Source of the DNA: a virus
Lineage: Duplodnaviria > Caudoviricetes
Virus record (IMG/VR): IMGVR_UViG_2974778117_000001
Coordinates: 64,001-128,000 of that record
Length of the DNA: 64,000 bases
Strand: one strand, 5' to 3'
A program made the position numbers and the translations under genes. Shown here piece after piece: positions 1-64,000 of this stretch. How positions within the stretch are numbered: position 1 is the stretch's first letter; the number at the start of each line of letters is the position of its first letter. The notes below the pieces were generated by a model. It was not told where the DNA came from, did no database searches, and saw only the letters and a list, made by a program, of their open reading frames with translations.

Positions 1-73
1 CGATGATCGCGGCGAGAGCCGGGTCAACGAGAGCGATCTGACCGATCTGGTTGGAGTTCAAGGAAATCATCAT
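1..73 (-). CDS. Hypothetical early protein, 5' part only (runs off window)
   Basis: ATG at 73 with AGGAG RBS upstream, downstream of a sigma70-like promoter; reads MMISLNSNQIGQIALVDPALAAII. Confidence 0.6.
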   Translation of the reverse strand, partial: MMISLNSNQIGQIALVDPALAAII

Positions 74-122
74 ATCTACTTCTCCTAGGTTACGATTGGG
101 GCCAATCCCCGACCGTACAAAT

Positions 123-160
123 ATGATAAGACACTAGCACCCAGGAGTCAAGTACTTTCT
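123..160 (-). promoter_or_regulatory. Early sigma70-like promoter
   Basis: AGAAAGTAC-TTGACT-17 nt-TATCAT on the minus strand. Confidence 0.7.
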
Positions 161-346
161 TCAGATTTCTTCGGGTTCTTCAGCGATCACGACAAACTCC
201 AGCGTCTGGATTCGATACTTCTTCCACGCGCCGCGTTTGCCTTCCTTGTACCGATTGCGCGCCTTATCCGCTGTGACCCAATCGTGGTAGAGCGGACCAA
301 TCTGGGCACCCTTGCTGTTCACGATCCGATAAGCCAGTTCCATCAC
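161..346 (-). CDS. Hypothetical early protein
   Basis: 61 aa ORF with GAGGAG RBS, part of a run of small minus-strand genes. Confidence 0.6.
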   Translation of the reverse strand: MMELAYRIVNSKGAQIGPLYHDWVTADKARNRYKEGKRGAWKKYRIQTLEFVVIAEEPEEI

Positions 347-481
347 TTTCTCCTCGGGAGTTTGTGCTCATGATATGCGAAGTCCAGGATCATGATCACG
401 ATGCCACACAAGAAAAGAGCTGGGATGTGAAGCTGGAATCCTGCGACGATGAACAGCACCGCCAGAAGGATCGACCAGGTA

Positions 482-664
482 TCACGCAGGAATCTGATCA
501 TCAATCCTATCCCTCAGCTCTTTTGGAAGTAGTTCTGCTTGATCATCGCTTGGAAGTATCGACCAGGGGCGATGAAGATGCCACCCTGACAGGTCCAACC
601 GAGGCGGATGAACCGTTCTACCGCAGCGTGAGTTCAAGAACTGAACCGCCGACTGCAACGTCAT
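482..664 (-). CDS. Hypothetical early protein
   Basis: 60 aa ORF packed in the minus-strand operon. Confidence 0.45.
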   Translation of the reverse strand: MTLQSAVQFLNSRCGRTVHPPRLDLSGWHLHRPWSILPSDDQAELLPKELRDRIDDQIPA

Positions 665-676
665 ACTCGGTAGGAC

Positions 677-862
677 TCAGAGAATTGTCCATTCCTTCAC
701 ACCCTCCTCTTTCAGTTCAGGTACGATTTCGATCACCCAGTCATCACCCGGAGTCTGTGAAAAACGAGCTTCCAGAAGCTCACGGGCGCGTTCCGGGGAT
801 TCGGCGACGACGATAGCGCGGAGGCGAGGCTTTTCGCTGGTGGTCGCTTGATACTGCTGCAT
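677..862 (-). CDS. Hypothetical early protein
   Basis: 61 aa; start overlaps the upstream stop (TAATG), AGGAG RBS. Confidence 0.6.
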   Translation of the reverse strand: MQQYQATTSEKPRLRAIVVAESPERARELLEARFSQTPGDDWVIEIVPELKEEGVKEWTIL

Positions 863-1089
863 TATGACTCCTTGATGTCGGTTGAATGAGGTTCATTATA
901 TACGCGCTTGAAGCTCGGACTCAAGGGTTGCAGGGTGGCTGCATACAGATCCAGTTCCTTCCGAGCTACTTCTTCGGACGGGAACGGACCGTGGATGTCG
1001 CTCCAGGTTTCATCCCAGAACCAGTAGCCTTCATCGTTGACCACGACCGGATCGGCTGGATTGTCGGTGACGTAGCGGTACTTGCTCAT
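862..1089 (-). CDS. Hypothetical early protein
   Basis: MSKYRYVTDNPADPVVVNDEGYWFWDETW...; true start 1089 is coupled to the upstream stop (ATGA overlap). Confidence 0.6.
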   Translation of the reverse strand: MSKYRYVTDNPADPVVVNDEGYWFWDETWSDIHGPFPSEEVARKELDLYAATLQPLSPSFKRVYNEPHSTDIKES

Positions 1090-1508
1090 TGCATGTTCTC
1101 CTTGATGAACTTCTCGGCGCGCTCGAGACCGAACTCCTTGATCAGGGCGTCGCGCAGTTCGCCCGAGGAGATTTCCTTGATCGGCGGTGGTGGAGCCAAA
1201 GATTTCAGGCGCTCTTCCAGCTTGGTGAGCACTTGATTCTGATACACGATGCCACCTTCCATGTTCACGTGCAGAGCCGGGATTGCAGGACCACCCCATT
1301 CAGAGTTGGACATGCCAACCTTATACTTCGGGATGCTGTCGAGGGCTTCCTTCACCAGCTCATACGCGAATCCACGGACGAGTTCCATCGTCTCCTTCTC
1401 GCACTCGGTGCTGCTGTCATCTTCGTATCCGATGCAGACCAGTTCACCCAGCTTGTCGCTGATCTCTTCATGCAGATGATCAGCCTTGCTCACGACGCTC
1501 TGGCTCAT
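1086..1508 (-). CDS. Hypothetical early protein
   Basis: MSQSVVSKADHLHEEI...; the ORF track fuses it to the upstream gene through an apparent indel near 1563. Confidence 0.55.
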   Translation of the reverse strand: MSQSVVSKADHLHEEISDKLGELVCIGYEDDSSTECEKETMELVRGFAYELVKEALDSIPKYKVGMSNSEWGGPAIPALHVNMEGGIVYQNQVLTKLEERLKSLAPPPPIKEISSGELRDALIKEFGLERAEKFIKENMQ

Positions 1509-1700
1509 GCGGTGCGCACCCATTCGTCGCCATCCGAATCGATGAACGACTCGCCGACAGCCCAGCGTCAGGAGCTTCTCCCGGTCTGCGATCTCGATGT
1601 CTTTGTCGGCGTGGACCAGCAGTCCCACGGCTTCGGATTCGTTCAGCTCGACGCTGGTCTCATGACCCATGATGTCGGCGGTGACGGTGAATTCTTTCAT
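1505..1700 (-). CDS. Hypothetical early protein (apparent 1-nt indel)
   Basis: Removing one base near 1563 gives ...LAVGESFIDSDGDEWVRTA* with ATGA overlap onto the next gene; GAGGAG RBS. Confidence 0.45.
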
Positions 1701-1710
1701 GATGATCTCC

Positions 1711-1965
1711 TCAGGGATAGACGAACAGGTTGATGAAGTAGTCGCCCACCACGTCAGTGACGAGCAGCGTGCCGTAGTAGACCGAGCCGTTGCCTTGCAG
1801 ACCGTTGTAGGTCCAGCTCACGTCTTTGTGTTCCATGCTCCGGGCCTTTACGAAACGTTCCAGGATCTCGGTCATGTTCAGTTCGTGCTTCAGATCCACC
1901 GTAAACTGGGTCTGTTCCAGGTTGCGCGAGTCGATTGCTACGATGCGGGTCTTATTCATCTTCAC
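1711..1965 (-). CDS. Hypothetical early protein
   Basis: 84 aa, GGAG RBS, first gene after the promoter at 1998-2035. Confidence 0.6.
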   Translation of the reverse strand: MKMNKTRIVAIDSRNLEQTQFTVDLKHELNMTEILERFVKARSMEHKDVSWTYNGLQGNGSVYYGTLLVTDVVGDYFINLFVYP

Positions 1966-1997
1966 TCTCCAGGGGCGAATCCCCTTTTCATGGAACG

Positions 1998-2035
1998 ATT
2001 GTATGATACTCTTGGGCGGAAGTCAAGTACTTTCT
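1998..2035 (-). promoter_or_regulatory. Early sigma70-like promoter
   Basis: AGAAAGTAC-TTGACT-17 nt-TACAAT, with GAGTATCA immediately before the -10. Confidence 0.75.
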
Positions 2036-2040
2036 ACGGT

Positions 2041-2046
2041 TAAATA
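2041..2046 (+). promoter_or_regulatory. T4-type late promoter core TAAATA (first of a set)
   Basis: TAAATA precedes late genes at 2041, 7465, 13703, 14506, 18889, 21213, 21873, 24849, 25746, 30001, 52691 and 56957 (+) and 40925, 62244 (-); a gp55 homolog is present. Confidence 0.75.
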
Positions 2047-2051
2047 CAGAT

Positions 2052-2335
2052 ATGTTTCCTGCATCCAGAATCTTCGACATGACTATGGGGCATGATTGCC
2101 ATCCGCCCCAGAAAATCCTCGCCGGGTCCATGAATGTCCTGATCGAGAAGAAGCCTGCAGCCAGAACGGGAGACGCTATCCAGCCACACTGCTGTGGCAA
2201 TAGCTGTCACCCAACCTTCTGCGCGATGGGATCACCCACCGTGCTCGTCAATGGTCGTCCTCTCCAGCGCGTCACCTCAGTGGCAAGTTGCGGGTCGTGA
2301 TCATGACCGGCGCCATGACGGTACTAGTAGCATGA
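2052..2335 (+). CDS. PAAR spike-tip protein (gp5.4-like), apparent 1-nt deletion near 2297
   Basis: KPAARTGD, GHDCHPP, GSPTVLVNG; restoring one G gives ...CGSVIMTGAMTVLVA* overlapping the gp25 start. Confidence 0.85.
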
Positions 2336-2730
2336 CCACCCTCCAGCAGAATCCGATCTACAAAGACATCGACCTGAACTTCATGCCGAATCCGTTGACC
2401 GGCGATCTGACTCCGAAGGTCAACGTAGCCGCGATCCAGCGAGCTATCGGTCATCTGTTCCGTCTGAACCCATTCGACATTCCCTTCCAGCCGAAGACGC
2501 GATCAAACCTGAAGCGCTACTTGTTTGAGGGCAACGATCAGGTCGTCAAAGCGAATCTGGTCGAAGACCTGAAATGGGTCTGTACCAAGCTTGAGCCGCG
2601 CATCGAGGTGAAGGAGATCACGGTCAATGACGGCGACAATCCGAAGACTTGGGTCATCACCGTTGTCTATTTCATCCGGTCGCTCTCAACTGAAGAGCGC
2701 TTCAACTTCACAGTGGAAAGAGCACGATGA
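2332..2730 (+). CDS. Baseplate wedge protein gp25-like
   Basis: YKDIDLNF..NPLTGD, PFQP, LEPRI; lies before gp6. Confidence 0.85.
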   Translation: MTTLQQNPIYKDIDLNFMPNPLTGDLTPKVNVAAIQRAIGHLFRLNPFDIPFQPKTRSNLKRYLFEGNDQVVKANLVEDLKWVCTKLEPRIEVKEITVNDGDNPKTWVITVVYFIRSLSTEERFNFTVERAR

Positions 2731-4517
2731 AGAATCTACCCGTACAGAGCCTTGAGTTCGATCAGATCAAGGCCAACTTCAAAGACTTCCTGAAGGGCAA
2801 CCCGGATTACAAGGACTTCAACTTTGAAGCCTCGGGTATCAGCACCGTCCTGAACATCGCGTCCTACCAGACGCACTACATCGGCTACTTTGTCAAGATG
2901 CTGCTTGACGAGGCCTTCGCTGACTCCGCTCACTCCCGTTCCGCTCTGCTATCCCACGCCAAGGGCAAGGGAATGCTACCAAAGGGGCGCAAGTCGAGCC
3001 GTGCGGAAGTACAGCTGAAGGTCATTACCGATCTGACCAATGAACCGCTGAGCCGTAGCATCGCGCTCGACCGCGGTATGACTTTCAACTCGACCAACGC
3101 ATCGTCTGACTTCCGCACCTTCGCGGTTCAGGATGGTACGATTCTATATGATCGACAGGTCGATGGTCAAGTGGTCACGTACACCAGCGACGTCATCTCG
3201 ATCAGCGAAGGCACGTTCCGCACATGGAACTTCCTGGTAGACGCTTCGATCTTGTATCCGAAGTTCTCGATCCGCGACGAGAACATTGACATTGATACCC
3301 TGCGCGTGCGCGTGCGTGAGAACGACACCTCGACCGAGTACGTTGAGTACACGCTGGCGACTTCGATTGATGATCTGAGTCCGACCAGCAAGGCGTTCTT
3401 CGTATCTACCGACGAGAACGAGAACTACCAGATCTTCTTCGGTAACAACGTCTTCGGCATCCAGCCTCAAGGCGGAAACGCTATCGAATGCACCTTCATG
3501 AGCTGCAGCGGTGTCGGTGGCGATGGCGCCAAGACCTTCAGCTTCAACCGCCCAGACCCGGACGGTCCAGGAAGCATCGGCACCTACAGCAACTTCCAGA
3601 CCATCACGACCAACCAGTCGGCTGGTGGCGCGGAACCGCAGTCCGTTGAAGACCTCCGCTTCACTATCCCCAACAACTTCAAGCGTCAGAACCGCACGGT
3701 GACTCCGGGTGACTTCCGCTCGATCTTGACTGAGGAGTTTCGGAACATCGACTCCATGAACGTGTGGGGTGGTGAGTCCAATGCGCAACGCGACTACGGC
3801 AAGATCTACATCTCGATCAAGCCGAAGAACGCTGACCGCTTGACCGCGATCAGCCGTCAGAACATCACGAACGATCTGGTGCATAAGTACGGCATCGTAG
3901 GCATCGATCCGGTATTCGTTGACCCGGACTTCATCAATGTCACGGTCACGATCGTCCCGAATCTCGACCTTCGCAAGACCAACAAGTCGACCCCGGAGAT
4001 CGAAGCCTACATCCTGAATCGTCTGAACCTATACAACACGTCGGTCCTGAACCGCTTCGATAGCATGCTATCTGATGTGGATATGCTGAACTTCATCAAG
4101 AACGGCGAGTCCTACTTCACGTCCTTGTACAGCGTGAAGGTGCTCAACAAGCAGGTGACTCAGCTCCACAACTCGACCACGACACAGCTTGTCAACTTCG
4201 GTAATCAGCTCGTCCCGGGAACGATCAGCTCAACCGCAATCAGCTATTCGACATTCACGGCGCAGATCAAGGATGACGGAAAGGGTTTGCTGAATCTGAT
4301 CGACACCGCGACCGGCAAGGTTCTGGTGAAGGCTGGCACGATCAACTACACCAACGGACAGTTGAACTACACTCTCCCGGCTGCAGCACGAGCGGCTGGA
4401 TACGAGTCTAGCACAACTGGCATCATCGGGTTCAATGCCAGCCCGGTCAACCCGGACGTAAGTACATACTTGAACAACATCGTGCGCATCTCTGCATCGA
4501 AGGTCGGCAAGGCATGA
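2727..4517 (+). CDS. Baseplate wedge protein gp6
   Basis: LEFDQIKANFKDFL, DFNFEASG, FGNNVFG, QNRTVT..D, VWGGE, YGKIYISIKP. Confidence 0.9.
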   Translation: MKNLPVQSLEFDQIKANFKDFLKGNPDYKDFNFEASGISTVLNIASYQTHYIGYFVKMLLDEAFADSAHSRSALLSHAKGKGMLPKGRKSSRAEVQLKVITDLTNEPLSRSIALDRGMTFNSTNASSDFRTFAVQDGTILYDRQVDGQVVTYTSDVISISEGTFRTWNFLVDASILYPKFSIRDENIDIDTLRVRVRENDTSTEYVEYTLATSIDDLSPTSKAFFVSTDENENYQIFFGNNVFGIQPQGGNAIECTFMSCSGVGGDGAKTFSFNRPDPDGPGSIGTYSNFQTITTNQSAGGAEPQSVEDLRFTIPNNFKRQNRTVTPGDFRSILTEEFRNIDSMNVWGGESNAQRDYGKIYISIKPKNADRLTAISRQNITNDLVHKYGIVGIDPVFVDPDFINVTVTIVPNLDLRKTNKSTPEIEAYILNRLNLYNTSVLNRFDSMLSDVDMLNFIKNGESYFTSLYSVKVLNKQVTQLHNSTTTQLVNFGNQLVPGTISSTAISYSTFTAQIKDDGKGLLNLIDTATGKVLVKAGTINYTNGQLNYTLPAAARAAGYESSTTGIIGFNASPVNPDVSTYLNNIVRISASKVGKA

Positions 4518-6025
4518 CAACCTCAATCATTCCAGTCCTAGAGAGCAGGATTCCTGAGTTCGCTCGGGAATCCTACCCCTACTTTGTCAAGTTCATCAAA
4601 GACTACTTGACTTGGCTGGAACAGGACGACAACTTCCTGGGTATCGCCAACAACTGGCAACACAACATGGAACCGTCCAATGATGTGGAGCCGTATGTCA
4701 GCGCGATCCTGCGTGACCTTGGATTTGACGTGGCTCAAGACCTGTCAGTTCCGAAGTCCGTGCTGTTGCACTTCTTGCGTGACTTCTATCTGAGCCGAGG
4801 CACAGAGACGTCATTCAAGTTCCTGTTCCGCGCGCTGTTCAACTCGCCGGTAGAGATTCGCTACCCACGTGAGGAGATGCTGATTCCGTCCATCGCCAAC
4901 TATGCGAGCCGGAGCTACATCTTCACCTCAGCGAACAATCGCAACATCCGAGAATTCACCTCGCTTGTCAACTATGTGCGCGAGTATAGCGGTGAGCTCG
5001 TCGGGTTGACTTCCGAAGCTCGGACTAGCATCGAGAATATCAGCATCGTGTATGGACAGGGCACGCCCTACCTACTGATTGAGATTCTGGCTCCGCTGAC
5101 TGAGTTCCAGGTAGGTGAGCAGGTCAACATCATCGGGAACATCACGATCTCCGAACAGGTCAAGCCGGTTCTGTCGATCAAGATCAAGAACCCCGGGTCG
5201 CTGTATCAACCGGACGACTTGGTCTATGCCGATGGCCCGAACCTCCCGGGACGTGCATCTATTGCAGCTGTCAGCTCTGGCGGTGTGACTGGAGTGCAGA
5301 TCGACTCGCCGGGTGCAGGCTATCAGGTTGGTGATCGCATCTACGCAAGCTCGCTGGATAACGGCTGGGGCTTCAACGCTTACGTCACCGAAGTAGATGC
5401 AAACGGTGGCATCACTCAGGTTAGAGTCTCTTCAAAGGGCTACAGCTATGAAACTCTCCCAATGTTGCAAGTTCGCCAGACAGCGAACCCAGCAAAACTT
5501 GTTGCGATCAGCAGTGAAATTGGGGCTATCACCCGCATCCAAATCGCGGACCCGTTCGTTGACTTTGACGATGTGGCATTTGACATTGTCAGCGATTTCG
5601 GTAGCGGAGCGGTGCTTGAAGCTGAGCAAGTAAGCAGATATGAGACCCGAGAGTGGCTAGACCGCCGAGGCGTGATTGCTGAAGCCAGTACCATCATCGA
5701 CTCTGATAAATATCAACAGTTCTCCTATACCATTGTAAGCCCCATCCCCGCCGACCGCTATGATGCGTTTGTGGATGATCTGCTCCACCCAGCAGGCTAC
5801 ATCCGGACCAGCACATACGAAATCTACACCGCTGGTGAGATCGAAGTGGTTCCGGGCGGAGAGGAAGAGCAACCGTTGCCGCCGTTCGTGTTCATCGGCG
5901 ATCTGGTTCTCGCCTTGGAAGGTGGCTATGGTATGGACGTGATCGAGCAAGACATCATCGTCACAGACCTTGGTGATCCGATCATCACCGACGTGGAAAC
6001 TCCAATCTTGTATACAAAGGGTTAA
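4514..6025 (+). CDS. Baseplate wedge initiator gp7-like
   Basis: IPEF..E.YP.FV.F, FYLSRGTE.SFKFLFRALF, YQQFSY, LHPAG; synteny gp6-gp7-gp8. Confidence 0.75.
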   Translation: MTTSIIPVLESRIPEFARESYPYFVKFIKDYLTWLEQDDNFLGIANNWQHNMEPSNDVEPYVSAILRDLGFDVAQDLSVPKSVLLHFLRDFYLSRGTETSFKFLFRALFNSPVEIRYPREEMLIPSIANYASRSYIFTSANNRNIREFTSLVNYVREYSGELVGLTSEARTSIENISIVYGQGTPYLLIEILAPLTEFQVGEQVNIIGNITISEQVKPVLSIKIKNPGSLYQPDDLVYADGPNLPGRASIAAVSSGGVTGVQIDSPGAGYQVGDRIYASSLDNGWGFNAYVTEVDANGGITQVRVSSKGYSYETLPMLQVRQTANPAKLVAISSEIGAITRIQIADPFVDFDDVAFDIVSDFGSGAVLEAEQVSRYETREWLDRRGVIAEASTIIDSDKYQQFSYTIVSPIPADRYDAFVDDLLHPAGYIRTSTYEIYTAGEIEVVPGGEEEQPLPPFVFIGDLVLALEGGYGMDVIEQDIIVTDLGDPIITDVETPILYTKG

Positions 6026-6029
6026 GCTC

Positions 6030-7573
6030 ATGCCGTTCGCATTCACTCCACAAGTCAACACATTCGTTGCGGCTAACCTGATTGCCGGCATCCGCTCCTT
6101 GAAGCCATCAGCTAGACGTCCTCTGACACCGTACTCTCAGGGTACGCGTGTGGTCAATGGAGACAACGAGTACATCTCGATTCAGGGTGGGACTACCAGC
6201 TCTGGATCAGGCCCGACCGCTACCTCGGGCACCCAGTTCGACGGCACTGTCCAGTGGCTCGCGCTGGGATCAAACGCAGTACGAGATGGTGACATCAACG
6301 CCAACCTGTACATGTCAATCGGCAAGCAGACCGAGTGGCCCAACCCGACGACACCTCCGGCACCGGATCTCTCGGGCGCAAGTCAAGCTCAAGCGAAGTC
6401 CGATGCAACCGCTTTCCTCCAGGTCAAGCCCGACAACGTGCGACTGGGAATCAAGAACAACGCCTGGACAACCGGCACGATCTATTCTCAGTTCGATCCG
6501 AGCATTGACCAGTCGACCTATCCAACTCCGAACTACGTGATCGTTGACCAGACGTTCGTCTACAAGTGCCTCGACAACAACAATGGTGTGGCTTCCACAG
6601 TCCAGCCGGTCGGCACCTCGACCAACGTGATTGAGCTCAGCGATGGCTACATCTGGAAGTACGTTGCGCGATTGCTGCCAAGGATGTGATCGACTTCGGC
6701 AACACTCAGTTCTCTCCTCTCCCAACAGCGGTGGGTACGGCGCAGCCGGGTTCCATCTCAACATTCAAGGGCTTGGTCTCGTCATCAACTCCGTTCTCCG
6801 ACACAGCCACCATCGCCACAAAGGTGATCGGTTCCGGTAACGGCGCGTCGGCAGCGGTGAGGACAACGACTTCAGGCAATCAGGTCACACTGACCGGACT
6901 CTTCTCCTCAACTGGTGGTACTGGCTACAATGCAAATCCGACTCCGTATGCAATTGCTTATGACTCAGCTGCGACTGGCGATGGTGCAACTATCGCTACT
7001 ACTATTGCGTCCGGTGGAGTATCTGGTCTCTCGGTGACAACCGGCGGTTCAGGTTACACCGACGCTTTCGCAGTGATCATCGGTGACGGCACGGGCGCAA
7101 CGGCAAACGTGACCGTCTCGGGTGGTCAGATCACCAACGTCACCGTGGGTGCTGCTGGTACTGGATACACCTGGGCAATCGCGGTCGTGATTCCAGGTAC
7201 TGCTGGTGGTGCTGCTCCTGCGGTGCTCGCTCCGGTGAATGGTCACGGCTCGGATCTGGAAACAGAATTGCAAGCCAACACTGTCCTGGTGACTGTGCGT
7301 CTACTGGCTGCCCTGTCGGCTTACATCCCGACACAGAGTTCCAGCGTTGACGGTTCATTCCGTCAGATCACGCTGATCTCGGGTGTTCAGGGTTCGACCA
7401 GAAACGCGGAAGCGTATCTTGGTCCAGCAAACACCCAGTACGCGACGAACCCTGGCAACCTCAATAAATATCTGAATGGTAGTGGATATGTGTTGTATAT
7501 GAACAACATTGAGGCAATCATCCACACAGCCACTCAGGAAGAGGTCATCAAGATCTCGATCACACTCAAGTAA
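6030..7573 (+). CDS. Baseplate wedge gp8-like with Gly/Thr-rich extension (apparent 1-nt deletion near 6666)
   Basis: VYKCLDNNNG...STVQP...DGYIWKY; C-terminal YMNNIEAI...QEEVIKISITL; restoring G gives WKYVGAIAAKDVIDF. Confidence 0.75.
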
Positions 7574-7582
7574 AGGTCGATA

Positions 7583-10500
7583 ATGTCTAAGCTAGACTTC
7601 TCAGGAGCGCCATACACTGACGACTTCGATCCGCTGAAGGGGTTCCAGAAGGTTCTCTTCCGTCCGGGTCGAGCGGTTCAGGCGCGTGAGCTCAACCAAA
7701 TCCAGAGCATGTTCGGCAATCAACTGTCGAGCCTAGCTAACCACATCTTCAAGAACGGATCCAAGGTCAGCAACGGTCGCACCGCTCTGGCAGCGAAGTC
7801 GTATGTTCGCCTGCTGAACGATCCGGTTGTGTCGACTTACCCAGCTGGCACTCGCCTTGTCGGTGCAACCTCCGGCATCCAGGCGACTCTGGTCGTTGGT
7901 GTTGACCCGGAGAACGGTGATCCCTCAACCCTGTACGTGGTCTACACCTCGTCGGCAATTGACGGCACTACTTCGACGTTCATTCCGGGCGAGAAGATCA
8001 ACATCCTGGACGAGAACGGTTTCACCGTTGACGAGGTTGAAGTTCGCTGCCCGACTTGCCCAGGTTCCGGTCTGAGCGACACTATCGCTCCGGTTGGTCG
8101 TGGTCAGATGTTCTCGATTGACGAGGGTATCTTCTACTTCGAGGGGATGTTCATTGAGACTCCACCTCAGCAGATTATCGTCACCAAGTATCTGACGTAT
8201 GACACTGACGGCAACATCACCAACTTCGTCCCTTGCAAGATCGGCTTGGACTTCATCCAGTCCATCGTGACCTACAACGAGGACTCATCGCTGCTTGACC
8301 CGGCACTCGGCTATCCCAATAGCACGGCTCCGGGTGCTGACCGTTACAGGACTGAACTGCGACTGGTCAAGCGTGAGTACAATGTCGAGGACGGCGAGAA
8401 CTTCATTCCGCTGGCACGCCTGGGCGAAGGTCTGCGCATCGAGTTCATGAAGATGGACAGCGACTACGCTGACATCATGGACACCATCGCCAAGCGTACC
8501 TACGAGACCAATGGCGACTACACCATCCGTCCGTTCCGCGTCAGCTTCCTGAACAGCAAGAAGAAGACCGCATCTGACCCGCTGGGTTGGAGCGTGAATG
8601 GCAACGACGATGACCTCATCGCTGTCGTGACTCCTTCCGTGGCTTATGTCAAGGGCTATCGTGTCGAGACCATGGCTGACACTCCGGTGGCGTTCCGCAA
8701 GGCACGCGACACCAAGAAGATGGACAGCTTTGTCAAGCACTTCGATGGACGCACCTACATTCTCGGTAAGCCGGCAAGCAACGTGAGCTGGCCCAACCTG
8801 GCGACCGATTCCGGTACGATGGGTGGAACAGTCGTGACCCTGTACGATGGCGTGGCTACCTCGGGTGGCATCGCTGGTCAGGCAATCGGTACGTTCCGAG
8901 TCACCGATATGCAGTATGTGTCGGGCGATGTGGCTGCGAACACCGCGATCTTCAAGTATTACATCTACGATCTGAAACTGCTTCCAGGCTTCAAGCTGTC
9001 GCAGGCTCAGGGCTATGCTGTTTCCAACACTGGCTTCTACACGAACGTTGTCAAGGACGCGACCACCAACCAGGTCGAGATCTACAACAACAACCGTCAG
9101 GCCTTGATCTATCGTCTGGATCGCAACGACGTGAAGAGCCTTCGCTCTATCGCGGACGCGAACAACGGTTCCATCAATGTCGTGGTCCGCCGCAAGCTGA
9201 CTGGTGTTGCTGACGGTTCCGGTTCGGTGACCTTCACGACTTCGAGCAACGAATACTTCGACAACGCTGGTCCGTCGCTGGTCGGCTGGTACACTGCGAG
9301 CGGTACAACCCGGTCGTTCAACGCTTCGGCTGCAGCAAGCCTCAACCCGACAAGCCTGACTCTGAACATCGGTTCGGCTGCAGCGGGTGCATCGGTCACG
9401 GTCATCGCAGACATCCTGCGCACCAACCAGACCGAGAAGCAGAAGCTCCTAACCAAGCTGACGATCAACACTGTGATCGCTCCGGGCGAGAACATCGGCG
9501 ACAAGGTGATGCTGGGTAAGGCAGACGCGTTCCGCCTGAACAGCGTCAAGGTGTTCGTTGACGGTACTCCGACCGATCCAGTTGCCGACGTGACTTCTGA
9601 GTATGAAATCCATACCGGTATCACCGACACTGCTTATGGCGAATCCTGGATCCAGCGAGTCAAGGCTCCGGCATCGCCTATCAGCCCGACAATGCGTCTG
9701 GCTATCAGCTTCGACTACTACGAGCACAGCGGCAATCAGGGCTACTTCACTATTGACTCCTACGCTGCGGCGCTGAATGCTCCAGACAGTGATGTCACCT
9801 ATGATAGCCTGCCGACCTACGTGTCGATGGCTGGCGATTCATACCCGGTGGCAAGCTCTATCGACTTCCGCCCAGTCGTGATTGGTTCTGATCCGGTGAG
9901 CGTGTTGCTTCCGGCAAACGACTCGACCATGACATTTGACATCGAGTATTACCTGAGCCGTGCTGATCTGCTACAGATCAACAAGGATGGCGTGATCTAT
10001 GTCAAGGAAGGTGAGCCGAGCGAAACTCCGCGCATCCCGAAGACTGATGACAATGCAATGGCGCTGTATCAGATCTGGTTGACGCCATACACCTACAGCC
10101 TGAAGGACATCAGCACCAAGTTCATCGAGAACCGCCGCTACACAATGCGTGACATCGGCGCTATCGAGAATCGCTTGACAAACGTGGAGACCATCGTGTC
10201 TCTGAACCTGCTGGAGAAGTCGGCAGCCGATATGAGCATCAAGGACAGCAATGGTCTTGACCGCTACAAGAACGGATTCATCGCTGACAACTTCCAGGAC
10301 TTCCAGGCGGCTGATCTCCAGAGCAAGGAATGGCGTGCAGGTACAGACCGCACCCAGCGTCAGCTACGTCCGAGCTTCAAGGCATCGAACAAGAAGCTGA
10401 AATTCAACCTGGCGAAGTCGATTGGCGTTGCACTCCGCGGTAACGTGGCAACTCTGCCGTTCGACAATGTCATGTACATTGAACAGCCGTACGCTACCAA

Positions 10501-13377
10501 GCACCTATCGGTCAACCCATATCTGCAATACAATCAGAAGGGTTCGCTGGTCCTGTCGCCAAACAACGACGTATGGTCCGACGATACTCGTCTGCCAGAG
10601 ATCGTGGTCGACATTGACGCGGGCGTGGATGCCATCAAGCAGATCGCTGATGCAGCAGGTGTGACAGGAACCGACTGGGGTTCGTGGGTCGATCAGAACC
10701 GCACCATCTTGGGTTCGTCTTCGACTTCCAACACTCAGGTGAACGGACGTACCACAACGACAACCAACACCACGACTACCACGTCGAGTGTGACGGCTGC
10801 CCGTACCGGTACCGCCAAGACCGTCGAGTCGCGTACCGACACCTACAAGATTGACGACGTTGTTAAGGACGTGTCGCTGATCACATACATCCGCGCTCGG
10901 AAGATCGAGTTCTACGCTACCAAGATGAAGCCGAACACACGCATCTACGCGTTCTTCGACGGCACCAAGGTCAGCGAGTTCTGCCGAGACATCGGCTTCC
11001 AGCTGAACGCAGCCAACGCCGGTCAGGCTTCACAGCTTGTCGAGTACGGCAGCCCGATGATCACCGATGCAAACGGTGAGTTCCGTGGCGAGTTCAACAT
11101 CCCAGGCGGACGCTTCTTCGTGGGCGAAAAGCAGTTCGTCCTATCCGACGATCCGAACATGAGCGGTGACCCGGATCTGGAAACCACAACAGCCAAGTGT
11201 GTCTACTTCGCTGGTGGTCTGGACGTTACCAAGCAGGACGTGTCGCTGAACGTGATCACGCCCAACTTCACCACTGAGCAGGTGACTGAGACCTCACAGC
11301 GTACTGAAACGACTGTGAACCGTGACACCACGGTGGTCAACAACCCAGCTCCGGCAGGTGATACTGGTCGATGCAACCAGGGTTCGACTCAGATGATCTC
11401 TCGTCTGGCTTGCGAATGCGCACGCGGACGTTGGCTGGTCTGTGTGGTGACCCGGTCGCTCAGGCGTTCATCGTGGATCAGGAGATCTTCGCTTCGGGTC
11501 TGGACGTGTACTTCAAGCAGGTCGATCTGTTCTCGGACCGCATCTTCGTGGAACTCCGCGATATGGTGAACGGCTATCCGGGTGTCACTCGACTGGCTCA
11601 GAAGTTCTACACCCCGGATCAGATCGCTCCGTTCATCTCAGACGACTCGAGCAAGCCGTTCCACGTGGAATTCGACGCTCCAGTGTTCTTGCAGGCTGGC
11701 GTGCAGTACTGCTTCGTCGTGGGTGGTGCGTCGCCAAACACTCGCATCTGGGTATCGCGCCTGGGCGGTGAAGTGGTGAACATGCCAGGCAAGATCGTTG
11801 AGCTGCCGGCGACTTCGGAAGTCAGCTTCCGCTCGCTGAACGGCACAACCTGGAACGCTGAGCAGTACGAGCAGATCAAGTACAAGCTGTACCGCGCAAA
11901 CTTCAAGAGCCAGCAGATGACTCTGGTGTTCGAGAACGAGCACGATCCGGACGCAGGTGGTTACGCGACCGACGAGAACCCGTTCCAGACTCAGACCGGC
12001 AGCACTCGCATCCGCGTCTACCAGAAGAACCACGGCTTCACCCCAGGTGATCGCGTATCGTTCGCGCTGTTTGACACCAATGCGTTCCGAATCCGCTACT
12101 CAGACTTCGTGCCGCAGATCGGTCAGACGATGCACACTCCGACAGGTTCGGGCGTGATTGACGATATCAGATCGACTTCGGTGAGCAATGAGTATATGGT
12201 CACTGTCAAGAACATGTCGGGCGTCATGACCGCAAGTCAGACATACGTGTGTGAAGCGATGACCAAGACGGCTCGTGACTTCTGGCTGGCATCGAGCATG
12301 GACTCCAAGAAGCCCGAATCCTACACGCTGAACCAGTGCGTGGGTACGGTCCTGGAGAACAGCTACGGCAACAAGTACGTGAACGGTCTGATCGCGGGCA
12401 TCCCGGTTGGCGAGTTCAACACCGAGTACACCTCCGGATCCTTGGGTCTGACGGTGATCGACGTGGACAGCATCGACACCTACATCATCAACGTGCAGAC
12501 CCCAGCGACCATCACCGGTCGTGTTGGCGGAACCGGCGTTCGTGTCTACAACGGCAACGAGAAGTATGATGTGTTCAACGTGTCGGGTGCTTACCTGCCG
12601 TATCGTGCTACCGAATCGTGGACGATGACCGGTATTGCTCATGGCGAAGCTGGTAGCGTATTTGAGTCTCAGGATTACAACGTCCTGGCCCCGATTGCGT
12701 TCGTGCCTCAGGAAGACAAGTTCAGCGGTCAGCCGTTGAAGATCGCTTCCAAGAACAACGAGCAGATCAAGTTGGGTGCAGGTAACAAGTCGGCAACGGT
12801 GACCGTGACATTCAGTGCAGCGAACAGCTGGACCAGCCCGATCATCAACCTTGACTCCTTCTCGATGACAACGATCAACAACCGTTGTGAGTGGAGAGAC
12901 AAGGCGAAGCTGGAAGCCATCCCAACCGGCGAGCCGACTTGGGTGGACGAACGCAACCCGATCAACGGAACCGAGACCTATAAGTACGTTACAAGGAGCG
13001 TCAACCTAGCAAACGCTGCGAACGATATCAGTATCTTCGTGGACGTGTACAAGGACCTCAACGCAGATTTTGACATCTATGTCAAGCGCCTGCCGGTCTA
13101 CGAGACAGCTGCAATCGACACCCTGCCTTGGATCAAGGTGAACAACATCGTCAAGAGCCGCTCGTCGGTCGACTTGACAGACTTCATCGAGTACAACATC
13201 GTGGCTTCACGTGATATCCTCAAGGAGACCGTGAACGGCGTTGTGATCCCAGGTTGGTTGGATGATTCAGGTGCCCCGACGCCGTTCACCTCATTCCAGG
13301 TGAAGCTGGTCGGACGCTCCAAGAACTCGGCTAAGCCGCCGCTCTTCAGAGCTCTCCGAATCATCGCAGTGACCTAA
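7583..13377 (+). CDS. Large virion structural protein, DUF4815/VrlC-like, ~1,930 aa (apparent 1-nt deletion near 11433)
   Basis: PY.DDFD...FQKVLFRPGRAVQARELNQIQS, APGADRY, RTYETNGDY, NRRYTMRDIG, DRYKNGF.ADNF, DPVAQAF, FQVKLV...PP.F..LR.IAV. Confidence 0.85.
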
Positions 13378-13607
13378 TGGACATCAAAATCGAAGGATAC
13401 CCTGAGCTCCGCAGACGCGGAGCCGGGGTGATTAACACAGACAGGGACGAGTACCTCCGAGCTCTGAATCGGAACAAGCAGGGGAAGCGTATTGACGATC
13501 TGGAAGAGAAGATTGAAGACCTAAGTGGGAAGGTCGACAAGCTCCTCCAGATCCTAACTGGAGCATTTGGCAATGACAGAATTGTCAGTAAACAAAGCCT
13601 TTCGTGA
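13377..13607 (+). CDS. Small coiled-coil hypothetical protein
   Basis: 76 aa, coupled to the upstream stop (TAATG); C-terminal heptads. Confidence 0.6.
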   Translation: MDIKIEGYPELRRRGAGVINTDRDEYLRALNRNKQGKRIDDLEEKIEDLSGKVDKLLQILTGAFGNDRIVSKQSLS

Positions 13608-13738
13608 TGTGATGGAAGTAGAAGAGCTTCTGGCTCAAGTCTGCAAGCGGATCATCGAAAGAAAGAAATGCTTTAGAGCCCGGGCTTGTGCAAGGCAAGC
13701 GATAAATACTATCGCAATCAATACCTTGGACATTCCAC

Positions 13739-14500
13739 ATGGCAAGAATCTCTTCACGCGAAGACCTGAAGCAGTATGCGCTCCGTGATCTAGGTGCGCC
13801 GCTGCTGCTGATCAATGTTGACGACCAGCAGCTTGAAGATAGAATTGATGATGCTCTCGACCTGTTCCATGAGTACCACTTCTACGGTACGGAACGCGTC
13901 TACTTGCACCATCAGCTTACGCAGGACGACATCAACAATCAAGAGATTGTCCTCCCCGATGGGGTGATGTCCGTTCTGGATGTTCTGCGTCAGGGCGTAG
14001 GTGACGGCGGTGGCGGAAACGGCATCGCCACGATCAACCTCCAGTATCAGATGTACCTCACGGATGTGATGAACGTCCGCAAGATCATGATGGGCGGTCT
14101 GAGTAGCTTCTACATCACTCAGTCGTATCTGAACACAATCGCTGACACGTTCGGTCAACCCGACCGCTTGACGTTCAACATGCACAACGATCGCTTGAAG
14201 CTCCTGACTGACTGGTCTCTGATGACGGTCGGCTCGTGGGTGGCTATCGAGTGCTATCGTGCAATCAACCCTGATGATGTCGGCGCGGTCTACAACAACC
14301 GTTGGCTGAAGAAGTACACCTGCGCGTTGTTCCGCAAGCAGTGGGGTCAGAACCTCATCAAGTTCGGCAATGCTCAGCTCCCAGGTGGTATCACCACAAA
14401 CGGTGAAGCGATCCTCCAACAAGCGATCACAGAAGTGAAGGAGCTTGAGGAAGAGCTCCAGAACAACTATCAAGACCCAGTTGACTTCTTCATGGCTTGA
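13739..14500 (+). CDS. Neck protein gp13
   Basis: LKQYALR.LGAP...INVDD.Q, WLKKY..AL...QWGQNL.KF...LPGG.T.NG. Confidence 0.92.
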   Translation: MARISSREDLKQYALRDLGAPLLLINVDDQQLEDRIDDALDLFHEYHFYGTERVYLHHQLTQDDINNQEIVLPDGVMSVLDVLRQGVGDGGGGNGIATINLQYQMYLTDVMNVRKIMMGGLSSFYITQSYLNTIADTFGQPDRLTFNMHNDRLKLLTDWSLMTVGSWVAIECYRAINPDDVGAVYNNRWLKKYTCALFRKQWGQNLIKFGNAQLPGGITTNGEAILQQAITEVKELEEELQNNYQDPVDFFMA

Positions 14501-14542
14501 CGGCTTAAATATCCATACAACCCAACCCTGCTTAGGTGCAAA

Positions 14543-14893
14543 ATGCTCCACACGCCTCCTGCCGAGATTGCTCGGATCGCCCACAACACGGTTAAAGCTT
14601 ACCGCGAAGCGATGGGTGATTTCTCAGTCGTAGACTGGAACAGTGCTGACACGCACGTTCGCGAGAAGTTGATTGACTTCGTTCACATCTACTCCGAGAA
14701 CCCGACAGATACACCTGAGACGCTCCATCAGATCTGGATGGACCTGAAGATCGACAATGGCTGGGCCCATGGTGACAAGCTTGACTGGACCAAGCTGGAA
14801 CACCCGGACCTCCTGCCGTATGAACTACTATCAGACCTCCGTCGTGCCGCAGACGCGATCACTTGGGCGGTCATCAGAGAAGTGATGAAGTAA
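14543..14893 (+). CDS. RyR-domain protein
   Basis: LHQIWMDLKIDNGWAHG..LD..KLEHPDLLPYELL matches the RyR repeat pattern H..W...K...GW..G...D.....HP.L.PY..L. Confidence 0.7.
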   Translation: MLHTPPAEIARIAHNTVKAYREAMGDFSVVDWNSADTHVREKLIDFVHIYSENPTDTPETLHQIWMDLKIDNGWAHGDKLDWTKLEHPDLLPYELLSDLRRAADAITWAVIREVMK

Positions 14894-14894
14894 C

Positions 14895-15532
14895 ATGGCA
14901 ACCAACCCGTATTTCAATCGAGTCAAGCAAGTTTCCGAGCAGGATATGTTTGAGGCGAACGTCATTGAGGCTATTCAGATCAATGGCGTCGACGTCTGGT
15001 ATCTGCCCCGCGAAACTTTGAGATTGACCCCATTCTGAAGGAGCCCAAGAAGACTACCTTCCAGCGTGCGTTCCCGATTGAAGCGTACCAACCAGACGCC
15101 GCCCAGTACGGCGGTCTCGGTCAGATCATGTCTGAGTTTGGTCCACGGGTTGACAATATCACGGAATTCGTGATCAGCAAGAAACGCTTCGCCGAACTAG
15201 GCACCGGACGCACACGCCCCAAGGAAGGGGATTTGATCTATGTCGGCGATCCGTGGAACCCAATCGGTTCCTACACCAACTACATGTTTGAGATCAATCA
15301 GTGCTGGTACAACAATCCTGATTGGCAGTTCGGACGCCACTTCACATTCCGTCTCGTTTGCAGCACCTTCACCTACAGCTACGAGAAGTTCCATTCGGGT
15401 CTCCCTGGCGTGGACGCTCAAGCTGTCACGAACATTGAAGAGCTGCTGGAAGGAATCAATCACGAGGTCATCGAGGAGAAGAAGGAACTCTTCATTCCCG
15501 GGAAAATGGACAACGTGTTCGGAGAGTACTGA
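14895..15532 (+). CDS. Neck protein gp14 (apparent 1-nt deletion near 15015)
   Basis: MATNPYFN...EQ.....VIEAIQING.DV.YLPR, RPKEGDLIY, F.YSYE. Confidence 0.85.
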
Positions 15533-16281
15533 TGAGAGATCCATTCTACTACAGCACCACCAAGAAACTGCTGGTAGCGTTCTGCAGCATCTTTGACGAG
15601 ATCGCAATCATCGACGACTTTGGACGTAGGATCGAGGTTCCCTTGAACTTTGCCCAGCGTGAAAAGTTCCTAGATGATCCAGGTCGTCAGGCTGACTACG
15701 ATATGGACGCCTTGACATATGACATCGCCTTCCCCAAGATGGGTGTGGAGATCGCCGGCTTCAACTTCGCGCCGGAAAGAAATCTGAACCCCTTGCGTCG
15801 CATCCCTGACTTCGATGATGTGAACAAGCAGGAGGTGATGATGTACAATCGCGTCCCCTACGATCTGAACATGAACCTGTACATCGGTGCCAGGAAGCTG
15901 GAAGACAGCCTCAAGATCGTGGAACAGATCATCCCCTTCTTTGCCCCGGAACTGACCCTCACGATCCGCGACAAGGAAAACTTCGGAATGGAAACGAACA
16001 TTCCGATTGAGCTGAACAGCGTGGCTGTCAACATTGATGCCCTAGGTTCGCTTGACACCAAGAGGGTGATCATGTGGACCTTGAACTTCACGGTGAAGGC
16101 ATTCTACTACTCAGACGTCAGACTTGACACTCGGATCAAACAGGCAATCATTGACTTTGATGAGATGGATCTCACTTCAGTTCTGGAACGCTATACTGCT
16201 ACTGTCAATCCTTTGGATGCTGAGAAGACTGATCCCCACACCGTGATTGAGACTACTGAGTTGGGAGTGAATGATGACTGA
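15532..16281 (+). CDS. Tail terminator / sheath stabilizer gp15
   Basis: FYY...KK...AF..IF, VPL.FA.REKF, VPY.L...L, QIIPFF.P, WTLNF. Confidence 0.9.
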   Translation: MRDPFYYSTTKKLLVAFCSIFDEIAIIDDFGRRIEVPLNFAQREKFLDDPGRQADYDMDALTYDIAFPKMGVEIAGFNFAPERNLNPLRRIPDFDDVNKQEVMMYNRVPYDLNMNLYIGARKLEDSLKIVEQIIPFFAPELTLTIRDKENFGMETNIPIELNSVAVNIDALGSLDTKRVIMWTLNFTVKAFYYSDVRLDTRIKQAIIDFDEMDLTSVLERYTATVNPLDAEKTDPHTVIETTELGVNDD

Positions 16282-16765
16282 CCCATTGGATATGATCTCC
16301 CAGACGTTGAACACAATCACTGGGATGGACAAGCTACCGCGTGAGTCTCAAGTCGAGATTGACGCTGAAGAGGACTATCTCACTGCCCGTAAGAATCTGA
16401 AGGAACTGGTCGAGACAGGCATGGAAATTGTGCCTGACATGATGGCGGTTATGACTGCCACCCAGGATCCCAAGATGTATCAAGCGGCTGCAGCCGTCCT
16501 GAAAAGCGTCGCTGCACTTAACGCACAGATGATGGAAGTATCATCAAAACGAGAGAAGAACACTCGCCCACCAACTCCCCAAAAGCCCGAAGATTCTACC
16601 ACGCACATCGAGGCCAAGGGACCTGTGTACATTGGGACAACGGCTGACATCATCAAACAGAGACGGCTAGCTAAGGAAAAGGAACAGGCAATTGACGTCG
16701 AGGCAGTCCAAGTAAAGGATCCTCGACAAGAAGAGGAGATTCCTGGGGATTCATCAGAAGAGTAA
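16271..16765 (+). CDS. Terminase small subunit gp16
   Basis: DY..AR.NL..L.E.G, P.MY, VYIGTTAD; position between gp15 and gp17. Confidence 0.8.
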   Translation: MMTDPLDMISQTLNTITGMDKLPRESQVEIDAEEDYLTARKNLKELVETGMEIVPDMMAVMTATQDPKMYQAAAAVLKSVAALNAQMMEVSSKREKNTRPPTPQKPEDSTTHIEAKGPVYIGTTADIIKQRRLAKEKEQAIDVEAVQVKDPRQEEEIPGDSSEE

Positions 16766-16769
16766 TCGC

Positions 16770-17215
16770 TAGCAGTCATGAACGTCGCGCTTCGCGCGGG
16801 CTTCGACAGCTGACGCTGTCTCGCCGGTCAACTTGCTTCATGAACCGATCCGGTCTTGATGAACCCTTGGGCTAGCGGACACACTTTGGCCATCTAGGCC
16901 AACGTATGTTCAAAGAACAATACTGACAGTCAAGGGTCCCTTTCGGGGTAGGATGTGGGGAGCGGTGACACCCTGTACCTTGATATTGGTCTCTCGCGAG
17001 ACTCCCGCCATGACTACAGATCGCATGTCATTAGATCAGAGTCAACACCTGTTGCAGCGGAGCAGAGCAGGTCATACTTCAGTGGTTGGTTAGGCCACCT
17101 TGCCTCTTCAATAGGTCTTACTCAGAAAGCGCATCTTACGTCGCGACTACGATTAGCCGACGGCTAGCTTCCACTCATTGTTCATCATATAGTGCCAGAG
17201 GGTGTTCCTCCGACC
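16770..17215 (-). ncRNA. Candidate structured non-coding RNA or origin element antisense between the terminase genes
   Basis: ~500-bp gap without a credible ORF, at least 9 short hairpins including minus-strand GAAA and GCGA tetraloops, and an upstream sigma70-like promoter. Confidence 0.45.
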
Positions 17216-17220
17216 ATGTA

Positions 17221-17249
17221 ATTATAGCGGTGACGAACCGCCAAAACAA
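17221..17249 (-). promoter_or_regulatory. Sigma70-like promoter firing into the gp16-gp17 gap
   Basis: TTGTTT-17 nt-TATAAT on the minus strand. Confidence 0.6.
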
Positions 17250-17272
17250 GACCAGACAGAAAGAGTAACCAG

Positions 17273-18883
17273 ATGTTTGACGAGGATAGTCAATACAAGA
17301 AGGAAGACGCGTACAACGGCAACTCCAAGCTGAAGAAGGCTGGGGTCGAGACTCAGTTCTCCGAATGGGAGCTGGATGAGCTCGAGAAGTGCCAGAATGA
17401 CGTGCACTACTTCATCGCAAACTACTGCATGATCATCTCACTGGACGATGGTCTGGTGCCTTTCCGTATGTTCGGCTATCAGAAGAAGATGGTCGACATT
17501 GTCCTGGCGAATCGCTTCTCGATCTTCAAGTGGCCACGTCAGATGGGCAAGACAACCGTGGTCGCCGCGATCTTGCTCTGGTATGCGATCTTCAATGAAG
17601 AGTATCGAATCGCAATTCTGGCGAACAAGGGCGACCAGTCGAGAGAAATTCTTGCCCGTCTCCAGCTGATGTATGAAGAGCTTCCTTGGTTCATGCAGGT
17701 CGGCGTTTCGGTCTGGAACAAGGGTAACATCAAGCTCGGTAATCGAAGCGAAGTCTTCACAGCGGCGACCGGCGGTTCTTCGATCCGTGGTAAGTCTGTC
17801 AACTTGATGTACCTCGATGAGTTCGCGTTCGTTGAGAATGACGTCGACTTCTACACCTCCACATATCCGGTCGTCACCTCCGGTACCAAGACCAAGGTCA
17901 TCATCACCTCGACCCCGAACGGTATGAACCTGTTCTACAAGATCTGGACAGACTCGACCAACGGGAAGAACAACTACGTCCACAACGAGGCGTTCTGGCA
18001 CGATCATCCGAAGCGAGATCAGGCTTGGAAGGACGAACAGCTCCGAAACATGTCGGAGCGGCAGTTCGAGCAGGAATTCTTGTGCAAGTTCCAGGGTTCA
18101 AGCGATACGCTGCTGTCGCCCGCTAAGCTGGAACAGCTCACCTATCAGGATCACATCCGAGAGCTGGGTGGAAACCGTGACTTCAAGATCTATGAAGACC
18201 CGATCAAGGACGCTTCCTATGTCGTAACCGTGGACGTGTCGGAAGGTATCGGCAAGGACTACTCCGTCATCTCGGTGTTCGACACGACGGAAGCTCCATT
18301 CCGTCAGGTGGCGATGCTCAGATCCAATATCATCGCCCCTCTGATCCTTGCCGACTTGGCGAACCGGATCGGTCACCTCTACAATCAGGCTGTCCTGATC
18401 GTGGAATGCAACAGCATCGGCAACACTGTGGTCACCGCATTGTGGGAAGACTACGAGTACGAGAATCTGCTGATGACCAAGAACAAGGAAGCTGAGTCCA
18501 AGGTCGGTGAAGGTGGCAAGTCTCAACCGGGTGTCAGAACTACGAAGAAGACCAAGCTGATCGGCTGCAGCCAGCTCAAGATGCTCATTGAGTCTGATCA
18601 GCTGATCATTCAGGACTTCGATACCGTTGCAGAACTCAACAGCTTCATCAAGAAGGGTACAAGCTGGGAAGCAGAGCAAGGCAAGACGGATGACATCGTG
18701 ATGACTCTCGTCATCTTCGCATGGTTCGCCTCGCAGCCTTACTTCGCTGAGATGGTCGATCAGAACATCCGCAACCTGGTGAGAGCAAACCTGATGAATC
18801 AGGATGAGTATTGCTCCGCCTTCGGCTTCCTAGATGACGGCTGGGACGATGAAAGTGTTACTGACAATGGTGGTCTTTTCTGA
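17273..18883 (+). CDS. Terminase large subunit gp17
   Basis: Walker A RQMGKTT, Walker B YLDEFAF, STPNGMN, nuclease DVSEG..KDYS and DDIVM. Confidence 0.97.
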   Translation: MFDEDSQYKKEDAYNGNSKLKKAGVETQFSEWELDELEKCQNDVHYFIANYCMIISLDDGLVPFRMFGYQKKMVDIVLANRFSIFKWPRQMGKTTVVAAILLWYAIFNEEYRIAILANKGDQSREILARLQLMYEELPWFMQVGVSVWNKGNIKLGNRSEVFTAATGGSSIRGKSVNLMYLDEFAFVENDVDFYTSTYPVVTSGTKTKVIITSTPNGMNLFYKIWTDSTNGKNNYVHNEAFWHDHPKRDQAWKDEQLRNMSERQFEQEFLCKFQGSSDTLLSPAKLEQLTYQDHIRELGGNRDFKIYEDPIKDASYVVTVDVSEGIGKDYSVISVFDTTEAPFRQVAMLRSNIIAPLILADLANRIGHLYNQAVLIVECNSIGNTVVTALWEDYEYENLLMTKNKEAESKVGEGGKSQPGVRTTKKTKLIGCSQLKMLIESDQLIIQDFDTVAELNSFIKKGTSWEAEQGKTDDIVMTLVIFAWFASQPYFAEMVDQNIRNLVRANLMNQDEYCSAFGFLDDGWDDESVTDNGGLF

Positions 18884-18933
18884 TTTGGTAAATATCTGGA
18901 CGCAAAAACTCGCTTTGCAACTAGGAGAAACAT

Positions 18934-20905
18934 ATGGCTTCCAACAACTCTAGCCCAGATGTGCAGAGCCGAGAAATCGATCTGACCAATGGTGTAGCAA
19001 CTGCAGGATCAACCTCTGGCGCCTTTGCGGGTGACTTCCAGTGGGGTCCGGTAGACTCCATCATCACCGTCTCGAACAATCAAGATATTGAGACATCGCT
19101 GGGCAAGCCGACTGACACCAATTATGTGAGCTGGTTCTCGGCATCGAATTTCTTGGCATACACCGGCTTGCTTCAGGTCTCCCGCGCCGTTGACGAAAAC
19201 GCAATCAACGCCAGCGATGACGGCGGCGGCTTGCTGATCAAGAACCGTCAGCACTTTGAACAGGTCTCGACCGCTCCGACCAGCGTCAAGTACGCAGCGA
19301 AGTATCCGGGTCTGCTGGGTGACTCGCTTGAGGTTCATCTGGCTGACTCTGCAACCTTCTCGGGTTGGGCATACGCTAGCCAGTTCGACACTGCTCCGGG
19401 CACCTCGTTCTGGGCTCAGAACCTGGGAATCAAGAACGATGAAGTCCACGTGGTCGTGATTGACCGCCATGGTCTGTTCACCGGCGTGCCGAATTCCGTC
19501 CTCCGCGCATATTCGTACCTGTCGAAGGCATCGGATTCCAAGGACTCAAACGGTGGACCAAACTTCTACCGCAGCGTACTGAACCGTGACAGCCAACACG
19601 TGTGGTCCCTGGCTCTGCCGACTACCGCTGAACTGGTTGATGGCAATGACGGAACTGTCGATACCATCACCGTGAGTGACGGCGGACAGAACTACACCGC
19701 TGCTCCGACTGTAACCTTGTCGGCTCCGGCTCCAGGTGGTGTCCAGGCGACTGCTACCGCAACCGTTGCTGCAGGTGTCGTGACTGGGATCACTGTCGTG
19801 AACAAGGGTTCGGGTTACACTTCCGCTCCGACTGTTACAATCAGTGGTGATGGTACAGGCGCGACTGCAACTGCTGCCCTGAAGACCGTGACAGGCTCGG
19901 AGTGGGGTAAGCCGGGCATCCAGGCTGGTCTGCCGGTGACCTTCAAGTCGTTGGCTCAGCGTCAGGAACTTCCGCTCTCGGGTGGTAAGGATTCGACGCA
20001 GGTGGGAGCTCAAGAGCTGATCCAGGCTCTGGAACCCTTCCAGAACGAGGAAGAAGTTGACGTCGGTCTGTTGTTCCTTGGCGACTCGGGCGGCGAGACT
20101 TCGCACGCTGCAGTCACTCAGTGGGCAATCGACAACCTGGGCGAAGCACGAAAGGATCTGGTGGTCTTCTGGTCGCCGAAGCTGTCGGACGTGCTGAATA
20201 AGACTCAGAACGATGCGACCAATCTGTGCAAGACAACCATTGCGGCAGTTGGACGCGCTTCGAGCTACGCTTTCGGTGACACAGGCTGGAAGCTGCAGTA
20301 CGATGCCTACAACGACAAGTACCGCTGGATTCCGCTGAACGCTGACATCGCTGGTCTATGTGCACGCGTGGACAACACCTCCGATCCGTGGAACAGCCCA
20401 GGTGGTTACAACCGTGGTAAGCTGCTGAACGTGGTTTCGCTGGCGTTCAACCCGAACAAGACCAGCCGCGACCTGCTGTACAAGGCGAGCTTGAACCCGG
20501 TCGTGACCTTCCGTACTGACGGCACTCTGCTGTACGGCGACAAGACGATGCTGGGCAAGAACAGCGCGTTCTCCGATCTGGGTATCCGCAGACTGTTCAT
20601 CACCCTGCGCAAGAACATCAGCCAGGCGTCGAAGCAGTACTTGTTCGAGAAGAACAACGCGTTCACCCGAAACAGCTTCATCAACATGGTGACGCCGTAC
20701 CTCCAGCAGGTGAAGGGCAGAAACGGTATCAGCGACTTCTTGATCAAGTGCGACGAGCAGAACAACACCGCTCAGGTCATCCAGAACAAGCAGTTCGTCG
20801 GTTCGATCTTCATCAAGCCGGAATACAGCATCAACTGGGTTGAGCTGAACTTCGTGGCAGTCCGCCAGGACGTCGCCTCGAAGAAGTGCAGAACGTCAGT
20901 TCTAA
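18934..20905 (+). CDS. Tail sheath protein gp18 (apparent deletions near the C-terminus, ~20878 and ~20897)
   Basis: SPDVQSREIDLT, FQWGP, PWNSPGG.NRG, RRLFI, FE.N...TR, IKP..SINWVELNFVA. Confidence 0.95.
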
Positions 20906-20910
20906 GACGA

Positions 20911-20940
20911 GAAAAGCCCGGGGTCAAATCCGGGCTTTTC
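20911..20940. terminator. Bidirectional rho-independent terminator
   Basis: GAAAAGCCCGG-loop-CCGGGCTTTTC between convergent genes. Confidence 0.75.
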
Positions 20941-20949
20941 CTTTGCGTG

Positions 20950-21135
20950 TCACTTGCCGGACCAGGTGTCGAGCAAATCCCATGCTGAGCGGCTGATCAC
21001 TTCGATCTTGGGCACACCGAAGCGGGTCACTTCTTGAACCTGCACGTTGTGGAAGTCGTAATTGATCGCCTGCATCCGGCGCCCCTTGTGGATACGAATC
21101 TGCTTCAGGATGACCGGCTGGTAGATCTCGCTCAT
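20950..21135 (-). CDS. Hypothetical early protein inserted between gp18 and gp19
   Basis: 61 aa, GAGG RBS, own early promoter. Confidence 0.6.
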   Translation of the reverse strand: MSEIYQPVILKQIRIHKGRRMQAINYDFHNVQVQEVTRFGVPKIEVISRSAWDLLDTWSGK

Positions 21136-21170
21136 TGATTCCTCGTGTTGGGTTTTCGGTTCGTGCTACT

Positions 21171-21207
21171 ATTGTATGATAGGCAGACGTGATACGCAAG
21201 CACTTTC
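21171..21207 (-). promoter_or_regulatory. Early sigma70-like promoter
   Basis: GAAAGTGC-TTGCGT-17 nt-TACAAT, with TATCA before the -10. Confidence 0.65.
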
Positions 21208-21281
21208 TGCGATAAATAAGAAAGAATCTTCGGTATGGTTGAGTCCTGGGAGATTCCCTCAACCTCAGATAAGGAGCCGAC

Positions 21282-21833
21282 ATGGCAGCCACAAGCGCAT
21301 CAGTTTCATCGTTCCTAGCGAATTTCCGTGGTGGCGGCGCACGTCCGAACCGCTACGAAGTCATCCTGACCTTCCCTGCTGGCATTCCGCTGGGTCTGGT
21401 GGCATCACAGAAGATCGCATTCACCTGCTCCGCAGCAGCCATCCCGTCCTCAAACATGGGTGTGGTCAACGCTCCCTTCATGGGACGTGAAGTCAAGCTG
21501 CCGGGCGACAAGACCTTCGACGACTGGACAGTCCAGATCATGCTCGACAACGACTGGCTGGGTCGTCGTGTGTTCGAGCGTTGGCACGATATGATGCTGG
21601 GCTTTGAGTCGAACACCGCTGCTCCGGGTATGCTGAATCCGGTCAACGCGTTCGCCAAGGCAATCATCAATCAGCTGGACCGTGCCGACAACGTGGTCGC
21701 AACCTACGAGATCGAGGGTATGTTCCCATCGCAGGTTGGTGAGATCACACTCGGCTATGACCAGAACGATCAGGTCATGCTGCAGCCGGTGACCTTCGCG
21801 GTCAACAACTGGCGTTCACGAGACATCGCTTAA
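21282..21833 (+). CDS. Tail tube protein gp19
   Basis: GGARPNRYEV, F.GR..KLPGD.TFDDW, QLDR, FP..VG.I.L. Confidence 0.95.
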   Translation: MAATSASVSSFLANFRGGGARPNRYEVILTFPAGIPLGLVASQKIAFTCSAAAIPSSNMGVVNAPFMGREVKLPGDKTFDDWTVQIMLDNDWLGRRVFERWHDMMLGFESNTAAPGMLNPVNAFAKAIINQLDRADNVVATYEIEGMFPSQVGEITLGYDQNDQVMLQPVTFAVNNWRSRDIA

Positions 21834-21840
21834 GCGAACT

Positions 21841-21862
21841 GGGCCCTGGGAAACCGGGGCCC
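21841..21862 (+). terminator. Stem-loop after gp19
   Basis: GGGCCCTGG-GAAA-CCGGGGCCC. Confidence 0.5.
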
Positions 21863-21901
21863 ATCCGTGAGGTAAATATCAATGACATAGAGGGATGATT
21901 C

Positions 21902-23495
21902 ATGCGAATTCCAATTCTAGGACTTGAAATCAAGCCTATCGGCAAAGAGCCGGAGGTTGATTCGTTCAACATCGACAAGGAGATGACCTCCGAGGCTGTG
22001 ATTGTTGACCACTATGGTCAAGGTGACACAGCAATTGACGGTGGCTTCAACGTTGTCCCGTACCAGCTAGCAGAAGTTCCGGCTGAGAAGCAAGAGCTGA
22101 TTCGCAACTACCGCGAACTAGCCGCCTCGCCAGAAGTGGATGAAGCTCTGACCGAGATCCGGAATGAGGTCTTCATCTTCGACGTGCCAGACAAGAAGGC
22201 GATTGAGCTGGACTTCACCGAGGAGTCTGAGCTTCCGCAGTCCATCAAGAACAAGATCCTCGACGCATATGAACACGTCTACGGCAAAGTCCTGAGCTTT
22301 GACCATCGTGGCATCCAGTACTTCGATGACTGGTATGTGGACGGCTGCATCTACCTCGAGAAGCGAGTGATCAAGGGTAAGGAGAAGCAGGGCGTTCATA
22401 GCGTCTCCGAGATTGACCCGACCCGCATTCGCAAGGTCCGTTTGCTGCCCAAGCCCGATCCGATCACCGGCGAGTTTGACGTCAACGCGATCCAAGAGTT
22501 CTACCTGTACAGCAACTTCGACCCGAAGATGTTCCCGATGAACCAGACCATTCAGGTCAACTATGGTTCACCGCTGGTCGGTCGTCGCATCCACAAGGAC
22601 GCGATCACCTACGTCCACTCCGGGCTGTTCGACCGCAACCTAGGTCAGTACGTCAGCTTCCTGAAGAAGGCGATCATCCCCTTCAACAACCTGAAGATGA
22701 TGGAAGACGCCATGGTGATCTTCCGAGTGGTTCGCGCACCTCAGCGTCGTGCGTTCTACGTGGACGTATCGGGTATGCAGAAGAACAAGGCTGACGCTTA
22801 CATGAAGGGGCTGTCAGCCCAGTTCAAGAACAAGATGGTCTACGACTCGACCAAGGGCACATTGTCCAACCGTCGAGCGATCCAGACCATGCTGGAAGAC
22901 TACTGGCTTCCACGCCGTGACGGCGGAAAGGGTACTGAGGTCCAGACCATTGACGGTCAGAACGCTCAGGACATCATGGATGAGATCGAGTATCTGCGCG
23001 ACAAGCTGTGGCGTGCCCTTGGCATTCCGCGTTCGCGCTTCGGCGATCAGCATCCACTTTCGTGTTCGGCAAGGGAATCGAGATTCAGCGAGATGAATAT
23101 CGGTTCACCAAGTTCCTGCACTTGCTGCGCTCCCGTTTCATCCTGGTCATTGAGGACCTGCTGAGGACCCATCTGATCCTCACCGGCGTCATCAAGCAGG
23201 CGGAATGGAGTGACATCCGCGAGTCTCTCGACTGGCAGTACACGGAAGATAACGCTTTCGTGGAGTTCAAAGAGTCTGAGATCATAATAACAGACTGGAT
23301 TCTCTTGCGAGAATTCAACCCTACGTCGGGACATACTACTCCATCGACACCGTAATGCGCAAGGTCCTCAGAATGACTGATGAGGAAATCAAGCTTGAGC
23401 AGGAGAAGATGAAGAAAGAACGTCCGGAAATTTTGAAACGTAAGAAAGAAGAGGCGGAGATCAATGGTGGCGACTTCAACAACAACTTCGGTTGA
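21902..23495 (+). CDS. Portal protein gp20 (two apparent deletions, ~23050 and ~23287)
   Basis: WYVDG, NLKMMEDA.VI.R..RAP.RR.FY.DV, EDYWLPRR.GG.GTE; continues IQRDE..F.KF and then INNRLDSL..IQPYVG.YYS. Confidence 0.95.
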
Positions 23496-23541
23496 CTCCC
23501 GCCTGCGCGGTCACTCCTTGCTGCGGGCTCTGACTGAGTCC

Positions 23542-24273
23542 ATGTCAAAGCATCTCGACAATCGCTTGCAGGACGGCTCGGTCATCGAGCTGCTTCCTGA
23601 GAACCTGATGGAACACGCTCCCCATGACGCGCTGATCGCTGATTGGGAAGCGATGGGTCAGCGTGAGAAGGATGCTGTGATCAGGCTCAAGGAGCTGGGA
23701 CGTCAGCTAGGCGGCGATCAGGGCGAGTACAGCGAAGGTTTCCTGTGCATCACCTTCAAGAACAAGCAAGCCGCTCAGGACTACATGGACGCTCTTGATA
23801 GCGATCCGGACGCCTGGGCATATGAAGCTGAGGCATACTACGAGGACCTGGTCCACGGCTACATGAATGACGAGGCTGTTCCGATTGAGAACATCGTCTT
23901 CGACAAGCTGTGGGAGATTGAGGTCTGCGTGGAGCTTGACCCCAGCATCGTGATGTATCCGCCAGTTGACGTGGAAGTCGATGAAGACTTCGAGTATGAC
24001 GACGCAACCGGAAGCATCATGGAAGTCCGCAGACGCATCAAGGTCAACTTCCGCGGTAAGCGCAAGATCAAGATGCAGTGCCGTCCGGGCTTCAAGTGGG
24101 ACGCTACCAAGCGTACCTGTATCAAGATCACAGGTGCAGAGAAGGCAGTTCAGCGTAAGGCGAACCGTCAGGCTCAGCGTACCAAGAAGGCCAAGGGTGG
24201 CGCATTCAAGGTTCGCGTGCAGCGCAAGACCAAGAAGGCAATGCGCTTCCGCAAGGCTCAGGGGCTGAAGTGA
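23542..24273 (+). CDS. Prohead core protein gp68-like with an acidic N-terminal region
   Basis: Basic C-terminus RKTKKAMRFRKAQGL as in gp68; lies between gp20 and gp21. Confidence 0.6.
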   Translation: MSKHLDNRLQDGSVIELLPENLMEHAPHDALIADWEAMGQREKDAVIRLKELGRQLGGDQGEYSEGFLCITFKNKQAAQDYMDALDSDPDAWAYEAEAYYEDLVHGYMNDEAVPIENIVFDKLWEIEVCVELDPSIVMYPPVDVEVDEDFEYDDATGSIMEVRRRIKVNFRGKRKIKMQCRPGFKWDATKRTCIKITGAEKAVQRKANRQAQRTKKAKGGAFKVRVQRKTKKAMRFRKAQGLK

Positions 24274-24946
24274 TGGAGTGCTTGCAAGAACGAGTAATGG
24301 ACTTCGAGAATCTCTTCGAGAAGACGGAGTCCGGTAAGAAGCAGTACAAGCTGAAGGGTATCTGCGTTCAGACCAACATCAAGAACCGCAATGGTCGCGT
24401 GTACCCCGCTCGTGTGGTGAACCCGGAAATCCAGCGCTTCATCAAAGAAGAGCTGGAAATGAACCGCGCCGTGGGTGAGTTGAATCACCCAGAAGGCGAT
24501 CCGCGGAACAACTACAAGAACGTGTCTCACAAGTTCACCAGTCTGGTTCAAGACGGTGACAACTGGATCGGCGAAGCAGTCGTCACGGTCGGTACGCCGA
24601 ACGGTGACCTCGTCGCTGGTCTGATGGACGCGGGCGCAACATGGGCATTTCCACCCGAGCCGTCGGCAAGACCAAGCTCTTTGAAGGCGTGAAGGTTGTT
24701 CAGAACAACTTCCGTCTGATTTCCCCCGGTGATATTGTCTCTGACCCATCCGCCCCAGACGCTTACCTCCAGAATCTGATGGAGAATAAGGAATGGGCTT
24801 GGGAGCACGGCGTGCTTGTCGAGCGCGAAGTCGAAGTGCGAACAGAGGTAAATAGATTGGCGAGGACAGGTGGGCTCAAGGATCAGAAGGCATTGACCGA
24901 ACTGTTCCAACACCTCATCAAACTTCGGAACACAGACAGGAGCTAA
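24270..24946 (+). CDS. Prohead protease gp21 (apparent deletion near 24638)
   Basis: KNRNGRVYP, GELNHP, VSH, TPNG, GISTRAVG, D.VSDPSAPDAY. Confidence 0.93.
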
Positions 24947-24947
24947 T

Positions 24948-25733
24948 ATGAACATCAACGAGAACCTGAAGGCCCTGGGCGAAAAGCTTGGGCTGGATGA
25001 AGAAGCAGTCACTGCGCTGGCTGAGGCATTCGACGCAGCTTGCTCCGAAGCCGAAGCGAAGGCTGGAGAGACCCACGCTGCCGAAATCGCTGCCCTAAAC
25101 GAGGCTCATGAAGCCGAGATCAAGGAGCTGAAGGCTGAAGCGAACGCATACGGCGAGCGCATCTACGAGAACACCCTGGAAGAGACCAAGCAGATCACCC
25201 AGGCTGCCGTGGATGAGTTCATCGCAGAAAACAAGGAGCAGTTTGTCACCACCGAAAAGTACGCCCGCTTGCAGGAGTCTTTCGAGGGTCTCAAGACGGC
25301 TCTGGAGGAAGTCGGTTTCACTCTCAATGAAAACCGTCAGGTAGAGGAGCTTCAGGGTCAGTTGGCGGAAGCCAATCGTGCCTATGAGGATACTCTAAGC
25401 GAGTTGAATGAATCTCGCAAGACTATCGAGGGTCTGGAACGTGCTGCTCTGTTTGAGTCGCATACCAAGGACCTGTCCGATCTGCAGCGTGAGAAGCTGA
25501 AGACTCTGATGGAAAACGTGAATGCGGATTCCAGCGAAGACTACGTCAACAGCATCGAGCTTCTGTCCGAGCAGGTAAAGCTGCAGGAAGAGAAGAAGGA
25601 CGACGATGATGAAGACAAGGAAAAGAAGTCCGATGAGGGCAAGAAGGACGACAACGACGACGAGGAGAAGGACAAGAAGAGTTCTCCACTCAACGAAAGC
25701 GTGGTTGCATTCTTGCAGCGTACTCGGCGCTAA
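24948..25733 (+). CDS. Prohead scaffold protein gp22
   Basis: Acidic coiled coil, LSDLQREKL..L.E; lies between gp21 and gp23. Confidence 0.8.
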   Translation: MNINENLKALGEKLGLDEEAVTALAEAFDAACSEAEAKAGETHAAEIAALNEAHEAEIKELKAEANAYGERIYENTLEETKQITQAAVDEFIAENKEQFVTTEKYARLQESFEGLKTALEEVGFTLNENRQVEELQGQLAEANRAYEDTLSELNESRKTIEGLERAALFESHTKDLSDLQREKLKTLMENVNADSSEDYVNSIELLSEQVKLQEEKKDDDDEDKEKKSDEGKKDDNDDEEKDKKSSPLNESVVAFLQRTRR

Positions 25734-25787
25734 GATTGAAATCTGTAAATAGAATCGAAAATCCTCTTTAGAGAGTTAGGAGCAAAA

Positions 25788-27026
25788 ATGAGCGACAACA
25801 CCGAACAGAAGTCCCACAGCGAGTTGCTGCTGGAGAAGTGGGACGGCGTACTTCACGCGAAGGGCGAGCAGGAAATTGTCTCGACCCACCGCCAGAAGGT
25901 CACCGCACAGCTGCTGGAGAATACCCAGGAATACCTGGCTGAATCGAGCAACGTGACGTCGGGCGTGCAGAATTGGGACCCGGTCCTGATCGCAATGGTC
26001 CGCCGCATGGCACCGAAGCTGATTGCGTATGACTTCCTGGGCGTTCAGCCGATGTCGGCTCCGACCGGTCTGATCTTCAGCCTGAAGGCACGCGCTGCAC
26101 AGACTCCGCCGAATGGCAACCCGCAGGGTGGTCCGGAAATCCTGGGTCTGGATGAAGCGAACACCGCTTACTCCGGTCGCGGTACCCACGCTGGCGATGA
26201 CCCGTTTGACGCGGCATTTGAAACCGGCTTCACCAAGACCACAGCCGCAGGCGAAGTGGATCTGTGGAACTCGGTCGGCGTGACCATTGACAAGGTCAGC
26301 ATCACTGCTGGTACTCGTCAGCTGCGCGCAGACTACTCGATCGAACTGGCTCAGGACATGAAGCGTGTCCACGGTCTGGACGCTGACGCTGAACTGGTCA
26401 ACATCCTGTCGAGCGAAATCATCGCGGAAATGAACCGCGAAGCAGTGCGTACTTGCTACTCCGCTGCGAAGCTGGGTGCTCAGTTCGCAACCACTGCTGG
26501 CACGTTCGACCTGAACGCCGACGCAGATGGTCGTTGGAGCGTCGAGCGCTTCAAGGGTCTGATGTTCGCCATCGAGCGCGATGCAAACCGCATTGCAATC
26601 GAATCTCGTCGCGGTAAGGGTAACTTCCTGATCGTGTCGAGCGACGTGGCTTCGGCTCTGGCGATGGCAGGCATCCTGGACTACGCTCCGGCACTGAACA
26701 GCCAGGTGAACCTGGAAGTGGACGCAACCGGCGCGACCTACGCTGGTAACGCAGGTCGCTACCGCGTGTACATCGACCCATACCTGGGCGTGGACGCGTA
26801 CCTGGTCGGCTACAAGGGTAGCTCGGCATATGACGCAGGTTTGTACTTCGCGCCATACGTTCCGCTGGAACTGTTCCGCGCTACGGACCCGACCAACTTC
26901 CACCCGGCTCTGGGCTTCAAGACTCGCTACGCGATGGCAGAGAACCCGTTCGTCGGCAACAGCACCAACATCAAGGCGAACAACAACTTCTACTACCGCA
27001 AGGCGAAGGTCACCAACCTTCTGTAA
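25788..27026 (+). CDS. Major capsid protein gp23
   Basis: LLEKW, MVRR..P.LIAYD..GVQPM..PTG.IF, YSIELAQD...VHGLDA..EL.NILS.EI, F.P..GFKTRY. Confidence 0.97.
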   Translation: MSDNTEQKSHSELLLEKWDGVLHAKGEQEIVSTHRQKVTAQLLENTQEYLAESSNVTSGVQNWDPVLIAMVRRMAPKLIAYDFLGVQPMSAPTGLIFSLKARAAQTPPNGNPQGGPEILGLDEANTAYSGRGTHAGDDPFDAAFETGFTKTTAAGEVDLWNSVGVTIDKVSITAGTRQLRADYSIELAQDMKRVHGLDADAELVNILSSEIIAEMNREAVRTCYSAAKLGAQFATTAGTFDLNADADGRWSVERFKGLMFAIERDANRIAIESRRGKGNFLIVSSDVASALAMAGILDYAPALNSQVNLEVDATGATYAGNAGRYRVYIDPYLGVDAYLVGYKGSSAYDAGLYFAPYVPLELFRATDPTNFHPALGFKTRYAMAENPFVGNSTNIKANNNFYYRKAKVTNLL

Positions 27027-27046
27027 TAGAAGCGCCTCAAGAGATC

Positions 27047-27069
27047 AACCCCGCTTCGGCGGGGTTTTT
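27047..27069 (+). terminator. Rho-independent terminator after gp23
   Basis: AACCCCGC-TTCG-GCGGGGTT followed by a T-tract. Confidence 0.9.
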
Positions 27070-27108
27070 CTTTGCCTGAAATTTCTTCAAATCATTTGCT
27101 CAGACCCC

Positions 27109-27137
27109 TTGTATTGGTTCAAAGAGTATCATACAAT
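27109..27137 (+). promoter_or_regulatory. Early sigma70-like promoter
   Basis: TTGTAT-17 nt-TACAAT with GAGTATCA before the -10. Confidence 0.7.
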
Positions 27138-27163
27138 AGAACCAAGTTAAGGAGACGACAACG

Positions 27164-27871
27164 ATGACCACGCTTCAGGATGTTCTGCCCAGCGAGTTCC
27201 GCGGTTACAGCGATACGGAAGCATACAAGTACAAGGATGTCAAGGTAGTCGAGAGATTCGACGGCACGGTGACTCCTTGGCCCGGTCACGAGAAGCACGT
27301 CTTCTGGTGGTTCCTGCTGGAGAACGGCAAGCGAGTCGGCTGGAACGAAAACCCCTCGCGCGGTTGGACCTTCCCGGTTCTGGGTAAGGCCCGCAAGCCG
27401 AAGAAGACCCGTCGGGTGTATCGCCTGAACTTCATCGGTCATCGTTGCAATGGCCCTTACCACAGACCAGAAGGGTCGCTCAGCGACGACGTTCTGGACG
27501 CGATCTATGACGCCCGGAATGACCTGATCGAGCACGCTACTCCGTATTCTCAGCAGAGCAAGGCTAGCTGGGAACGCGGTGAAGATAGCGAGATCTACAA
27601 GTCGATCAGCGCGGCGAATGCGAAGTTCCTGAACGAGAACGGTCATGAAGGTAACAAGGGCTACTTCGGGTGGTCGAAGCCGGGCCTGATGATCGGCTAC
27701 TTCCGGAACATGGAAACCTGGAACTTCGCCTTCAAGGCATTTGAAGTGACCATCCTGGAAGTGTCGGAAGATGAATCGTTCATCTACCCGGACGGACAGA
27801 TCGTGTTTGATATGGCCAAGGCGGCGGTGGTCAAGACCATCCGGACCGTTGAAGAACTGGAGGCGATGTGA
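27164..27871 (+). CDS. Hypothetical two-domain early protein
   Basis: AGGAG RBS; C-terminal part is paralogous to the next gene (VYRL..GPY..FGW..DGQIVF). Confidence 0.7.
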   Translation: MTTLQDVLPSEFRGYSDTEAYKYKDVKVVERFDGTVTPWPGHEKHVFWWFLLENGKRVGWNENPSRGWTFPVLGKARKPKKTRRVYRLNFIGHRCNGPYHRPEGSLSDDVLDAIYDARNDLIEHATPYSQQSKASWERGEDSEIYKSISAANAKFLNENGHEGNKGYFGWSKPGLMIGYFRNMETWNFAFKAFEVTILEVSEDESFIYPDGQIVFDMAKAAVVKTIRTVEELEAM

Positions 27872-28256
27872 TGATCGTGTATCGACTGGAACAGCGCCTC
27901 ACCGGCGAAGGTCCGTTCACCGGTCGCAGTTACGGAGGGTGTCATGTTGAACAGCATAACCCGCCGTGTTCTTACGACCTGATCGGTGACGAATTCAGGC
28001 GAATGAACAGCCTGCTAATGCAGGGCGCATTCTTCGGGTGGACCACAATCGAGAAGATGGACTGGTTCATCCGCCGCGGATGGCGAGCCCTGCATCAGCT
28101 CGACTATGTCGTCACTGAGATCGAGGTGGACGAGAAGAACACATTCGTCTTTGAAGACGGTCAGGTGATCTTCATCAATTTATCCGCAAGCAGTCGTGGT
28201 CGGTGCGTGAGTTCTGCAAGATGCACGATGAAATCAAATTTGGGAGCGATGTATGA
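27868..28256 (+). CDS. Hypothetical early protein, paralog of the upstream C-terminal domain (apparent deletion near 28180)
   Basis: VYRLE..GPF..FFGW..WF..DGQVIF; corrected frame ends in an ATGA overlap with the next gene. Confidence 0.65.
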
Positions 28257-28579
28257 GAATGTGGATGGTTGACCCGAAGCTGCTTTGTACCAAGCACCTG
28301 CTCGGTGAACACGTCGAGACACATATGTTCGTCGGTACGATCAGGGCGAAGAAGAGTCTCGGCGGTTACATCAAGAACGGTCTCGTGAACACCGACCAGA
28401 TCCGCGAACGCCACGATCAGCTGGCTGAGGAGATGGTCCGTCGTGGCATGAACCATAACAGCCCTCTAGCAGAATACGACGAGCCGAAGGCTGTGCGCTC
28501 GGTGGACGTCGGCGTGTCGTTGGAAGAGCTCTGGAACCGCTGCCCGAACTGCGCGAAAAGAATTGCAGATTTCTTGTAA
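28253..28579 (+). CDS. denV: Pyrimidine-dimer DNA glycosylase (endonuclease V family)
   Basis: MRMW.VDP..LC.KHLLGEH.E, RHD.L..EM.RRG.NH.SPL. Confidence 0.75.
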   Translation: MRMWMVDPKLLCTKHLLGEHVETHMFVGTIRAKKSLGGYIKNGLVNTDQIRERHDQLAEEMVRRGMNHNSPLAEYDEPKAVRSVDVGVSLEELWNRCPNCAKRIADFL

Positions 28580-28585
28580 AAGTAC

Positions 28586-28614
28586 TTGCATTCCGTCAAA
28601 GAGTATCATACAAT
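28586..28614 (+). promoter_or_regulatory. Early sigma70-like promoter
   Basis: AAAGTAC-TTGCAT-17 nt-TACAAT with GAGTATCA. Confidence 0.75.
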
Positions 28615-28655
28615 AGATACAAGATAAGGGGAATAGGTCCCCAAGGAGAACGGAA

Positions 28656-28879
28656 ATGATCCTGACCAAGTTCAACAAGATCCTCGAGAAAGACACGCCC
28701 GCCTGGAACTGGTGAAGGGTGAAGGCTACTTCTACTGGGTCGGCGTGGGCACGGAGTACTTGGATGACGCATCGGTTCCGGTCTGTCACTTCTACCACCT
28801 CAGCGCCGAGCAGTGGATGAGCGAGTACAAGAAGCTCATGGAAAAGCTGGTCGAGATCCGTGCGGAGCACAACCTGTGA
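28656..28879 (+). CDS. Hypothetical early protein (apparent deletion near 28700)
   Basis: AGGAG RBS; restoring G gives PGLELVKGEGYFYW...EHNL* overlapping the next start. Confidence 0.55.
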
Positions 28880-29127
28880 AGCTGATCGCTATCCCCGCAT
28901 ACCAGGCCTGGTCGATCTACGCAGAGACCGGAGGAGCCGAACAGATCTGGTCACGCTCGCCGGTCAATCCCAGCTCCTATGATCTGGTGCTGAAGATGGA
29001 ATGGCTGAAGTTTGACGGCGGTGGATACCAGGTGACCCTGCACGAGATCGATAGGATCATCGGTCAAACCGATCCGCTCTACATTGATGAACAACTCTTT
29101 GACGAATTCCTGAACACGGAGAACTGA
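28876..29127 (+). CDS. Hypothetical early protein
   Basis: GTG start coupled to the upstream stop. Confidence 0.55.
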   Translation: MKLIAIPAYQAWSIYAETGGAEQIWSRSPVNPSSYDLVLKMEWLKFDGGGYQVTLHEIDRIIGQTDPLYIDEQLFDEFLNTEN

Positions 29128-29128
29128 G

Positions 29129-29326
29129 ATGGACGAACAGATGTTGCGTGAAGCTCTGGAAGCTTACCTGAAGGGGTGCCGCCTGCGCGTCAACTTCCAC
29201 GAATCGCACGTATACTACGACGATTCCTACCTGGAAGTCGCCCTGGAAAGCCCGGAAGGTGAAGTCCTCGTAGAAGGTAAGGAGACCCTGCCGCAGTGGG
29301 AGCGCTCACGTCGCAGCGATTGGTAA
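29129..29326 (+). CDS. Hypothetical early protein
   Basis: 65 aa, GGAG RBS. Confidence 0.6.
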   Translation: MDEQMLREALEAYLKGCRLRVNFHESHVYYDDSYLEVALESPEGEVLVEGKETLPQWERSRRSDW

Positions 29327-29397
29327 GTGTTTCATAAAACCCTAGATCCAGAACCGATCCTCCATTAGAATCTAAGGACTCAAATGGAGGATTTTTC

Positions 29398-30000
29398 ATG
29401 TATCCGGTAATCGGTTTCAGTGGGAAGATTGGATCGGGCAAGGACTCGGCAGCGACGTTCTTGATGCAGGCAATCGAAAAGCATGACCTGCCCGAGTATA
29501 TGCGCTATGCGTTTGCTCGACCGCTCAAGGAAGCATCGTCATTCATGTTCGGATGGACGATGGATCAGATTGAAGACCGAGCCTTCAAGGAAGCGGTAGA
29601 CCCGAATTGGGGATTCACCCCGCGCCGCGCAATGCAGCTGCTGGGTACGGAGTTCGGTCGCGCACTAAAGCCGACACTCTGGCTGGACTTCGCAAGCAAG
29701 GCACTCAAGCGTTCCCGGGAAGATGGCTGGGCAGGTCTGATCGTGACGGACGTGCGCTTTGAGAATGAGGCTCAGTGGATTCGCGATCAAGGCGGTCTTC
29801 TGATTCACGTCACCCGTGAAGAAGACACCAAGCCAAAGTCGTGGTTCCGTCGTCTGCTGGACAAGCTGATCAAGCCGAAGGTTCACTCGTCCGAGATCAT
29901 GCCGGCGTTCGTGGAAGGCGACTTCAAGATCTACAACACCAAGAGCCTGGAAGCCCTGAAAGATAAGATGGAGTGGGTCGCCCAAACCGTCCTGAAGTGA
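29398..30000 (+). CDS. dNMP kinase (gp1-like)
   Basis: G..GSGKD, FA.PLK, TPR..MQ.LGTE.GR, TDVRFENE, HSSE. Confidence 0.92.
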   Translation: MYPVIGFSGKIGSGKDSAATFLMQAIEKHDLPEYMRYAFARPLKEASSFMFGWTMDQIEDRAFKEAVDPNWGFTPRRAMQLLGTEFGRALKPTLWLDFASKALKRSREDGWAGLIVTDVRFENEAQWIRDQGGLLIHVTREEDTKPKSWFRRLLDKLIKPKVHSSEIMPAFVEGDFKIYNTKSLEALKDKMEWVAQTVLK

Positions 30001-30030
30001 TAAATACTGGTTTCCACACGGAGATCGGTC

Positions 30031-30504
30031 ATGAGGAACATCACCAAGGTGGTTGTGCATTGCAGCGCGACTCCTCCGGATATGAACATCGGAGCAGACA
30101 CCATCAAGCGATGGCACGTAGACCCGCCACCGAAGGGAAATGGCTGGGCTGATATCGGCTATCACTGGGTCATCAAGCGTGATGGAACCCTGGAGAAGGG
30201 TCGTCCGGAAGAGAAGCAAGGTGCTCACACCTCAGCGAACGGTGGCAATGTGGATTCCATTGGAGTCTGCATGGTTGGCGGTGTTCGTCGGGAAGGCAAC
30301 AAGCTCGTCACCGAGAACAACTTCACTCCGGAACAGTGGTGGACGCTGAAGCAGGTCCTACAGGATCTGACCCGGCGCTATCCGAAGATCGTCTCTATCA
30401 AGGGTCACCGCGACTACGATAAGGGCAAGGACTGTCCGAGCTTCAATGTGACCGAATGGCTGAAGCTGGAAGGTTGCATTGACGGGAGATTCTGGAATGG
30501 CTGA
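30031..30504 (+). CDS. Endolysin, N-acetylmuramoyl-L-alanine amidase (T7 lysozyme-like)
   Basis: VVHCSAT, GWADIGYH, GAH, SIGVCMVGG, GHRD..K.CPSF; late promoter at 30001. Confidence 0.93.
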   Translation: MRNITKVVVHCSATPPDMNIGADTIKRWHVDPPPKGNGWADIGYHWVIKRDGTLEKGRPEEKQGAHTSANGGNVDSIGVCMVGGVRREGNKLVTENNFTPEQWWTLKQVLQDLTRRYPKIVSIKGHRDYDKGKDCPSFNVTEWLKLEGCIDGRFWNG

Positions 30505-30976
30505 GAAACCCCGCGCCATCAATATGAACGCGGCTCTGAACACTTCTCTGTACCTGGAAATCCCAGGTATGGAGGAGATCAACTACTTTGTTCAGAACGC
30601 GGAGATTCCCGGTATGCAGATGGTCGGCGTTGATTCGCCGTATCAGAAGCACGGTACCAACGTTCCATCAAACCGAATCGAGTATGATCCGTTCAACTGT
30701 GTCATGATCGTTGACGAGGACATGCGAAACTTCGAGATGATGAAAGAGTGGTTTGAGAGAGTCAGAGACACCGAACCGGTCATTGACGAGCTGAAGACCT
30801 TCACCTTGCACATGACCACGTCACGGAAGACAGCGAACGTCCAGATTGTGTTCCACGGCGCCTATCCGACACTGGTTGGCGCGATGACGGTCAACTCCGA
30901 CGCATCGGAAACCAATCCGGTTGTATGCTCACTGTCGTTCCGCTATCAATACTACGAGATCAAGAGGAACAAATGA
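30497..30976 (+). CDS. Tail completion protein gp3
   Basis: YFVQ...IPG, IEYDP, VDEDM.N, F.GAYPT, SFRYQYY; followed by uvsY-uvsW. Confidence 0.85.
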   Translation: MAEKPRAINMNAALNTSLYLEIPGMEEINYFVQNAEIPGMQMVGVDSPYQKHGTNVPSNRIEYDPFNCVMIVDEDMRNFEMMKEWFERVRDTEPVIDELKTFTLHMTTSRKTANVQIVFHGAYPTLVGAMTVNSDASETNPVVCSLSFRYQYYEIKRNK

Positions 30977-31398
30977 AGCTAGAAGAACTCCAGGCAGAAA
31001 TGGAGGTTGATTCCAAGATCGACCCGAACGCACTTGATATGGCATCCCTGGAGATTCCGAAGATCCACGCCAAGTGGTATCGGTATTTCATGGACGAGCT
31101 TCGCACGATGAAGCTCCTTGACACTGAGTACAAGGTTCTGCTGAAGGAGCGGACCATGTACTACATGGGTTCCGCAAGTGACGATAAATACAAGGAAGAG
31201 CCGCTGAACATCAAGGTCATCAAAGTTGACCTGCCGCTCTACCTTGAGTCTGATACGCATCTGTCCAAGAACAGGTTGCGGTTTGAAATGCAGAAGGCCA
31301 AGGTTGACATGATTGAACAATTCATCAAACAACTGAACAACCGCTCCTTCCAGATCAACAACGCGATCAAGTGGAGGGAATTCCAGGCAGGTAAGTAA
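30973..31398 (+). CDS. uvsY: Recombination mediator
   Basis: DSKID...LD.ASL.IP..HAKW, YY.G, R.FQI.NAI.W..FQAG. Confidence 0.9.
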   Translation: MKLEELQAEMEVDSKIDPNALDMASLEIPKIHAKWYRYFMDELRTMKLLDTEYKVLLKERTMYYMGSASDDKYKEEPLNIKVIKVDLPLYLESDTHLSKNRLRFEMQKAKVDMIEQFIKQLNNRSFQINNAIKWREFQAGK

Positions 31399-32888
31399 TG
31401 CAAAATGACATCATCATCCACTGGCGTGACCAACTCCGCTGCCGGATCGAGTGCAACCCTGGCGTAGCCTACGAGATGGCGGAGGAGTTCAGCTTCTTCG
31501 TGAATGGATACAAGTTCATGCCGCAGTACAAGGCTGGACGATGGGACGGAAAGATCCGGATGTTTGATGTCAAGACCAGAGGGTTCTACATCGGACTGCT
31601 GGAGCGTCTGTTTGATTGGACGGAGGAGCAAGGCTACACCATCGGCTTTGCTCACCCGGAAGACTTCAAGAATGAGGTCCAGTTTGAGGATGACCGCTTC
31701 CAGAAGATCCTGAAGATCGGCAAGTTCGATCCGAAGTGGTATCAGAAGGATGCTCTGCAAGCCGTTCTCGAGAACAACAAGCTGATCATTCTCTCCCCAA
31801 CCGGATCGGGTAAGTCGTTCATCATCTACCTGATCATTCGGTACATGCAGGAAGTTCTGGAATCGGACATTCTGATCACCGTTCCATCCAAGATGCTTGT
31901 CGAGCAGCTGTTCGCTGACTTTGACGACTACTCGGTGGATGGCTGGAGCGCTGAGGAGAATGTTCACAAGCTGTATGGCGGCAAGGACAAGATGGAAACC
32001 AAGCCGGTGACCATCTCGACTTGGCAGACAGCGGTGAAGATGCCCCAGTCGTGGTTCAACCGTTTCGGCACCTACATCTGTGACGAGGCTCATGGCGCGG
32101 ACGCGAAGTCGATCAGCGGTATCATCGACAAGCTGGCTCATGCTCCGATCCGAGTAGGCCTAACCGGAACGCTCGATGGAACCGTGATGCATCAGCTGGA
32201 CATGGAAGCCCGCTTCGGTAAGATCGTTCGAGTCGCATCGACCAAGCAGTTGATGGATGAAGGTGATCTGGCGGATCTGGACATTGACTGCATCCAGCTC
32301 AAGTACAAGAAGGAAGACGTTGACACGGTCAAGCACCTCAACTATCAACAGGAGGTTGACTTCATCGTGTCGCACGAGCGACGCAACAAGTTCCTAGCGG
32401 CTGTAGCGATGCAGACCAAGGGTAACACCTTGATGCTGTTCAACTACATCCAGCGCCACGGTGAGATCTTATATCGCATCCTGGAGCCGCTCTGCAAGGC
32501 GCAAGGCAAGACACTGTATTACATTCATGGACAGACTGACGTCGATGATCGCGAGAGAATCCGTCAGATCCTTGAGAAAGAGAACAACGCGATCCTGCTT
32601 GCATCTTTCGGCACCTTGTCTACCGGCGTGAACATCAAGAACCTGCACAACGTCATCTTCTGTCACCCGTACAAGGCGGTGATCAAGACCCTGCAGTCGA
32701 TTGGACGTACGCTTCGCTTGGCGGCTGGTAAAGATAAGGCAACTCTCATAGATATCGCGGATGATCTCTCTTATACTACCAAGGGTGGAGTGAAGAAACA
32801 GAACACGATTCTTCGCCACTTCCTGGAGCGACTCAAGGTGTATGTCACCGAACAGTTCAAGTACAAGATCATTCCGGTAAATCTATGA
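31398..32888 (+). CDS. uvsW: SF2 DNA helicase
   Basis: WDGKIR, SPTGSGKS, DEAH, GLTGT, STGVNI.NLH, LQSIGR.LR. Confidence 0.95.
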   Translation: MQNDIIIHWRDQLRCRIECNPGVAYEMAEEFSFFVNGYKFMPQYKAGRWDGKIRMFDVKTRGFYIGLLERLFDWTEEQGYTIGFAHPEDFKNEVQFEDDRFQKILKIGKFDPKWYQKDALQAVLENNKLIILSPTGSGKSFIIYLIIRYMQEVLESDILITVPSKMLVEQLFADFDDYSVDGWSAEENVHKLYGGKDKMETKPVTISTWQTAVKMPQSWFNRFGTYICDEAHGADAKSISGIIDKLAHAPIRVGLTGTLDGTVMHQLDMEARFGKIVRVASTKQLMDEGDLADLDIDCIQLKYKKEDVDTVKHLNYQQEVDFIVSHERRNKFLAAVAMQTKGNTLMLFNYIQRHGEILYRILEPLCKAQGKTLYYIHGQTDVDDRERIRQILEKENNAILLASFGTLSTGVNIKNLHNVIFCHPYKAVIKTLQSIGRTLRLAAGKDKATLIDIADDLSYTTKGGVKKQNTILRHFLERLKVYVTEQFKYKIIPVNL

Positions 32889-33310
32889 GCGAAAACGACA
32901 AGCCAACAGAGCAAGAACAGAAAGCGATACTTGCGGAATCGGGTAAAGCCTACCCGATCCGCATGATGCACTTCATGGACGGCACACTGATTGTAGGGTT
33001 TGTCATTTCAGTGCAACCTGACCATATCATGATGCTACATCCGTATGAACTCCGGGCGAACGTGTCGGAGGATGAAGAAGGTGATGAGAACATCACGCAG
33101 TACCAGCTCACACCTTACATGGATCAGCTGATCGAGAATGATCCCGAAACACTGGTACCCGTTCCATTCATGGTCTCAGCCACCGTATCACCGGCGATCA
33201 TCCCTTCAGCTCACGTCCGTCAGTTCTACATGACACACGTGCAGTTGAAGATCCGAGAGTCGATGATCGCTCGTGGCGTCACAATCACGAGACCAACAAC
33301 GCTTCACTGA
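32885..33310 (+). CDS. Conserved hypothetical protein upstream of gp55
   Basis: 141 aa, coupled to uvsW; ends TLH. Confidence 0.65.
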   Translation: MSENDKPTEQEQKAILAESGKAYPIRMMHFMDGTLIVGFVISVQPDHIMMLHPYELRANVSEDEEGDENITQYQLTPYMDQLIENDPETLVPVPFMVSATVSPAIIPSAHVRQFYMTHVQLKIRESMIARGVTITRPTTLH

Positions 33311-33318
33311 AAGAGGTT

Positions 33319-33794
33319 ATGATGACACAGAAAAGCAATCACTACGTTGATAAGCAAGTGCTATATGATGATCTGTGTGAGTGGCACTCAAGGAAAGAGG
33401 CAGCACTAGCGGCAGGACAGCCGGCACCACCACTTCCAAACAGCATCGGGGCAGTCATCCTCCGCCTAGCGGATGGCATGGTCAGTCGCCCCAACTTCCG
33501 GAATTACACCTGGGCAGACGAGATGCGCGGCGACGGCATCGAGGCGGCAGTCAAGGCAGCCAACAAGTTTGACCCCAAGCGCGTGAACAAGTCCGGCGAA
33601 GTCAATCCCTTTGGTTTCCTCTCACTGGTCGTCTGGCGCGCGTTGTTAGCCGCATCAAGTTTGAGAAGAAGATCAACAAAGCGAAGATGGACTCCATGAT
33701 GGACCCGACGACCGAGACATTCGATCAAGGTCAGGACGAGTACCAGATCGACAATGGAGGCATCAATCAGTTCTTCTACGAGAATCGTGCATGA
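33319..33794 (+). CDS. Late-transcription sigma factor gp55 (apparent deletion near 33643)
   Basis: HYVD, PNFRNYTW.DEM..DGIE, FDP, NPF; corrected frame WRAFVSRIKFEKK. Confidence 0.9.
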
Positions 33795-34852
33795 AGGTCG
33801 CCATGATCACGGACATCCACTTTGATGTCCGCAACGGCTCTCGCTACTTCCTTGACAAGTACGAGAAGTTCTTCCGGGAAGTGTTCTTCCCGACCCTCGA
33901 CCGAGAGGGAATCAAGACGGTCCTGCACCTGGGCGACAACTGGGAATACAGGACCAAGCTGAACGTCTACTCGATGAATCGCACCTTCAAGATGTTCTTT
34001 GATGAACTGGAGAAGCGAGACATCAAGCTGATCATGCTGAAAGGCAATCACGACGTTGTCTTCAAGAACACCAACGAGTACAACAGCGTTGACTTCTTGC
34101 AGAAGATGTATGCCAATGTCCACGTTGTCCAAGAGACCGAGACGATTGACTTTGACGGCTTCCCGATCAACTTCGTGTCGTGGGTCAACAATGAGAACCT
34201 TGACCGCTGCCTGAAGTTCATCAACGAATGCCCGCCTACTGTCCTCTGCGGTCACTTTGAGATCAAGTCGTTTGAGATGATCAAGGGTCAAGTCGCTACC
34301 CACGGATTTGACAAAGAGATCTTCCGCCGATTCGACAAGGTGTACTCCGGTCACTTCCACACGGTCAGCACCGACGGACGCATCTTCTACATCACGAACC
34401 CGTTCCAGACCAACTGGTCCGACTACTCGCTTGACAAGGGTTTCCGAATCTTCGACACCGCAAATCAGGACTTGCAATTCATTCCAAATCCGTTTGACGT
34501 GTATGACAAGATCGCGTATACTGACGACATAGACCTCATGGAGTTCGACTACGAGTCGTTCCGGGACAAGATCGTCCGAGTCTATATCGAGTCTTATGCG
34601 AAGACCAATCAGGCTAAGCTGAGTCTCTTCCTGGAGAAGATCCAGAATGTGACGTACTCTTGCGACTTGCAGGAGATTGACGACACAGTCTATGTGAACG
34701 AGAACGGAAACATCGAGTTCGTGGATACGACTCAGATGATCGAGACATACATCCGTGACGTCGTTCAGAACCCCAACATCGACAATGACAAGCTTCTAGG
34801 CAAGTTCATGGATATGTTCCATGAAGCCCGGAATCTGGTGGAGACAGAATGA
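33791..34852 (+). CDS. Recombination nuclease gp47 (Mre11/SbcD-like)
   Basis: TDIHF, HLGD, GNHD, GHFE, SGHFH. Confidence 0.95.
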   Translation: MKVAMITDIHFDVRNGSRYFLDKYEKFFREVFFPTLDREGIKTVLHLGDNWEYRTKLNVYSMNRTFKMFFDELEKRDIKLIMLKGNHDVVFKNTNEYNSVDFLQKMYANVHVVQETETIDFDGFPINFVSWVNNENLDRCLKFINECPPTVLCGHFEIKSFEMIKGQVATHGFDKEIFRRFDKVYSGHFHTVSTDGRIFYITNPFQTNWSDYSLDKGFRIFDTANQDLQFIPNPFDVYDKIAYTDDIDLMEFDYESFRDKIVRVYIESYAKTNQAKLSLFLEKIQNVTYSCDLQEIDDTVYVNENGNIEFVDTTQMIETYIRDVVQNPNIDNDKLLGKFMDMFHEARNLVETE

Positions 34853-36573
34853 GTAGGATCGTATTCCGTAAGGTGCGCTGGAAGAACATCATGTCCTACG
34901 GGAACATGTGGACGGAGATCTATTTGGATCGCAATCCGTCCACCATGATCCTTGGCACGAACGGCGCAGGCAAGTCGACATTCACGGACGTGCTGATGTT
35001 CGGTATGTTCGGTAAGCCATTCCGCAAGATCAAGAAGGGACAGCTGATCAACACCAAGAACGGCAGAGATGCCGTGGTCGAGATCTACTTCGACTGTGAT
35101 GGTGACGAGTACCTGATCAGACGAGGCATGAAGCCGGACATCTTTGAGGTCATCAAGAACGGCGAGCTGCTCAACCAAGAGGCATCCAGCCGAGACTATC
35201 AGAAGATCCTGGAGAACACGATCCTCAAGATGGACTACGAGTCGGCTTGTCAGATCGTGTGTGTCGGCAAGGCACAGCACCAGCCGTTCATGCAGCTGGA
35301 CAGTTCCAAGCGACGCAAGTTTGTGGAGGTGATCCTCAATCTGGTTGTTTTCTCGAACATGTCGAAGCTGCACTACAATCAGACATACGAGATCAAGAAC
35401 AAACTGCAAGACCTTCGCTCCGCGGTTACGGTGTCGAAGGAGAAGGTCAAGATCCGCCAGCGATACATTGACGATCTGGAGTCTGCGGATCGCCAGAATC
35501 AGATGGAAGAGCTGGAGCGAATCGAGGTTCAGCTGGTCAAGCTCCGAGGTCAGATTGACGAGATCAATAGGCGTCGGACCGAACTGGGCGAAGCGAACCC
35601 GATTGACGACAAGGCGATGGAGAAAGCCAAGTCGGACCTTCAGCAGCACATCCGCTTGCTCACGCAGATGGACACGAAGATCGGAGAGATCAGCAAGCAG
35701 CTCAAGTCTCTGAACGAGAACACCAACTGCTACGCTTGTCATCAGCCGCTTGACCCGATCAAGATTGACAGCCAGAAGGACGAGCTGCAGGCAAAGTCGA
35801 TCCAGCTGGAAGGTGCCAAGTCTGACCTATCCGAGCAGATTAAGAAACTGGAACGAATTGTCGATGACTTCCAGCGTGAGTATCAGGTATACTACGAACA
35901 TAGATCGAAGCTGTCCGACTTGGACTCAGAGGCACGCTCGATCCGGAATCGTATTGCAGACCTGGAGGAAGAGAAGTCACGTGAGCGTACAAGCAACGCT
36001 GAGAAGATCCAGGAAGCAAAGGCAGAGCTGGCGGGGATGGAAGACATCTACATCCGACTTGCCGACAAGCTCCAAGAGGTGCAGGAACGCGCCGACTACT
36101 TGCAGGTGATCGGAACCATCCTGCAAGACAAGGGCATCAAGTCAATGATGATCAAGCGTTTCGTTCCGATCATCAACGCGACCGTCAACAAGCATCTCGC
36201 CCACCTTGGGCTATTCGCCAAGTTCAGTCTTGACGAGAACTTTGACGAGACTATCCAGTCGCGTGGATTCGACACTCTCGGTTACAACAGCTTCAGCGAA
36301 GGCGAGAAGCTGCGAATGGATATGGCTCTGCTGATGGCGTGGCGTGATATCGCCAAGATGCAGGGTAACGTATCAACCAATCTCCTTGTCTTTGACGAGG
36401 TGTTTGACTCCAGCCTTGATGGAAACGGGGCTGAGGCGCTTGCAGAGATGCTGACACAGATGGAAGGCCTGAACGTGTTCATCATCACTCACGCGCCAGA
36501 GAAGATCATGGATAAGGTCCGATCAGTGATTCGGATTGATCGAGTAGACGGATACAGCAAGTTGGTTTCTTGA
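34849..36573 (+). CDS. Recombination ATPase gp46 (Rad50/SbcC-like)
   Basis: GTNGAGKST, CYAC zinc hook, FSEGEK, FDEVFDSSLD, IITH. Confidence 0.96.
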   Translation: MSRIVFRKVRWKNIMSYGNMWTEIYLDRNPSTMILGTNGAGKSTFTDVLMFGMFGKPFRKIKKGQLINTKNGRDAVVEIYFDCDGDEYLIRRGMKPDIFEVIKNGELLNQEASSRDYQKILENTILKMDYESACQIVCVGKAQHQPFMQLDSSKRRKFVEVILNLVVFSNMSKLHYNQTYEIKNKLQDLRSAVTVSKEKVKIRQRYIDDLESADRQNQMEELERIEVQLVKLRGQIDEINRRRTELGEANPIDDKAMEKAKSDLQQHIRLLTQMDTKIGEISKQLKSLNENTNCYACHQPLDPIKIDSQKDELQAKSIQLEGAKSDLSEQIKKLERIVDDFQREYQVYYEHRSKLSDLDSEARSIRNRIADLEEEKSRERTSNAEKIQEAKAELAGMEDIYIRLADKLQEVQERADYLQVIGTILQDKGIKSMMIKRFVPIINATVNKHLAHLGLFAKFSLDENFDETIQSRGFDTLGYNSFSEGEKLRMDMALLMAWRDIAKMQGNVSTNLLVFDEVFDSSLDGNGAEALAEMLTQMEGLNVFIITHAPEKIMDKVRSVIRIDRVDGYSKLVS

Positions 36574-36646
36574 CACAGTATCTAGATTCCCTTGGGTTAT
36601 GAGCCCAACACCATTACAATCATTGTTCGTTAAACAGGAGTACATA

Positions 36647-37299
36647 ATGCTTCAGAATGCAACCATCGAAACCCTCGAGAATTTCGCATCGATCAACAAG
36701 GGTCTCGTCTTCAAGCCGGGCAATCGCCTGCGTACCGTCTCGATCCTGAAGAACGTGTTCGCAGTTGCCGAGGTGCCCGACACCTTTGACCGTGAGTTTG
36801 CGATCTACGATCTGAACGAGTTCCTGGCGGTGCTGAGTCTGCTGAACAAGCCGGCGCTGGACTTCAAGGACGAGTACGTGCTGATCACCGACGGCAAGTC
36901 GAAGATCAAGTACTTCTACTCGAGCCCGGCAGTCGTGCAGGCACCGCCGGACAAGGACATTGTCCTGACCGATCCGGAACTGACCCTGACCCTGACCAAG
37001 GATGACCTGACCCGCATCAGCAAGGCATCGGCAGCACTGAAGCTGACCGTCCTGAGCCTGTCGCAGGGTAAGGTGGTCGCCGCTGATCCGACTGCATCGA
37101 GCAAGGACGCAGCAACAGCCTGAACATCGAAGTCGAGACCTCGGGTGAAAGCGACAACGTGCGCGCCATCAAGATCGAGAACATGAAGATGATCCCGGGC
37201 GACTACTCGGTGTCGGTGTTCGAGCGCGCAGTGGAGTTCAAGAACAAGGACCGCGAGGGTTTGGTCTACATCGTCGCAGTCGAACAGGAGAAGAAGTAA
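36647..37299 (+). CDS. Sliding clamp gp45 (apparent deletion near 37108)
   Basis: L.NFASIN, FAIYDLNEFL; corrected tail KIENMKMIPGDY.V...YIVAVE. Confidence 0.92.
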
Positions 37300-37757
37300 T
37301 GCAGGAGCGTTACGACACCTTCGCCGAAATCGCCGACGCCGCCTTCGGTTCCATCCTTGACTTTGTCGAATCTGACAAGGCCAAGGAAGTTCGGAAGTAT
37401 CTCCCCAGGGGTCAGTTCGTCCGTGATTACGCTACTCTGAGACTGAACCTCGGTCGGCAGACCGGCAAGACCGAGTGGATCGTTAACAACGCAGCCCGGT
37501 CAGACATCGTCATCGTCGCCACCCAGGCGCAGGTGGAAGAGCTGACCCAGCGATTCAAGGAAAAGGACTATCCGGTTCCGTACATCTTGAAGGCTGAGTC
37601 GGTGCAGTATCGGTTCCGTGGTCAGCGCGATCTGGACAAGATCGGCGAGACGATCTTTGTGGATGACGCCTCGTATCTGGATCAGGCGAAGCTGAATGCC
37701 GCGATCAACGAGATTGCGATCCACATCAAGCCGGACCACATCGTTTTCCTGGGCTAA
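37299..37757 (+). CDS. Small P-loop NTPase-like protein
   Basis: GRQTGKT (Walker A-like) and IFVDD (Walker B-like) in 152 aa. Confidence 0.55.
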   Translation: MQERYDTFAEIADAAFGSILDFVESDKAKEVRKYLPRGQFVRDYATLRLNLGRQTGKTEWIVNNAARSDIVIVATQAQVEELTQRFKEKDYPVPYILKAESVQYRFRGQRDLDKIGETIFVDDASYLDQAKLNAAINEIAIHIKPDHIVFLG

Positions 37758-37773
37758 GCAATAGGAGTTTGTA

Positions 37774-38712
37774 ATGAGTACTGAACAGTATCTGTGGAAT
37801 GAAGCCTTCCGTCCTCACAAGGTGGCAGATTGTATTCTGCCACCGGAGATGAAAAAGTACTTCCAGCAACTGGTGGACGCCAAGAATCTGGATCACATGA
37901 CTCTGGTCGGTGGTCCGGGTACTGGCAAGACGACCGTTGCGCGGGCGATGTGTGAAGAGCTGGACATTGACTACATCGTCATCAACGCATCGGAAGAAGG
38001 TAACATTGACACAGTGCGAACCAAGGTGCGTCAGTTCGCGTCCACGGTTTCACTGATGGACGGACACAAGGCGATCATCCTGGACGAGGCGGATTACCTC
38101 ACCCCGACAGCACAGGCGGCACTCCGCGGTGCGATTGAAGAGTTCAGCGCCAACTGTCGTTTCATCTTCACCGGCAACTACGCCAACAAGATCATCGACG
38201 CGATCAAGTCCCGAGCTCCGGTCGTGGAGTTCAAGATCGACAAGTCGGATCGACAGCAGCTGATGATCCAGTTCCTGACCCGCGTTGAGGAAGTCCTGAA
38301 AGACAAGGGCATCCTGTATTCGGTGGAAGAGCTGGTTCAGGTCGTCAAGAAGAACTTCCCAGATTACCGCAAGACGTGGAACCTGCTGCAGCGCTATTGC
38401 GCGACTGGCGAGTTGAAGATCAACAGCCAGCAGGGCATCACCGAAGCGACGCTGAAGGAGCTGACCACGCTGCTGAAGGAAAGCAACTTCACCGAGATGC
38501 GGAAGTGGATTGTCGACAACCTTGACAATGACGGTGCAGCTCTTCGACGTGCGATCTACGACAAGGTCAGCCTTGAGATGAAGAAGGCGAGCATCCCCAA
38601 TCTGGTCCTGATCCTTGCGGAGTATGATTACAAGGAAGCATTCGTGGTCGACAAAGAGATCAACATGGTGGCCTGCTTGACGACCATCATGACGGAATGC
38701 AACTTCGAGTAA
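37774..38712 (+). CDS. Clamp loader large subunit gp44
   Basis: GPGTGKTT, IN.S, ILDEADYL, Q.ALR..IE.FS.NCRFI. Confidence 0.96.
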   Translation: MSTEQYLWNEAFRPHKVADCILPPEMKKYFQQLVDAKNLDHMTLVGGPGTGKTTVARAMCEELDIDYIVINASEEGNIDTVRTKVRQFASTVSLMDGHKAIILDEADYLTPTAQAALRGAIEEFSANCRFIFTGNYANKIIDAIKSRAPVVEFKIDKSDRQQLMIQFLTRVEEVLKDKGILYSVEELVQVVKKNFPDYRKTWNLLQRYCATGELKINSQQGITEATLKELTTLLKESNFTEMRKWIVDNLDNDGAALRRAIYDKVSLEMKKASIPNLVLILAEYDYKEAFVVDKEINMVACLTTIMTECNFE

Positions 38713-38732
38713 TTACAAGTGAGGGATTGGTT

Positions 38733-39122
38733 ATGGCAGAGAAATTGTCGCCTTTTGAGATCACAGGGAACCTGAACGAGAAGAAGGGACACCTGGATGT
38801 CAGCGAAGTCGGTTATGATGCGTTTGTCATCAATCGCGTGATGTCTAACACCATTGACACGGTGCTGTTTGCCAACGAGATGAATCGTTGCTGGGGCGCT
38901 GAAAAGCAATGGCAGTATGACTTCTACTACTATGGTCTTCCGAAGAAGAAGCGCTACGGGAAGTGGCACAAGCTGACCGAAGAGAAGGACGCGATCAAAC
39001 TCATTCAAGCCCGGTTCGGATACAGCCACAACAAGGCTAAGGATGTACTTGACATCCTCCGACCACACCTCCCTCAGATCGAACAAGAACTGAAAACAGG
39101 TGGACGCAATGGAAAGAAGTGA
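38733..39122 (+). CDS. Clamp loader small subunit gp62
   Basis: Y..F.INR, DTVLFANEMN, KKRYGKW, YS..KA. Confidence 0.9.
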   Translation: MAEKLSPFEITGNLNEKKGHLDVSEVGYDAFVINRVMSNTIDTVLFANEMNRCWGAEKQWQYDFYYYGLPKKKRYGKWHKLTEEKDAIKLIQARFGYSHNKAKDVLDILRPHLPQIEQELKTGGRNGKK

Positions 39123-39528
39123 TGTGATGGATGAGTTTTTCGAGATCGAGGCCTTGGACCGGGACCAGTTCCTGAAGGTCCGCGAGACCTTGACTCGGAT
39201 CGGTATCAGCACCAAGCGAACCGATGAAAATGGCAAGCAGACCTTGTGGCAGACATGCCACGTTCTGCATAAGCGTGGACGGTACTACATTTGCCACTTC
39301 AAGCAAATGTTCCTGTTGGACGGTCGCACCAAGTCGACAGACTTCACTGATGAAGACTACGACCGGACCGAGTACATCGTGGCGCTGCTGCAGGATTGGG
39401 GTCTGGTAAAGGCTCTTGATGAAGTGATCAAGCCACCGACCAATGTCATGGTGGTCAAGCACTCCGACAAGGGGAATTGGAATCTGAGATGCAAGTACAC
39501 AATTGGAGCTAACAATGGCAAAGCGTAA
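39109..39528 (+). CDS. regA: Translational repressor
   Basis: FLKVRETLTRIGI, L.Q.CH.LHK.G.YYI.HFK.MF.LDG, W.L..KY.IG. Confidence 0.95.
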   Translation: MERSDVMDEFFEIEALDRDQFLKVRETLTRIGISTKRTDENGKQTLWQTCHVLHKRGRYYICHFKQMFLLDGRTKSTDFTDEDYDRTEYIVALLQDWGLVKALDEVIKPPTNVMVVKHSDKGNWNLRCKYTIGANNGKA

Positions 39529-40138
39529 GACTGAAGAGAACACCGTCGTAGATCAGAAGGGTCCGGATCTGGGCGAACTGGTGATGAAGAGCCCAGCTGA
39601 AATCCTGCCCGGTGAATCGCCCGTGACCCTGGGTTTCCTGACCGAAGGTGATGCGCCGGTTCCGACCTACGCATCGGCTGAAGCATCCGGCATGGATCTG
39701 GCAGCGTATCTGGTAGAGGGTGGCACGGTTCGCGTTCATGACAGCGCCAACAACGAAACCCAGCGAGCCATCCGCGGACTGAATGGCGAAGCCCGTCATG
39801 TCCTGCTGGAACCGTTTGACCGTGCACTGATCCCGACCGGTGTCAAGGCACAGATCCCGCACGGTTATGCACTGGCGATTCGTCCGCGTTCCGGAACCAG
39901 TTTCAAGAAGGGTTTGGGCCTGACCAATTCGGTTGCGACCATCGACAGCGATTACACGGGTGAGCTGTTCGTCAGCATCATCAACCTGTCGGGTGCGCGT
40001 GTCAAGATCGAAGACGGTGAGCGTATCGCTCAGATCCTGGTCGAGAAGGTGTATCGCTTGGACGTGACCAAGCTGGAAGCGATCACCAAGGAGACCGAGC
40101 GCGGCGAGGGTGGTTTCGGTTCGACTGGCACGAAGTGA
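39515..40138 (+). CDS. dut: Trimeric dUTPase
   Basis: ASGMDL, IPTG, RPRSG, TIDSDY.GE, RIAQ, ERGEGGFGSTG. Confidence 0.95.
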   Translation: MAKRKTEENTVVDQKGPDLGELVMKSPAEILPGESPVTLGFLTEGDAPVPTYASAEASGMDLAAYLVEGGTVRVHDSANNETQRAIRGLNGEARHVLLEPFDRALIPTGVKAQIPHGYALAIRPRSGTSFKKGLGLTNSVATIDSDYTGELFVSIINLSGARVKIEDGERIAQILVEKVYRLDVTKLEAITKETERGEGGFGSTGTK

Positions 40139-40149
40139 GGGAGTAGTAC

Positions 40150-40416
40150 ATGATCAAGATTGCATTCACGTCTCAGGGTCAGATCATTGGCGATTGGGAA
40201 GAGCTGGAAGATGCTCTGGAGGTCGAGAACCCGGCGATCATCAACGTGACACCGCAAGGCGTCCAGTTGGTTCCGCTGCTGATCATCACTGAGTCGAATC
40301 GCATTCAGGTGAACTACACAGACATCCTGGGTGGCGCGCTAGTCGAGCCGGTTCCCCAGATGCGGAACGTATACAACGAGCAGTTCGGTAGCGGCATTCA
40401 GCTGCTGACCAAGTAA
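40150..40416 (+). CDS. Conserved hypothetical protein
   Basis: 88 aa ending YNEQFGSGIQL, a small-ORF type seen before gp43 in T4-like phages. Confidence 0.7.
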   Translation: MIKIAFTSQGQIIGDWEELEDALEVENPAIINVTPQGVQLVPLLIITESNRIQVNYTDILGGALVEPVPQMRNVYNEQFGSGIQLLTK

Positions 40417-40427
40417 GGGGCAAAAAG

Positions 40428-40450
40428 AGAGCCGGGATCAACCCGGCTCT
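40428..40450. terminator. Stem-loop between convergent genes
   Basis: AGAGCCGGG-ATCAA-CCCGGCTCT. Confidence 0.6.
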
Positions 40451-40730
40451 TGCCTTGTGACTGCGGACTCTGATCCGCCATATTTTGATGCGATGAAACT
40501 TGTTAGTACTTGCGCTGATGCTACTACTGCTAGGTAGATCAGCCAGATGAACTCCAATCCAGCAGAGCCTGGAGCGGCTGCATTGATTCCGAGGAACGCC
40601 ACAGTGGCTACAAAGTATGCGATTGACGACCAGAACTTGTTCGGCGAGACCTTACCGTCCGATCCGAGGAAGAGCGTAGTTAGATCTACTTCGTCAAAGC
40701 TTTGAATAAGAAGCCGGCAAGTATTAACAT
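40438..40730 (-). CDS. Small membrane protein, holin candidate (apparent deletion near 40689)
   Basis: Corrected MLILAGFLFKALTKVDL...KFWSSIAYFVATVAFLGI...FIWLIYLAVVASAQV with 2-3 hydrophobic segments; minus-strand TAAATA at 40925. Confidence 0.5.
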
Positions 40731-40818
40731 AAAGACTGCGGAGAACAATGTCCCGGCTACCGGGATCAGGTTCTCTAGAAGCAGTCTTAGCAGCTCTACT
40801 GATTGAGAAGGAGATGGC

Positions 40819-43500
40819 ATGTTTTACACGTTCTGTGAGAAAGTAGGGAGCAGAATCTATCACCGGTACGTGACAGCCGATGGTGAGAGAAAGCAAGAAG
40901 TGGTATCTGAAGTGCCTCTGGAACTATTTATGAAGTCCCGTGACGGTGAGGTCCGCTCGCTGTATGGCGACCGTCTGAAGAGGTTCCAGTTCAACAGCAT
41001 CAGCGAAGCCGCCGACTTCGAGAAGCGCATGGAGGGGGTCGAGCCGATCTTCGGACAGACTGACCCAGTCCAGCAGTTCATTTCACAGAAGTACAAGGGC
41101 AAGATCAAGTTTGACTTCAACAAGTTCCGCATCCTCAACTTCGACATTGAAGTCCGGACTGACGGCTACGATGATGAAGACGAGGCGCAAGTCCGTCGCG
41201 TGTTCTCGAATGAAGCCGAGACCTGGACTGTCGGTGAGATTCGCAACTACGATGGTGCAGCGCAGTATGAAGTCTATGACCTCATGCACGATCGCTGGTA
41301 TCCGATTGAGAGCTGTCCTCAGTTGATGGTCGGCGGCTTCCCGGAAGCGGATGAAGCGAAGTATGAGATCACATCCATTGCGATGAAGATGTTCGGCAAG
41401 GACAAGAAGATCACCCTCGGTCAGAAGGACTATCAGCCGAAGGACAAGAATCAGATCTACACGCGATTCAACAGCGAGGCTGAACTGCTGCTGGAGTTCG
41501 TGAACATCGTGCGCATGCTGGACCCGGACATCCTGACCGGGTGGAACATCGAAGAATTCGACATTCCGTATGTCGTTCATCGTCTGCAGAAGCTGCACGG
41601 CGAAGAGACGGCGAATCGCCTCAGCCCGTTCCACAAGGACACGAAGAAGTGCCTGCAGCATTACATCGCTGACAAGGACAACGATATGCCGTCGTATCGC
41701 ATCCTGGGTGTGACGGTTCTGGACGGTCTCAAGCTGTTCAAGAAGTTCGTGCTCCGCAAGTACGAGAGCTATCGACTGGACTACATCGGTGAGTCGGTGG
41801 TCAAGGAACGCAAGATCGACTACAGCGAGTACAACAACGATCTGAACAAGCTGTATATGATGGACTTCGACAAGTTCATCGCATACAACGAGAAGGACGT
41901 TGAGCTGGTCGAGAAGATCGACAAGAACAAGCAGTTGATCCGACTTGCGATCACCATGATCATGATGACCAAGTCCAAGTACCGAGACGTCATGGGTAAG
42001 GTCAAGTTGTGGGACAACCTGATCTACAACATGCTCTTGGAAGACAACATCGTGATCCCTCCGGCGGTTCGTCGCAGATCGGAAGGTAAGATCATCGGTG
42101 CGTGGGTGAAAGACCCGGTGGCAGGTAAGTACCGATACGTTGTGTCGCTCGACTTGACATCGCTGTATCCTTCGATCTGTATGATGTACAACATGTCGCC
42201 AGAAACCCTGGTCCGTGAGGAGATGGGAACCCTTGACTATGTGACACGTTTGGTCGGCGGTGAGGATCTTGCGGTTGACATGAAGGCGAAGGGCTATTGC
42301 ATGGCGGCGAACGGTTCGGCTTACAGGCTGGACATTGTCGGCGTTCTACCTCGCGGAATGCGATACGTCTTCGACACGCGTCAAGACTACAAGAAGAAGA
42401 TGAAGGACGTCAAGCAGAAGCGAGAGGACGTTCTGGCTGCTGGCGGCAAGAACACAGACCCGGAATACATCGAGTGGGATGAACTGGTGTCGGAGTTCAA
42501 CGCGGCTCAGGAAGCAATGAAGGTGCTGGCAAACTCCGGTTACGGCGTGACGGCGCAGGACAGCTTCCGGTACTACAACCGCAGCATTGCCCAGGGTATC
42601 ACCTTGACGGGTCAGGTGACCATTCAGACGGTGGTGCTCAAGACGAACGAGTACCTCAACAAGCGATTCGGGACAACTCGAGATTACGTCATCACAGCGG
42701 ATACGGACTCAATGTATCTGGCTCTGGAGAACGTGCCGACGAATGCAACCGATGCAGCCGCTGCAATTGAAGAGCTTGACCAGTTTGTCGAGAAGGAGCT
42801 TCAGCCGTTCATCGATCAGACCTTCCGCGAGTTGTCGGATCGGATGGGATGCCCGAAGAACATGATGGATATGAAGCGCGAAGCTCTCTCGGACGTCGGC
42901 ATCTGGCGCGCCAAGAAGAACTACGTGCTGCGCGTTTGGGACATGGAAGGCGTCCGGTACGCGGAACCGGAAATGAAGATGATGGGTATCGAGACTGCCA
43001 AGAGCTCGACACCGATGATCGTCCGCAAGGAGCTGGAAGAGTGTCTGAAGATCATGTGCTCCGGCACCGAGAAAGAACTTCAAGATGAGCTTGCCCGGTT
43101 CAAGAAGGTCTATTACAATAGTGGAATCGAGGAGATTGCCAAGCCGCTCGGTGTCTCGGACCTGACCAGCTATTCACTCAATGACAAGCGAATCCCGTAT
43201 CAGAGCAAGGCAGCGATCCTGCACAACAAGCTGATCCAAGAGAAGGGGCTGAGCAAGACCGTCGAGCGAATCAGAAACGGCAACAAGGTGAAGCTGATCC
43301 TGTTGAAGGAGCGTAACCCGCTCCGGAACAAGTACATTGCCTTCATCGGTGAGTTGCCGAAGGAGTTTGGTCTGGACGAGTATGTGGATTATGATGGTCA
43401 GTATGAATCGACCTTCATGAGTCCGGTGAAGTCGTTCACCGATCTGATCGGTTGGAAGACAGAACAGATCTCGAGCTTGGAAGATCTTTTCGGTTGGTAA
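40819..43500 (+). CDS. Family B DNA polymerase gp43
   Basis: FDIE, TGWN...FDIPY, YN..DV, DLTSLYPS, K...NS.YG, DTDS, KKNY, MGIE. Confidence 0.97.
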   Translation: MFYTFCEKVGSRIYHRYVTADGERKQEVVSEVPLELFMKSRDGEVRSLYGDRLKRFQFNSISEAADFEKRMEGVEPIFGQTDPVQQFISQKYKGKIKFDFNKFRILNFDIEVRTDGYDDEDEAQVRRVFSNEAETWTVGEIRNYDGAAQYEVYDLMHDRWYPIESCPQLMVGGFPEADEAKYEITSIAMKMFGKDKKITLGQKDYQPKDKNQIYTRFNSEAELLLEFVNIVRMLDPDILTGWNIEEFDIPYVVHRLQKLHGEETANRLSPFHKDTKKCLQHYIADKDNDMPSYRILGVTVLDGLKLFKKFVLRKYESYRLDYIGESVVKERKIDYSEYNNDLNKLYMMDFDKFIAYNEKDVELVEKIDKNKQLIRLAITMIMMTKSKYRDVMGKVKLWDNLIYNMLLEDNIVIPPAVRRRSEGKIIGAWVKDPVAGKYRYVVSLDLTSLYPSICMMYNMSPETLVREEMGTLDYVTRLVGGEDLAVDMKAKGYCMAANGSAYRLDIVGVLPRGMRYVFDTRQDYKKKMKDVKQKREDVLAAGGKNTDPEYIEWDELVSEFNAAQEAMKVLANSGYGVTAQDSFRYYNRSIAQGITLTGQVTIQTVVLKTNEYLNKRFGTTRDYVITADTDSMYLALENVPTNATDAAAAIEELDQFVEKELQPFIDQTFRELSDRMGCPKNMMDMKREALSDVGIWRAKKNYVLRVWDMEGVRYAEPEMKMMGIETAKSSTPMIVRKELEECLKIMCSGTEKELQDELARFKKVYYNSGIEEIAKPLGVSDLTSYSLNDKRIPYQSKAAILHNKLIQEKGLSKTVERIRNGNKVKLILLKERNPLRNKYIAFIGELPKEFGLDEYVDYDGQYESTFMSPVKSFTDLIGWKTEQISSLEDLFGW

Positions 43501-43504
43501 GTAC

Positions 43505-43527
43505 AGTGCGGAGACAACCTCCGCACT
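43505..43527 (+). terminator. Stem-loop after gp43
   Basis: AGTGCGGAG-loop-CTCCGCACT. Confidence 0.55.
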
Positions 43528-43543
43528 AAAATCTGGAGCTAAA

Positions 43544-44629
43544 ATGGCAAATCAAAGTCTGGCTGAACGCATTCTCAAAAACTCTGTGATCAAGGAAGCA
43601 GCGGTCCTTGACAAGTCCCAATTCTTCAAGAAGAAGGACCTGGTGCGCACAATGATTCCGCTGCTGAACCTCGCCCAGTCGGGTGAGCTGGATGGTGGGT
43701 TTGGTTCGGGCTTGACTGTCTGGGCTGGTCCGTCGAAGCACTTCAAGACCTCTCTGCTGCTGGCAAGTCTGAAAGCGTATCTGGACAAGTTCTCGGACGC
43801 AGTTGCAATCTTCTACGATTCGGAATTCGGTACGCCGCAGAGCTACTTCACGTCGTTCGGCATCCCGCTGGATCGTGTCATTCACATTCCGATCACCAAC
43901 ATCGAGATGCTGAAGTTCGACATGATGCAGCAGCTGGAAGGCTTGCAAAAGGGCGACAAGGTCTTCATCGCGGTCGACTCGGTCGGCAACTTGGCGTCGA
44001 AGAAGGAAGTGGAAGACGCGATCAACGAGAAGTCCGTTGCGGATATGACCCGCGCGAAGGCACTGAAGTCGCTGTTCCGAATCGTGACCCCATACTTCAC
44101 CTTGAAAGACATCCCGTGTCACGTGGTCAACCACACGTACAAGACTCAGGAGATGTATTCCAAGGACGTCGTGTCGGGTGGTACTGGTATCTACTACTCG
44201 GCGGACAACATCTTCATCATCGGTCGTCAGCAGGACAAGAAGGATGACGAGCTGTTGGGTTATCGCTTCATCCTGCGCGCTGAGAAGAGCCGCTACGTGC
44301 GAGAGGGCTCCAAGTTCCCGCTGACCGTGTCCTTCGACAAGGGTATCAGCAAGTGGTCGGGTCTGCTGGATCTGGCACTGGAAACTGGTCACGTGGTCAA
44401 GCCGTCGAATGGTTGGTACTCACACGCGGGCGACGACAAGAAGCTCCGCCTGAACCAGACCGAAACCTCCGAGTTCTGGCTGCCGATCCTGACTGGCACC
44501 GACTTCGCCGAAAAGCTGAAAGAGAAGTTCCAGCTGTCGCTGAGCCAGATGATCGAAGCGGGTGACATCGACTACGCCACTGGAGAAGTCCTGAAGCGCG
44601 AAGAGGATGAGGAAGATGACGCCGATTGA
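43544..44629 (+). CDS. uvsX: RecA-like recombinase
   Basis: AGPSKHFKT, YDSEFG, DSVGNLASKKE, DMTRAK, SGGTG..YSAD. Confidence 0.97.
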   Translation: MANQSLAERILKNSVIKEAAVLDKSQFFKKKDLVRTMIPLLNLAQSGELDGGFGSGLTVWAGPSKHFKTSLLLASLKAYLDKFSDAVAIFYDSEFGTPQSYFTSFGIPLDRVIHIPITNIEMLKFDMMQQLEGLQKGDKVFIAVDSVGNLASKKEVEDAINEKSVADMTRAKALKSLFRIVTPYFTLKDIPCHVVNHTYKTQEMYSKDVVSGGTGIYYSADNIFIIGRQQDKKDDELLGYRFILRAEKSRYVREGSKFPLTVSFDKGISKWSGLLDLALETGHVVKPSNGWYSHAGDDKKLRLNQTETSEFWLPILTGTDFAEKLKEKFQLSLSQMIEAGDIDYATGEVLKREEDEEDDAD

Positions 44630-44855
44630 GATTGGACAGGCAATCCTGGACGTCTTGAATCGAGGCGATGAAGTCCGCGTGACATTCACCAAGAAGGACG
44701 GGTCTGAGACGACCCGTTCCTTCGGCAGGGGCAAGGACTTCGTACCCAATGGACCCCGATTGACAGAAGACACAAAGTATTTGAATCTCTGGTCGATTGA
44801 TGACGCGGGTTATCGTACAATCATACTCGAGTCGATCAAAATGGTGGCTTGCTAA
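44616..44855 (+). CDS. Small SH3/WYL-like hypothetical protein
   Basis: VTFTKKDGS..TR ... W.ID..GYR pattern. Confidence 0.55.
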   Translation: MTPIEIGQAILDVLNRGDEVRVTFTKKDGSETTRSFGRGKDFVPNGPRLTEDTKYLNLWSIDDAGYRTIILESIKMVAC

Positions 44856-45109
44856 TGCAGATCTACGTACATGAGGCAACCGAGAATTCCATCTCGGTGG
44901 TGAACATTGAGTATCCGGAGTTCCGGCATACTTTCAGAGAAATCCGGGTGGAACCGGAGGGAGTGACTGCCGTCCATTCTGTCGAAATCAGCGAGCAGGA
45001 AGTCGGTAAGTACAATGGCGATGACCAGGAGCAATTCCTGGAAGACCAAGGGACTGAGATCTTGAACGAGTTGATCAAGATCATTGACCGACAGTCGCAA
45101 GTCGCGTAA
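44855..45109 (+). CDS. Hypothetical acidic protein
   Basis: Coupled start (TAATG), ~84 aa. Confidence 0.55.
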   Translation: MQIYVHEATENSISVVNIEYPEFRHTFREIRVEPEGVTAVHSVEISEQEVGKYNGDDQEQFLEDQGTEILNELIKIIDRQSQVA

Positions 45110-45139
45110 ACTATATTCCACGTCAACCAAGGAAACAAT

Positions 45140-45828
45140 ATGGCATTGCAGAAACACAAGTGTGATCCGGCTCTCGGCGCTCGCGTCTTTGAGCACCTGA
45201 AGCAGAAGGGTTTGCACACCCCAGTCGTGGAAGAAGCTCTCTTCCAACATGAAGGCAGCAAGATCGACAAGATCGAAGCGCTGCAAACCCAGGTTCTGAA
45301 CTGCTGGGTCTTGACCTCTCCGATGACAGTCTGATCGAGACTCCCCGACGCATTGCCAAGATGTACGTCAGCGAGCTGTTCTGGGGCCTGCATCCGGATC
45401 ACTTCCCGAAGTGTACCACGGTCGAAAACAAGATGCGCTACGATGAAGTCGTCATCGAGAAGGCATCCGTGAAGTCGGTGTGTGAGCATCACTTCGTGTA
45501 CTTCGGCACCAGCCACCGCCCGGACCTGGGATGCTGGATCGCGTATGTCCCGAAGGAGAAGGTGCTTGGTCTGTCGAAGATCAATCGCATCGTCGAGTAC
45601 TTCGCTCGTCGTCCGCAGATTCAGGAACGCCTGACCGAGCAAATCGCCGAGACCCTGAAGTTCATCCTGGAAACGGATGACGTCGCGGTCGTGATGAAGG
45701 GTCAGCACTTCTGTGTTCTGACTCGCGGTGTGGAAGACTCGGACGGTATGACCATCACCAGCGCGCTGCACGGTCGATTCCGTGACGAACTGCCGATGCG
45801 TCAGGAACTGATGAGTCTGGTACGATGA
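45140..45828 (+). CDS. folE: GTP cyclohydrolase I (apparent deletion near 45298)
   Basis: Corrected LGLDLSDDSL.ETP.RIAKMY; S.CEHH, GLSK..RIV..FARRPQIQERLT, H.C...RGV. Confidence 0.95.
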
Positions 45829-46022
45829 CCGATCTCTCGATCAAGGTCGAGCAAGAGATGGTATATGCAAGTCCCCGGAAGCTGAGAGGTTTCCGGGTGA
45901 CTCGCAGGAAAGGGAATCGGAAGTTCATCTTCCGCGTTCCATGGGTGATGGAAGAAGTGCAACCCATCCGCGCCTACTACTCAGGCAATTCCGCTCTGAG
46001 ATCAATGCGCGTTAACAACTGA
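45825..46022 (+). CDS. Hypothetical basic protein in the modification cluster
   Basis: 65 aa, ATGA-coupled to folE. Confidence 0.5.
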   Translation: MTDLSIKVEQEMVYASPRKLRGFRVTRRKGNRKFIFRVPWVMEEVQPIRAYYSGNSALRSMRVNN

Positions 46023-46041
46023 AATAACTGGAGATTTGAAA

Positions 46042-47292
46042 ATGAGCAAGATCAAAGTAGCTGTCGTTGGTGTTGGTAACTGCTTCTCGTCCCTGTATCA
46101 GGGTGTTGGCTACTACAGCAACCGTCCCGATGAAGTGATCTCGGGCATCGCCCATGTGGACATTGGTGGCTACAAGGCTACTGATCTGGAGTTCGTCCTT
46201 GCTATCGACGTTGATCACCGCAAGGTGGGGCAGTCGCTGAGTGACGCGATCTTCGCAGAACCGAACGTCGCGCGTGTGTTCCACACCGAGCCGGCTCCGG
46301 GCGCAAATCCGATTGTCAAGATGGGTGCTCGTCTGGATGGTGTCTCGACGTTCATGGAAACCGAACCGGCAAGCCGTGGCTTCCGCCCGGTCCCGACCGA
46401 CGAGCCGACCGAAGCCGCCAAGGCGCGACTGGTTGAACACCTGCGTTCCAGCGGTGCGGACGTTCTTCTGAACTACCTGCCGGTCGGATCGAATCAGGCA
46501 ACTGAGTTCTACGCTGAGTGTGCACTGGAAGCGGGCGTGAGCTTCATCAACAACATCCCGGTGCTGAACCTGAACCATCCGGATTGGGAAGACCGCTTCA
46601 TCGACGCAGGCATTCCCTACATCGGTTCGGACATCAAGAGCCAGTTCGGCGCTTCGATCCTGAGCCAGATGCTCCAGGAGCTGGCGTTCGACCGCGGTAT
46701 GGAAGTTGACTTCCATCAGCAGCTGAACGTGGGTGGCAACACCGACTTCAACAACATGATGGTTCAGAGCCGTCTGCTGGATAAGAAGGTCTCCAAGGAG
46801 AACGTGATCCGTGCTCAGAATGACCTGCGAGACATCCCGGTCAATGAGGATGCACTGTTCGCCGGTCCGTCCACCTACATCCCGTACCTGAAGGACAACA
46901 AGGTCGCCTACTTCAACCTTCGCCTGCGCGGTTTCGGTGGCGCTCCGGTGGATGTGGACGTCAAGCTGTCGGTGCAGGATTCGGAGAACAGCGCGGGCGT
47001 CGTGATTGATGCGATCCGATTCATCAAGGTGGCACGTGAGCTGGGCATTCGTGGTTGCCTGCGTGGACCGAGCGCGTTCACCCAGAAGTCGCCGCCGAAG
47101 CAGCTGACCATGGAAGAAGCTAAGTACGAGTGTGACGCACTGGCGAATCGCAAGCTGACCCCGATCACCAAGCGTCAGCTGACGAACCGGTCGGCAAAGG
47201 AATTCGCTCGTCAGGAGCTTGCCGAAGGCGGAATGGACTACTTGCGCGTGTTGGACAAGAAGCGCCAGTCGAATGCAGAGCGTGGAATTTAA
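46042..47292 (+). CDS. ino1: Myo-inositol-1-phosphate synthase
   Basis: GVGNC.SSL.QG, NYLPVGS, G.DIKSQ.GA, QLNVGGNTDF, KK.SK, DS.NSAGV.IDA.R, KSPP. Confidence 0.93.
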   Translation: MSKIKVAVVGVGNCFSSLYQGVGYYSNRPDEVISGIAHVDIGGYKATDLEFVLAIDVDHRKVGQSLSDAIFAEPNVARVFHTEPAPGANPIVKMGARLDGVSTFMETEPASRGFRPVPTDEPTEAAKARLVEHLRSSGADVLLNYLPVGSNQATEFYAECALEAGVSFINNIPVLNLNHPDWEDRFIDAGIPYIGSDIKSQFGASILSQMLQELAFDRGMEVDFHQQLNVGGNTDFNNMMVQSRLLDKKVSKENVIRAQNDLRDIPVNEDALFAGPSTYIPYLKDNKVAYFNLRLRGFGGAPVDVDVKLSVQDSENSAGVVIDAIRFIKVARELGIRGCLRGPSAFTQKSPPKQLTMEEAKYECDALANRKLTPITKRQLTNRSAKEFARQELAEGGMDYLRVLDKKRQSNAERGI

Positions 47293-47314
47293 CCTTTAGA
47301 ATCAAGAGGTTACG

Positions 47315-47338
47315 TTGAAGGGTCTTCGGACCCTTCAA
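47315..47338 (+). terminator. UUCG hairpin after ino1
   Basis: TTGAAGGGTC-TTCG-GACCCTTCAA. Confidence 0.7.
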
Positions 47339-47405
47339 ACGTCTTTACCCTTTGAAATCAAGTAGTTATCAAATTCCGCTTAAGAATTAGCCATGAGGGA
47401 CTATA

Positions 47406-47777
47406 ATGAGAGCGCAACACTCCTTTGACATTGACGGCGTGATCAGCATTGGCATCCGCCCCAGCCCCGGAGCAATCATCATCACCGGGCGCAGCTATGA
47501 AGAACGTGCCGAAACGGAAGCGTATCTGAAACACCTTGGCATCAGCAACGATGTCTTTTACAATCCTTTGAAGTGGTCGGAGAAGTCTCGGACCTCGTCG
47601 GGCGAGCACAAGGCGGAGATCATCAACCTGCAGGGAGTCACCCGTCATTTTGAGGATGACCCGGTACAGGCACAAGTGATCCGCGAACGCTGCCCCAATT
47701 GCTACGTTGTCGAGATTGTCTCCGATCTGGTGGAGCTCGAGAACGTGCGTCATACCTTCACGGGAGAACCGAATTGA
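47406..47777 (+). CDS. Small HAD-superfamily phosphatase
   Basis: Motif I FDIDG, motif II ITGR, motif III K, motif IV HFEDD. Confidence 0.8.
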   Translation: MRAQHSFDIDGVISIGIRPSPGAIIITGRSYEERAETEAYLKHLGISNDVFYNPLKWSEKSRTSSGEHKAEIINLQGVTRHFEDDPVQAQVIRERCPNCYVVEIVSDLVELENVRHTFTGEPN

Positions 47778-48523
47778 GTAAGAAGATCCTGATCCTGTAC
47801 AGTGGTGGCTTGGATTCCATGATGATGGAGAAGCTGGCACAGTGGACCAACCCGACCGCCGAGATCACCTGCGTGTTCTATGAGCATGGTCAGGACAGTC
47901 TGGAAGCTGAGATTGCAGCGTTGCCGTGGTATGTCAAGCGTCGCAAGCTCGACTGGTTGGACGGAGAAGTGAAGGCAGTCCCCAAGAAGTCTGATCCGTT
48001 CGCGGGTGCGATCTACATCCCGGGACGTAATCTGGTGTTCGCAGTCACCGCAGCGTCGCAGTTCCTCCCGGACGAGATCTGGATGGGAACTCTGTTCGAT
48101 GAATGCAACGAGCAGGCAACCGATAAGAACAACATCTTCCTGGAGAAGACCAACGCGGTTCTCAAGTATGTCCTGAGTCCGTTCGGTAATCCGGTCGTCA
48201 AGTTCCCGTTCGTGGAGCGCGGCTGGACCAAGACTGATGCCCTGGGTTGGCTGCTTGCCAGAGGCGTTGTAAGTAAAGAGGACATTGCGAAGACCACTTC
48301 ATGCTGGCACAATGACGGTCTCCCTTGCGGTGAATGCAAGCAGTGTCTGAAGCGCGCACTGATCATGGATCAGTTCGATATCTATGAACACCATGCCGGA
48401 CTCCACCCGCTCGACCCGACCAACAAGTTCTGTGCTGATCTGATCGAACAGTATGAAGCATGTCTGGAACCGAACATTGACGAGCGCGAAGTCCAGCGAT
48501 TGATCCGAAGCTGGAGAGCTTGA
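47774..48523 (+). CDS. queC: 7-cyano-7-deazaguanine synthase-like
   Basis: PP-loop YSGGLDS, YIPGRNL, T.SC....PCG.C..C..R zinc motif; TTG start coupled to the HAD stop. Confidence 0.88.
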   Translation: MSKKILILYSGGLDSMMMEKLAQWTNPTAEITCVFYEHGQDSLEAEIAALPWYVKRRKLDWLDGEVKAVPKKSDPFAGAIYIPGRNLVFAVTAASQFLPDEIWMGTLFDECNEQATDKNNIFLEKTNAVLKYVLSPFGNPVVKFPFVERGWTKTDALGWLLARGVVSKEDIAKTTSCWHNDGLPCGECKQCLKRALIMDQFDIYEHHAGLHPLDPTNKFCADLIEQYEACLEPNIDEREVQRLIRSWRA

Positions 48524-49734
48524 TGAAGATTGGATACGAATACGTGATGTCGGGTCTAGGATACACCCGCATCAAGGGAACGCACCTGATTGATTGGACG
48601 CATCACAAGTTCGAGCGTGACTTCCATGATTCCAAGTTTGCGATCCTGTACAACGCATTCACAGAAGCAGAGTATGGACGTCGATTCAAGGACGTCCATT
48701 GCAACGTGTATGCCGACTCGGGCGGTCTGCAGATGATGACCCGAAACCTCGGAATCACGCCGGAACTGAAGGACAAGGTCTATCAGAACCAGTCCGACTG
48801 TTCGCAGTTCGCCATGTGCTTTGACGAGATTCCTCTCCGCAAGGCAGAAGATAAGGGCAAGATCGGCAGCCAGCAGGGTCGCTTCTTTGATCGAACCCTG
48901 ATCAAGGAGAAGGCAACCGAGACCGCGCTGAACATCCGTCGTCAGATCGAGCTCTTTGAGGAGACTGGCACGGCGGCGCGTCCGGTGGCAATTATCCAAG
49001 GCAACTGTGCCGAGACGATGCTGGAATGGGCTGATGTGTTGTTCGATCAGGTCGGCGACAAGGCTGACAAGATCGCATCGGTGGCTATCTCCGGTATCTG
49101 CATTGGCAACAAGACGATGGAGGAACTGGAACGCAGCTTTGTGTTCAGTCAGATCCATCGGAACTACAAGATCGATCACCTCCACTTGCTGGGAGTCGGA
49201 TCGGTCAATCGTGTGTCACCGTTTGTGGTCTTCGACCGCTTGCTGGAACGAGACATCTTGATCAGCTATGATAGCACGTCGCACGTCCAGTCGACAACCT
49301 ACGGCTATCACTTCTGGGAAGAAGGTCTCGTCAAGATCCAGAAGGGCTACTACCACAAGTGGGATGACATGGCGGCGCGTATCGCCGAGTTCTCGGAAGG
49401 CACGTTCGTTGTTGATGGTCCGGAGCTGTACAAGCTCTGCAACACCAACATCAAGGGCATGACCGACGAACAGAAGGACAAGGTACGCGATGCATTGTTC
49501 ATGATGGCGGCAATTCAGGCATACAAGATGTCTGACTTCGTGGAACGGACATGCAAGGACTTCGAGAGCAGCCTGATCCATCACGATCAGCACTTGTGGC
49601 TCCCATTGCGAGCACTTCACGATGATGTGTCGACGGTGCAGGACTTCAATCAGTGGCGTCGGGACTTCCAGCGCTACATCCCGACAAGTCGTGTATCTTC
49701 TTCGCATAACTCCTTGGATGACCTGTTCGGTTAA
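48520..49734 (+). CDS. dpdA: TGT-fold deazapurine-DNA transglycosylase (DpdA/DpdA2-like)
   Basis: ADSGGLQ, FDEIP, IIQG, HLHLLGVG, SYDST; inside the folE/queC/queE cluster. Confidence 0.8.
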   Translation: MMKIGYEYVMSGLGYTRIKGTHLIDWTHHKFERDFHDSKFAILYNAFTEAEYGRRFKDVHCNVYADSGGLQMMTRNLGITPELKDKVYQNQSDCSQFAMCFDEIPLRKAEDKGKIGSQQGRFFDRTLIKEKATETALNIRRQIELFEETGTAARPVAIIQGNCAETMLEWADVLFDQVGDKADKIASVAISGICIGNKTMEELERSFVFSQIHRNYKIDHLHLLGVGSVNRVSPFVVFDRLLERDILISYDSTSHVQSTTYGYHFWEEGLVKIQKGYYHKWDDMAARIAEFSEGTFVVDGPELYKLCNTNIKGMTDEQKDKVRDALFMMAAIQAYKMSDFVERTCKDFESSLIHHDQHLWLPLRALHDDVSTVQDFNQWRRDFQRYIPTSRVSSSHNSLDDLFG

Positions 49735-49768
49735 GCGATAATCATAGAACGAAATAGGAGAGTACATC

Positions 49769-50661
49769 ATGGCAAAGTTTGAAGTATCCGAAGTGTTCAT
49801 GTCGTTGGAAGGTGAGGCACAATTCACCTTCCATCCGACTGCATACATTCGGTTTGCACGGTGCAACCTGAGTTGCCCGTTTTCAACAACCCGGAACGTG
49901 AGAAGACGCCGACCGGGTATGCGCCGCTGACCTTCGACCCGAAGGATTACAGCAAGCTGGAAGAAATTCCGCTGATCACCAAGGGTTGCGATTCGCAGTA
50001 TGCGGTGAACCCGATCTTCTCTCACATGTGGAAGAAGCTGGAAGCGGACGAGCTGGTTGATGAGTTGCTCTCGGTGATTCCGGGTAACAAGCTGGTGTAT
50101 GACACGGGTTTGCCGGTGATCGTGAGTCTGACTGGCGGTGAGCCGACGCTGAAGTGGAAGCAGCTTCCAGAGATCATGTTCCATGAGAAGATGAAGGATT
50201 GCAAGCACTTCTTGGTCGAGACCAATTGCGCCGTCCCATTCAAGGACGAGTTCATCAGTCAGATCCACAAGTGGCTCAACGAGGATGACAGTCGTCAGTG
50301 GACGTGGTCGAACAGTCCGAAGCTGAACTCCAGCGGTCACACCCGAACCGAGGCGATCAAGCCTGCGATTGCTCTGATGCAATCGGCGTTGTTCAAGTCC
50401 AACGCTGGTCAGATCAATCAGTATTTCAAGTTCGTGGTAGACGGTTCGGAAGAAGACTACGCGGAAGTGAAAGAGGTCATGAAGATCTATCATGACGCTG
50501 GTCTGGCTCTGGACACTCCGATCTGGATCATGCCTCAGGCTTGCACGCAGGAACAGCAAGTGGAGCTGGCGCGATCAGTTGCACGTCGCTGCATGGTCGA
50601 AGGCTGGCTGTACTCACATCGTGTTCAGAATGACCTCTGGGGTAATGGAGTTGGCACTTGA
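49769..50661 (+). CDS. queE: 7-carboxy-7-deazaguanine synthase, radical SAM (apparent deletion near 49882)
   Basis: E.F.SLEGE, IRF..CNL.C...GCDS, LTGGEP, ETN, SPKL..SG, KFVV, IMP, S.R.Q..LWGN..G. Confidence 0.9.
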
Positions 50662-50879
50662 TCACCGTAGAATTCATTGACGCGTTGATCGCGATCCACG
50701 GACGCAAGTCTGTCATGCAAATTCTGGGCGAGGTGATCTACAATGATGACGTTTCATGAGTGGATGGCTCATCACGGTTACTGGGCGGGGCGGTGTGGTG
50801 CCGGAAAGTCTATGTATCAGGACATGTATGGCAAGTACTGCCGTGAGTGGCGTCAGAACAACCCAGCTTGAGGTAGCAG

Positions 50880-52289
50880 ATGAGTGACATTTCCAATGAG
50901 CGCTTGATTCTGGCGGCGCTTGTAAAGAACGAGGAGTATCTGCGAAAGATGCTCCCGTTCTTGAAGCCAGAGTACTTTGAGGATGCGGCGGAAGGTCGTA
51001 TGCTCAAGATGATCTTTGAGCATGCTCAGCGATACAACGAACTGCCTGACAAGTCAACCCTGATCGTCGCAGCGAAGAACGATCAAAGCCTCTCAGAAGG
51101 CCAAGCTGATGCGCTGCATGAAACGATCTTGGACGTATTCAGCATCATCCCATCCAAGAACGTTGAGTATCTGTCGGAGACAACAGAGCAGTTCGTCCAG
51201 AAGACCGAAGTCTATCTGGCGATTCAGAAAGCGATTGCGATCTATCAAGGTGAAGACCTGAAACAGACTGTCGCGGCGATCCCGGACATCTTGGCGAAGG
51301 CGCTGGCAGTCAGCTTTGACATCAAGATCGGCATGGAGTACTTCGATACCGCTGCAGAGCGATTCGACTTCTACTCCAACCCGGAAAGCCGAGTCCCGTT
51401 CCGACTGGAGTCCTTCAACGAGATCACTTGTGGAGGCGTGATCCGAAAGACGATGAATCTTCTGGTCGCGGGCGTGAACGTTGGTAAGACAATGGGTCTT
51501 ATCAGTCTTGCAGCCGATTATGTGCGAGACGGTTACAACGTCCTGTACATCTCAGGCGAAATGCGAGAGGAGATGATCTCCCAGCGACTGGACGCGAATC
51601 TTCTCGGCACCAACGTCAACGATCTGGTCAAGCTCGGCAAGGAGAAGTTCCTGAGCCGAGTCGAAAGCCTCAAGCAGAAGTCCTACGGTCGATTTGTCGT
51701 CAAGGAGTTTGCTCCGGGTACGGCAACGAACCTGTCCATCAAGCACACGATGGACGACCTGAAACTGAAGAAGAACTTCGTACCCGACATCATCATCTGC
51801 GATTACCTGCAGATCATGGCATCGAGCCGTATGGCATATGGTTCGCAGGGTAGCTACTACTACTACAAGGCAGTCGCGGAAGAGTTGCGAGCCCTGGCGG
51901 TAGCGACGAACACGGTTCTCTGGACAGCGGCACAGTTCAACCGAGGAGGCATGAACAGCTCTGAGGTGGGTATGGAGGACATTGCAGAATCGACAGGTAT
52001 TGCCCAGACAGCAGATGGTATGTGGGCGCTGATCAGAACGGAAGAGTTGGATCAGGTCAACAAGCTGATGGTCAAGCAGTTGAAATCACGATACGCTAAC
52101 AAGGCGGTGAAACTGAAGTTCACCATCGGCGTGGACGTTGACAAGCAGACGCTGTATTCAGTCGAGGACGATAACGCCGATCAGTACATGGACGAGTCGA
52201 AGGGATCGAACTACTCTCAGGCGGACATCAAGGAGCAGTTCATGAAACAGAACGGCGGATCGAAAAGAGACATGTCAAAACTGAAATGA
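50880..52289 (+). CDS. Replicative DnaB-like helicase gp41
   Basis: IT.GG, AGVNVGKT, YISGEM.EE, DYL.I, AEELR.LA, TA.Q.NR, QLKSRY. Confidence 0.96.
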   Translation: MSDISNERLILAALVKNEEYLRKMLPFLKPEYFEDAAEGRMLKMIFEHAQRYNELPDKSTLIVAAKNDQSLSEGQADALHETILDVFSIIPSKNVEYLSETTEQFVQKTEVYLAIQKAIAIYQGEDLKQTVAAIPDILAKALAVSFDIKIGMEYFDTAAERFDFYSNPESRVPFRLESFNEITCGGVIRKTMNLLVAGVNVGKTMGLISLAADYVRDGYNVLYISGEMREEMISQRLDANLLGTNVNDLVKLGKEKFLSRVESLKQKSYGRFVVKEFAPGTATNLSIKHTMDDLKLKKNFVPDIIICDYLQIMASSRMAYGSQGSYYYYKAVAEELRALAVATNTVLWTAAQFNRGGMNSSEVGMEDIAESTGIAQTADGMWALIRTEELDQVNKLMVKQLKSRYANKAVKLKFTIGVDVDKQTLYSVEDDNADQYMDESKGSNYSQADIKEQFMKQNGGSKRDMSKLK

Positions 52290-52293
52290 GGCC

Positions 52294-52322
52294 TTGACGG
52301 CTTCACATTCATCAGGTATCAT
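52294..52322 (+). promoter_or_regulatory. Early sigma70-like promoter
   Basis: TTGACG-17 nt-TATCAT. Confidence 0.65.
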
Positions 52323-52348
52323 ATAGTCTCAATCAAGGAGACGTAGCG

Positions 52349-52653
52349 ATGAATGAGAATGTGAAGCCGGCAGAGTTCAAGCGAGTGTTCAACAGCCGTG
52401 AGCAGATCCGCGATAACACCCTGGTGGCTGGTCTGGAAGCGTTCTACAACGTCTGCAATCGAGATCCGCAGAACTGGATCTACACGATGGTGTCGCACAA
52501 TGGTGCGGTCGTGTGTATGCAGGAGTACGCCAAGCTGGTGGTTTTGCGGTCCTCAAGCCATCGGAGATTCAGGAAATCGAAGCCGGCATTGTCCCGGAAT
52601 GGGCTGCCAAGATCATGGCTGAATTCGAGCGCCGCAACAACATCCGCCTCTAA
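52349..52653 (+). CDS. Hypothetical early protein (apparent deletion near 52538)
   Basis: AGGAG RBS; corrected frame ends EFERRNNIRL* just before a terminator. Confidence 0.6.
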
Positions 52654-52656
52654 GAC

Positions 52657-52687
52657 GACGCCCCAGGTCCGCTTGGGGCGTCTCTTT
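52657..52687 (+). terminator. Rho-independent terminator
   Basis: GACGCCCCA-loop-TGGGGCGTC followed by TCTTT. Confidence 0.65.
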
Positions 52688-52728
52688 GTGTAAATATCCT
52701 GAAGAGTTTCTTTCACCAGGAGAATTAC

Positions 52729-53967
52729 ATGGCAGCACCAACCTACTTGCCTGAGGCGATTGCTACCGCGATTGGCTGGGCACATCCGATCACAGGCGAA
52801 CAGCTGGACGTCACCAAGGGTCTTCCTGGCGCGATCAGCTACTACAAGCCGAATGCTCGCGGACAGTCTTTCATCGATCCAGCTGGCAGTGTCACAAGCC
52901 TGATCAACTTCATCAAGAAGGGTCCGCGTAAGGTCATCTTCACGATCCAAGCGAAGAAGGCGATCAAGAAAGTCGTGACCACATTCGGTGACGCGTCCGA
53001 TCCGCTGACATCTGGAGCAACATTCCTTCACGTGTATCCGGATGATCCCGCAACCAAGACCTACTCTCTGTCTTCTGTTGTGACCTACAGCGACGACACT
53101 ACAGAGACTGTCACGCTGGAAGTTCAGATCCTGGCAGGCGAAGTTGCCGCGCCGGCAAATACCGCAGTACCAACTATCACAGGTACAGCACGAGTGGGGC
53201 AGGTTCTGACGGCTGGTGATGGTACCTGGACGGGCAATCCTGCTCCGACCTTCACATACGCTTGGTTCCGTGGGACCACAGCAATCTCTGGAGCCACCAG
53301 CAAGACCTACACTCTGGTTGCAGCTGATGCCGGCTCGACCGTGAAGGTTCGCGTGACTGGAACCAATTCCGAAGGCACAGCCAATGCCGAATCGGCTCCG
53401 ACTGCAAGCGTGACGCAAGCTCCAGCTAACACCGCTGTTCCGACAGTGACTGGTACGGCTCGCGTTGGTCAGACATTGACCGCCGCTCCGGGAACATGGA
53501 CTGGCACACCAACTCCGACTTACACCTACCAGTGGCAGCGTGGCACAACCAACATCAGTGGTGCGACAAGCTCGACTTATGTTCTGGTTGCAGCTGACGC
53601 AGGGCAGACAGTTCGCGTGGTTGTGACCGGCACCAACTCGGCAGGCAACGCTTCGGCGAACAGCGCCAACACGGCTTCGGTGACTCAGACTCCAGCTAAC
53701 ACCGCTCTACCGACCATCACCGGAACGGCTCAAGAAGGACAGGTTCTGACCTCGACCAACGGAACATGGACTGGCACACCAACACCGACCTACACACGTC
53801 AGTGGAAGGCAGGCGGAGTTGATATCGCTGGTGCGACGGCTCAGACCTACACTCCAGTGGCAGGCGACGTTGGCAAGACCATCACCGTTGCAGTCACAGG
53901 CACCAACAGCGCGGGTAATGCAACCGCAACGTCGGCAGCCACAGCAGCGGTTGTCGCGGCGGCATAA
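52729..53967 (+). CDS. Virion decoration protein with three Ig-like repeats (Hoc-like)
   Basis: Late promoter at 52691; 3 x 90-aa PANTA.PT.TGTA..GQ.LT...GTWTG.P.PT.T..W repeats with a 270-bp period (53221, 53491, 53761). Confidence 0.75.
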   Translation: MAAPTYLPEAIATAIGWAHPITGEQLDVTKGLPGAISYYKPNARGQSFIDPAGSVTSLINFIKKGPRKVIFTIQAKKAIKKVVTTFGDASDPLTSGATFLHVYPDDPATKTYSLSSVVTYSDDTTETVTLEVQILAGEVAAPANTAVPTITGTARVGQVLTAGDGTWTGNPAPTFTYAWFRGTTAISGATSKTYTLVAADAGSTVKVRVTGTNSEGTANAESAPTASVTQAPANTAVPTVTGTARVGQTLTAAPGTWTGTPTPTYTYQWQRGTTNISGATSSTYVLVAADAGQTVRVVVTGTNSAGNASANSANTASVTQTPANTALPTITGTAQEGQVLTSTNGTWTGTPTPTYTRQWKAGGVDIAGATAQTYTPVAGDVGKTITVAVTGTNSAGNATATSAATAAVVAAA

Positions 53968-53982
53968 TCTTGAAACACTTTC

Positions 53983-54009
53983 GGGCCCAGGTAGATCCTG
54001 GGCCCTTCT
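53983..54009 (+). terminator. Terminator hairpin overlapping a promoter
   Basis: GGGCCCAGG-loop-CCTGGGCCC followed by TTCT. Confidence 0.6.
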
Positions 54010-54049
54010 GTCTATATCATACCAGGATACCAAATGATGGAGATCTGTT

Positions 54050-54970
54050 ATGGGTGGTAATGTAGTGATCAATGGAATGTCCGCTCGCCGCATTGAAGTC
54101 GAGACTCTTGAGCAGCTGGTGGACCTGAATCATGAAGTCGCAATCTTGATGCATCGGTTGCAAATGGAACCGGGCTCTTACTTCCCGACTGGCAGCTACC
54201 GTGCAATGCTCGAGAATTTCAGCCGAGTCCATCATTCCAAGCCGACGCTGGGTGACGTGGACATTGCAGTACACAAGGATTCCAAGGGACACATCATGTC
54301 GATGCTGCCGAAGCTGGAAGCGATTGATGCAATCGCGGGGTGGAAGGTCTCAGGATCGAACATCATCGTCCTGACCAACACCGGAGAGCAGATCGATCTG
54401 GAACTGACCGATGGTAGCGCATGGTCGCTATGGATCCGACAGTCAGACATTGCCGATCTGGATTGCGGCATCAAGGGATTCGCCAACATCTTCCTCTTCC
54501 GAGCTCTGACCTCGCTGACTGTCAAGGACTTTCCGGGTCTTGGTGAGATGAACGAGTATGCGTTCAGCCTGAATGGACTCCGCCGCAAGGTCGAGATGAA
54601 TGGCGCTGTCGCGGAGGTAATCCCATCATCCAAGGTCAAGCCGAACGACTACATCACCGATCCGGGTACGATCCTCCAGATCCTGTTGGCAGATCGTTGC
54701 TTCCAGCCGGTCTCCAAGATCATCCCGAGCGATGTGTGGGAAGTGTCCAGTTCGTTTGTGAAGCTGTGGGCGTTCGTGTGTAGCTGGATCAAGTCGAAGA
54801 GTGATCTGGATAAGATCAGCAATGCCCTGTATGACCTGCTGTATAGCGACAAAGCACAAAGCCTGTATCGGGATGATCCCGAACGAGATGCACAAGAGAA
54901 GGACGCAATATGGAAAGAGTTCCAGCGCACCCTCATGATGAACAAGGCGTCCGTCGCCTATGAAGATTGA
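54050..54970 (+). CDS. Pol-beta superfamily nucleotidyltransferase
   Basis: MGGNV N-terminus, TGS ... GDVDIAV, third acidic residue in QIDL. Confidence 0.75.
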   Translation: MGGNVVINGMSARRIEVETLEQLVDLNHEVAILMHRLQMEPGSYFPTGSYRAMLENFSRVHHSKPTLGDVDIAVHKDSKGHIMSMLPKLEAIDAIAGWKVSGSNIIVLTNTGEQIDLELTDGSAWSLWIRQSDIADLDCGIKGFANIFLFRALTSLTVKDFPGLGEMNEYAFSLNGLRRKVEMNGAVAEVIPSSKVKPNDYITDPGTILQILLADRCFQPVSKIIPSDVWEVSSSFVKLWAFVCSWIKSKSDLDKISNALYDLLYSDKAQSLYRDDPERDAQEKDAIWKEFQRTLMMNKASVAYED

Positions 54971-55902
54971 GGATCTAGACGCGATCCTCCGAGACAGAAG
55001 TTCCGTACCAAGAGAGTCAGCGCAAAGCGATTGGTTGTCTACACGAGCGGGTCACGGCAAGAGCTGATGGCCCAGCTCGGCAATGAGTTCGGCGGAGTCT
55101 TCTGTCCGAACCCTGATTCATACTCGACAGCCGGGTCAACAGACTATGGTTTCTTCAAACTGTATGCGAAGCCCGACAAAGGCGCGGGCGCGAAGGCGGC
55201 TGGAATCGACAATGAAGATCTCCTTGTCAAGGCCTTGAATAGATACACGACTGATTACAAGAAGGTGACGGTCACGTTTGAGGCGCTCAATATGAAGATC
55301 AATGTCGCCGATGTCAAGTTCGCTCGGCACTCCGGTGCAGACACGAAGGGACGCAAGAAGGCTGACGTTGTGCTCGAGACTTCATCCGGTGAGGTGCCGA
55401 TCTCGGTCAAGAAGGATAAGGCGGAGATGTGGGAGTCGGCTGATTCCTACTGGTCGGCGAACACAGGCATGGTCATCAATCACCTGCTGAAGAAGGGTGA
55501 GATCACCATGGAGCCGAACAAGAACGTCTACAAGATCAAGCCGAGCGTTGCCATCGAGGCAACATCAGAGGAGAAGCGTGACGTTGTGTTTGGATCGGAC
55601 CTTCTCGGCAAAGGGTTCGTAGCTCAGAAGTCATATAGTGAATCAGACTTTTCCTTTAACTTGAAGGCAAAAGAGCTTAAAATCAATTGTACGCACTTGA
55701 TCCAGTCTGAGGAGGACGTTCACGGCGACCACGATGTGTGGTTCCTGATTCGCCCGGACGCGACAAGGAGATCTGTGAAAGAGTGGCCAGGTGTTCGCAC
55801 GCTGGCGGTTTATCAAACCCGACTGACCTCTGGCGTCAGGCGATATGAGAGGAGTGTGTTCAATGGATGCAAGTCCAAGAGTGGGAATCAAAACGTAGCT
55901 GA
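54960..55902 (+). CDS. PD-(D/E)XK nuclease-fold protein (apparent deletions near 54996 and 55893)
   Basis: G..NE helix, KADVVL ... ISVKK; fused to the next gene in the ORF track by an apparent indel. Confidence 0.5.
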
Positions 55903-56668
55903 TCTGGGGCAGACGAGGTATGAAAGCCTGTTTGTCCCTAGGAACGCGGACAACACCAAGTTCCAGTTCCGCTACATGAACGCCAAGATCAAGGTTGATG
56001 GTATCCCTTTGCGGTTTGGATTTGACGCGTCGGCTACCCCGTTCGTGGAAACCAGCCGCAGCGGATTGATCTATCACCCCTCGTCGTTCGTTCTGCATGC
56101 GAAGAATAAGCCGGATTCCAATCCACGCAAGCCGTGGATGGTCGCAACCGCATACAAGTATCAGGATCTGGCTACACGGATTCTCAATCTGCTGCACGCC
56201 GTTCCGTTGCACAAGCGATACCGGAACCTGAAGGTCCACGCCGAGTGCTTGCCGCGATGCTTCCAGGATGCAAATGGTCGGATCGTTACCTTGTCTTACA
56301 CTCTGCCAGAAGGTGCTGAACTGGTCATGTACCCGTATCAGGTGGAAGGCTCCCTTCGCGCTCCGATGGTGGTAGCTGAGGAGATTCTCCTGCGATCAAC
56401 GTCGTTCCCATACGCTGATAGGCAGAGGCATAGGAAGGAGATCTTGATTGAGAATGATGCAATCACGTTGCCACTGATCGAGTCGGAGACTCAGCCTTAC
56501 CCATCTGAACTGGCACACGATATCCTTTCCGGAGTGAATGTGTATACACCTTACGGTCCAATTGAAGGTGTCATCATCCCTACAGAATACGGCGACGCGA
56601 AGGTTCAGAGTCAGATCTATAAGGAAGAGCGCGCTAAGCTGAAGATCAAGCTGGTGGTGGAAGAATGA
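55863..56668 (+). CDS. Ligase-like covalent nucleotidyltransferase (KxDG)
   Basis: Own GAGGAG RBS and ATG at 55863; KVDG (motif I), HAE (III), EGVII (IV), AKV (V). Confidence 0.55.
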
Positions 56669-57164
56669 ACATCCTCTTCCCGGGACGATTCCAACCGATC
56701 CACAAGGGTCATATCCACACCTTCAATGAGCTCAGCAAGAAGGGCAAAGTCCATATCGCTGTGATCCGTGGCGCCGTGACATCCCGGAACCTCAAGCTGA
56801 ATCCCTTCAGCGAGGATCAACAGCTTGATCTGATTCAGGACGCGTTGCCTGATGTGGAACCGATCATCTTTGCGAACGGCTATCTTCCGGACATTCTGGA
56901 ATGGTATAAGAGCCACGGAATCAAGATTGACGCCATCGCCTGTGGGTCGGATCGGATAAATACCTACGCAGCCCAGCTTGCACGCGGTGGCGTAAGTGAC
57001 GTGGTGATCTATCCGGTAAAGCGTCTCGGGTCGCGACAGAAGTTCGCCGTCACCTGGCGGAAGACAATCGGTTGTTGTTCCAAGCGTCTATGCCCGAATC
57101 GCTTCATGGCTGGTACAAAATCTTGAAGAGAACGGTGGACGAATCAGATGGCAACATTGAATGA
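56665..57164 (+). CDS. HxGH cytidylyltransferase/NMNAT-like nucleotidyltransferase (apparent deletion near 57033)
   Basis: PGRFQPIHKGH, NPFS, GSDR, corrected SATEVR. Confidence 0.85.
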
Positions 57165-57336
57165 AGAAGAGGGTGGCGGTGGAGAAGGCGGCTCGACCTC
57201 CAACAGCACCACACAGATCGCAAAGCCTGAAAAGCCCATGAAGGGCGACAAGATGATGCGTCGACAAGACCGCACGAAACTGGAAGAGTGGACTCTAGAA
57301 ATGATGGTCCGTCAGGTCAAAGGAACGCTTTCGTGA
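57148..57336 (+). CDS. Small hypothetical protein, possibly virion-associated
   Basis: MATLNEE N-terminus resembles a gp21-type LxE cleavage site; downstream of TAAATA at 56957. Confidence 0.5.
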   Translation: MATLNEEEGGGGEGGSTSNSTTQIAKPEKPMKGDKMMRRQDRTKLEEWTLEMMVRQVKGTLS

Positions 57337-57734
57337 TCATCCCAAATGAAGGACAGGGCCTGAACAAGAAGCGACATCTGATGCCGCAGATTTCCGACTA
57401 CAATGCCTTCATCGCCGATCTCGAGTCGGAGGGTGTTGACGTGACCACGGTCATGATCAAAGCCTCCCGTCTCACTCCGACCCAGTCCAACTTCAACGAG
57501 GACAAGGTCAACCGGATGATCGAGGATGAAAGCTGGAAGCGCGGAGCCATCGTGTCGTCAAAGGACGATTGCGTTCTGGACGGTCATCACAGATGGCTGG
57601 CGGCTGCACAGGATGATTCCTCAATCCGTACCCGTCGAATCGGGATGAACATTGAGGATCTGCTCGCGTTCGTCAAGGACAAGAGCTATGTTGAATACAA
57701 GAAGATCAATGAGGCTAGACAATGGGCAAACTGA
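57333..57734 (+). CDS. ParB/sulfiredoxin-like domain protein
   Basis: L.PTQ..F...KV ... I.S.D..VLDGHHRWLAA. Confidence 0.75.
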   Translation: MIIPNEGQGLNKKRHLMPQISDYNAFIADLESEGVDVTTVMIKASRLTPTQSNFNEDKVNRMIEDESWKRGAIVSSKDDCVLDGHHRWLAAAQDDSSIRTRRIGMNIEDLLAFVKDKSYVEYKKINEARQWAN

Positions 57735-58482
57735 GAAAGCCGACAGGCATCACCTTTGAGCTGGAACTGACCGAGCTTGGCAAGACCGTCAAGTATCGTC
57801 CGTTCAAGCTGAAGGAACAGAAGAAGCTGCTGCTTGCATCCGGCTTGAAAGACAAAGCCGTGATGACCAATGCCCTGCTTGACATCGTGGAACAATGTAC
57901 GTTCGGTGAACTGAATGTTCGCAAGCTGCCGATGCACATCACGGACTATCTGTTCACCAAGATCTACATCAAGTCGGTCGGTAACATGAGTCAAGCACAG
58001 TTTGAATGTGCGGGCGAAGTCATCGAGAAGGATGATGAAGGACATGATCATAAGGTTCCGTGCGGCGTCAAGCTGAACCTGAACCTTGATCTGGAACGTG
58101 CGACTCTCGTCTATCCGGACACTTACCGCCCGAACGAGACGATTGAGCTGGAAGATGGGATGTTCGTCCGCCTCCGAGTTCCGACGTTTGAAGAACAACA
58201 GAAGATCGACTTCTCCAAGTCACTGACTGACGTCACCGACCAGTTCATCGTGTCGCTGATCGAAGCCATCGTGGATGGAGAAGAAATGCAGATTCCGGGT
58301 CAGGACGTCACCCCAGACGAGGTGGTGGAATGGCTGGACGAACTGTCTGCATCCTCAATCGAGAAGATCACAGGCTTCCTGCAGAATCTCCCCCAGTTGA
58401 CGATGGACGTCAACGTGACCTGCCCCAAATGTGGTAGGAAGGAGGAGTTCAAGCTCACGGGCCTTGAGGATTTTTCGGCTGA
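57722..58482 (+). CDS. Baseplate hub assembly protein gp26 (apparent deletion near 58475)
   Basis: VKYRPF..KE.K.LL, KSVG, CPKCG....LTGLEDFF. Confidence 0.88.
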
Positions 58483-58646
58483 TGCTTCCGGAAGGCAAGT
58501 TGCAAGACTTGCTGAGCCATTTCCACACGATGGTGGAATATGGGTACACGGACAGCTACCTTGACGAGATGCACCCCTTTGAGCTGGAACTACAGTCTAT
58601 CGTCATCATCGGCATCAACAATGACAGAAAGGCTAACGCAACATGA
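58482..58646 (+). CDS. Baseplate hub assembly catalyst gp51-like
   Basis: Y....LDEMHPFE; coupled to the corrected gp26 stop. Confidence 0.6.
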   Translation: MLPEGKLQDLLSHFHTMVEYGYTDSYLDEMHPFELELQSIVIIGINNDRKANAT

Positions 58647-60760
58647 TTCCAATTCTGCTTAGAGCAGCAGCCGTTCTGGGCGAAGGTGCAACAGTCAGAA
58701 CAGCAGCTGGTACATTCGCTTCACGAACAGTAGGGCAGCGTCTCGCCCGAAGCGGTATGAAGACACTCCGGGGTGCAGTGAAAACTGCCCCTGGAAAGCT
58801 GTGGAAGACAGCCGGTGGCGATAGCGTCCCGGCATTCAGAAAGGCACTTGACCTAGGTCAGCGAGGCTATAATGCTGTCCAGAATGCAAGGGCTCAGGTC
58901 GCCGAAGCTGAAAAGAGATCGACGCTTCGCCGCATCAAGAAGGAAGAGAAGCGCAACGCTCCGCAACAGGATGCCGGTGAGAAGAAGCAGCAAGCCGAAG
59001 CTCAACAGGAAGTCCGTGAGCAGGAGAACGCACAGCGCCAGCAAGCCGCTCATGCTGATGGTATGCAGAAGATCGCCGAAGAGGGCAATCAAGTAACTCA
59101 GCAGATGGCAAACGACATTGCTGAGATCAAAGAGATCATCGCCAATCCTCCGAAGCAGGACGAGGAGAGCGGATTCCTCACCAAGCTGATGACCGGTCTG
59201 ATCGGTGTGTTCGGCATTGGCGTGACCATGCTACAGGCGAAGATCACCGGCATGATCGCCGAGTTCGGCGCCAAGCTGGGACTGAAGACCCTAAGCAACA
59301 TGGCTGACAAGGGTGCGGATCTGGCTGCCCGCGCTACTGGCGGAATCAAGAATCTCGCAGGCGCGCTAGCGGATAGCAGCAGCCGAACATCGCAGATGGT
59401 GCAAGGAGGATTGGCGGGAGCCGGACCACTTGGTGCTATCGGTTCGTATCTGTTCGGCAAGAACCGCAGCACTGTCGCTGGTGCAGTCGAGAAGGCTTCT
59501 GGTGTCACACAAGCTGCCGAATCCTACGGACGCACCGCAAGCGGTTTCTATGATCGTGCGGAGAAGTATGCAGACAAGAACTCAATCGCCAGCAAGCTGC
59601 CATGGTTCCCAGGAATCTCATCAGCCAATGCGGCGGTGACCAAGCCTGCAACTCCATCCGTTCCGACGATCAGTGCTCCAATCGCCCCGGTCAAGACCTC
59701 AGCCACTGGTTCGTCAACACTGACCATGGCATCACCGACTGCAGCTGCGATCTTCGAGACCGCCAAGCCGCAGACAGACGCACTTGCAAACTCCCAGTTG
59801 ATTTTGAGCGAGCTGCTGGATGCGATGACAAACTCATCGAAGGGAATCTACACAAAGCCGGCTGACGATGGACTGTTCCAGATGCCGGCAATGGGCTTCT
59901 CTGGCGCGCCTCAGATGCTAGATAAACCGACCGGCGTGTCAACCCTTTCACCAGGTGGACGCGGCGCGATCCCAAATGTCCGGAGAGCAAACATGCCATT
60001 CAATGGCTTCGGTGCCGAGGTAGATTCACACATCGCAGAAGCGGCTCAGATGTATGGGTTGCCGGAAGATGTGCTACGCGGCTTTGTCAAGATGGAAGGT
60101 GGTTGGACAGGAAAGATGTCGCCAACAGGCGCAATCGGAACTGGTCAGTTCACCCAAGGAACCTGGAACTCGCTGGCTGGCACAGCCGAGGGTCAAGCGA
60201 TTGGCATGACCCGAATCGACAGAAGCAACTTCCGTCAAGCGAATGATCCACGACGCAACGACAGAACGAACACCCTGGCAACAGGTCTTCTGGCGAAGCA
60301 GAACGCTGACATCCTCCGTCGCAATGGACTGGACGTGACAGGTGAGAATCTGTACATGCTCCACAACATCGGACCGGGCGTGATCCCAGCACTGAAGGGT
60401 TCAAACTCAGTCTCGGCAAGTACGCTGGACGCGATGCGCAAGAACGGCATGACAGGGGACATGTCACCGACTGACTTCGTGAAGTTCCAGACCGGACGCT
60501 TCCAGTCTCACTACGAGGCGGCGAACAGAGTCCAGGGTGTGAACACGGGTCTCGGTAAGCCGATGGCTGAATCCGCGAACGATGCACGTAAGACGCAGCA
60601 GGTTGTCCCAGTTGTGGTGCAAGCTCCGGCACAAACAGTAAAGGCTCCGGCACATGGTGCACAGAGCCAATCTGGTCCAGGAACTCCGATGGTAACACGG
60701 AACCCGGATAGTCCTGTTCGTAGGTTCAGTCAGGTCATGATCGGAACGTCGATCACTTGA
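58643..60760 (+). CDS. Tape-measure / hub protein (gp29-like) with a lytic transglycosylase domain
   Basis: Ala/Gly-rich helical N-region; I.EAA..YG.P.......KME, GA.G.GQF..GTW, Y..HN.G.G; follows gp26/gp51. Confidence 0.7.
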   Translation: MIPILLRAAAVLGEGATVRTAAGTFASRTVGQRLARSGMKTLRGAVKTAPGKLWKTAGGDSVPAFRKALDLGQRGYNAVQNARAQVAEAEKRSTLRRIKKEEKRNAPQQDAGEKKQQAEAQQEVREQENAQRQQAAHADGMQKIAEEGNQVTQQMANDIAEIKEIIANPPKQDEESGFLTKLMTGLIGVFGIGVTMLQAKITGMIAEFGAKLGLKTLSNMADKGADLAARATGGIKNLAGALADSSSRTSQMVQGGLAGAGPLGAIGSYLFGKNRSTVAGAVEKASGVTQAAESYGRTASGFYDRAEKYADKNSIASKLPWFPGISSANAAVTKPATPSVPTISAPIAPVKTSATGSSTLTMASPTAAAIFETAKPQTDALANSQLILSELLDAMTNSSKGIYTKPADDGLFQMPAMGFSGAPQMLDKPTGVSTLSPGGRGAIPNVRRANMPFNGFGAEVDSHIAEAAQMYGLPEDVLRGFVKMEGGWTGKMSPTGAIGTGQFTQGTWNSLAGTAEGQAIGMTRIDRSNFRQANDPRRNDRTNTLATGLLAKQNADILRRNGLDVTGENLYMLHNIGPGVIPALKGSNSVSASTLDAMRKNGMTGDMSPTDFVKFQTGRFQSHYEAANRVQGVNTGLGKPMAESANDARKTQQVVPVVVQAPAQTVKAPAHGAQSQSGPGTPMVTRNPDSPVRRFSQVMIGTSIT

Positions 60761-61328
60761 CCTTCTGCTTGGTGAGATTGAGGTTGTAGGCTTTCGCCTT
60801 GGCCTCAATCTCATCTACCCATGCCTTGCAGACCCTCAGTTCTTCGACGTGGGTGTCTGCGGAGAGGGCTTGTCCGAGAAGAAATTCAGAAGCGCGTTGA
60901 GATAGGAACCCGGCTCCGGGGTAGGGTTCTGTAGCGCTGCCGGGCGAGGCGGGATTTCCAGCGCCTGCACCACTGCCACTTCCGTTGGTGGGTGCTTTGT
61001 ATCCTGGGTCCTGCAGCCTGACATTGCCAAGCTTAGCAACAGCAGTGCGCAGATCAGAAATGTTCTTGATGTAGCCTTCATCTAGTTTGCCTCTTGATTC
61101 GCTGAGTTCTTTGTACGCCGTAGCGCGTTCTTCATTCGCTGCAGCAATCTTCTTTGCAACCTCTTCGCCGTTCTTGGCGATCCAGGCTTCATGAGTAGCA
61201 TTGATCGTCGCAATGCGGTTCTCGTAATGATTCGACGTCGCCTTCCAGGAAACGCCCGCGATAGCCCCGACGGCTAGTACAGCCGCCAGCAGTTTGGCGG
61301 CTAGTTGGTATTGTGCTGGGATGATCAT
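60753..61328 (-). CDS. Inner-membrane spanin (Rz-like)
   Basis: N-terminal TM helix, periplasmic coiled coil, embedded lipoprotein gene. Confidence 0.8.
   Translation of the reverse strand: MIIPAQYQLAAKLLAAVLAVGAIAGVSWKATSNHYENRIATINATHEAWIAKNGEEVAKKIAAANEERATAYKELSESRGKLDEGYIKNISDLRTAVAKLGNVRLQDPGYKAPTNGSGSGAGAGNPASPGSATEPYPGAGFLSQRASEFLLGQALSADTHVEELRVCKAWVDEIEAKAKAYNLNLTKQKVK
60836..61081 (-). CDS. Outer-membrane spanin (Rz1-like lipoprotein), fully embedded
   Basis: Signal peptide with lipobox AMSG-C, Pro-rich body, alternate frame inside Rz. Confidence 0.8.
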   Translation of the reverse strand: MKATSRTFLICALLLLSLAMSGCRTQDTKHPPTEVAVVQALEIPPRPAALQNPTPEPGSYLNALLNFFSDKPSPQTPTSKN

Positions 61329-61698
61329 AGATGGTCCAGATTGTATCGTTGGTTCATATCCCGGAGGATGTCAACCATGATCCGATTGGGATACACTTCT
61401 TCGGATACGGTGGAATCGTACTGCCTCAGCCACATGAGAATCGCCTTGACCACGCTGAACTGACGTCGTCCATGATGACCCGGAACACTCCGGTTGTCTT
61501 CTGTGCGCCGAACACATTCAGTAGGATCACGACATTATTGATCAGCAATTTCTCGTTCATCAAACCGGTGTTCAAGAAACGGCTGACCATTCGACGTGCT
61601 GTAGAGAACCCGGCAAAGTCCTTGTCAAACTCTGCAGCCTTGACGGGAGTGAGTGTCAACCCGTCAATGGCGATTGCTCTTGCGACCTTGAAGTCCAT
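61325..61698 (-). CDS. Conserved hypothetical protein (apparent deletion near 61463)
   Basis: EF.KD, LLINNVVILLNVFG; corrected VVKAILMWL...HL* couples to the spanin start. Confidence 0.65.
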
Positions 61699-62149
61699 TA
61701 CGCGTCCTTCTTGTCCTTGTTCTTCTTGGCAGCCTTCTTCGCTGCAATTGCTGCCTTCTCTTCCGGAGTCTTGTTCGGCGCACCCTTCGGACGACCGCGA
61801 CCACGCGCAGGCGGTAGCTGCGCGACCGCCAAGGTCTGAGCATGGGCTAGAGCAGCACCGATGTCTTCGATTCCCTTGGTGAGTGCGTCATTGGATGCAC
61901 CACGGATAGGCTTGGGCTTCTCGGAGGTTTCCGGCTGCTTCGCCTCGACACGACGTGCCGCCTGAATCTTGACCTTCTCGTTGCGGGTGTAGTCGCCGAG
62001 CTTCTTGGTTCGGACGTCATACTCGACGGGGTTCTCAAGACCACGGATCGAGACCAGCAGTTCACCATTCTCAGGCGCGACCCAGCCATAGATAGTAGGT
62101 ACAGCAGTGGGATGCCAAGAAGGTGGGTTTTGGTGCGATCAATTGCCAT
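61698..62149 (-). CDS. Late protein with an N-domain like the Ig protein and a basic AT-hook tail (apparent deletion near 62125)
   Basis: Corrected PPSWHPTAVPTIYGWVAPENGELLVSIRGL ... RGRGRPKGAPNK ... KKAAKKNKDKKDA*. Confidence 0.65.
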
Positions 62150-62201
62150 AGTGTTTCATTCCTAGATTGATGATGTACCGACAAGGGCTTACAATACGAC
62201 T

Positions 62202-63287
62202 ATGAACTACCTAGATCTCAAATACGTCCGCCTTGTCTCTGGATATTTAACCAAATGGAAGGAGGTTGGTCGCGACCTGTGGCGATTCAGATGTCCCTTC
62301 TGTGGCGACTCCAAGAAGAGTGATTCGCTTGCCCGTGGCTACTTCTTCAACCTCGAAGATAAGGCCATGTTCAAGTGTCACAACTGTGGTCTGCCGCTGA
62401 ACCTCGGACAGTTCTTGGCTGAGATTGCTCCGGCACTCTTGGGTGAGTACAAGCTCGAGAAGTTCAAGCAGAAGAACCCGACCTTCGGTGACGACAAGAA
62501 GCGTGATGAGCAATTCATCACCACAACTCAGCACCGACTCCGACGCACCGGAACGATCCTGGCATTCTGTGATAGACTGCTATCGTTGCCGGAAGATCAT
62601 CATGCCCGAGTCTATCTGGATGGTCGAAAGATCCCAGAGAGTAATCAGTCCAAACTGTTCTACATTGATGACGTCCGTGTTCTGGCGAAGAACATCCCCG
62701 GCTATGGAGAACGGGCAGCGAAGCTCCCCAAGCGCGATGCGATCATCATTCCCTTCTTCGATGAAGACGGCGCGCTGATGTATCTCCAGTGTCGCTTCTT
62801 CGATGAAAACTTCCGGTACATGACCTTCCAGATTGAAGATGAGGGGAAGAAGATCTGGGGTCTAGATCGTGTCGACTGGAGCAAGAGGGTCTACGTGTGT
62901 GAGGGTCCGTTTGACGCTATGTTCCTTGACAACTGTGTTGCGGTCGCAGGCGCAGGGATCATGTCTGAGATTGAGTTCTTCCAGTCTAAGGCGAAAGCCG
63001 GATTGACTCTGATATTCGACAAGGATTACCGGACCAACTTTGAGGTCCATCGGTTCATGTGTCAGGCAGTCGAGAAGGGTCACAGTGTGGTCCTGTTCGA
63101 CAAAGAGTTTAAGGGCAAGGATATGAACGACCAGATCCAGAAACACTTCTGGACGCGCGAGTATCTGAAGACCTACGTGGATGCACACACATACAAGGGT
63201 CTGTCGGCAAAGCTGGAGCTGACCAAGATCAGACCGCCGAAGAACGCCTTCAAAAGTAAATCAAACTCCGGTAGGTTTGGAAGTTGA
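62202..63287 (+). CDS. DNA primase gp61
   Basis: RCPFCGDS..ARG, CHNC, YL..RKI, IPF, TOPRIM EGPFD.MF..N. Confidence 0.95.
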   Translation: MNYLDLKYVRLVSGYLTKWKEVGRDLWRFRCPFCGDSKKSDSLARGYFFNLEDKAMFKCHNCGLPLNLGQFLAEIAPALLGEYKLEKFKQKNPTFGDDKKRDEQFITTTQHRLRRTGTILAFCDRLLSLPEDHHARVYLDGRKIPESNQSKLFYIDDVRVLAKNIPGYGERAAKLPKRDAIIIPFFDEDGALMYLQCRFFDENFRYMTFQIEDEGKKIWGLDRVDWSKRVYVCEGPFDAMFLDNCVAVAGAGIMSEIEFFQSKAKAGLTLIFDKDYRTNFEVHRFMCQAVEKGHSVVLFDKEFKGKDMNDQIQKHFWTREYLKTYVDAHTYKGLSAKLELTKIRPPKNAFKSKSNSGRFGS

Positions 63288-63339
63288 TAGCGATTACAAT
63301 ACAAGGGTCGAGAAGACACTAACATCAGAGGGTGAATAG

Positions 63340-64000
63340 ATGCTTTTGATTGATGCAAGCAACCGTGTATTCAGCACGGTCCTGGAGTACCACCGCAGCA
63401 CTGGCGAGCAAGCTGACATCCAGCTGATTCGTCATCTGATTACGGACGGTCTCCGGGTTGACAAGAAACGATTGGCAGAGTTCGCCGACGAGATTGTACT
63501 GTGTTTCGATGGTCGCAAGTACTGGCGTCGTGAGTTCTTCCAGCATTACAAGGCAAAGCGCGCTGCCGGACGTGAAGCTTCCAGTTTTGACTGGGACGCT
63601 TCTTCCCTGCGTATGACCAGTTCAAGCAGGAACTCCGTGAGTTCTTCCCGATCAAGTGCGTTGAGGTTGAAGGCGCCGAAGCGGATGACATCATGGGTGT
63701 TCTCGCCTCTCGCTATGCCGACGTGAAGAAGGTTTGTGTGGCATCGTCCGACAAGGACATGGTGCAGCTGCAGCAGAACATGAACCCGAAGATCAAGCAG
63801 TACAGTTACTTCCACAAGAAGTTCCTGACTCCGAAGACGTCCAAGTATGATCTGTTTGAGCACGTGGTGAAGGGTGATTCTGGAGACGGCGTCCCCAACA
63901 TCCTGAGTCCGGATGACGTGCTGATCACTCCAGGTTCTCGCCAACGACCGATCAGTAGCAAGAAGCTGGAAGAGTGGCGTGCCAAGGGCGGATTGTTTGA
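63340..64000 (+). CDS. rnh: RNase H / 5'-3' exonuclease, partial (apparent deletion near 63601)
   Basis: LLID.S, YWR..FF..YK..R; corrected EADDI, SSDKD..QL, GD.GDGVPNILS.DD. Confidence 0.92.

Follow-up and report, generated by a model that had tools for sequence, protein, structure and literature searches.

The terminase gap of a Menderavirus genome

The window analysed here, 64,000 nucleotides long, belongs to the genome of a T4-like phage of Stenotrophomonas maltophilia (genus Menderavirus). The gene for the small terminase subunit, TerS (164 aa), stops at position 16765 and that for the large subunit, TerL (536 aa), starts at 17273. The protein-free gap between them (16766-17272) is 507 nt long. 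In T4 the two terminase genes abut. A previous reading of the sequence alone, made without database searches, had singled out this gap and proposed that its minus strand encodes a large structured RNA that had escaped annotation; the gap it described is real. In BLAST searches, positions 16700-17330 matched phage Marzo at 100% identity and phages Ps15, BUCT608, Smp14, YB07, Mendera and others at 98-99.8%.

A single ORF of any size is found in the gap:

16955..17167, plus strand: 70-codon ORF, annotated in Marzo as the hypothetical protein CPT_Marzo_005

Comparison of this frame with the family described below by tblastn revealed in-frame stops in B, X1, BUDD, L013, L024, L011, L027, L043 and L009. 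Because the frame carries stops in almost every relative, CPT_Marzo_005 is not regarded as a gene, and a protein-coding reading of the gap was rejected. A homing-endonuclease remnant, which the sequence-only reading had named as a possible alternative content, was not found in the gap by tblastn or Rfam searches. The hexamer ATGAAC does occur three times at the TerS end of the gap, at 16778, 16840 and 16861, as had been reported, and no conservation of these repeats (window 16778-16866) was found in relatives.

The GenBank records of Mendera, Yut2, Yut3, Bhz51 and Moby are opened within or right beside the gap. Such Menderavirus records end at about 17214-17272 (window coordinates) or begin at about 16971, and at least for Moby the two ends of the record each carry part of the RNA gene.

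A family of related RNAs in T4-like phages

Comparison with relatives strongly supports the view that the gap holds a minus-strand gene for a folded non-coding RNA of approximately 330-340 nt, rather than the unit of about 450 nt originally proposed:

16877..17216, minus strand: conserved RNA core (T-type copy), defined by alignments A4 and A5 of 15-16 homologues, covariation, nhmmer and the covariance model R1

Homologues were recovered by BLAST, by pattern scans on the invariant blocks, by nhmmer and with the covariance model; conserved blocks were matched by BLAST in an intergenic region of the Xanthomonas phages X1 and BUDD, each of which carries two copies of the RNA. About 10 metagenomic phage contigs also carry a member, with representatives in IMG/VR (L009, L010/L016, L011, L017, L024, L041, L043 and L048) and in metagenomes (L013, L025 and L027/L029). 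At BLAST sensitivity, the cultured phages with the RNA are Menderavirus, X1 and BUDD only, and BLAST searches of cultured phages with three metagenomic members gave no additional hosts. The family is so far known only from one clade of T4-like phages.

Family membership was defined by the H3 core (ACCNG-CUCU-RY...RY-AA-CNGGU), H4, the UGGCG element and the S1/H6/S2 pseudoknot, scored with R1. The window copy falls within this definition and is itself a seed sequence of R1. For sequences outside the seed, or not employed as seed, the model gave 84.9-119 bits, and E-values were 1e-43 for L016, 4e-39 for the terminase copy of BUDD (L130) and 7e-31 for L144. Pattern hits L145-L148 were rejected as members, and the hits L012, L018-L023, L026, L028 and L030-L034 were set aside as chance pattern matches, many hits of this kind lying in coding DNA. 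A scan of 185,579 prokaryotic species genomes for the block-3 pattern gave no true member, the hits being chance matches in coding sequence only.

No match was obtained when the whole window was searched against Rfam 15 at gathering scores. A permissive search of 16500-17500 returned only three chance snoRNA-like hits (E 1.9-6.5), and searches with 12 related loci gave no match on the RNA element. The RNA is therefore absent from Rfam and belongs to none of its families, including pRNA, GOLLD, ROOL, group I and II introns, tmRNA, RNase P and 6S. No published description was found, and the genome papers on Marzo (PMC8928761), Ps15 (PMC9025141) and X1 (PMC13384950) are silent on the RNA. We consider the existence of the family to be very likely.

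The H3 hairpin module also occurs alone (ACCUGCUCUGC-loop-GCAACAGGU) in unrelated viral contigs, amid other structured-looking sequence (L037:3858-3884, L038:12619-12644, which is the same as L040, and L039:597-625). The L039 site has tRNA genes on either side, and a GOLLD RNA lies 650 nt downstream of it. The H3 hairpin may be an independent protein- or RNA-binding module.

The RNA lies antisense between the terminase genes in one TerL clade

An all-against-all comparison of flanking ORFs placed the RNA between TerS and TerL, in antisense orientation, in 10 of 10 terminase-gap loci (the window, L009, L011, L024, L025, L027, L041, L048, X1 and BUDD). TerL identity to the window protein is 55-62% among these loci. 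The gap is present only in the TerL clade with at least 53% identity; at 49% identity or less, the two genes abut or overlap, including in 24 metagenomic loci and in cyanophages.

Three loci within the clade differ in content. In ACP17 (Acidovorax), V45v66 (Variovorax) and L047, TerL is 55-56% identical and gaps of 480-660 nt hold structured-looking sequence that R1 does not recognise (best match V45v66, E 0.003). Because the core model misses them, these gap sequences are taken to be remote relatives or replacements. In ACP17 (L131, 1195-1855) and V45v66 (L132), the gap measures about 600 nt, and its minus strand abounds in GNRA-type hairpins and carries a 3' end like that of H9 and the tail, together with a CUAAUC..CCGUC/GACGG motif that resembles block 1.

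In L009 (5064-7714, minus strand), the TerL homologue is divided between two ORFs (5064-6134 and 6749-7714) about 600 nt apart. This split could reflect an intron, an intein or a homing-endonuclease insertion.

The RNA has a conserved, pseudoknotted fold

The density of hairpins, on which the sequence-only reading had relied, was discarded as evidence. The minimum free energy of the single sequence was non-significant against shuffles on both strands (minus, z -0.82; plus, z +0.69), so density is not above chance. Since single-sequence folding performed no better than shuffled sequence, the case rests on comparison.

In a full-length alignment of 15 sequences, 39 pairs in 8 helices were paired in 91.6% of cells, against 78.0 ± 1.0% after column shuffling (0 of 500 shuffles reached the observed value) and 37-48% with slid partners. 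In a 16-sequence core alignment, 92.6% of the pair cells of 29 pairs were paired (shuffles 70.6%, with 0 of 500 reaching the observed value; slid partners 38-51%). Changes on both sides were seen in 21 of the 29 core pairs and 102 cells, compared with 12-28 cells in slid controls, and the core covariation score was 0.605 against 0.174 in shuffles, all values being drawn from sequences of one phage clade, which served both to derive the structure and to score it. As the sequences share one clade, there are fewer independent changes than the cell counts suggest. At least eight helices make up the RNA, with a pseudoknot and hairpins capped by GNRA loops among its elements:

17196..17212, minus strand: 5' hairpin CGGAGG/CCCUCUG, just past the expected start
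17139..17167, minus strand: block 1-2 with helix H1 (CGUCG/CGACG), 98.7% paired
17047..17072, minus strand: helix H3, ACCUG/CAGGU plus GC/GC round an invariant CUCU/AA internal loop
17011..17044, minus strand: helix H4, a 7-bp closing stem with variable interior; 7 of 7 pairs change on both sides, 96.4% paired
16951..17010, minus strand: pseudoknot domain with invariant UGGCG, S1, H6 and S2, from covariation in the core alignment
16938..16948, minus strand: hairpin H8 (CCC-GAAA-GGG), a sequence-variable hairpin 3' of S2 in most members
16915..16921 with 17177-17183, minus strand: tentative long-range helix P1, AUUGUUC with GAACAAU, present in the minimum free energy fold
16877..16902, minus strand: 3' hairpin H9 (UUGGCC/GGCCAA) and conserved tail (G)UGUGUCC

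The 5' hairpin shows compensating changes between X1 (CGUCGG/CCGACG) and BUDD (CGUCAC/GUGACG); it is found in L010, L013 and L017 and missing in L048. H1 carries one double change (CGUUG/CAACG in L010) and one break (L025); its CGUCG strand may instead pair at long range with UGGCG, invariant at 17006-17010, a rival pairing that is also 100% compatible. H3 is the most conserved element of the RNA, 100% paired in 16 sequences. Its changes are few and compensating (CCUG/CAGG to CCCG/CGGG or CCAG/CUGG): U-A is replaced by C-G in L043 and L048 or by A-U in the terminase copy of X1, and GC/GC becomes AU/AU in L041.

Within the pseudoknot domain, S1 pairs GGGAG (17002-17006) with CUCCC (16958-16962) and has double changes in 4 of 5 pairs, and S2 pairs GGGUGU (16968-16973) with ACAUCC (16951-16956) and has double changes in 3 of 6. 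Both stems covary and they cross each other, which makes the domain a pseudoknot. H6 (UCUC-GCGA-GAGA, 16990-17001), capped by GNRA or UUCG loops, has double changes in all 4 of its pairs. H8 was left unscored because its region aligns poorly. H9 is 80.6% paired despite register slips in 4 rows, and is followed in all members by a 3' tail of consensus YRUGKCY, ending at 16877. Counterparts of P1 were identified with RNAduplex in four relatives, among them L041 (AACAAC/GUUGUU), L009 (UUACA/UGUAA) and L025, and this 5'-3' helix is proposed tentatively.

Several stems picked out by eye in the single sequence correspond to elements of this fold. The GTCTC/GAGAC stem with a GCGA loop is H6, TTGGCC/GGCCAA is H9 (16886-16902) and GAGG/CCTC lies in the 5' hairpin, and all three covary; CCC-GAAA-GGG is kept in relatives as the variable hairpin H8. 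No support from relatives was obtained for TAGCC/GGCTA or TGTTC/GAACA, nor for CAACA/TGTTG, where the conserved pairing is instead the ACCUG/CAGGU plus GC/GC of H3.

Strand, promoter and ends of the RNA

Read on the minus strand, the alignment contains 46 G-U cells against 15 A-C cells, and a G-U pair in S2 is kept in 13 of 16 sequences. The earlier observation that the GNRA loops are correct only when read on the minus strand was borne out. As the G-U bias, the conserved S2 pair, the loops and the promoters all fit, the RNA was assigned to the minus strand, and its covariation in 16 homologues, together with the same bias and promoters, upholds the central proposal of the sequence-only reading.

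17221..17249, minus strand: sigma-70-type promoter TTGTTT-17-TATAAT, read from the sequence; start expected near 17214

This promoter is located exactly where the sequence-only reading had placed it (17249-17221). Its -35 box matches at just 3 of 6 positions, too weakly for the promoter scan, which omits the window's own site. Near-consensus promoters at the same place on the RNA strand are TTGACA-17-TATAAT in L017, TTGACT-17-TATAAT in L048, TTGACA-16-TATTAT in L025 and TTGACA-17-TATAAA in L024. L010 has TTGCAT-16-TACAAT, and a second copy in the phage's own genome (below) has TTGTGA-17-TACAAT. Promoters with at least 9 of 12 matches were present in 7 of 16 upstream regions on the RNA strand, compared with 2 of 16 on the opposite strand. 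About half of the members have no clear sigma-70 promoter, including the X1 group, L009/L011 and L041/L043, so that an own promoter is not a universal feature of the family. Where the RNA starts and ends, and that it is stable, we infer from sequence.

16786..16820, no strand assigned: two hairpins, GACAGC/GCUGUC and CGCGC-GAA-GCGCG, between the RNA 3' end and the TerS stop

Both hairpins had been counted as part of the RNA; they are present, but outside the conserved core. GCGAAGC-type mini-hairpins recur at this place in nearly all terminase-gap loci (L009, L011, L024, L025, L047 and L048) and are not present at the non-terminase copies. These hairpins probably form the ends of two transcripts that converge here, that of TerS and that of the RNA. 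No T-run follows the hairpins at 16786-16820 and no canonical terminator was found there; the only terminator-like site listed by a terminator scan is a weak one at 16737-16720 on the minus strand.

A second copy of the RNA lies among early-type genes

A BLAST search with the gap against the phage's own genome identified a second, diverged copy:

C1:141370-141790 (L004:1464-1849:+), opposite strand to the gap copy: second copy of the RNA in the same genome

The second copy is 62.5% identical to the gap copy overall, with one 60-nt block at 93%, and carries a 5' hairpin with a U-run after it. A DUF6197-like gene flanks it on one side and small ORFs on the other; NAMPT is encoded upstream, and the DprA-like and DUF7277/DUF7275 genes are found downstream. 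Five non-terminase copies (own genome, X1, BUDD, L013 and L043) are co-oriented with their neighbours, downstream of the nicotinamide phosphoribosyltransferase gene and upstream of the DprA-like (phrog_768) and DUF7277-DUF7275 genes. The L016 and L017 copies lie in another neighbourhood. The DprA-like and DUF7277/DUF7275 genes were rejected as shared partners, since they follow the RNA in the five loci and not in L016 or L017, and the flanking-ORF comparison revealed no protein gene common to all loci.

In four lineages (own genome, X1, L043 and L017) a tmRNA of the permuted, two-piece type is encoded 2.5-7.5 kb from the non-terminase copy:

C1:149229-149603: permuted tmRNA, own genome
120978-121428: permuted tmRNA, X1
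L017:6938-7355: permuted tmRNA
L043:9289-end: permuted tmRNA

Complete genomes therefore have two diverged copies, one antisense in the terminase gap and the other among early-type genes near the tmRNA. The two X1 copies are only 54% identical to each other. In a tree of the family, the window copy pairs with the second copy of its own genome (support 0.88) and L041 pairs with L043 (0.71). This pairing of copies from the same lineage, at modest support, suggests gene conversion or repeated duplication.

Proposed function of the RNA

The five non-terminase copies named above run in the same direction as their neighbours and so have no gene to which they could be antisense. Copies at other places, near NAD-salvage genes and tmRNA, indicate that the RNA probably acts in trans. 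We lean towards a stable, compact RNA that would work in trans with a conserved partner or by catalysis, with a possible secondary antisense effect at the terminase locus. Host sigma-70 RNA polymerase would transcribe the RNA early, from the promoter at 17221-17249, and the product would accumulate as a stable species. A conserved partner, be it a protein of the phage or a universal machine of the host, would be bound by the RNA's invariant unpaired elements (the CUCU/AA loop of H3, UGGCG, CCG, CCRAAG and the pseudoknot core); alternatively, these elements would form a catalytic core. Any late mRNA that reads through from TerS to TerL would contain an intercistronic part to which the terminase-gap copy is fully complementary, and the resulting duplex may also dampen or delay TerL expression, as a side effect of location and not as the reason for the fold.

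A main function as a cis-antisense regulator, in which an early minus-strand transcript pairs or collides with late TerS-TerL transcription and sets its timing or ratio, appears fairly unlikely. In its favour, the RNA runs antisense at every one of the 10 terminase-gap loci, in phages with TerL identities of 55-62%; its promoter abuts the TerL start, no strong terminator separates the RNA from TerS, and the 60-nt block shared at 93% identity could allow the second copy to pair with the same mRNA. Plain pairing, however, needs no fold, yet compensating changes have preserved the helices, and the RNA strand shows the G-U bias. The gap copy lies opposite the intercistronic region and covers neither coding sequence nor the TerL ribosome-binding site, which is upstream of the RNA start. 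The co-orientation of the copies at other loci and the low identity of the two X1 copies (54%) also argue against it. The antisense timer envisaged in the sequence-only reading is a possible role for the terminase-gap copy only. The strict placement and orientation between TerS and TerL in 10 of 10 loci could mean that a cis role is ranked too low here.

The location between the two terminase genes also brings to mind a packaging-linked RNA, similar in function to the phi29 pRNA: a cofactor or scaffold of the terminase-portal motor, or an aid to DNA recognition by TerS. The position is conserved in 10 loci, and the gap is restricted to the TerL clade with at least 53% identity, the genes abutting at 49% or less; this synteny can, however, be explained by vertical descent within one clade. 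Packaging motors of the T4 type are not known to require RNA. The RNA has no Rfam pRNA match and no likeness to the phi29 pRNA, the phage has a TerS, and each complete genome carries a second copy far from the terminase genes. That the RNA is a functional part of T4-type packaging, as a terminase- or portal-bound cofactor or a ribozyme-like RNA for head filling, is considered very improbable.

We regard it as very improbable that the RNA is an origin transcript, priming DNA synthesis either by way of an R-loop, like the transcripts of T4 oriF/oriG, or as a primer that is itself folded, like ColE1 RNA II. A promoter-driven non-coding transcript in two copies per genome would suit this role, and cumulative GC skew reaches its lowest point at 79.8 kb, only 1 kb away from the RNA; in X1 the minimum is at 39-41 kb, at the terminase gap. 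Nearly all genes of the phage's own genome are on one strand, and the minimum arises from codon positions 1-2, through a lower G-over-C in the upstream tail and baseplate genes. It therefore reflects the amino-acid make-up of these syntenic genes. At four-fold degenerate sites the minimum vanishes in both genomes, with no switch in the sign of the skew at either locus, and GC skew was rejected as support for an origin. There is also no skew inflection at the second copy, and an R-loop primer would need no invariant pseudoknot core. The primer or origin role suggested by the sequence-only reading is thus not borne out by the skew.

Least probable of all is a reading with no RNA function, in which the sequence was left behind by, or travels with, a mobile element (a degenerate intron or homing cassette), or is a site that acts as DNA, for example pac: the gap is an insertion relative to T4, where the genes abut, and related clades (ACP17, V45v66 and L047) hold unrelated or unrecognisably diverged sequence in it, but there is no Rfam group I or II intron match and no ORF remnant or conserved ORF, the flanks are two complete, separate genes, and helices and unpaired blocks are under strong purifying selection across phages with 55% TerL identity.

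Comparison with known phage RNAs

GOLLD and ROOL are large ornate non-coding RNAs of approximately 580-800 nt, often found on phages and prophages near tRNA genes. The gap RNA resembles them in being large, highly structured, protein-free and phage-borne, and one of its copies lies close to tRNA/tmRNA genes. It differs in its size of about 330 nt, in having no match in sequence or structure to GOLLD or ROOL of Rfam, and in its occurrence in proteobacterial T4-like phages as two copies per genome, one of them fixed between the terminase genes.

The phi29-type pRNA is 120-174 nt long, has two loops that pair between molecules, and is expressed from an early promoter in phages without TerS. Both are phage-encoded structured RNAs, the gap RNA probably also with an early promoter, and the gap RNA physically adjoins packaging genes, but at about 330 nt, with no Rfam match, a TerS in the phage and a second copy away from packaging genes, it is not of the phi29 type.

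The T4 'anti-late' transcripts and cis-antisense phage RNAs such as lambda OOP and P22 sar act by plain complementarity. The gap RNA shares with them a host-type promoter reading against late or neighbouring genes, and differs in its conserved pseudoknotted fold and in having paralogues that are antisense to nothing. With ColE1 RNA II and the T4 oriF and oriG transcripts it has in common a promoter-driven non-coding transcript, and RNA II is also large and folded; the gap RNA, however, lacks the signature of an R-loop or primer-RNA origin, with no replication-direction skew at four-fold sites in the codon-position test and no DNA-unwinding element identified at the RNA.

By these comparisons (phi29, introns, Rfam and origin), the gap RNA belongs to none of the GOLLD/ROOL, phi29 pRNA or primer RNA kinds, and it is probably not a plain cis-antisense RNA; these four are the kinds nearest to it. 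Its recognition corrects existing annotation, as one GenBank record has a spurious protein inside the RNA and several are cut open in or right beside it. Were the packaging role (cofactor or ribozyme) true, this would be the first RNA-dependent packaging system outside the phi29 group. Large RNAs that combine pseudoknots with invariant unpaired cores are rare, and those whose functions have been solved have tended to yield new biochemistry. The RNA described here occurs in cultivable lytic phages (Stenotrophomonas Menderavirus species and Xanthomonas X1 and BUDD), in two copies that can be deleted separately, and has kept its place between TerS and TerL through deep divergence; these features make it a tractable subject for the study of phage RNA function.

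Follow-up and report, generated by a model that had tools for sequence, protein, structure and literature searches.

The T4 enzymes Pnkp and Rnl1 constitute a phage heal-and-seal reply to anticodon nucleases. A related task is performed by RlaP (PF10127), a Pol-β nucleotidyltransferase encoded beside RNA ligases and exemplified by T4 NrdC.11, which adds 1–2 nt onto damaged RNA 3' ends prior to sealing (PMC12776372, PMC7824862). The operon described here places a nucleotidyltransferase of the same superfamily next to a ligase-like protein and an HxGH adenylyltransferase. The window, which is the whole stretch of 64,000 nucleotides analysed, comes from the genome of a Menderavirus (IME-SM1-like), a T4-like Stenotrophomonas phage. 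Its + strand carries at 54050–57734 the tightly overlapping genes A to F, followed by gp26:

53984–54006, + strand: GC-rich, terminator-like hairpin (from sequence and the terminator annotation of the Ps15 record)
54050–54970, + strand: gene A, 306 aa, intact; Pol-β-superfamily nucleotidyltransferase, minimal-PolX-like
54960–55902, + strand: gene B, 314 aa in relatives; phage family with a restriction-endonuclease-like D…SxK motif
55863–56668, + strand: gene C, 268 aa in relatives; lysyl-NMP nucleotidyltransferase of the ligase/capping superfamily; merged with B in the window
56665–57164, + strand: gene D, 166 aa in relatives; HxGH (HIGH) adenylyltransferase, NadM-NMNAT/PPAT-like; frameshifted after 57032 in the window
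57148–57336, + strand: gene E, 62 aa; Gly/Glu-rich then basic; kept in Menderaviruses
57288–57734, + strand: gene F, 133–148 aa; probable ParB/Srx-like domain protein

An initial annotation of this DNA described overlapping genes with catalytic motifs, and both genes and motifs are present at these positions. In Mendera coordinates the overlaps are 11 nt (A/B), 41 nt (B/C), 4 nt (C/D), 17 nt (D/E), 4 nt (E/F), and 13 nt (F/gp26). The hairpin lies 3' of a Hoc-like Ig-repeat gene and just 5' of gene A and its GGAG ribosome-binding site. Within the replication block the module follows gp43, UvsX, and gp41, a setting shared with KVP40 and cyanophage S-SZBM1.

Within the window, the operon is distorted by three single-base homopolymer deletions, after positions 54997, 55889, and 57032, and a further one at 58470 falls within gp26. 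Alignment shows that all five relatives, 94–99% identical, are free of these deletions and have intact genes. The mechanical open reading frames of the window are wrong because of them. The first two deletions frameshift gene B, and the deletions create a spurious merger of B and C in one 545-aa frame at 55031–56668, while D is shortened to 153 aa and acquires a spurious C-terminal end. The initial annotation had evidently allowed for these errors. In the IME-SM1-type record, frameshift errors of this kind have produced a false 533–545-aa fusion protein that has since been carried into PHROG 12709 and BFVD.

Both the motifs and the palm fold of gene A place it in the Pol-β nucleotidyltransferase superfamily, and its best fold matches are all Pol-β nucleotidyltransferases. 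Across 9 sequences G48-S49, D69-x-D71, and D116/E118 do not vary, and they map to elements H48–55, E70–75, and E114–120 of an AF2 model with pLDDT 88. The modelled chain would comprise a palm plus thumb as in minimal polymerase X, with an extra C-terminal helical part. The best Foldseek matches are Pol λ, Pol β, and PolX (E 3e-5 for Pol λ), and family-X DNA polymerases are the only enzymes among about 50 best of the 94 matches with E<1e-3. VIA returns TUT7 with Z 9.1 and ASFV PolX with Z 7.8, the latter aligned over 150/176 aa. The palm is nearest to RNA terminal transferases (Z about 9), and the whole chain is more like DNA polymerase X than TUTases in both Foldseek and VIA. PolX and TUTases score Z 7–9 in VIA, in contrast to Z 5.4 for LicD-family FKRP, low in the list, and gene A is also nearer to them than to CD-NTases. 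No Pfam model matched at E≤0.1, and thus neither PolX nor RlaP PF10127 did; for PF10127 there is no match anywhere in the genome at E≤1. The 306-aa model is devoid of the helix-hairpin-helix and 8-kDa regions of PolX. Judged from the model, A would be minimal-PolX-like at best rather than a demonstrated member of DNA polymerase family X.

Gene C carries a KVDG motif at about 55991–56002, and residues K35, D37, G38, E119, E226-G227, and K238 (motifs I, III, IV, and V) are invariant in 13–16 sequences. Its AF2 model (pLDDT 90) matches ligase and capping folds only, among them Rnl5, Rnl2, Trl1, REL1, and Rnl1: Foldseek gives T4 Rnl1 with E 2e-4, and VIA gives NgrRnl with Z 9.6 over 180 residues and Rnl2/Trl1 with Z 7.8. 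All of the Foldseek matches and the top 44 VIA rows belong to the covalent nucleotidyltransferase superfamily, which places C within it. AsfvLIG is among the matches, but RNA ligases rank above DNA ligases in every structural search, and the BFVD neighbours of C are viral RNA ligases. The protein has no OB domain and no DNA-binding domain. It has no Pfam match; PF09414 (RNA_ligase) was not found in the genome and PF09511 matches another gene. The resemblance to Rnl1, Rnl2, and Rnl5 is structural only, and on the model C would fall outside each of these named families.

Gene D has its HKGH motif at 56701–56712 (residues 13–16) and a S-A-T-x-x-R-like motif in its C-terminal part. Its match to Pfam PF01467 (E 1.7e-10, 41.6 bits against a cut-off of 21) makes it an HxGH nucleotidylyltransferase. 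NMNAT 2qjt is matched in the PDB with E 8.6e-5, and the family profile matches archaeal NMNAT (4.6e-7) and PPAT (2.7e-6), favouring adenylyltransferases, not cytidylyltransferases. The first ~65 residues bear the NadM-type GRFQPxHxGH and NPF signature. Against NCBIfam the match is at the domain level only: TIGR01527 aligns with residues 4–67 and scores 28 bits versus a cut-off of 181, a score that would set D apart from the NadM-type NMN adenylyltransferase equivalog.

The remaining genes are less clearly defined. Gene B has more than 238 homologues, none assigned to a Pfam family, and its profile has no match in PDB or Pfam. Across 35 sequences residues E86, D136, and S149-x-K151 never vary, and a language model (Atlas) offers R.HinP1I as a lead with a 14% share only. 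Gene E matches no family in Pfam, PHROG, or NCBIfam; Xanthomonas phage X1 has a 76-aa gene at its position. Gene F starts at GTG 57288 in the Ps15 record or at 57333 in the Mendera record and contains a DGHHR motif at 57579–57593, of which D98, G99, H101, and R102 are invariant. It matches PHROGs 2859, 3041, and 8071, the last being a weak ParB-like match (E 5.5e-4), and PHROG 498 (E 2.4e-4); the genome search with Pfam ParB_N and the PDB profile search returned nothing. Its homologues occur in 440 phage records, including Ackermannviridae, where one record names the orthologue 'ParB N-terminal domain', and DarB-like DNA-acting proteins, whose N-terminus the family also forms. The tie of F to genes A–D is the weaker one.

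The initial annotation had named the domains of these proteins. A Pol-β nucleotidyltransferase (A), a KxDG ligase-like protein (C), and an HxGH enzyme (D) are borne out, the first two by invariant motifs and structural matches of their models, to PolX and TUTases for A and to ligase and capping folds for C, and the third by PF01467. PD-(D/E)XK for B and ParB/Srx for F are unproven: the former would follow from the conserved D…SxK motif only, the latter from weak PHROG matches only.

Beyond the three folds and their catalytic motifs, the analysis establishes that the enzymes are coupled physically as well as genomically. In marine phage contigs A, C, and D form a single protein of 1033–1104 aa with PHROG matches for all three parts, and in a further locus (L013) gene A adjoins a C-D fusion. 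Campylobacter CP220 gp026 and Vibrio Va1_166 join the KxDG ligase domain to the HxGH domain. A-like and D-like genes are found in the same 36 cultured phages of Stenotrophomonas, Xanthomonas, Campylobacter, and Vibrio, and the order A-B-C-D-small gene-F-gp26 is kept in the distant phage X1. In relatives, the HxGH domain is also fused to a Zeta/AAA_33 P-loop kinase of the kind typical of end healing. A single pathway for the three nucleotide-transfer enzymes, proposed initially from their proximity, is strongly supported by the fusions and the co-occurrence. Because other phages fuse all three, A, C, and D are probably one nucleic-acid end-mending kit. Capsid-targeting leaders of 10–17 residues, ending in INE, ICE, LYE, VAE, ILE, ITE, or IAE, stand right before GGN in relatives such as L009–L013, CP220, and P0129/P0133. 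The T4-type leader ((L/I)xE) is absent from the Menderavirus, X1, and Va1 gene A proteins, which begin M-GGN, and D begins at its first strand.

A tentative reading, to which a probability of about 0.42 is assigned, is that A, C, and D, probably with B, make up one fill-and-seal polynucleotide repair kit, likeliest on RNA. We infer on which substrate the kit acts, in which order, and what D and B contribute, as follows. A, being PolX/terminal-transferase-like, would extend a 3'-OH end short of bases by one or a few nucleotides. C would then take AMP on its KxDG lysine and seal the 3'-OH/5'-phosphate junction. D, fused to the ligase in most lineages, would serve ligation by making or regenerating the adenylate donor (e.g. 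NAD+ from NMN and ATP) or by adenylylating the phosphate end directly, although this role is conjecture. B may trim the damaged end, and the healing of ends would fall to the separate phage Pnkp. The likeliest substrate would be RNA, for instance tRNA that host ribotoxins have cut and nibbled back. RNA/tRNA end repair, one option of the initial annotation, is the best-fitting reading, although the substrate may instead be DNA. Several points count against the kit. The genome encodes T4-type Rnl1 and Pnkp homologues and a gp30 DNA ligase elsewhere, leaving the need for a further ligase unexplained, and to our knowledge no ligase needs an HxGH partner. B is missing from the A-C-D fusion loci, and F is distributed far more widely and independently. 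Against RNA in particular, the whole chain of A is closer to DNA polymerase X than to TUTases, and the restriction-enzyme-like motif of B and a ParB-like F would suit DNA better.

A DNA version of this scheme is rather unlikely, though credible. A would fill gaps as a minimal PolX, perhaps with ribonucleotides, C would seal the nick, B would make or trim the break, and F would bind DNA, yielding a base-excision or break-repair kit. Rnl5 and LigD ligases do seal ribo-terminated nicks. The family-X Foldseek matches of A, its long alignment to ASFV PolX, the motif of B, the DarB-like relatives of F, and the position of the module in the replication block all favour DNA. Furthermore, S-SZBM1 has the ligase-like/HxGH pair and no PF01068 or PF01653 ligase was found in it, and one report (PMC5397189) describes radiation sensitivity of Deinococcus upon loss of the Rnl5 ligase DraRnl. 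The architecture of the proteins argues otherwise: C has neither the OB nor the DNA-binding domain and ranks closer to RNA ligases, A is missing the accessory domains and a Pfam match of PolX, and a gp30-type DNA ligase is also present in phages carrying A.

An improbable but consequential variant is that C and its HxGH partner represent a new two-enzyme ligation chemistry, in which the HxGH enzyme would pre-adenylylate the 5'-phosphate or privately supply the adenylate donor to a poorly self-charging ligase. The DUF6267/'cytidylyltransferase' pair, near-universal in cyanomyoviruses, would then be the missing ligase system of these phages, which have no ligase of gp30 or LigA type, and the PolX-like A would be an optional gap-filling add-on.

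There is little likelihood that the cluster is a set of mere neighbours in which B, F, and perhaps other genes work on their own. F stands by itself in 440 phage records, KVP40-like phages carry B but neither A nor C, and the X1 gene at the position of B is not demonstrably a homologue. The A-C-D and C-D fusions and the near-perfect co-occurrence of A and D speak against this, as does the HxGH gene downstream of the B homologue in 45/80 loci. NAD+ or signalling-nucleotide counter-defence, in which D would rebuild NAD+ and A and C would make or destroy a nucleotide signal, was a second initial option and is similarly doubtful. It draws on the NadM-type features in the N-terminal 65 residues of D and on Acidovorax phage ACP17, where NadV and NatV adjoin a homologue of gene F. 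However, Menderaviruses carry NadV and a bifunctional NatV elsewhere (PMC9025141), D scores far below the NMNAT equivalog cut-off, and its fusion to ligase and polymerase-like domains is unparalleled in NAD salvage. In addition, no operon protein matched PADLOC defence models, and A is nearer to PolX and TUTases than to CD-NTases. Finally, the third option, in which D would make an NDP-alcohol (e.g. CDP-inositol from the Ino1 product) for LicD-style transfer by A to DNA or protein, can be set aside as very improbable: Ino1, a HAD phosphatase-like gene, and deazaguanine genes do lie about 5–9 kb upstream in Menderaviruses and FKRP is a low-ranking match of A, but no ino1 homologue was found in X1, Va1, and CP220, which carry the module, nor in KVP40, which has just B and an HxGH-like gene, or ACP17, which has just F. 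Occurrence of the module without ino1 was a ground on which the initial annotation itself would have given this option up. In addition, DpdA has no match in Va1 and CP220 and is present in ACP17 without A, C, and D, the D profile matches NMNAT/PPAT best, and the conserved fused ligase domain is left unexplained.

RlaP systems, among the closest known to the operon, couple a Pol-β nucleotide adder to a 5'-phosphate RNA ligase, with the restore-then-ligate logic proposed here, whereas A has a PolX-like thumb and no PF10127 match, the ligase family is new, and an HxGH adenylyltransferase, absent from RlaP systems, is fused or adjacent to it. ASFV Pol X and ASFV DNA ligase, which act in base-excision repair, similarly pair a minimal palm-plus-thumb PolX with a viral ligase; C, in contrast, is without OB and DNA-binding domains and nearer to RNA ligases, the operon has no AP endonuclease, and ASFV has no counterpart of the HxGH partner. 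Rnl5 (Naegleria NgrRnl, Deinococcus DraRnl) and T4 Rnl2 are the best structural matches to C and share with it an adenylyltransferase domain and the absence of an OB fold, but C has neither the N-terminal domain of NgrRnl nor the C-terminal domain of Rnl2 and no sequence-family match. D shares its HxGH fold and N-terminal signature with NadM/NatV, known from KVP40 NAD salvage, and with PPAT, yet it aligns with NMNATs over its first ~65 residues only and has no Nudix domain, the true NatV being encoded elsewhere (PMC9025141).

The DUF6267 and 'cytidylyltransferase' pair of T4-like cyanophages, pelagiphage HTVC008M, and others offers a further parallel, in which a KxDG ligase-like protein neighbours an HxGH transferase, or is joined to it, at the same position after gp41. 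C and DUF6267 align at motif I with weak profile similarity (hhalign probability 27%), and cyanophage proteins are among the BFVD neighbours of C. Unlike the Menderavirus locus, cyanophages have no A-like gene by HMM search, and their proteins of this pair carry a T4-like N-terminal leader where those of Menderaviruses are leaderless; in S-SZBM1 the transferase was detected in virions (PMC9146016). More than 500 records of cultured phages contain the ligase-like/HxGH pair, which spans most marine cyanomyoviruses and is labelled there only "hypothetical protein" and "cytidylyltransferase". That these genes are repeatedly fused to one for a PolX-like enzyme suggests a machine for repair or end processing, which could counter host nucleases that cut tRNA or DNA and nibble at the ends. 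Stenotrophomonas phages of the genus are culturable and their genes are separate and leaderless, which makes them convenient for studying the activities singly. The operon differs from T4 Pnkp and Rnl1 in having a nucleotide adder and neither kinase nor phosphatase, homologues of both T4 enzymes being encoded elsewhere in the genome. If the fill-and-seal reading is true, the HxGH adenylyltransferase would be a fourth enzyme type added to the known heal-and-seal toolkits.

Fourteen records of the genus Menderavirus (T4-like phages of Stenotrophomonas maltophilia) match the sequence around the operon (54000-58000) at 94-99% identity; they include Ps15, YB07, BUCT608, Mendera, Moby and Marzo. In BFVD, a 533-aa IME-SM1 protein shows 100% identity to the gene C region of the window. 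Within the full virus record of 159,514 bp, the operon is preceded, in order, by gp43, UvsX, FolE, Ino1, QueC, DpdA, QueE, the gp41 helicase and a Hoc-like Ig-repeat protein, and is followed by a gp26-like baseplate hub and then a 705-aa transglycosylase-bearing protein. Records of relatives call the Hoc-like protein (52729-53967, 412 aa, three AIR9/Hoc-like Ig repeats) an S8 peptidase, a whisker protein or a capsid decoration protein; only the Ig/decoration reading has the support of PHROG and Pfam. The T4 late promoter TATAAATA does not occur anywhere in the window.

Alignment with five relatives shows that the window alone is one base short after 54997, 55889, 57032 and 58470. All four single-base deletions sit inside homopolymer runs, and each disrupts a reading frame that all five relatives keep open; they are therefore almost certainly sequencing errors. 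They distort the gene map: B (314 aa) appears joined to C (268 aa) in a single 545-aa open reading frame, D is shortened to 153 aa from 166, and the gp26 homologue is misextended. PHROG 12709 (552 positions) matches the false B-C fusion end to end, and the 533-aa IME-SM1 protein in BFVD matches it as well, so the artefact is now inside public resources. With frames restored, the genes overlap at every junction.

Genes of the operon, frames restored
54050-54970, + strand: gene A, Pol-beta/PolX-like nucleotidyltransferase
54960-55902, + strand: gene B, PD-(D/E)XK candidate
55863-56668, + strand: gene C, KxDG ligase-like protein
56665-57164, + strand: gene D, HxGH adenylyltransferase
57148-57336, + strand: gene E, small open reading frame
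57288 or 57333 to 57734, + strand: gene F, ParB/Srx-like candidate

The initial annotation had proposed that the three nucleotide-transfer enzymes serve one pathway. This claim is strongly supported, above all by fusion proteins found among the longer C homologues, the strongest result for a single system. Three homologues of about 500-600 aa (P0128, P0134 and P0135) join C to an HxGH domain, as do Campylobacter phage CP220 gp026 and Vibrio phage Va1_166, both KxDG-ligase and HxGH fusions. Two others, P0129 (1104 aa) and P0133 (1033 aa), carry A, C and HxGH in one chain. This three-way fusion gene occurs on five viral contigs, its parts confirmed by PHROG matches, and in one viral contig A and a C-D fusion are separate adjacent genes. 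Co-occurrence leads to the same conclusion: of 50,697 phage records, 37 contain A-like genes and 38 contain D-like genes, and the two sets coincide in 36 records from Stenotrophomonas, Xanthomonas, Campylobacter and Vibrio phages, with one uncultured record bearing D only.

Gene order is also preserved at a distance. Xanthomonas phage X1, whose proteins are 25-49% identical to those of the window, has A, a gene at B's place, C, D, a small gene, an inserted DUF5710-domain gene (L014 9452-10342), F and gp26. In 45 of 80 viral loci selected for a B homologue, an HxGH gene lies downstream on the same strand, and all nine such genes tested are independent Pfam PF01467 matches. Some HxGH proteins near B homologues also bear a Zeta-toxin/AAA_33 P-loop kinase along with DUF5824. 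Among proteins encoded downstream of B homologues, large ones from marine phages have an N-terminal HxGH domain and DUF5824 (L088:5855-9550, L058:5856-8456, L089:3680-6775), the L088 protein additionally having the kinase domain. KVP40.0018/0019 were rejected as C/D orthologues, their similarity being just a weak HxGH-like one at the C-terminus (E 0.006).

Homologues of A are only a handful among 5.8 billion proteins. G48-S49, G68-D69-x-D71 and D116-x-E118 never vary, either in these or in the N-terminal domains of larger phage proteins. The AlphaFold model of A (pLDDT 88, pTM 0.83) retrieves family-X DNA polymerases as all of its listed top Foldseek matches (Pol lambda at E 3e-5, Pol beta, Thermus PolX). 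In a search independent of Foldseek, RNA terminal transferases score best by Z (TUT7 9.1, Trf4 8.9, GLD-2 8.8), in alignments confined to about 95 residues of the palm; PolX matches are longer, ASFV PolX aligning along 150 of its 176 residues at Z 7.8, with TdT at 7.7 and Pol beta at 7.2. No Pfam model matches A, that of RlaP included. The invariant motifs and fold matches of the model uphold the original Pol-beta assignment and identify A as a member of the Pol-beta superfamily, with a build like that of a minimal polymerase X and an extra C-terminal helical part.

A-type proteins of marine contigs (L009-L013), CP220 gp100 (L016), P0129 and P0133 begin with a 10-17-residue leader that ends in INE, ICE, LYE, VAE, ILE, ITE or IAE directly before the conserved GGN. 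This (L/I/V)xE pattern looks like the cleavage sites of the T4 prohead protease, gp21. A of Menderavirus, X1, Va1 and four metagenomic relatives starts exactly at M-GGN, and D begins at its own first beta strand. Since they have no leader, the Menderavirus enzymes are probably not packaged by such a route.

Gene C has two close relatives by word-index search and 14 by exhaustive phmmer. Motif I (K35-x-D37-G38), E119, E226-G227 and K238 are invariant. C was modelled alone, as a joint B and C alignment had misaligned its remote homologues, and the resulting AlphaFold model (pLDDT 90), which has no OB domain, matches covalent nucleotidyltransferases only, in agreement with the ligase-like assignment first made from the KxDG motif. 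Foldseek returns T4 Rnl1 (E 2e-4), and VIA places Naegleria Rnl5 ligase first (Z 9.6 over 180 residues), followed by T4 Rnl2, Trl1 and the marine DNA ligase Pmar-Lig (6rce) at 7.8 and REL1 at 7.5, with the remaining DNA ligases and capping enzymes lower at about 6. Its viral neighbours in BFVD are mostly annotated as RNA ligases. Because two other ligases are encoded separately, C as modelled would be the genome's third, extra ligase.

End-processing and ligase genes elsewhere in the virus's own record (G000:C1)
about 9137-9979 (L021:1042-1884): Pnkp-like kinase/HAD phosphatase of T4 type, 280 aa
29268-29834 (L023): T4 Rnl1-type RNA ligase
158136-158657: gp30-type DNA ligase

The HxGH assignment of D likewise stands, with a Pfam CTP_transf_like score above the cut-off and NadM-type NMNATs and PPATs as its closest solved proteins. 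Its alignment with NMNATs is limited to the first ~65 residues (GRFQPxHxGH, NPF), and equivalog scores fall far under threshold. The fusion of D to a ligase in most lineages suggests that it may serve the adenylylation step of ligation. The Ackermannviridae 'RNA polymerase ADP-ribosylase' and Acidovorax phage ACP17 gp175 were checked as D homologues and neither is one; a link to D beside a ParB-methyltransferase in Rak2-like jumbo phages was discarded, as 121Q gp417 is not F-like.

A similar pairing is far more widespread. One HxGH neighbour of a B homologue is a DUF6267-HxGH fusion, and the KYDG, EGFV and K motifs of DUF6267 mark it as a putative ligase-like counterpart of C; hhalign aligns the two on motif I at low probability. 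An Atlas structural row (TM 0.59) relating DUF6267 to A was rejected, given these ligase motifs and no match to the A-family HMM. Phage records with the DUF6267/"cytidylyltransferase" pair number 565; most are Synechococcus and Prochlorococcus myoviruses, and pelagiphage HTVC008M and Stenotrophomonas phage DLP6 are among the others. In cyanophage S-SZBM1 the two genes (L105 6390-8671, minus strand) follow gp41, the same place as the Menderavirus operon. No PF01068 or PF01653 ligase is found anywhere in that genome, whose sole ligase system may be this pair. The S-SZBM1 cytidylyltransferase, which is the HxGH protein, was detected in purified virions (PMC9146016). The searchable literature mentions DUF6267 nowhere and assigns no function to the cyanophage cytidylyltransferase or the pair.

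The remaining genes are less clear. The B family is phage-only; it counts more than 238 members, each roughly 300 aa long, and has no Pfam family. Its invariant E86, D136, S149-x-K151 and WESAD motif would fit a site resembling that of restriction endonucleases of the MspI/HinP1I type; a weak lead from Atlas points to R.HinP1I, and PDB and Pfam profile searches were both empty. Homology of the X1 gene at B's position could not be demonstrated, and X1 has a second, clearer B homologue directly after UvsX (L018:3710-4675). E has an acidic, Gly-rich N-terminus followed by a basic stretch; it is conserved, overlaps both D and F, and has no family match. Homologues of F occur in 440 phage records, among them stand-alone Ackermannviridae proteins, in some records named structural or virion-associated, and the N-termini of DarB-like proteins. 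The L-x-PTQ...DGHHR pattern is suggestive of a ParB/Srx fold, as are the PHROG matches; Pfam (including ParB_N), NCBIfam and PDB profile searches give no ParB match. The closest homologue outside Xanthomonadaceae phages, ACP17 gp176 (53% identity), directly follows NatV, NadV and a further gene of 182 aa in the stretch L008 3959-7582, in a genome that has DpdA and lacks A, C and D.

The preferred reading of the operon is a fill-and-seal polynucleotide repair kit in which A would add nucleotides and C would seal. RNA is somewhat more likely than DNA as its substrate, judging from the RNA-ligase-type fold of C without an OB domain, the TUTase-like palm of A, the fusion of HxGH domains to a kinase in relatives and the lack of RlaP, which was not found in the genome. 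RNA or tRNA end repair, as first suggested, is thus compatible with the evidence. Repair of DNA is a serious rival: A is PolX-like over its whole chain, the motifs of B and F lean the same way, and the operon lies in the replication block. The proposal of NAD counter-defence is weak: given its equivalog scores and the NadV and bifunctional NatV that the Ps15 paper reports elsewhere in these genomes (PMC9025141), D is not the phage's NAD-salvage enzyme. Transfer of CDP-inositol is refuted by the test that the initial annotation itself set, as ino1 is absent from the module-bearing X1, Va1 and CP220, and likewise from KVP40 and ACP17. Nor does DpdA track the module in a search with the window's own DpdA-type protein; Pfam TGT (PF01702) had missed the annotated X1 DpdA, and Va1 and CP220 gave no match with this query, which divergence may explain.

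The searchable literature does not describe these families, the three-way fusion or the HxGH partner. The theme of an adder with a ligase is already known. RlaP extends damaged RNA by 1-2 nt and has been proposed to counter base-removing ribotoxins (PMC12776372, PMC7824862). Together with an RNA ligase it follows the same logic as the proposed kit, a nucleotide adder coupled to a ligase, and this logic is common to ASFV PolX with its ligase and to LigD.
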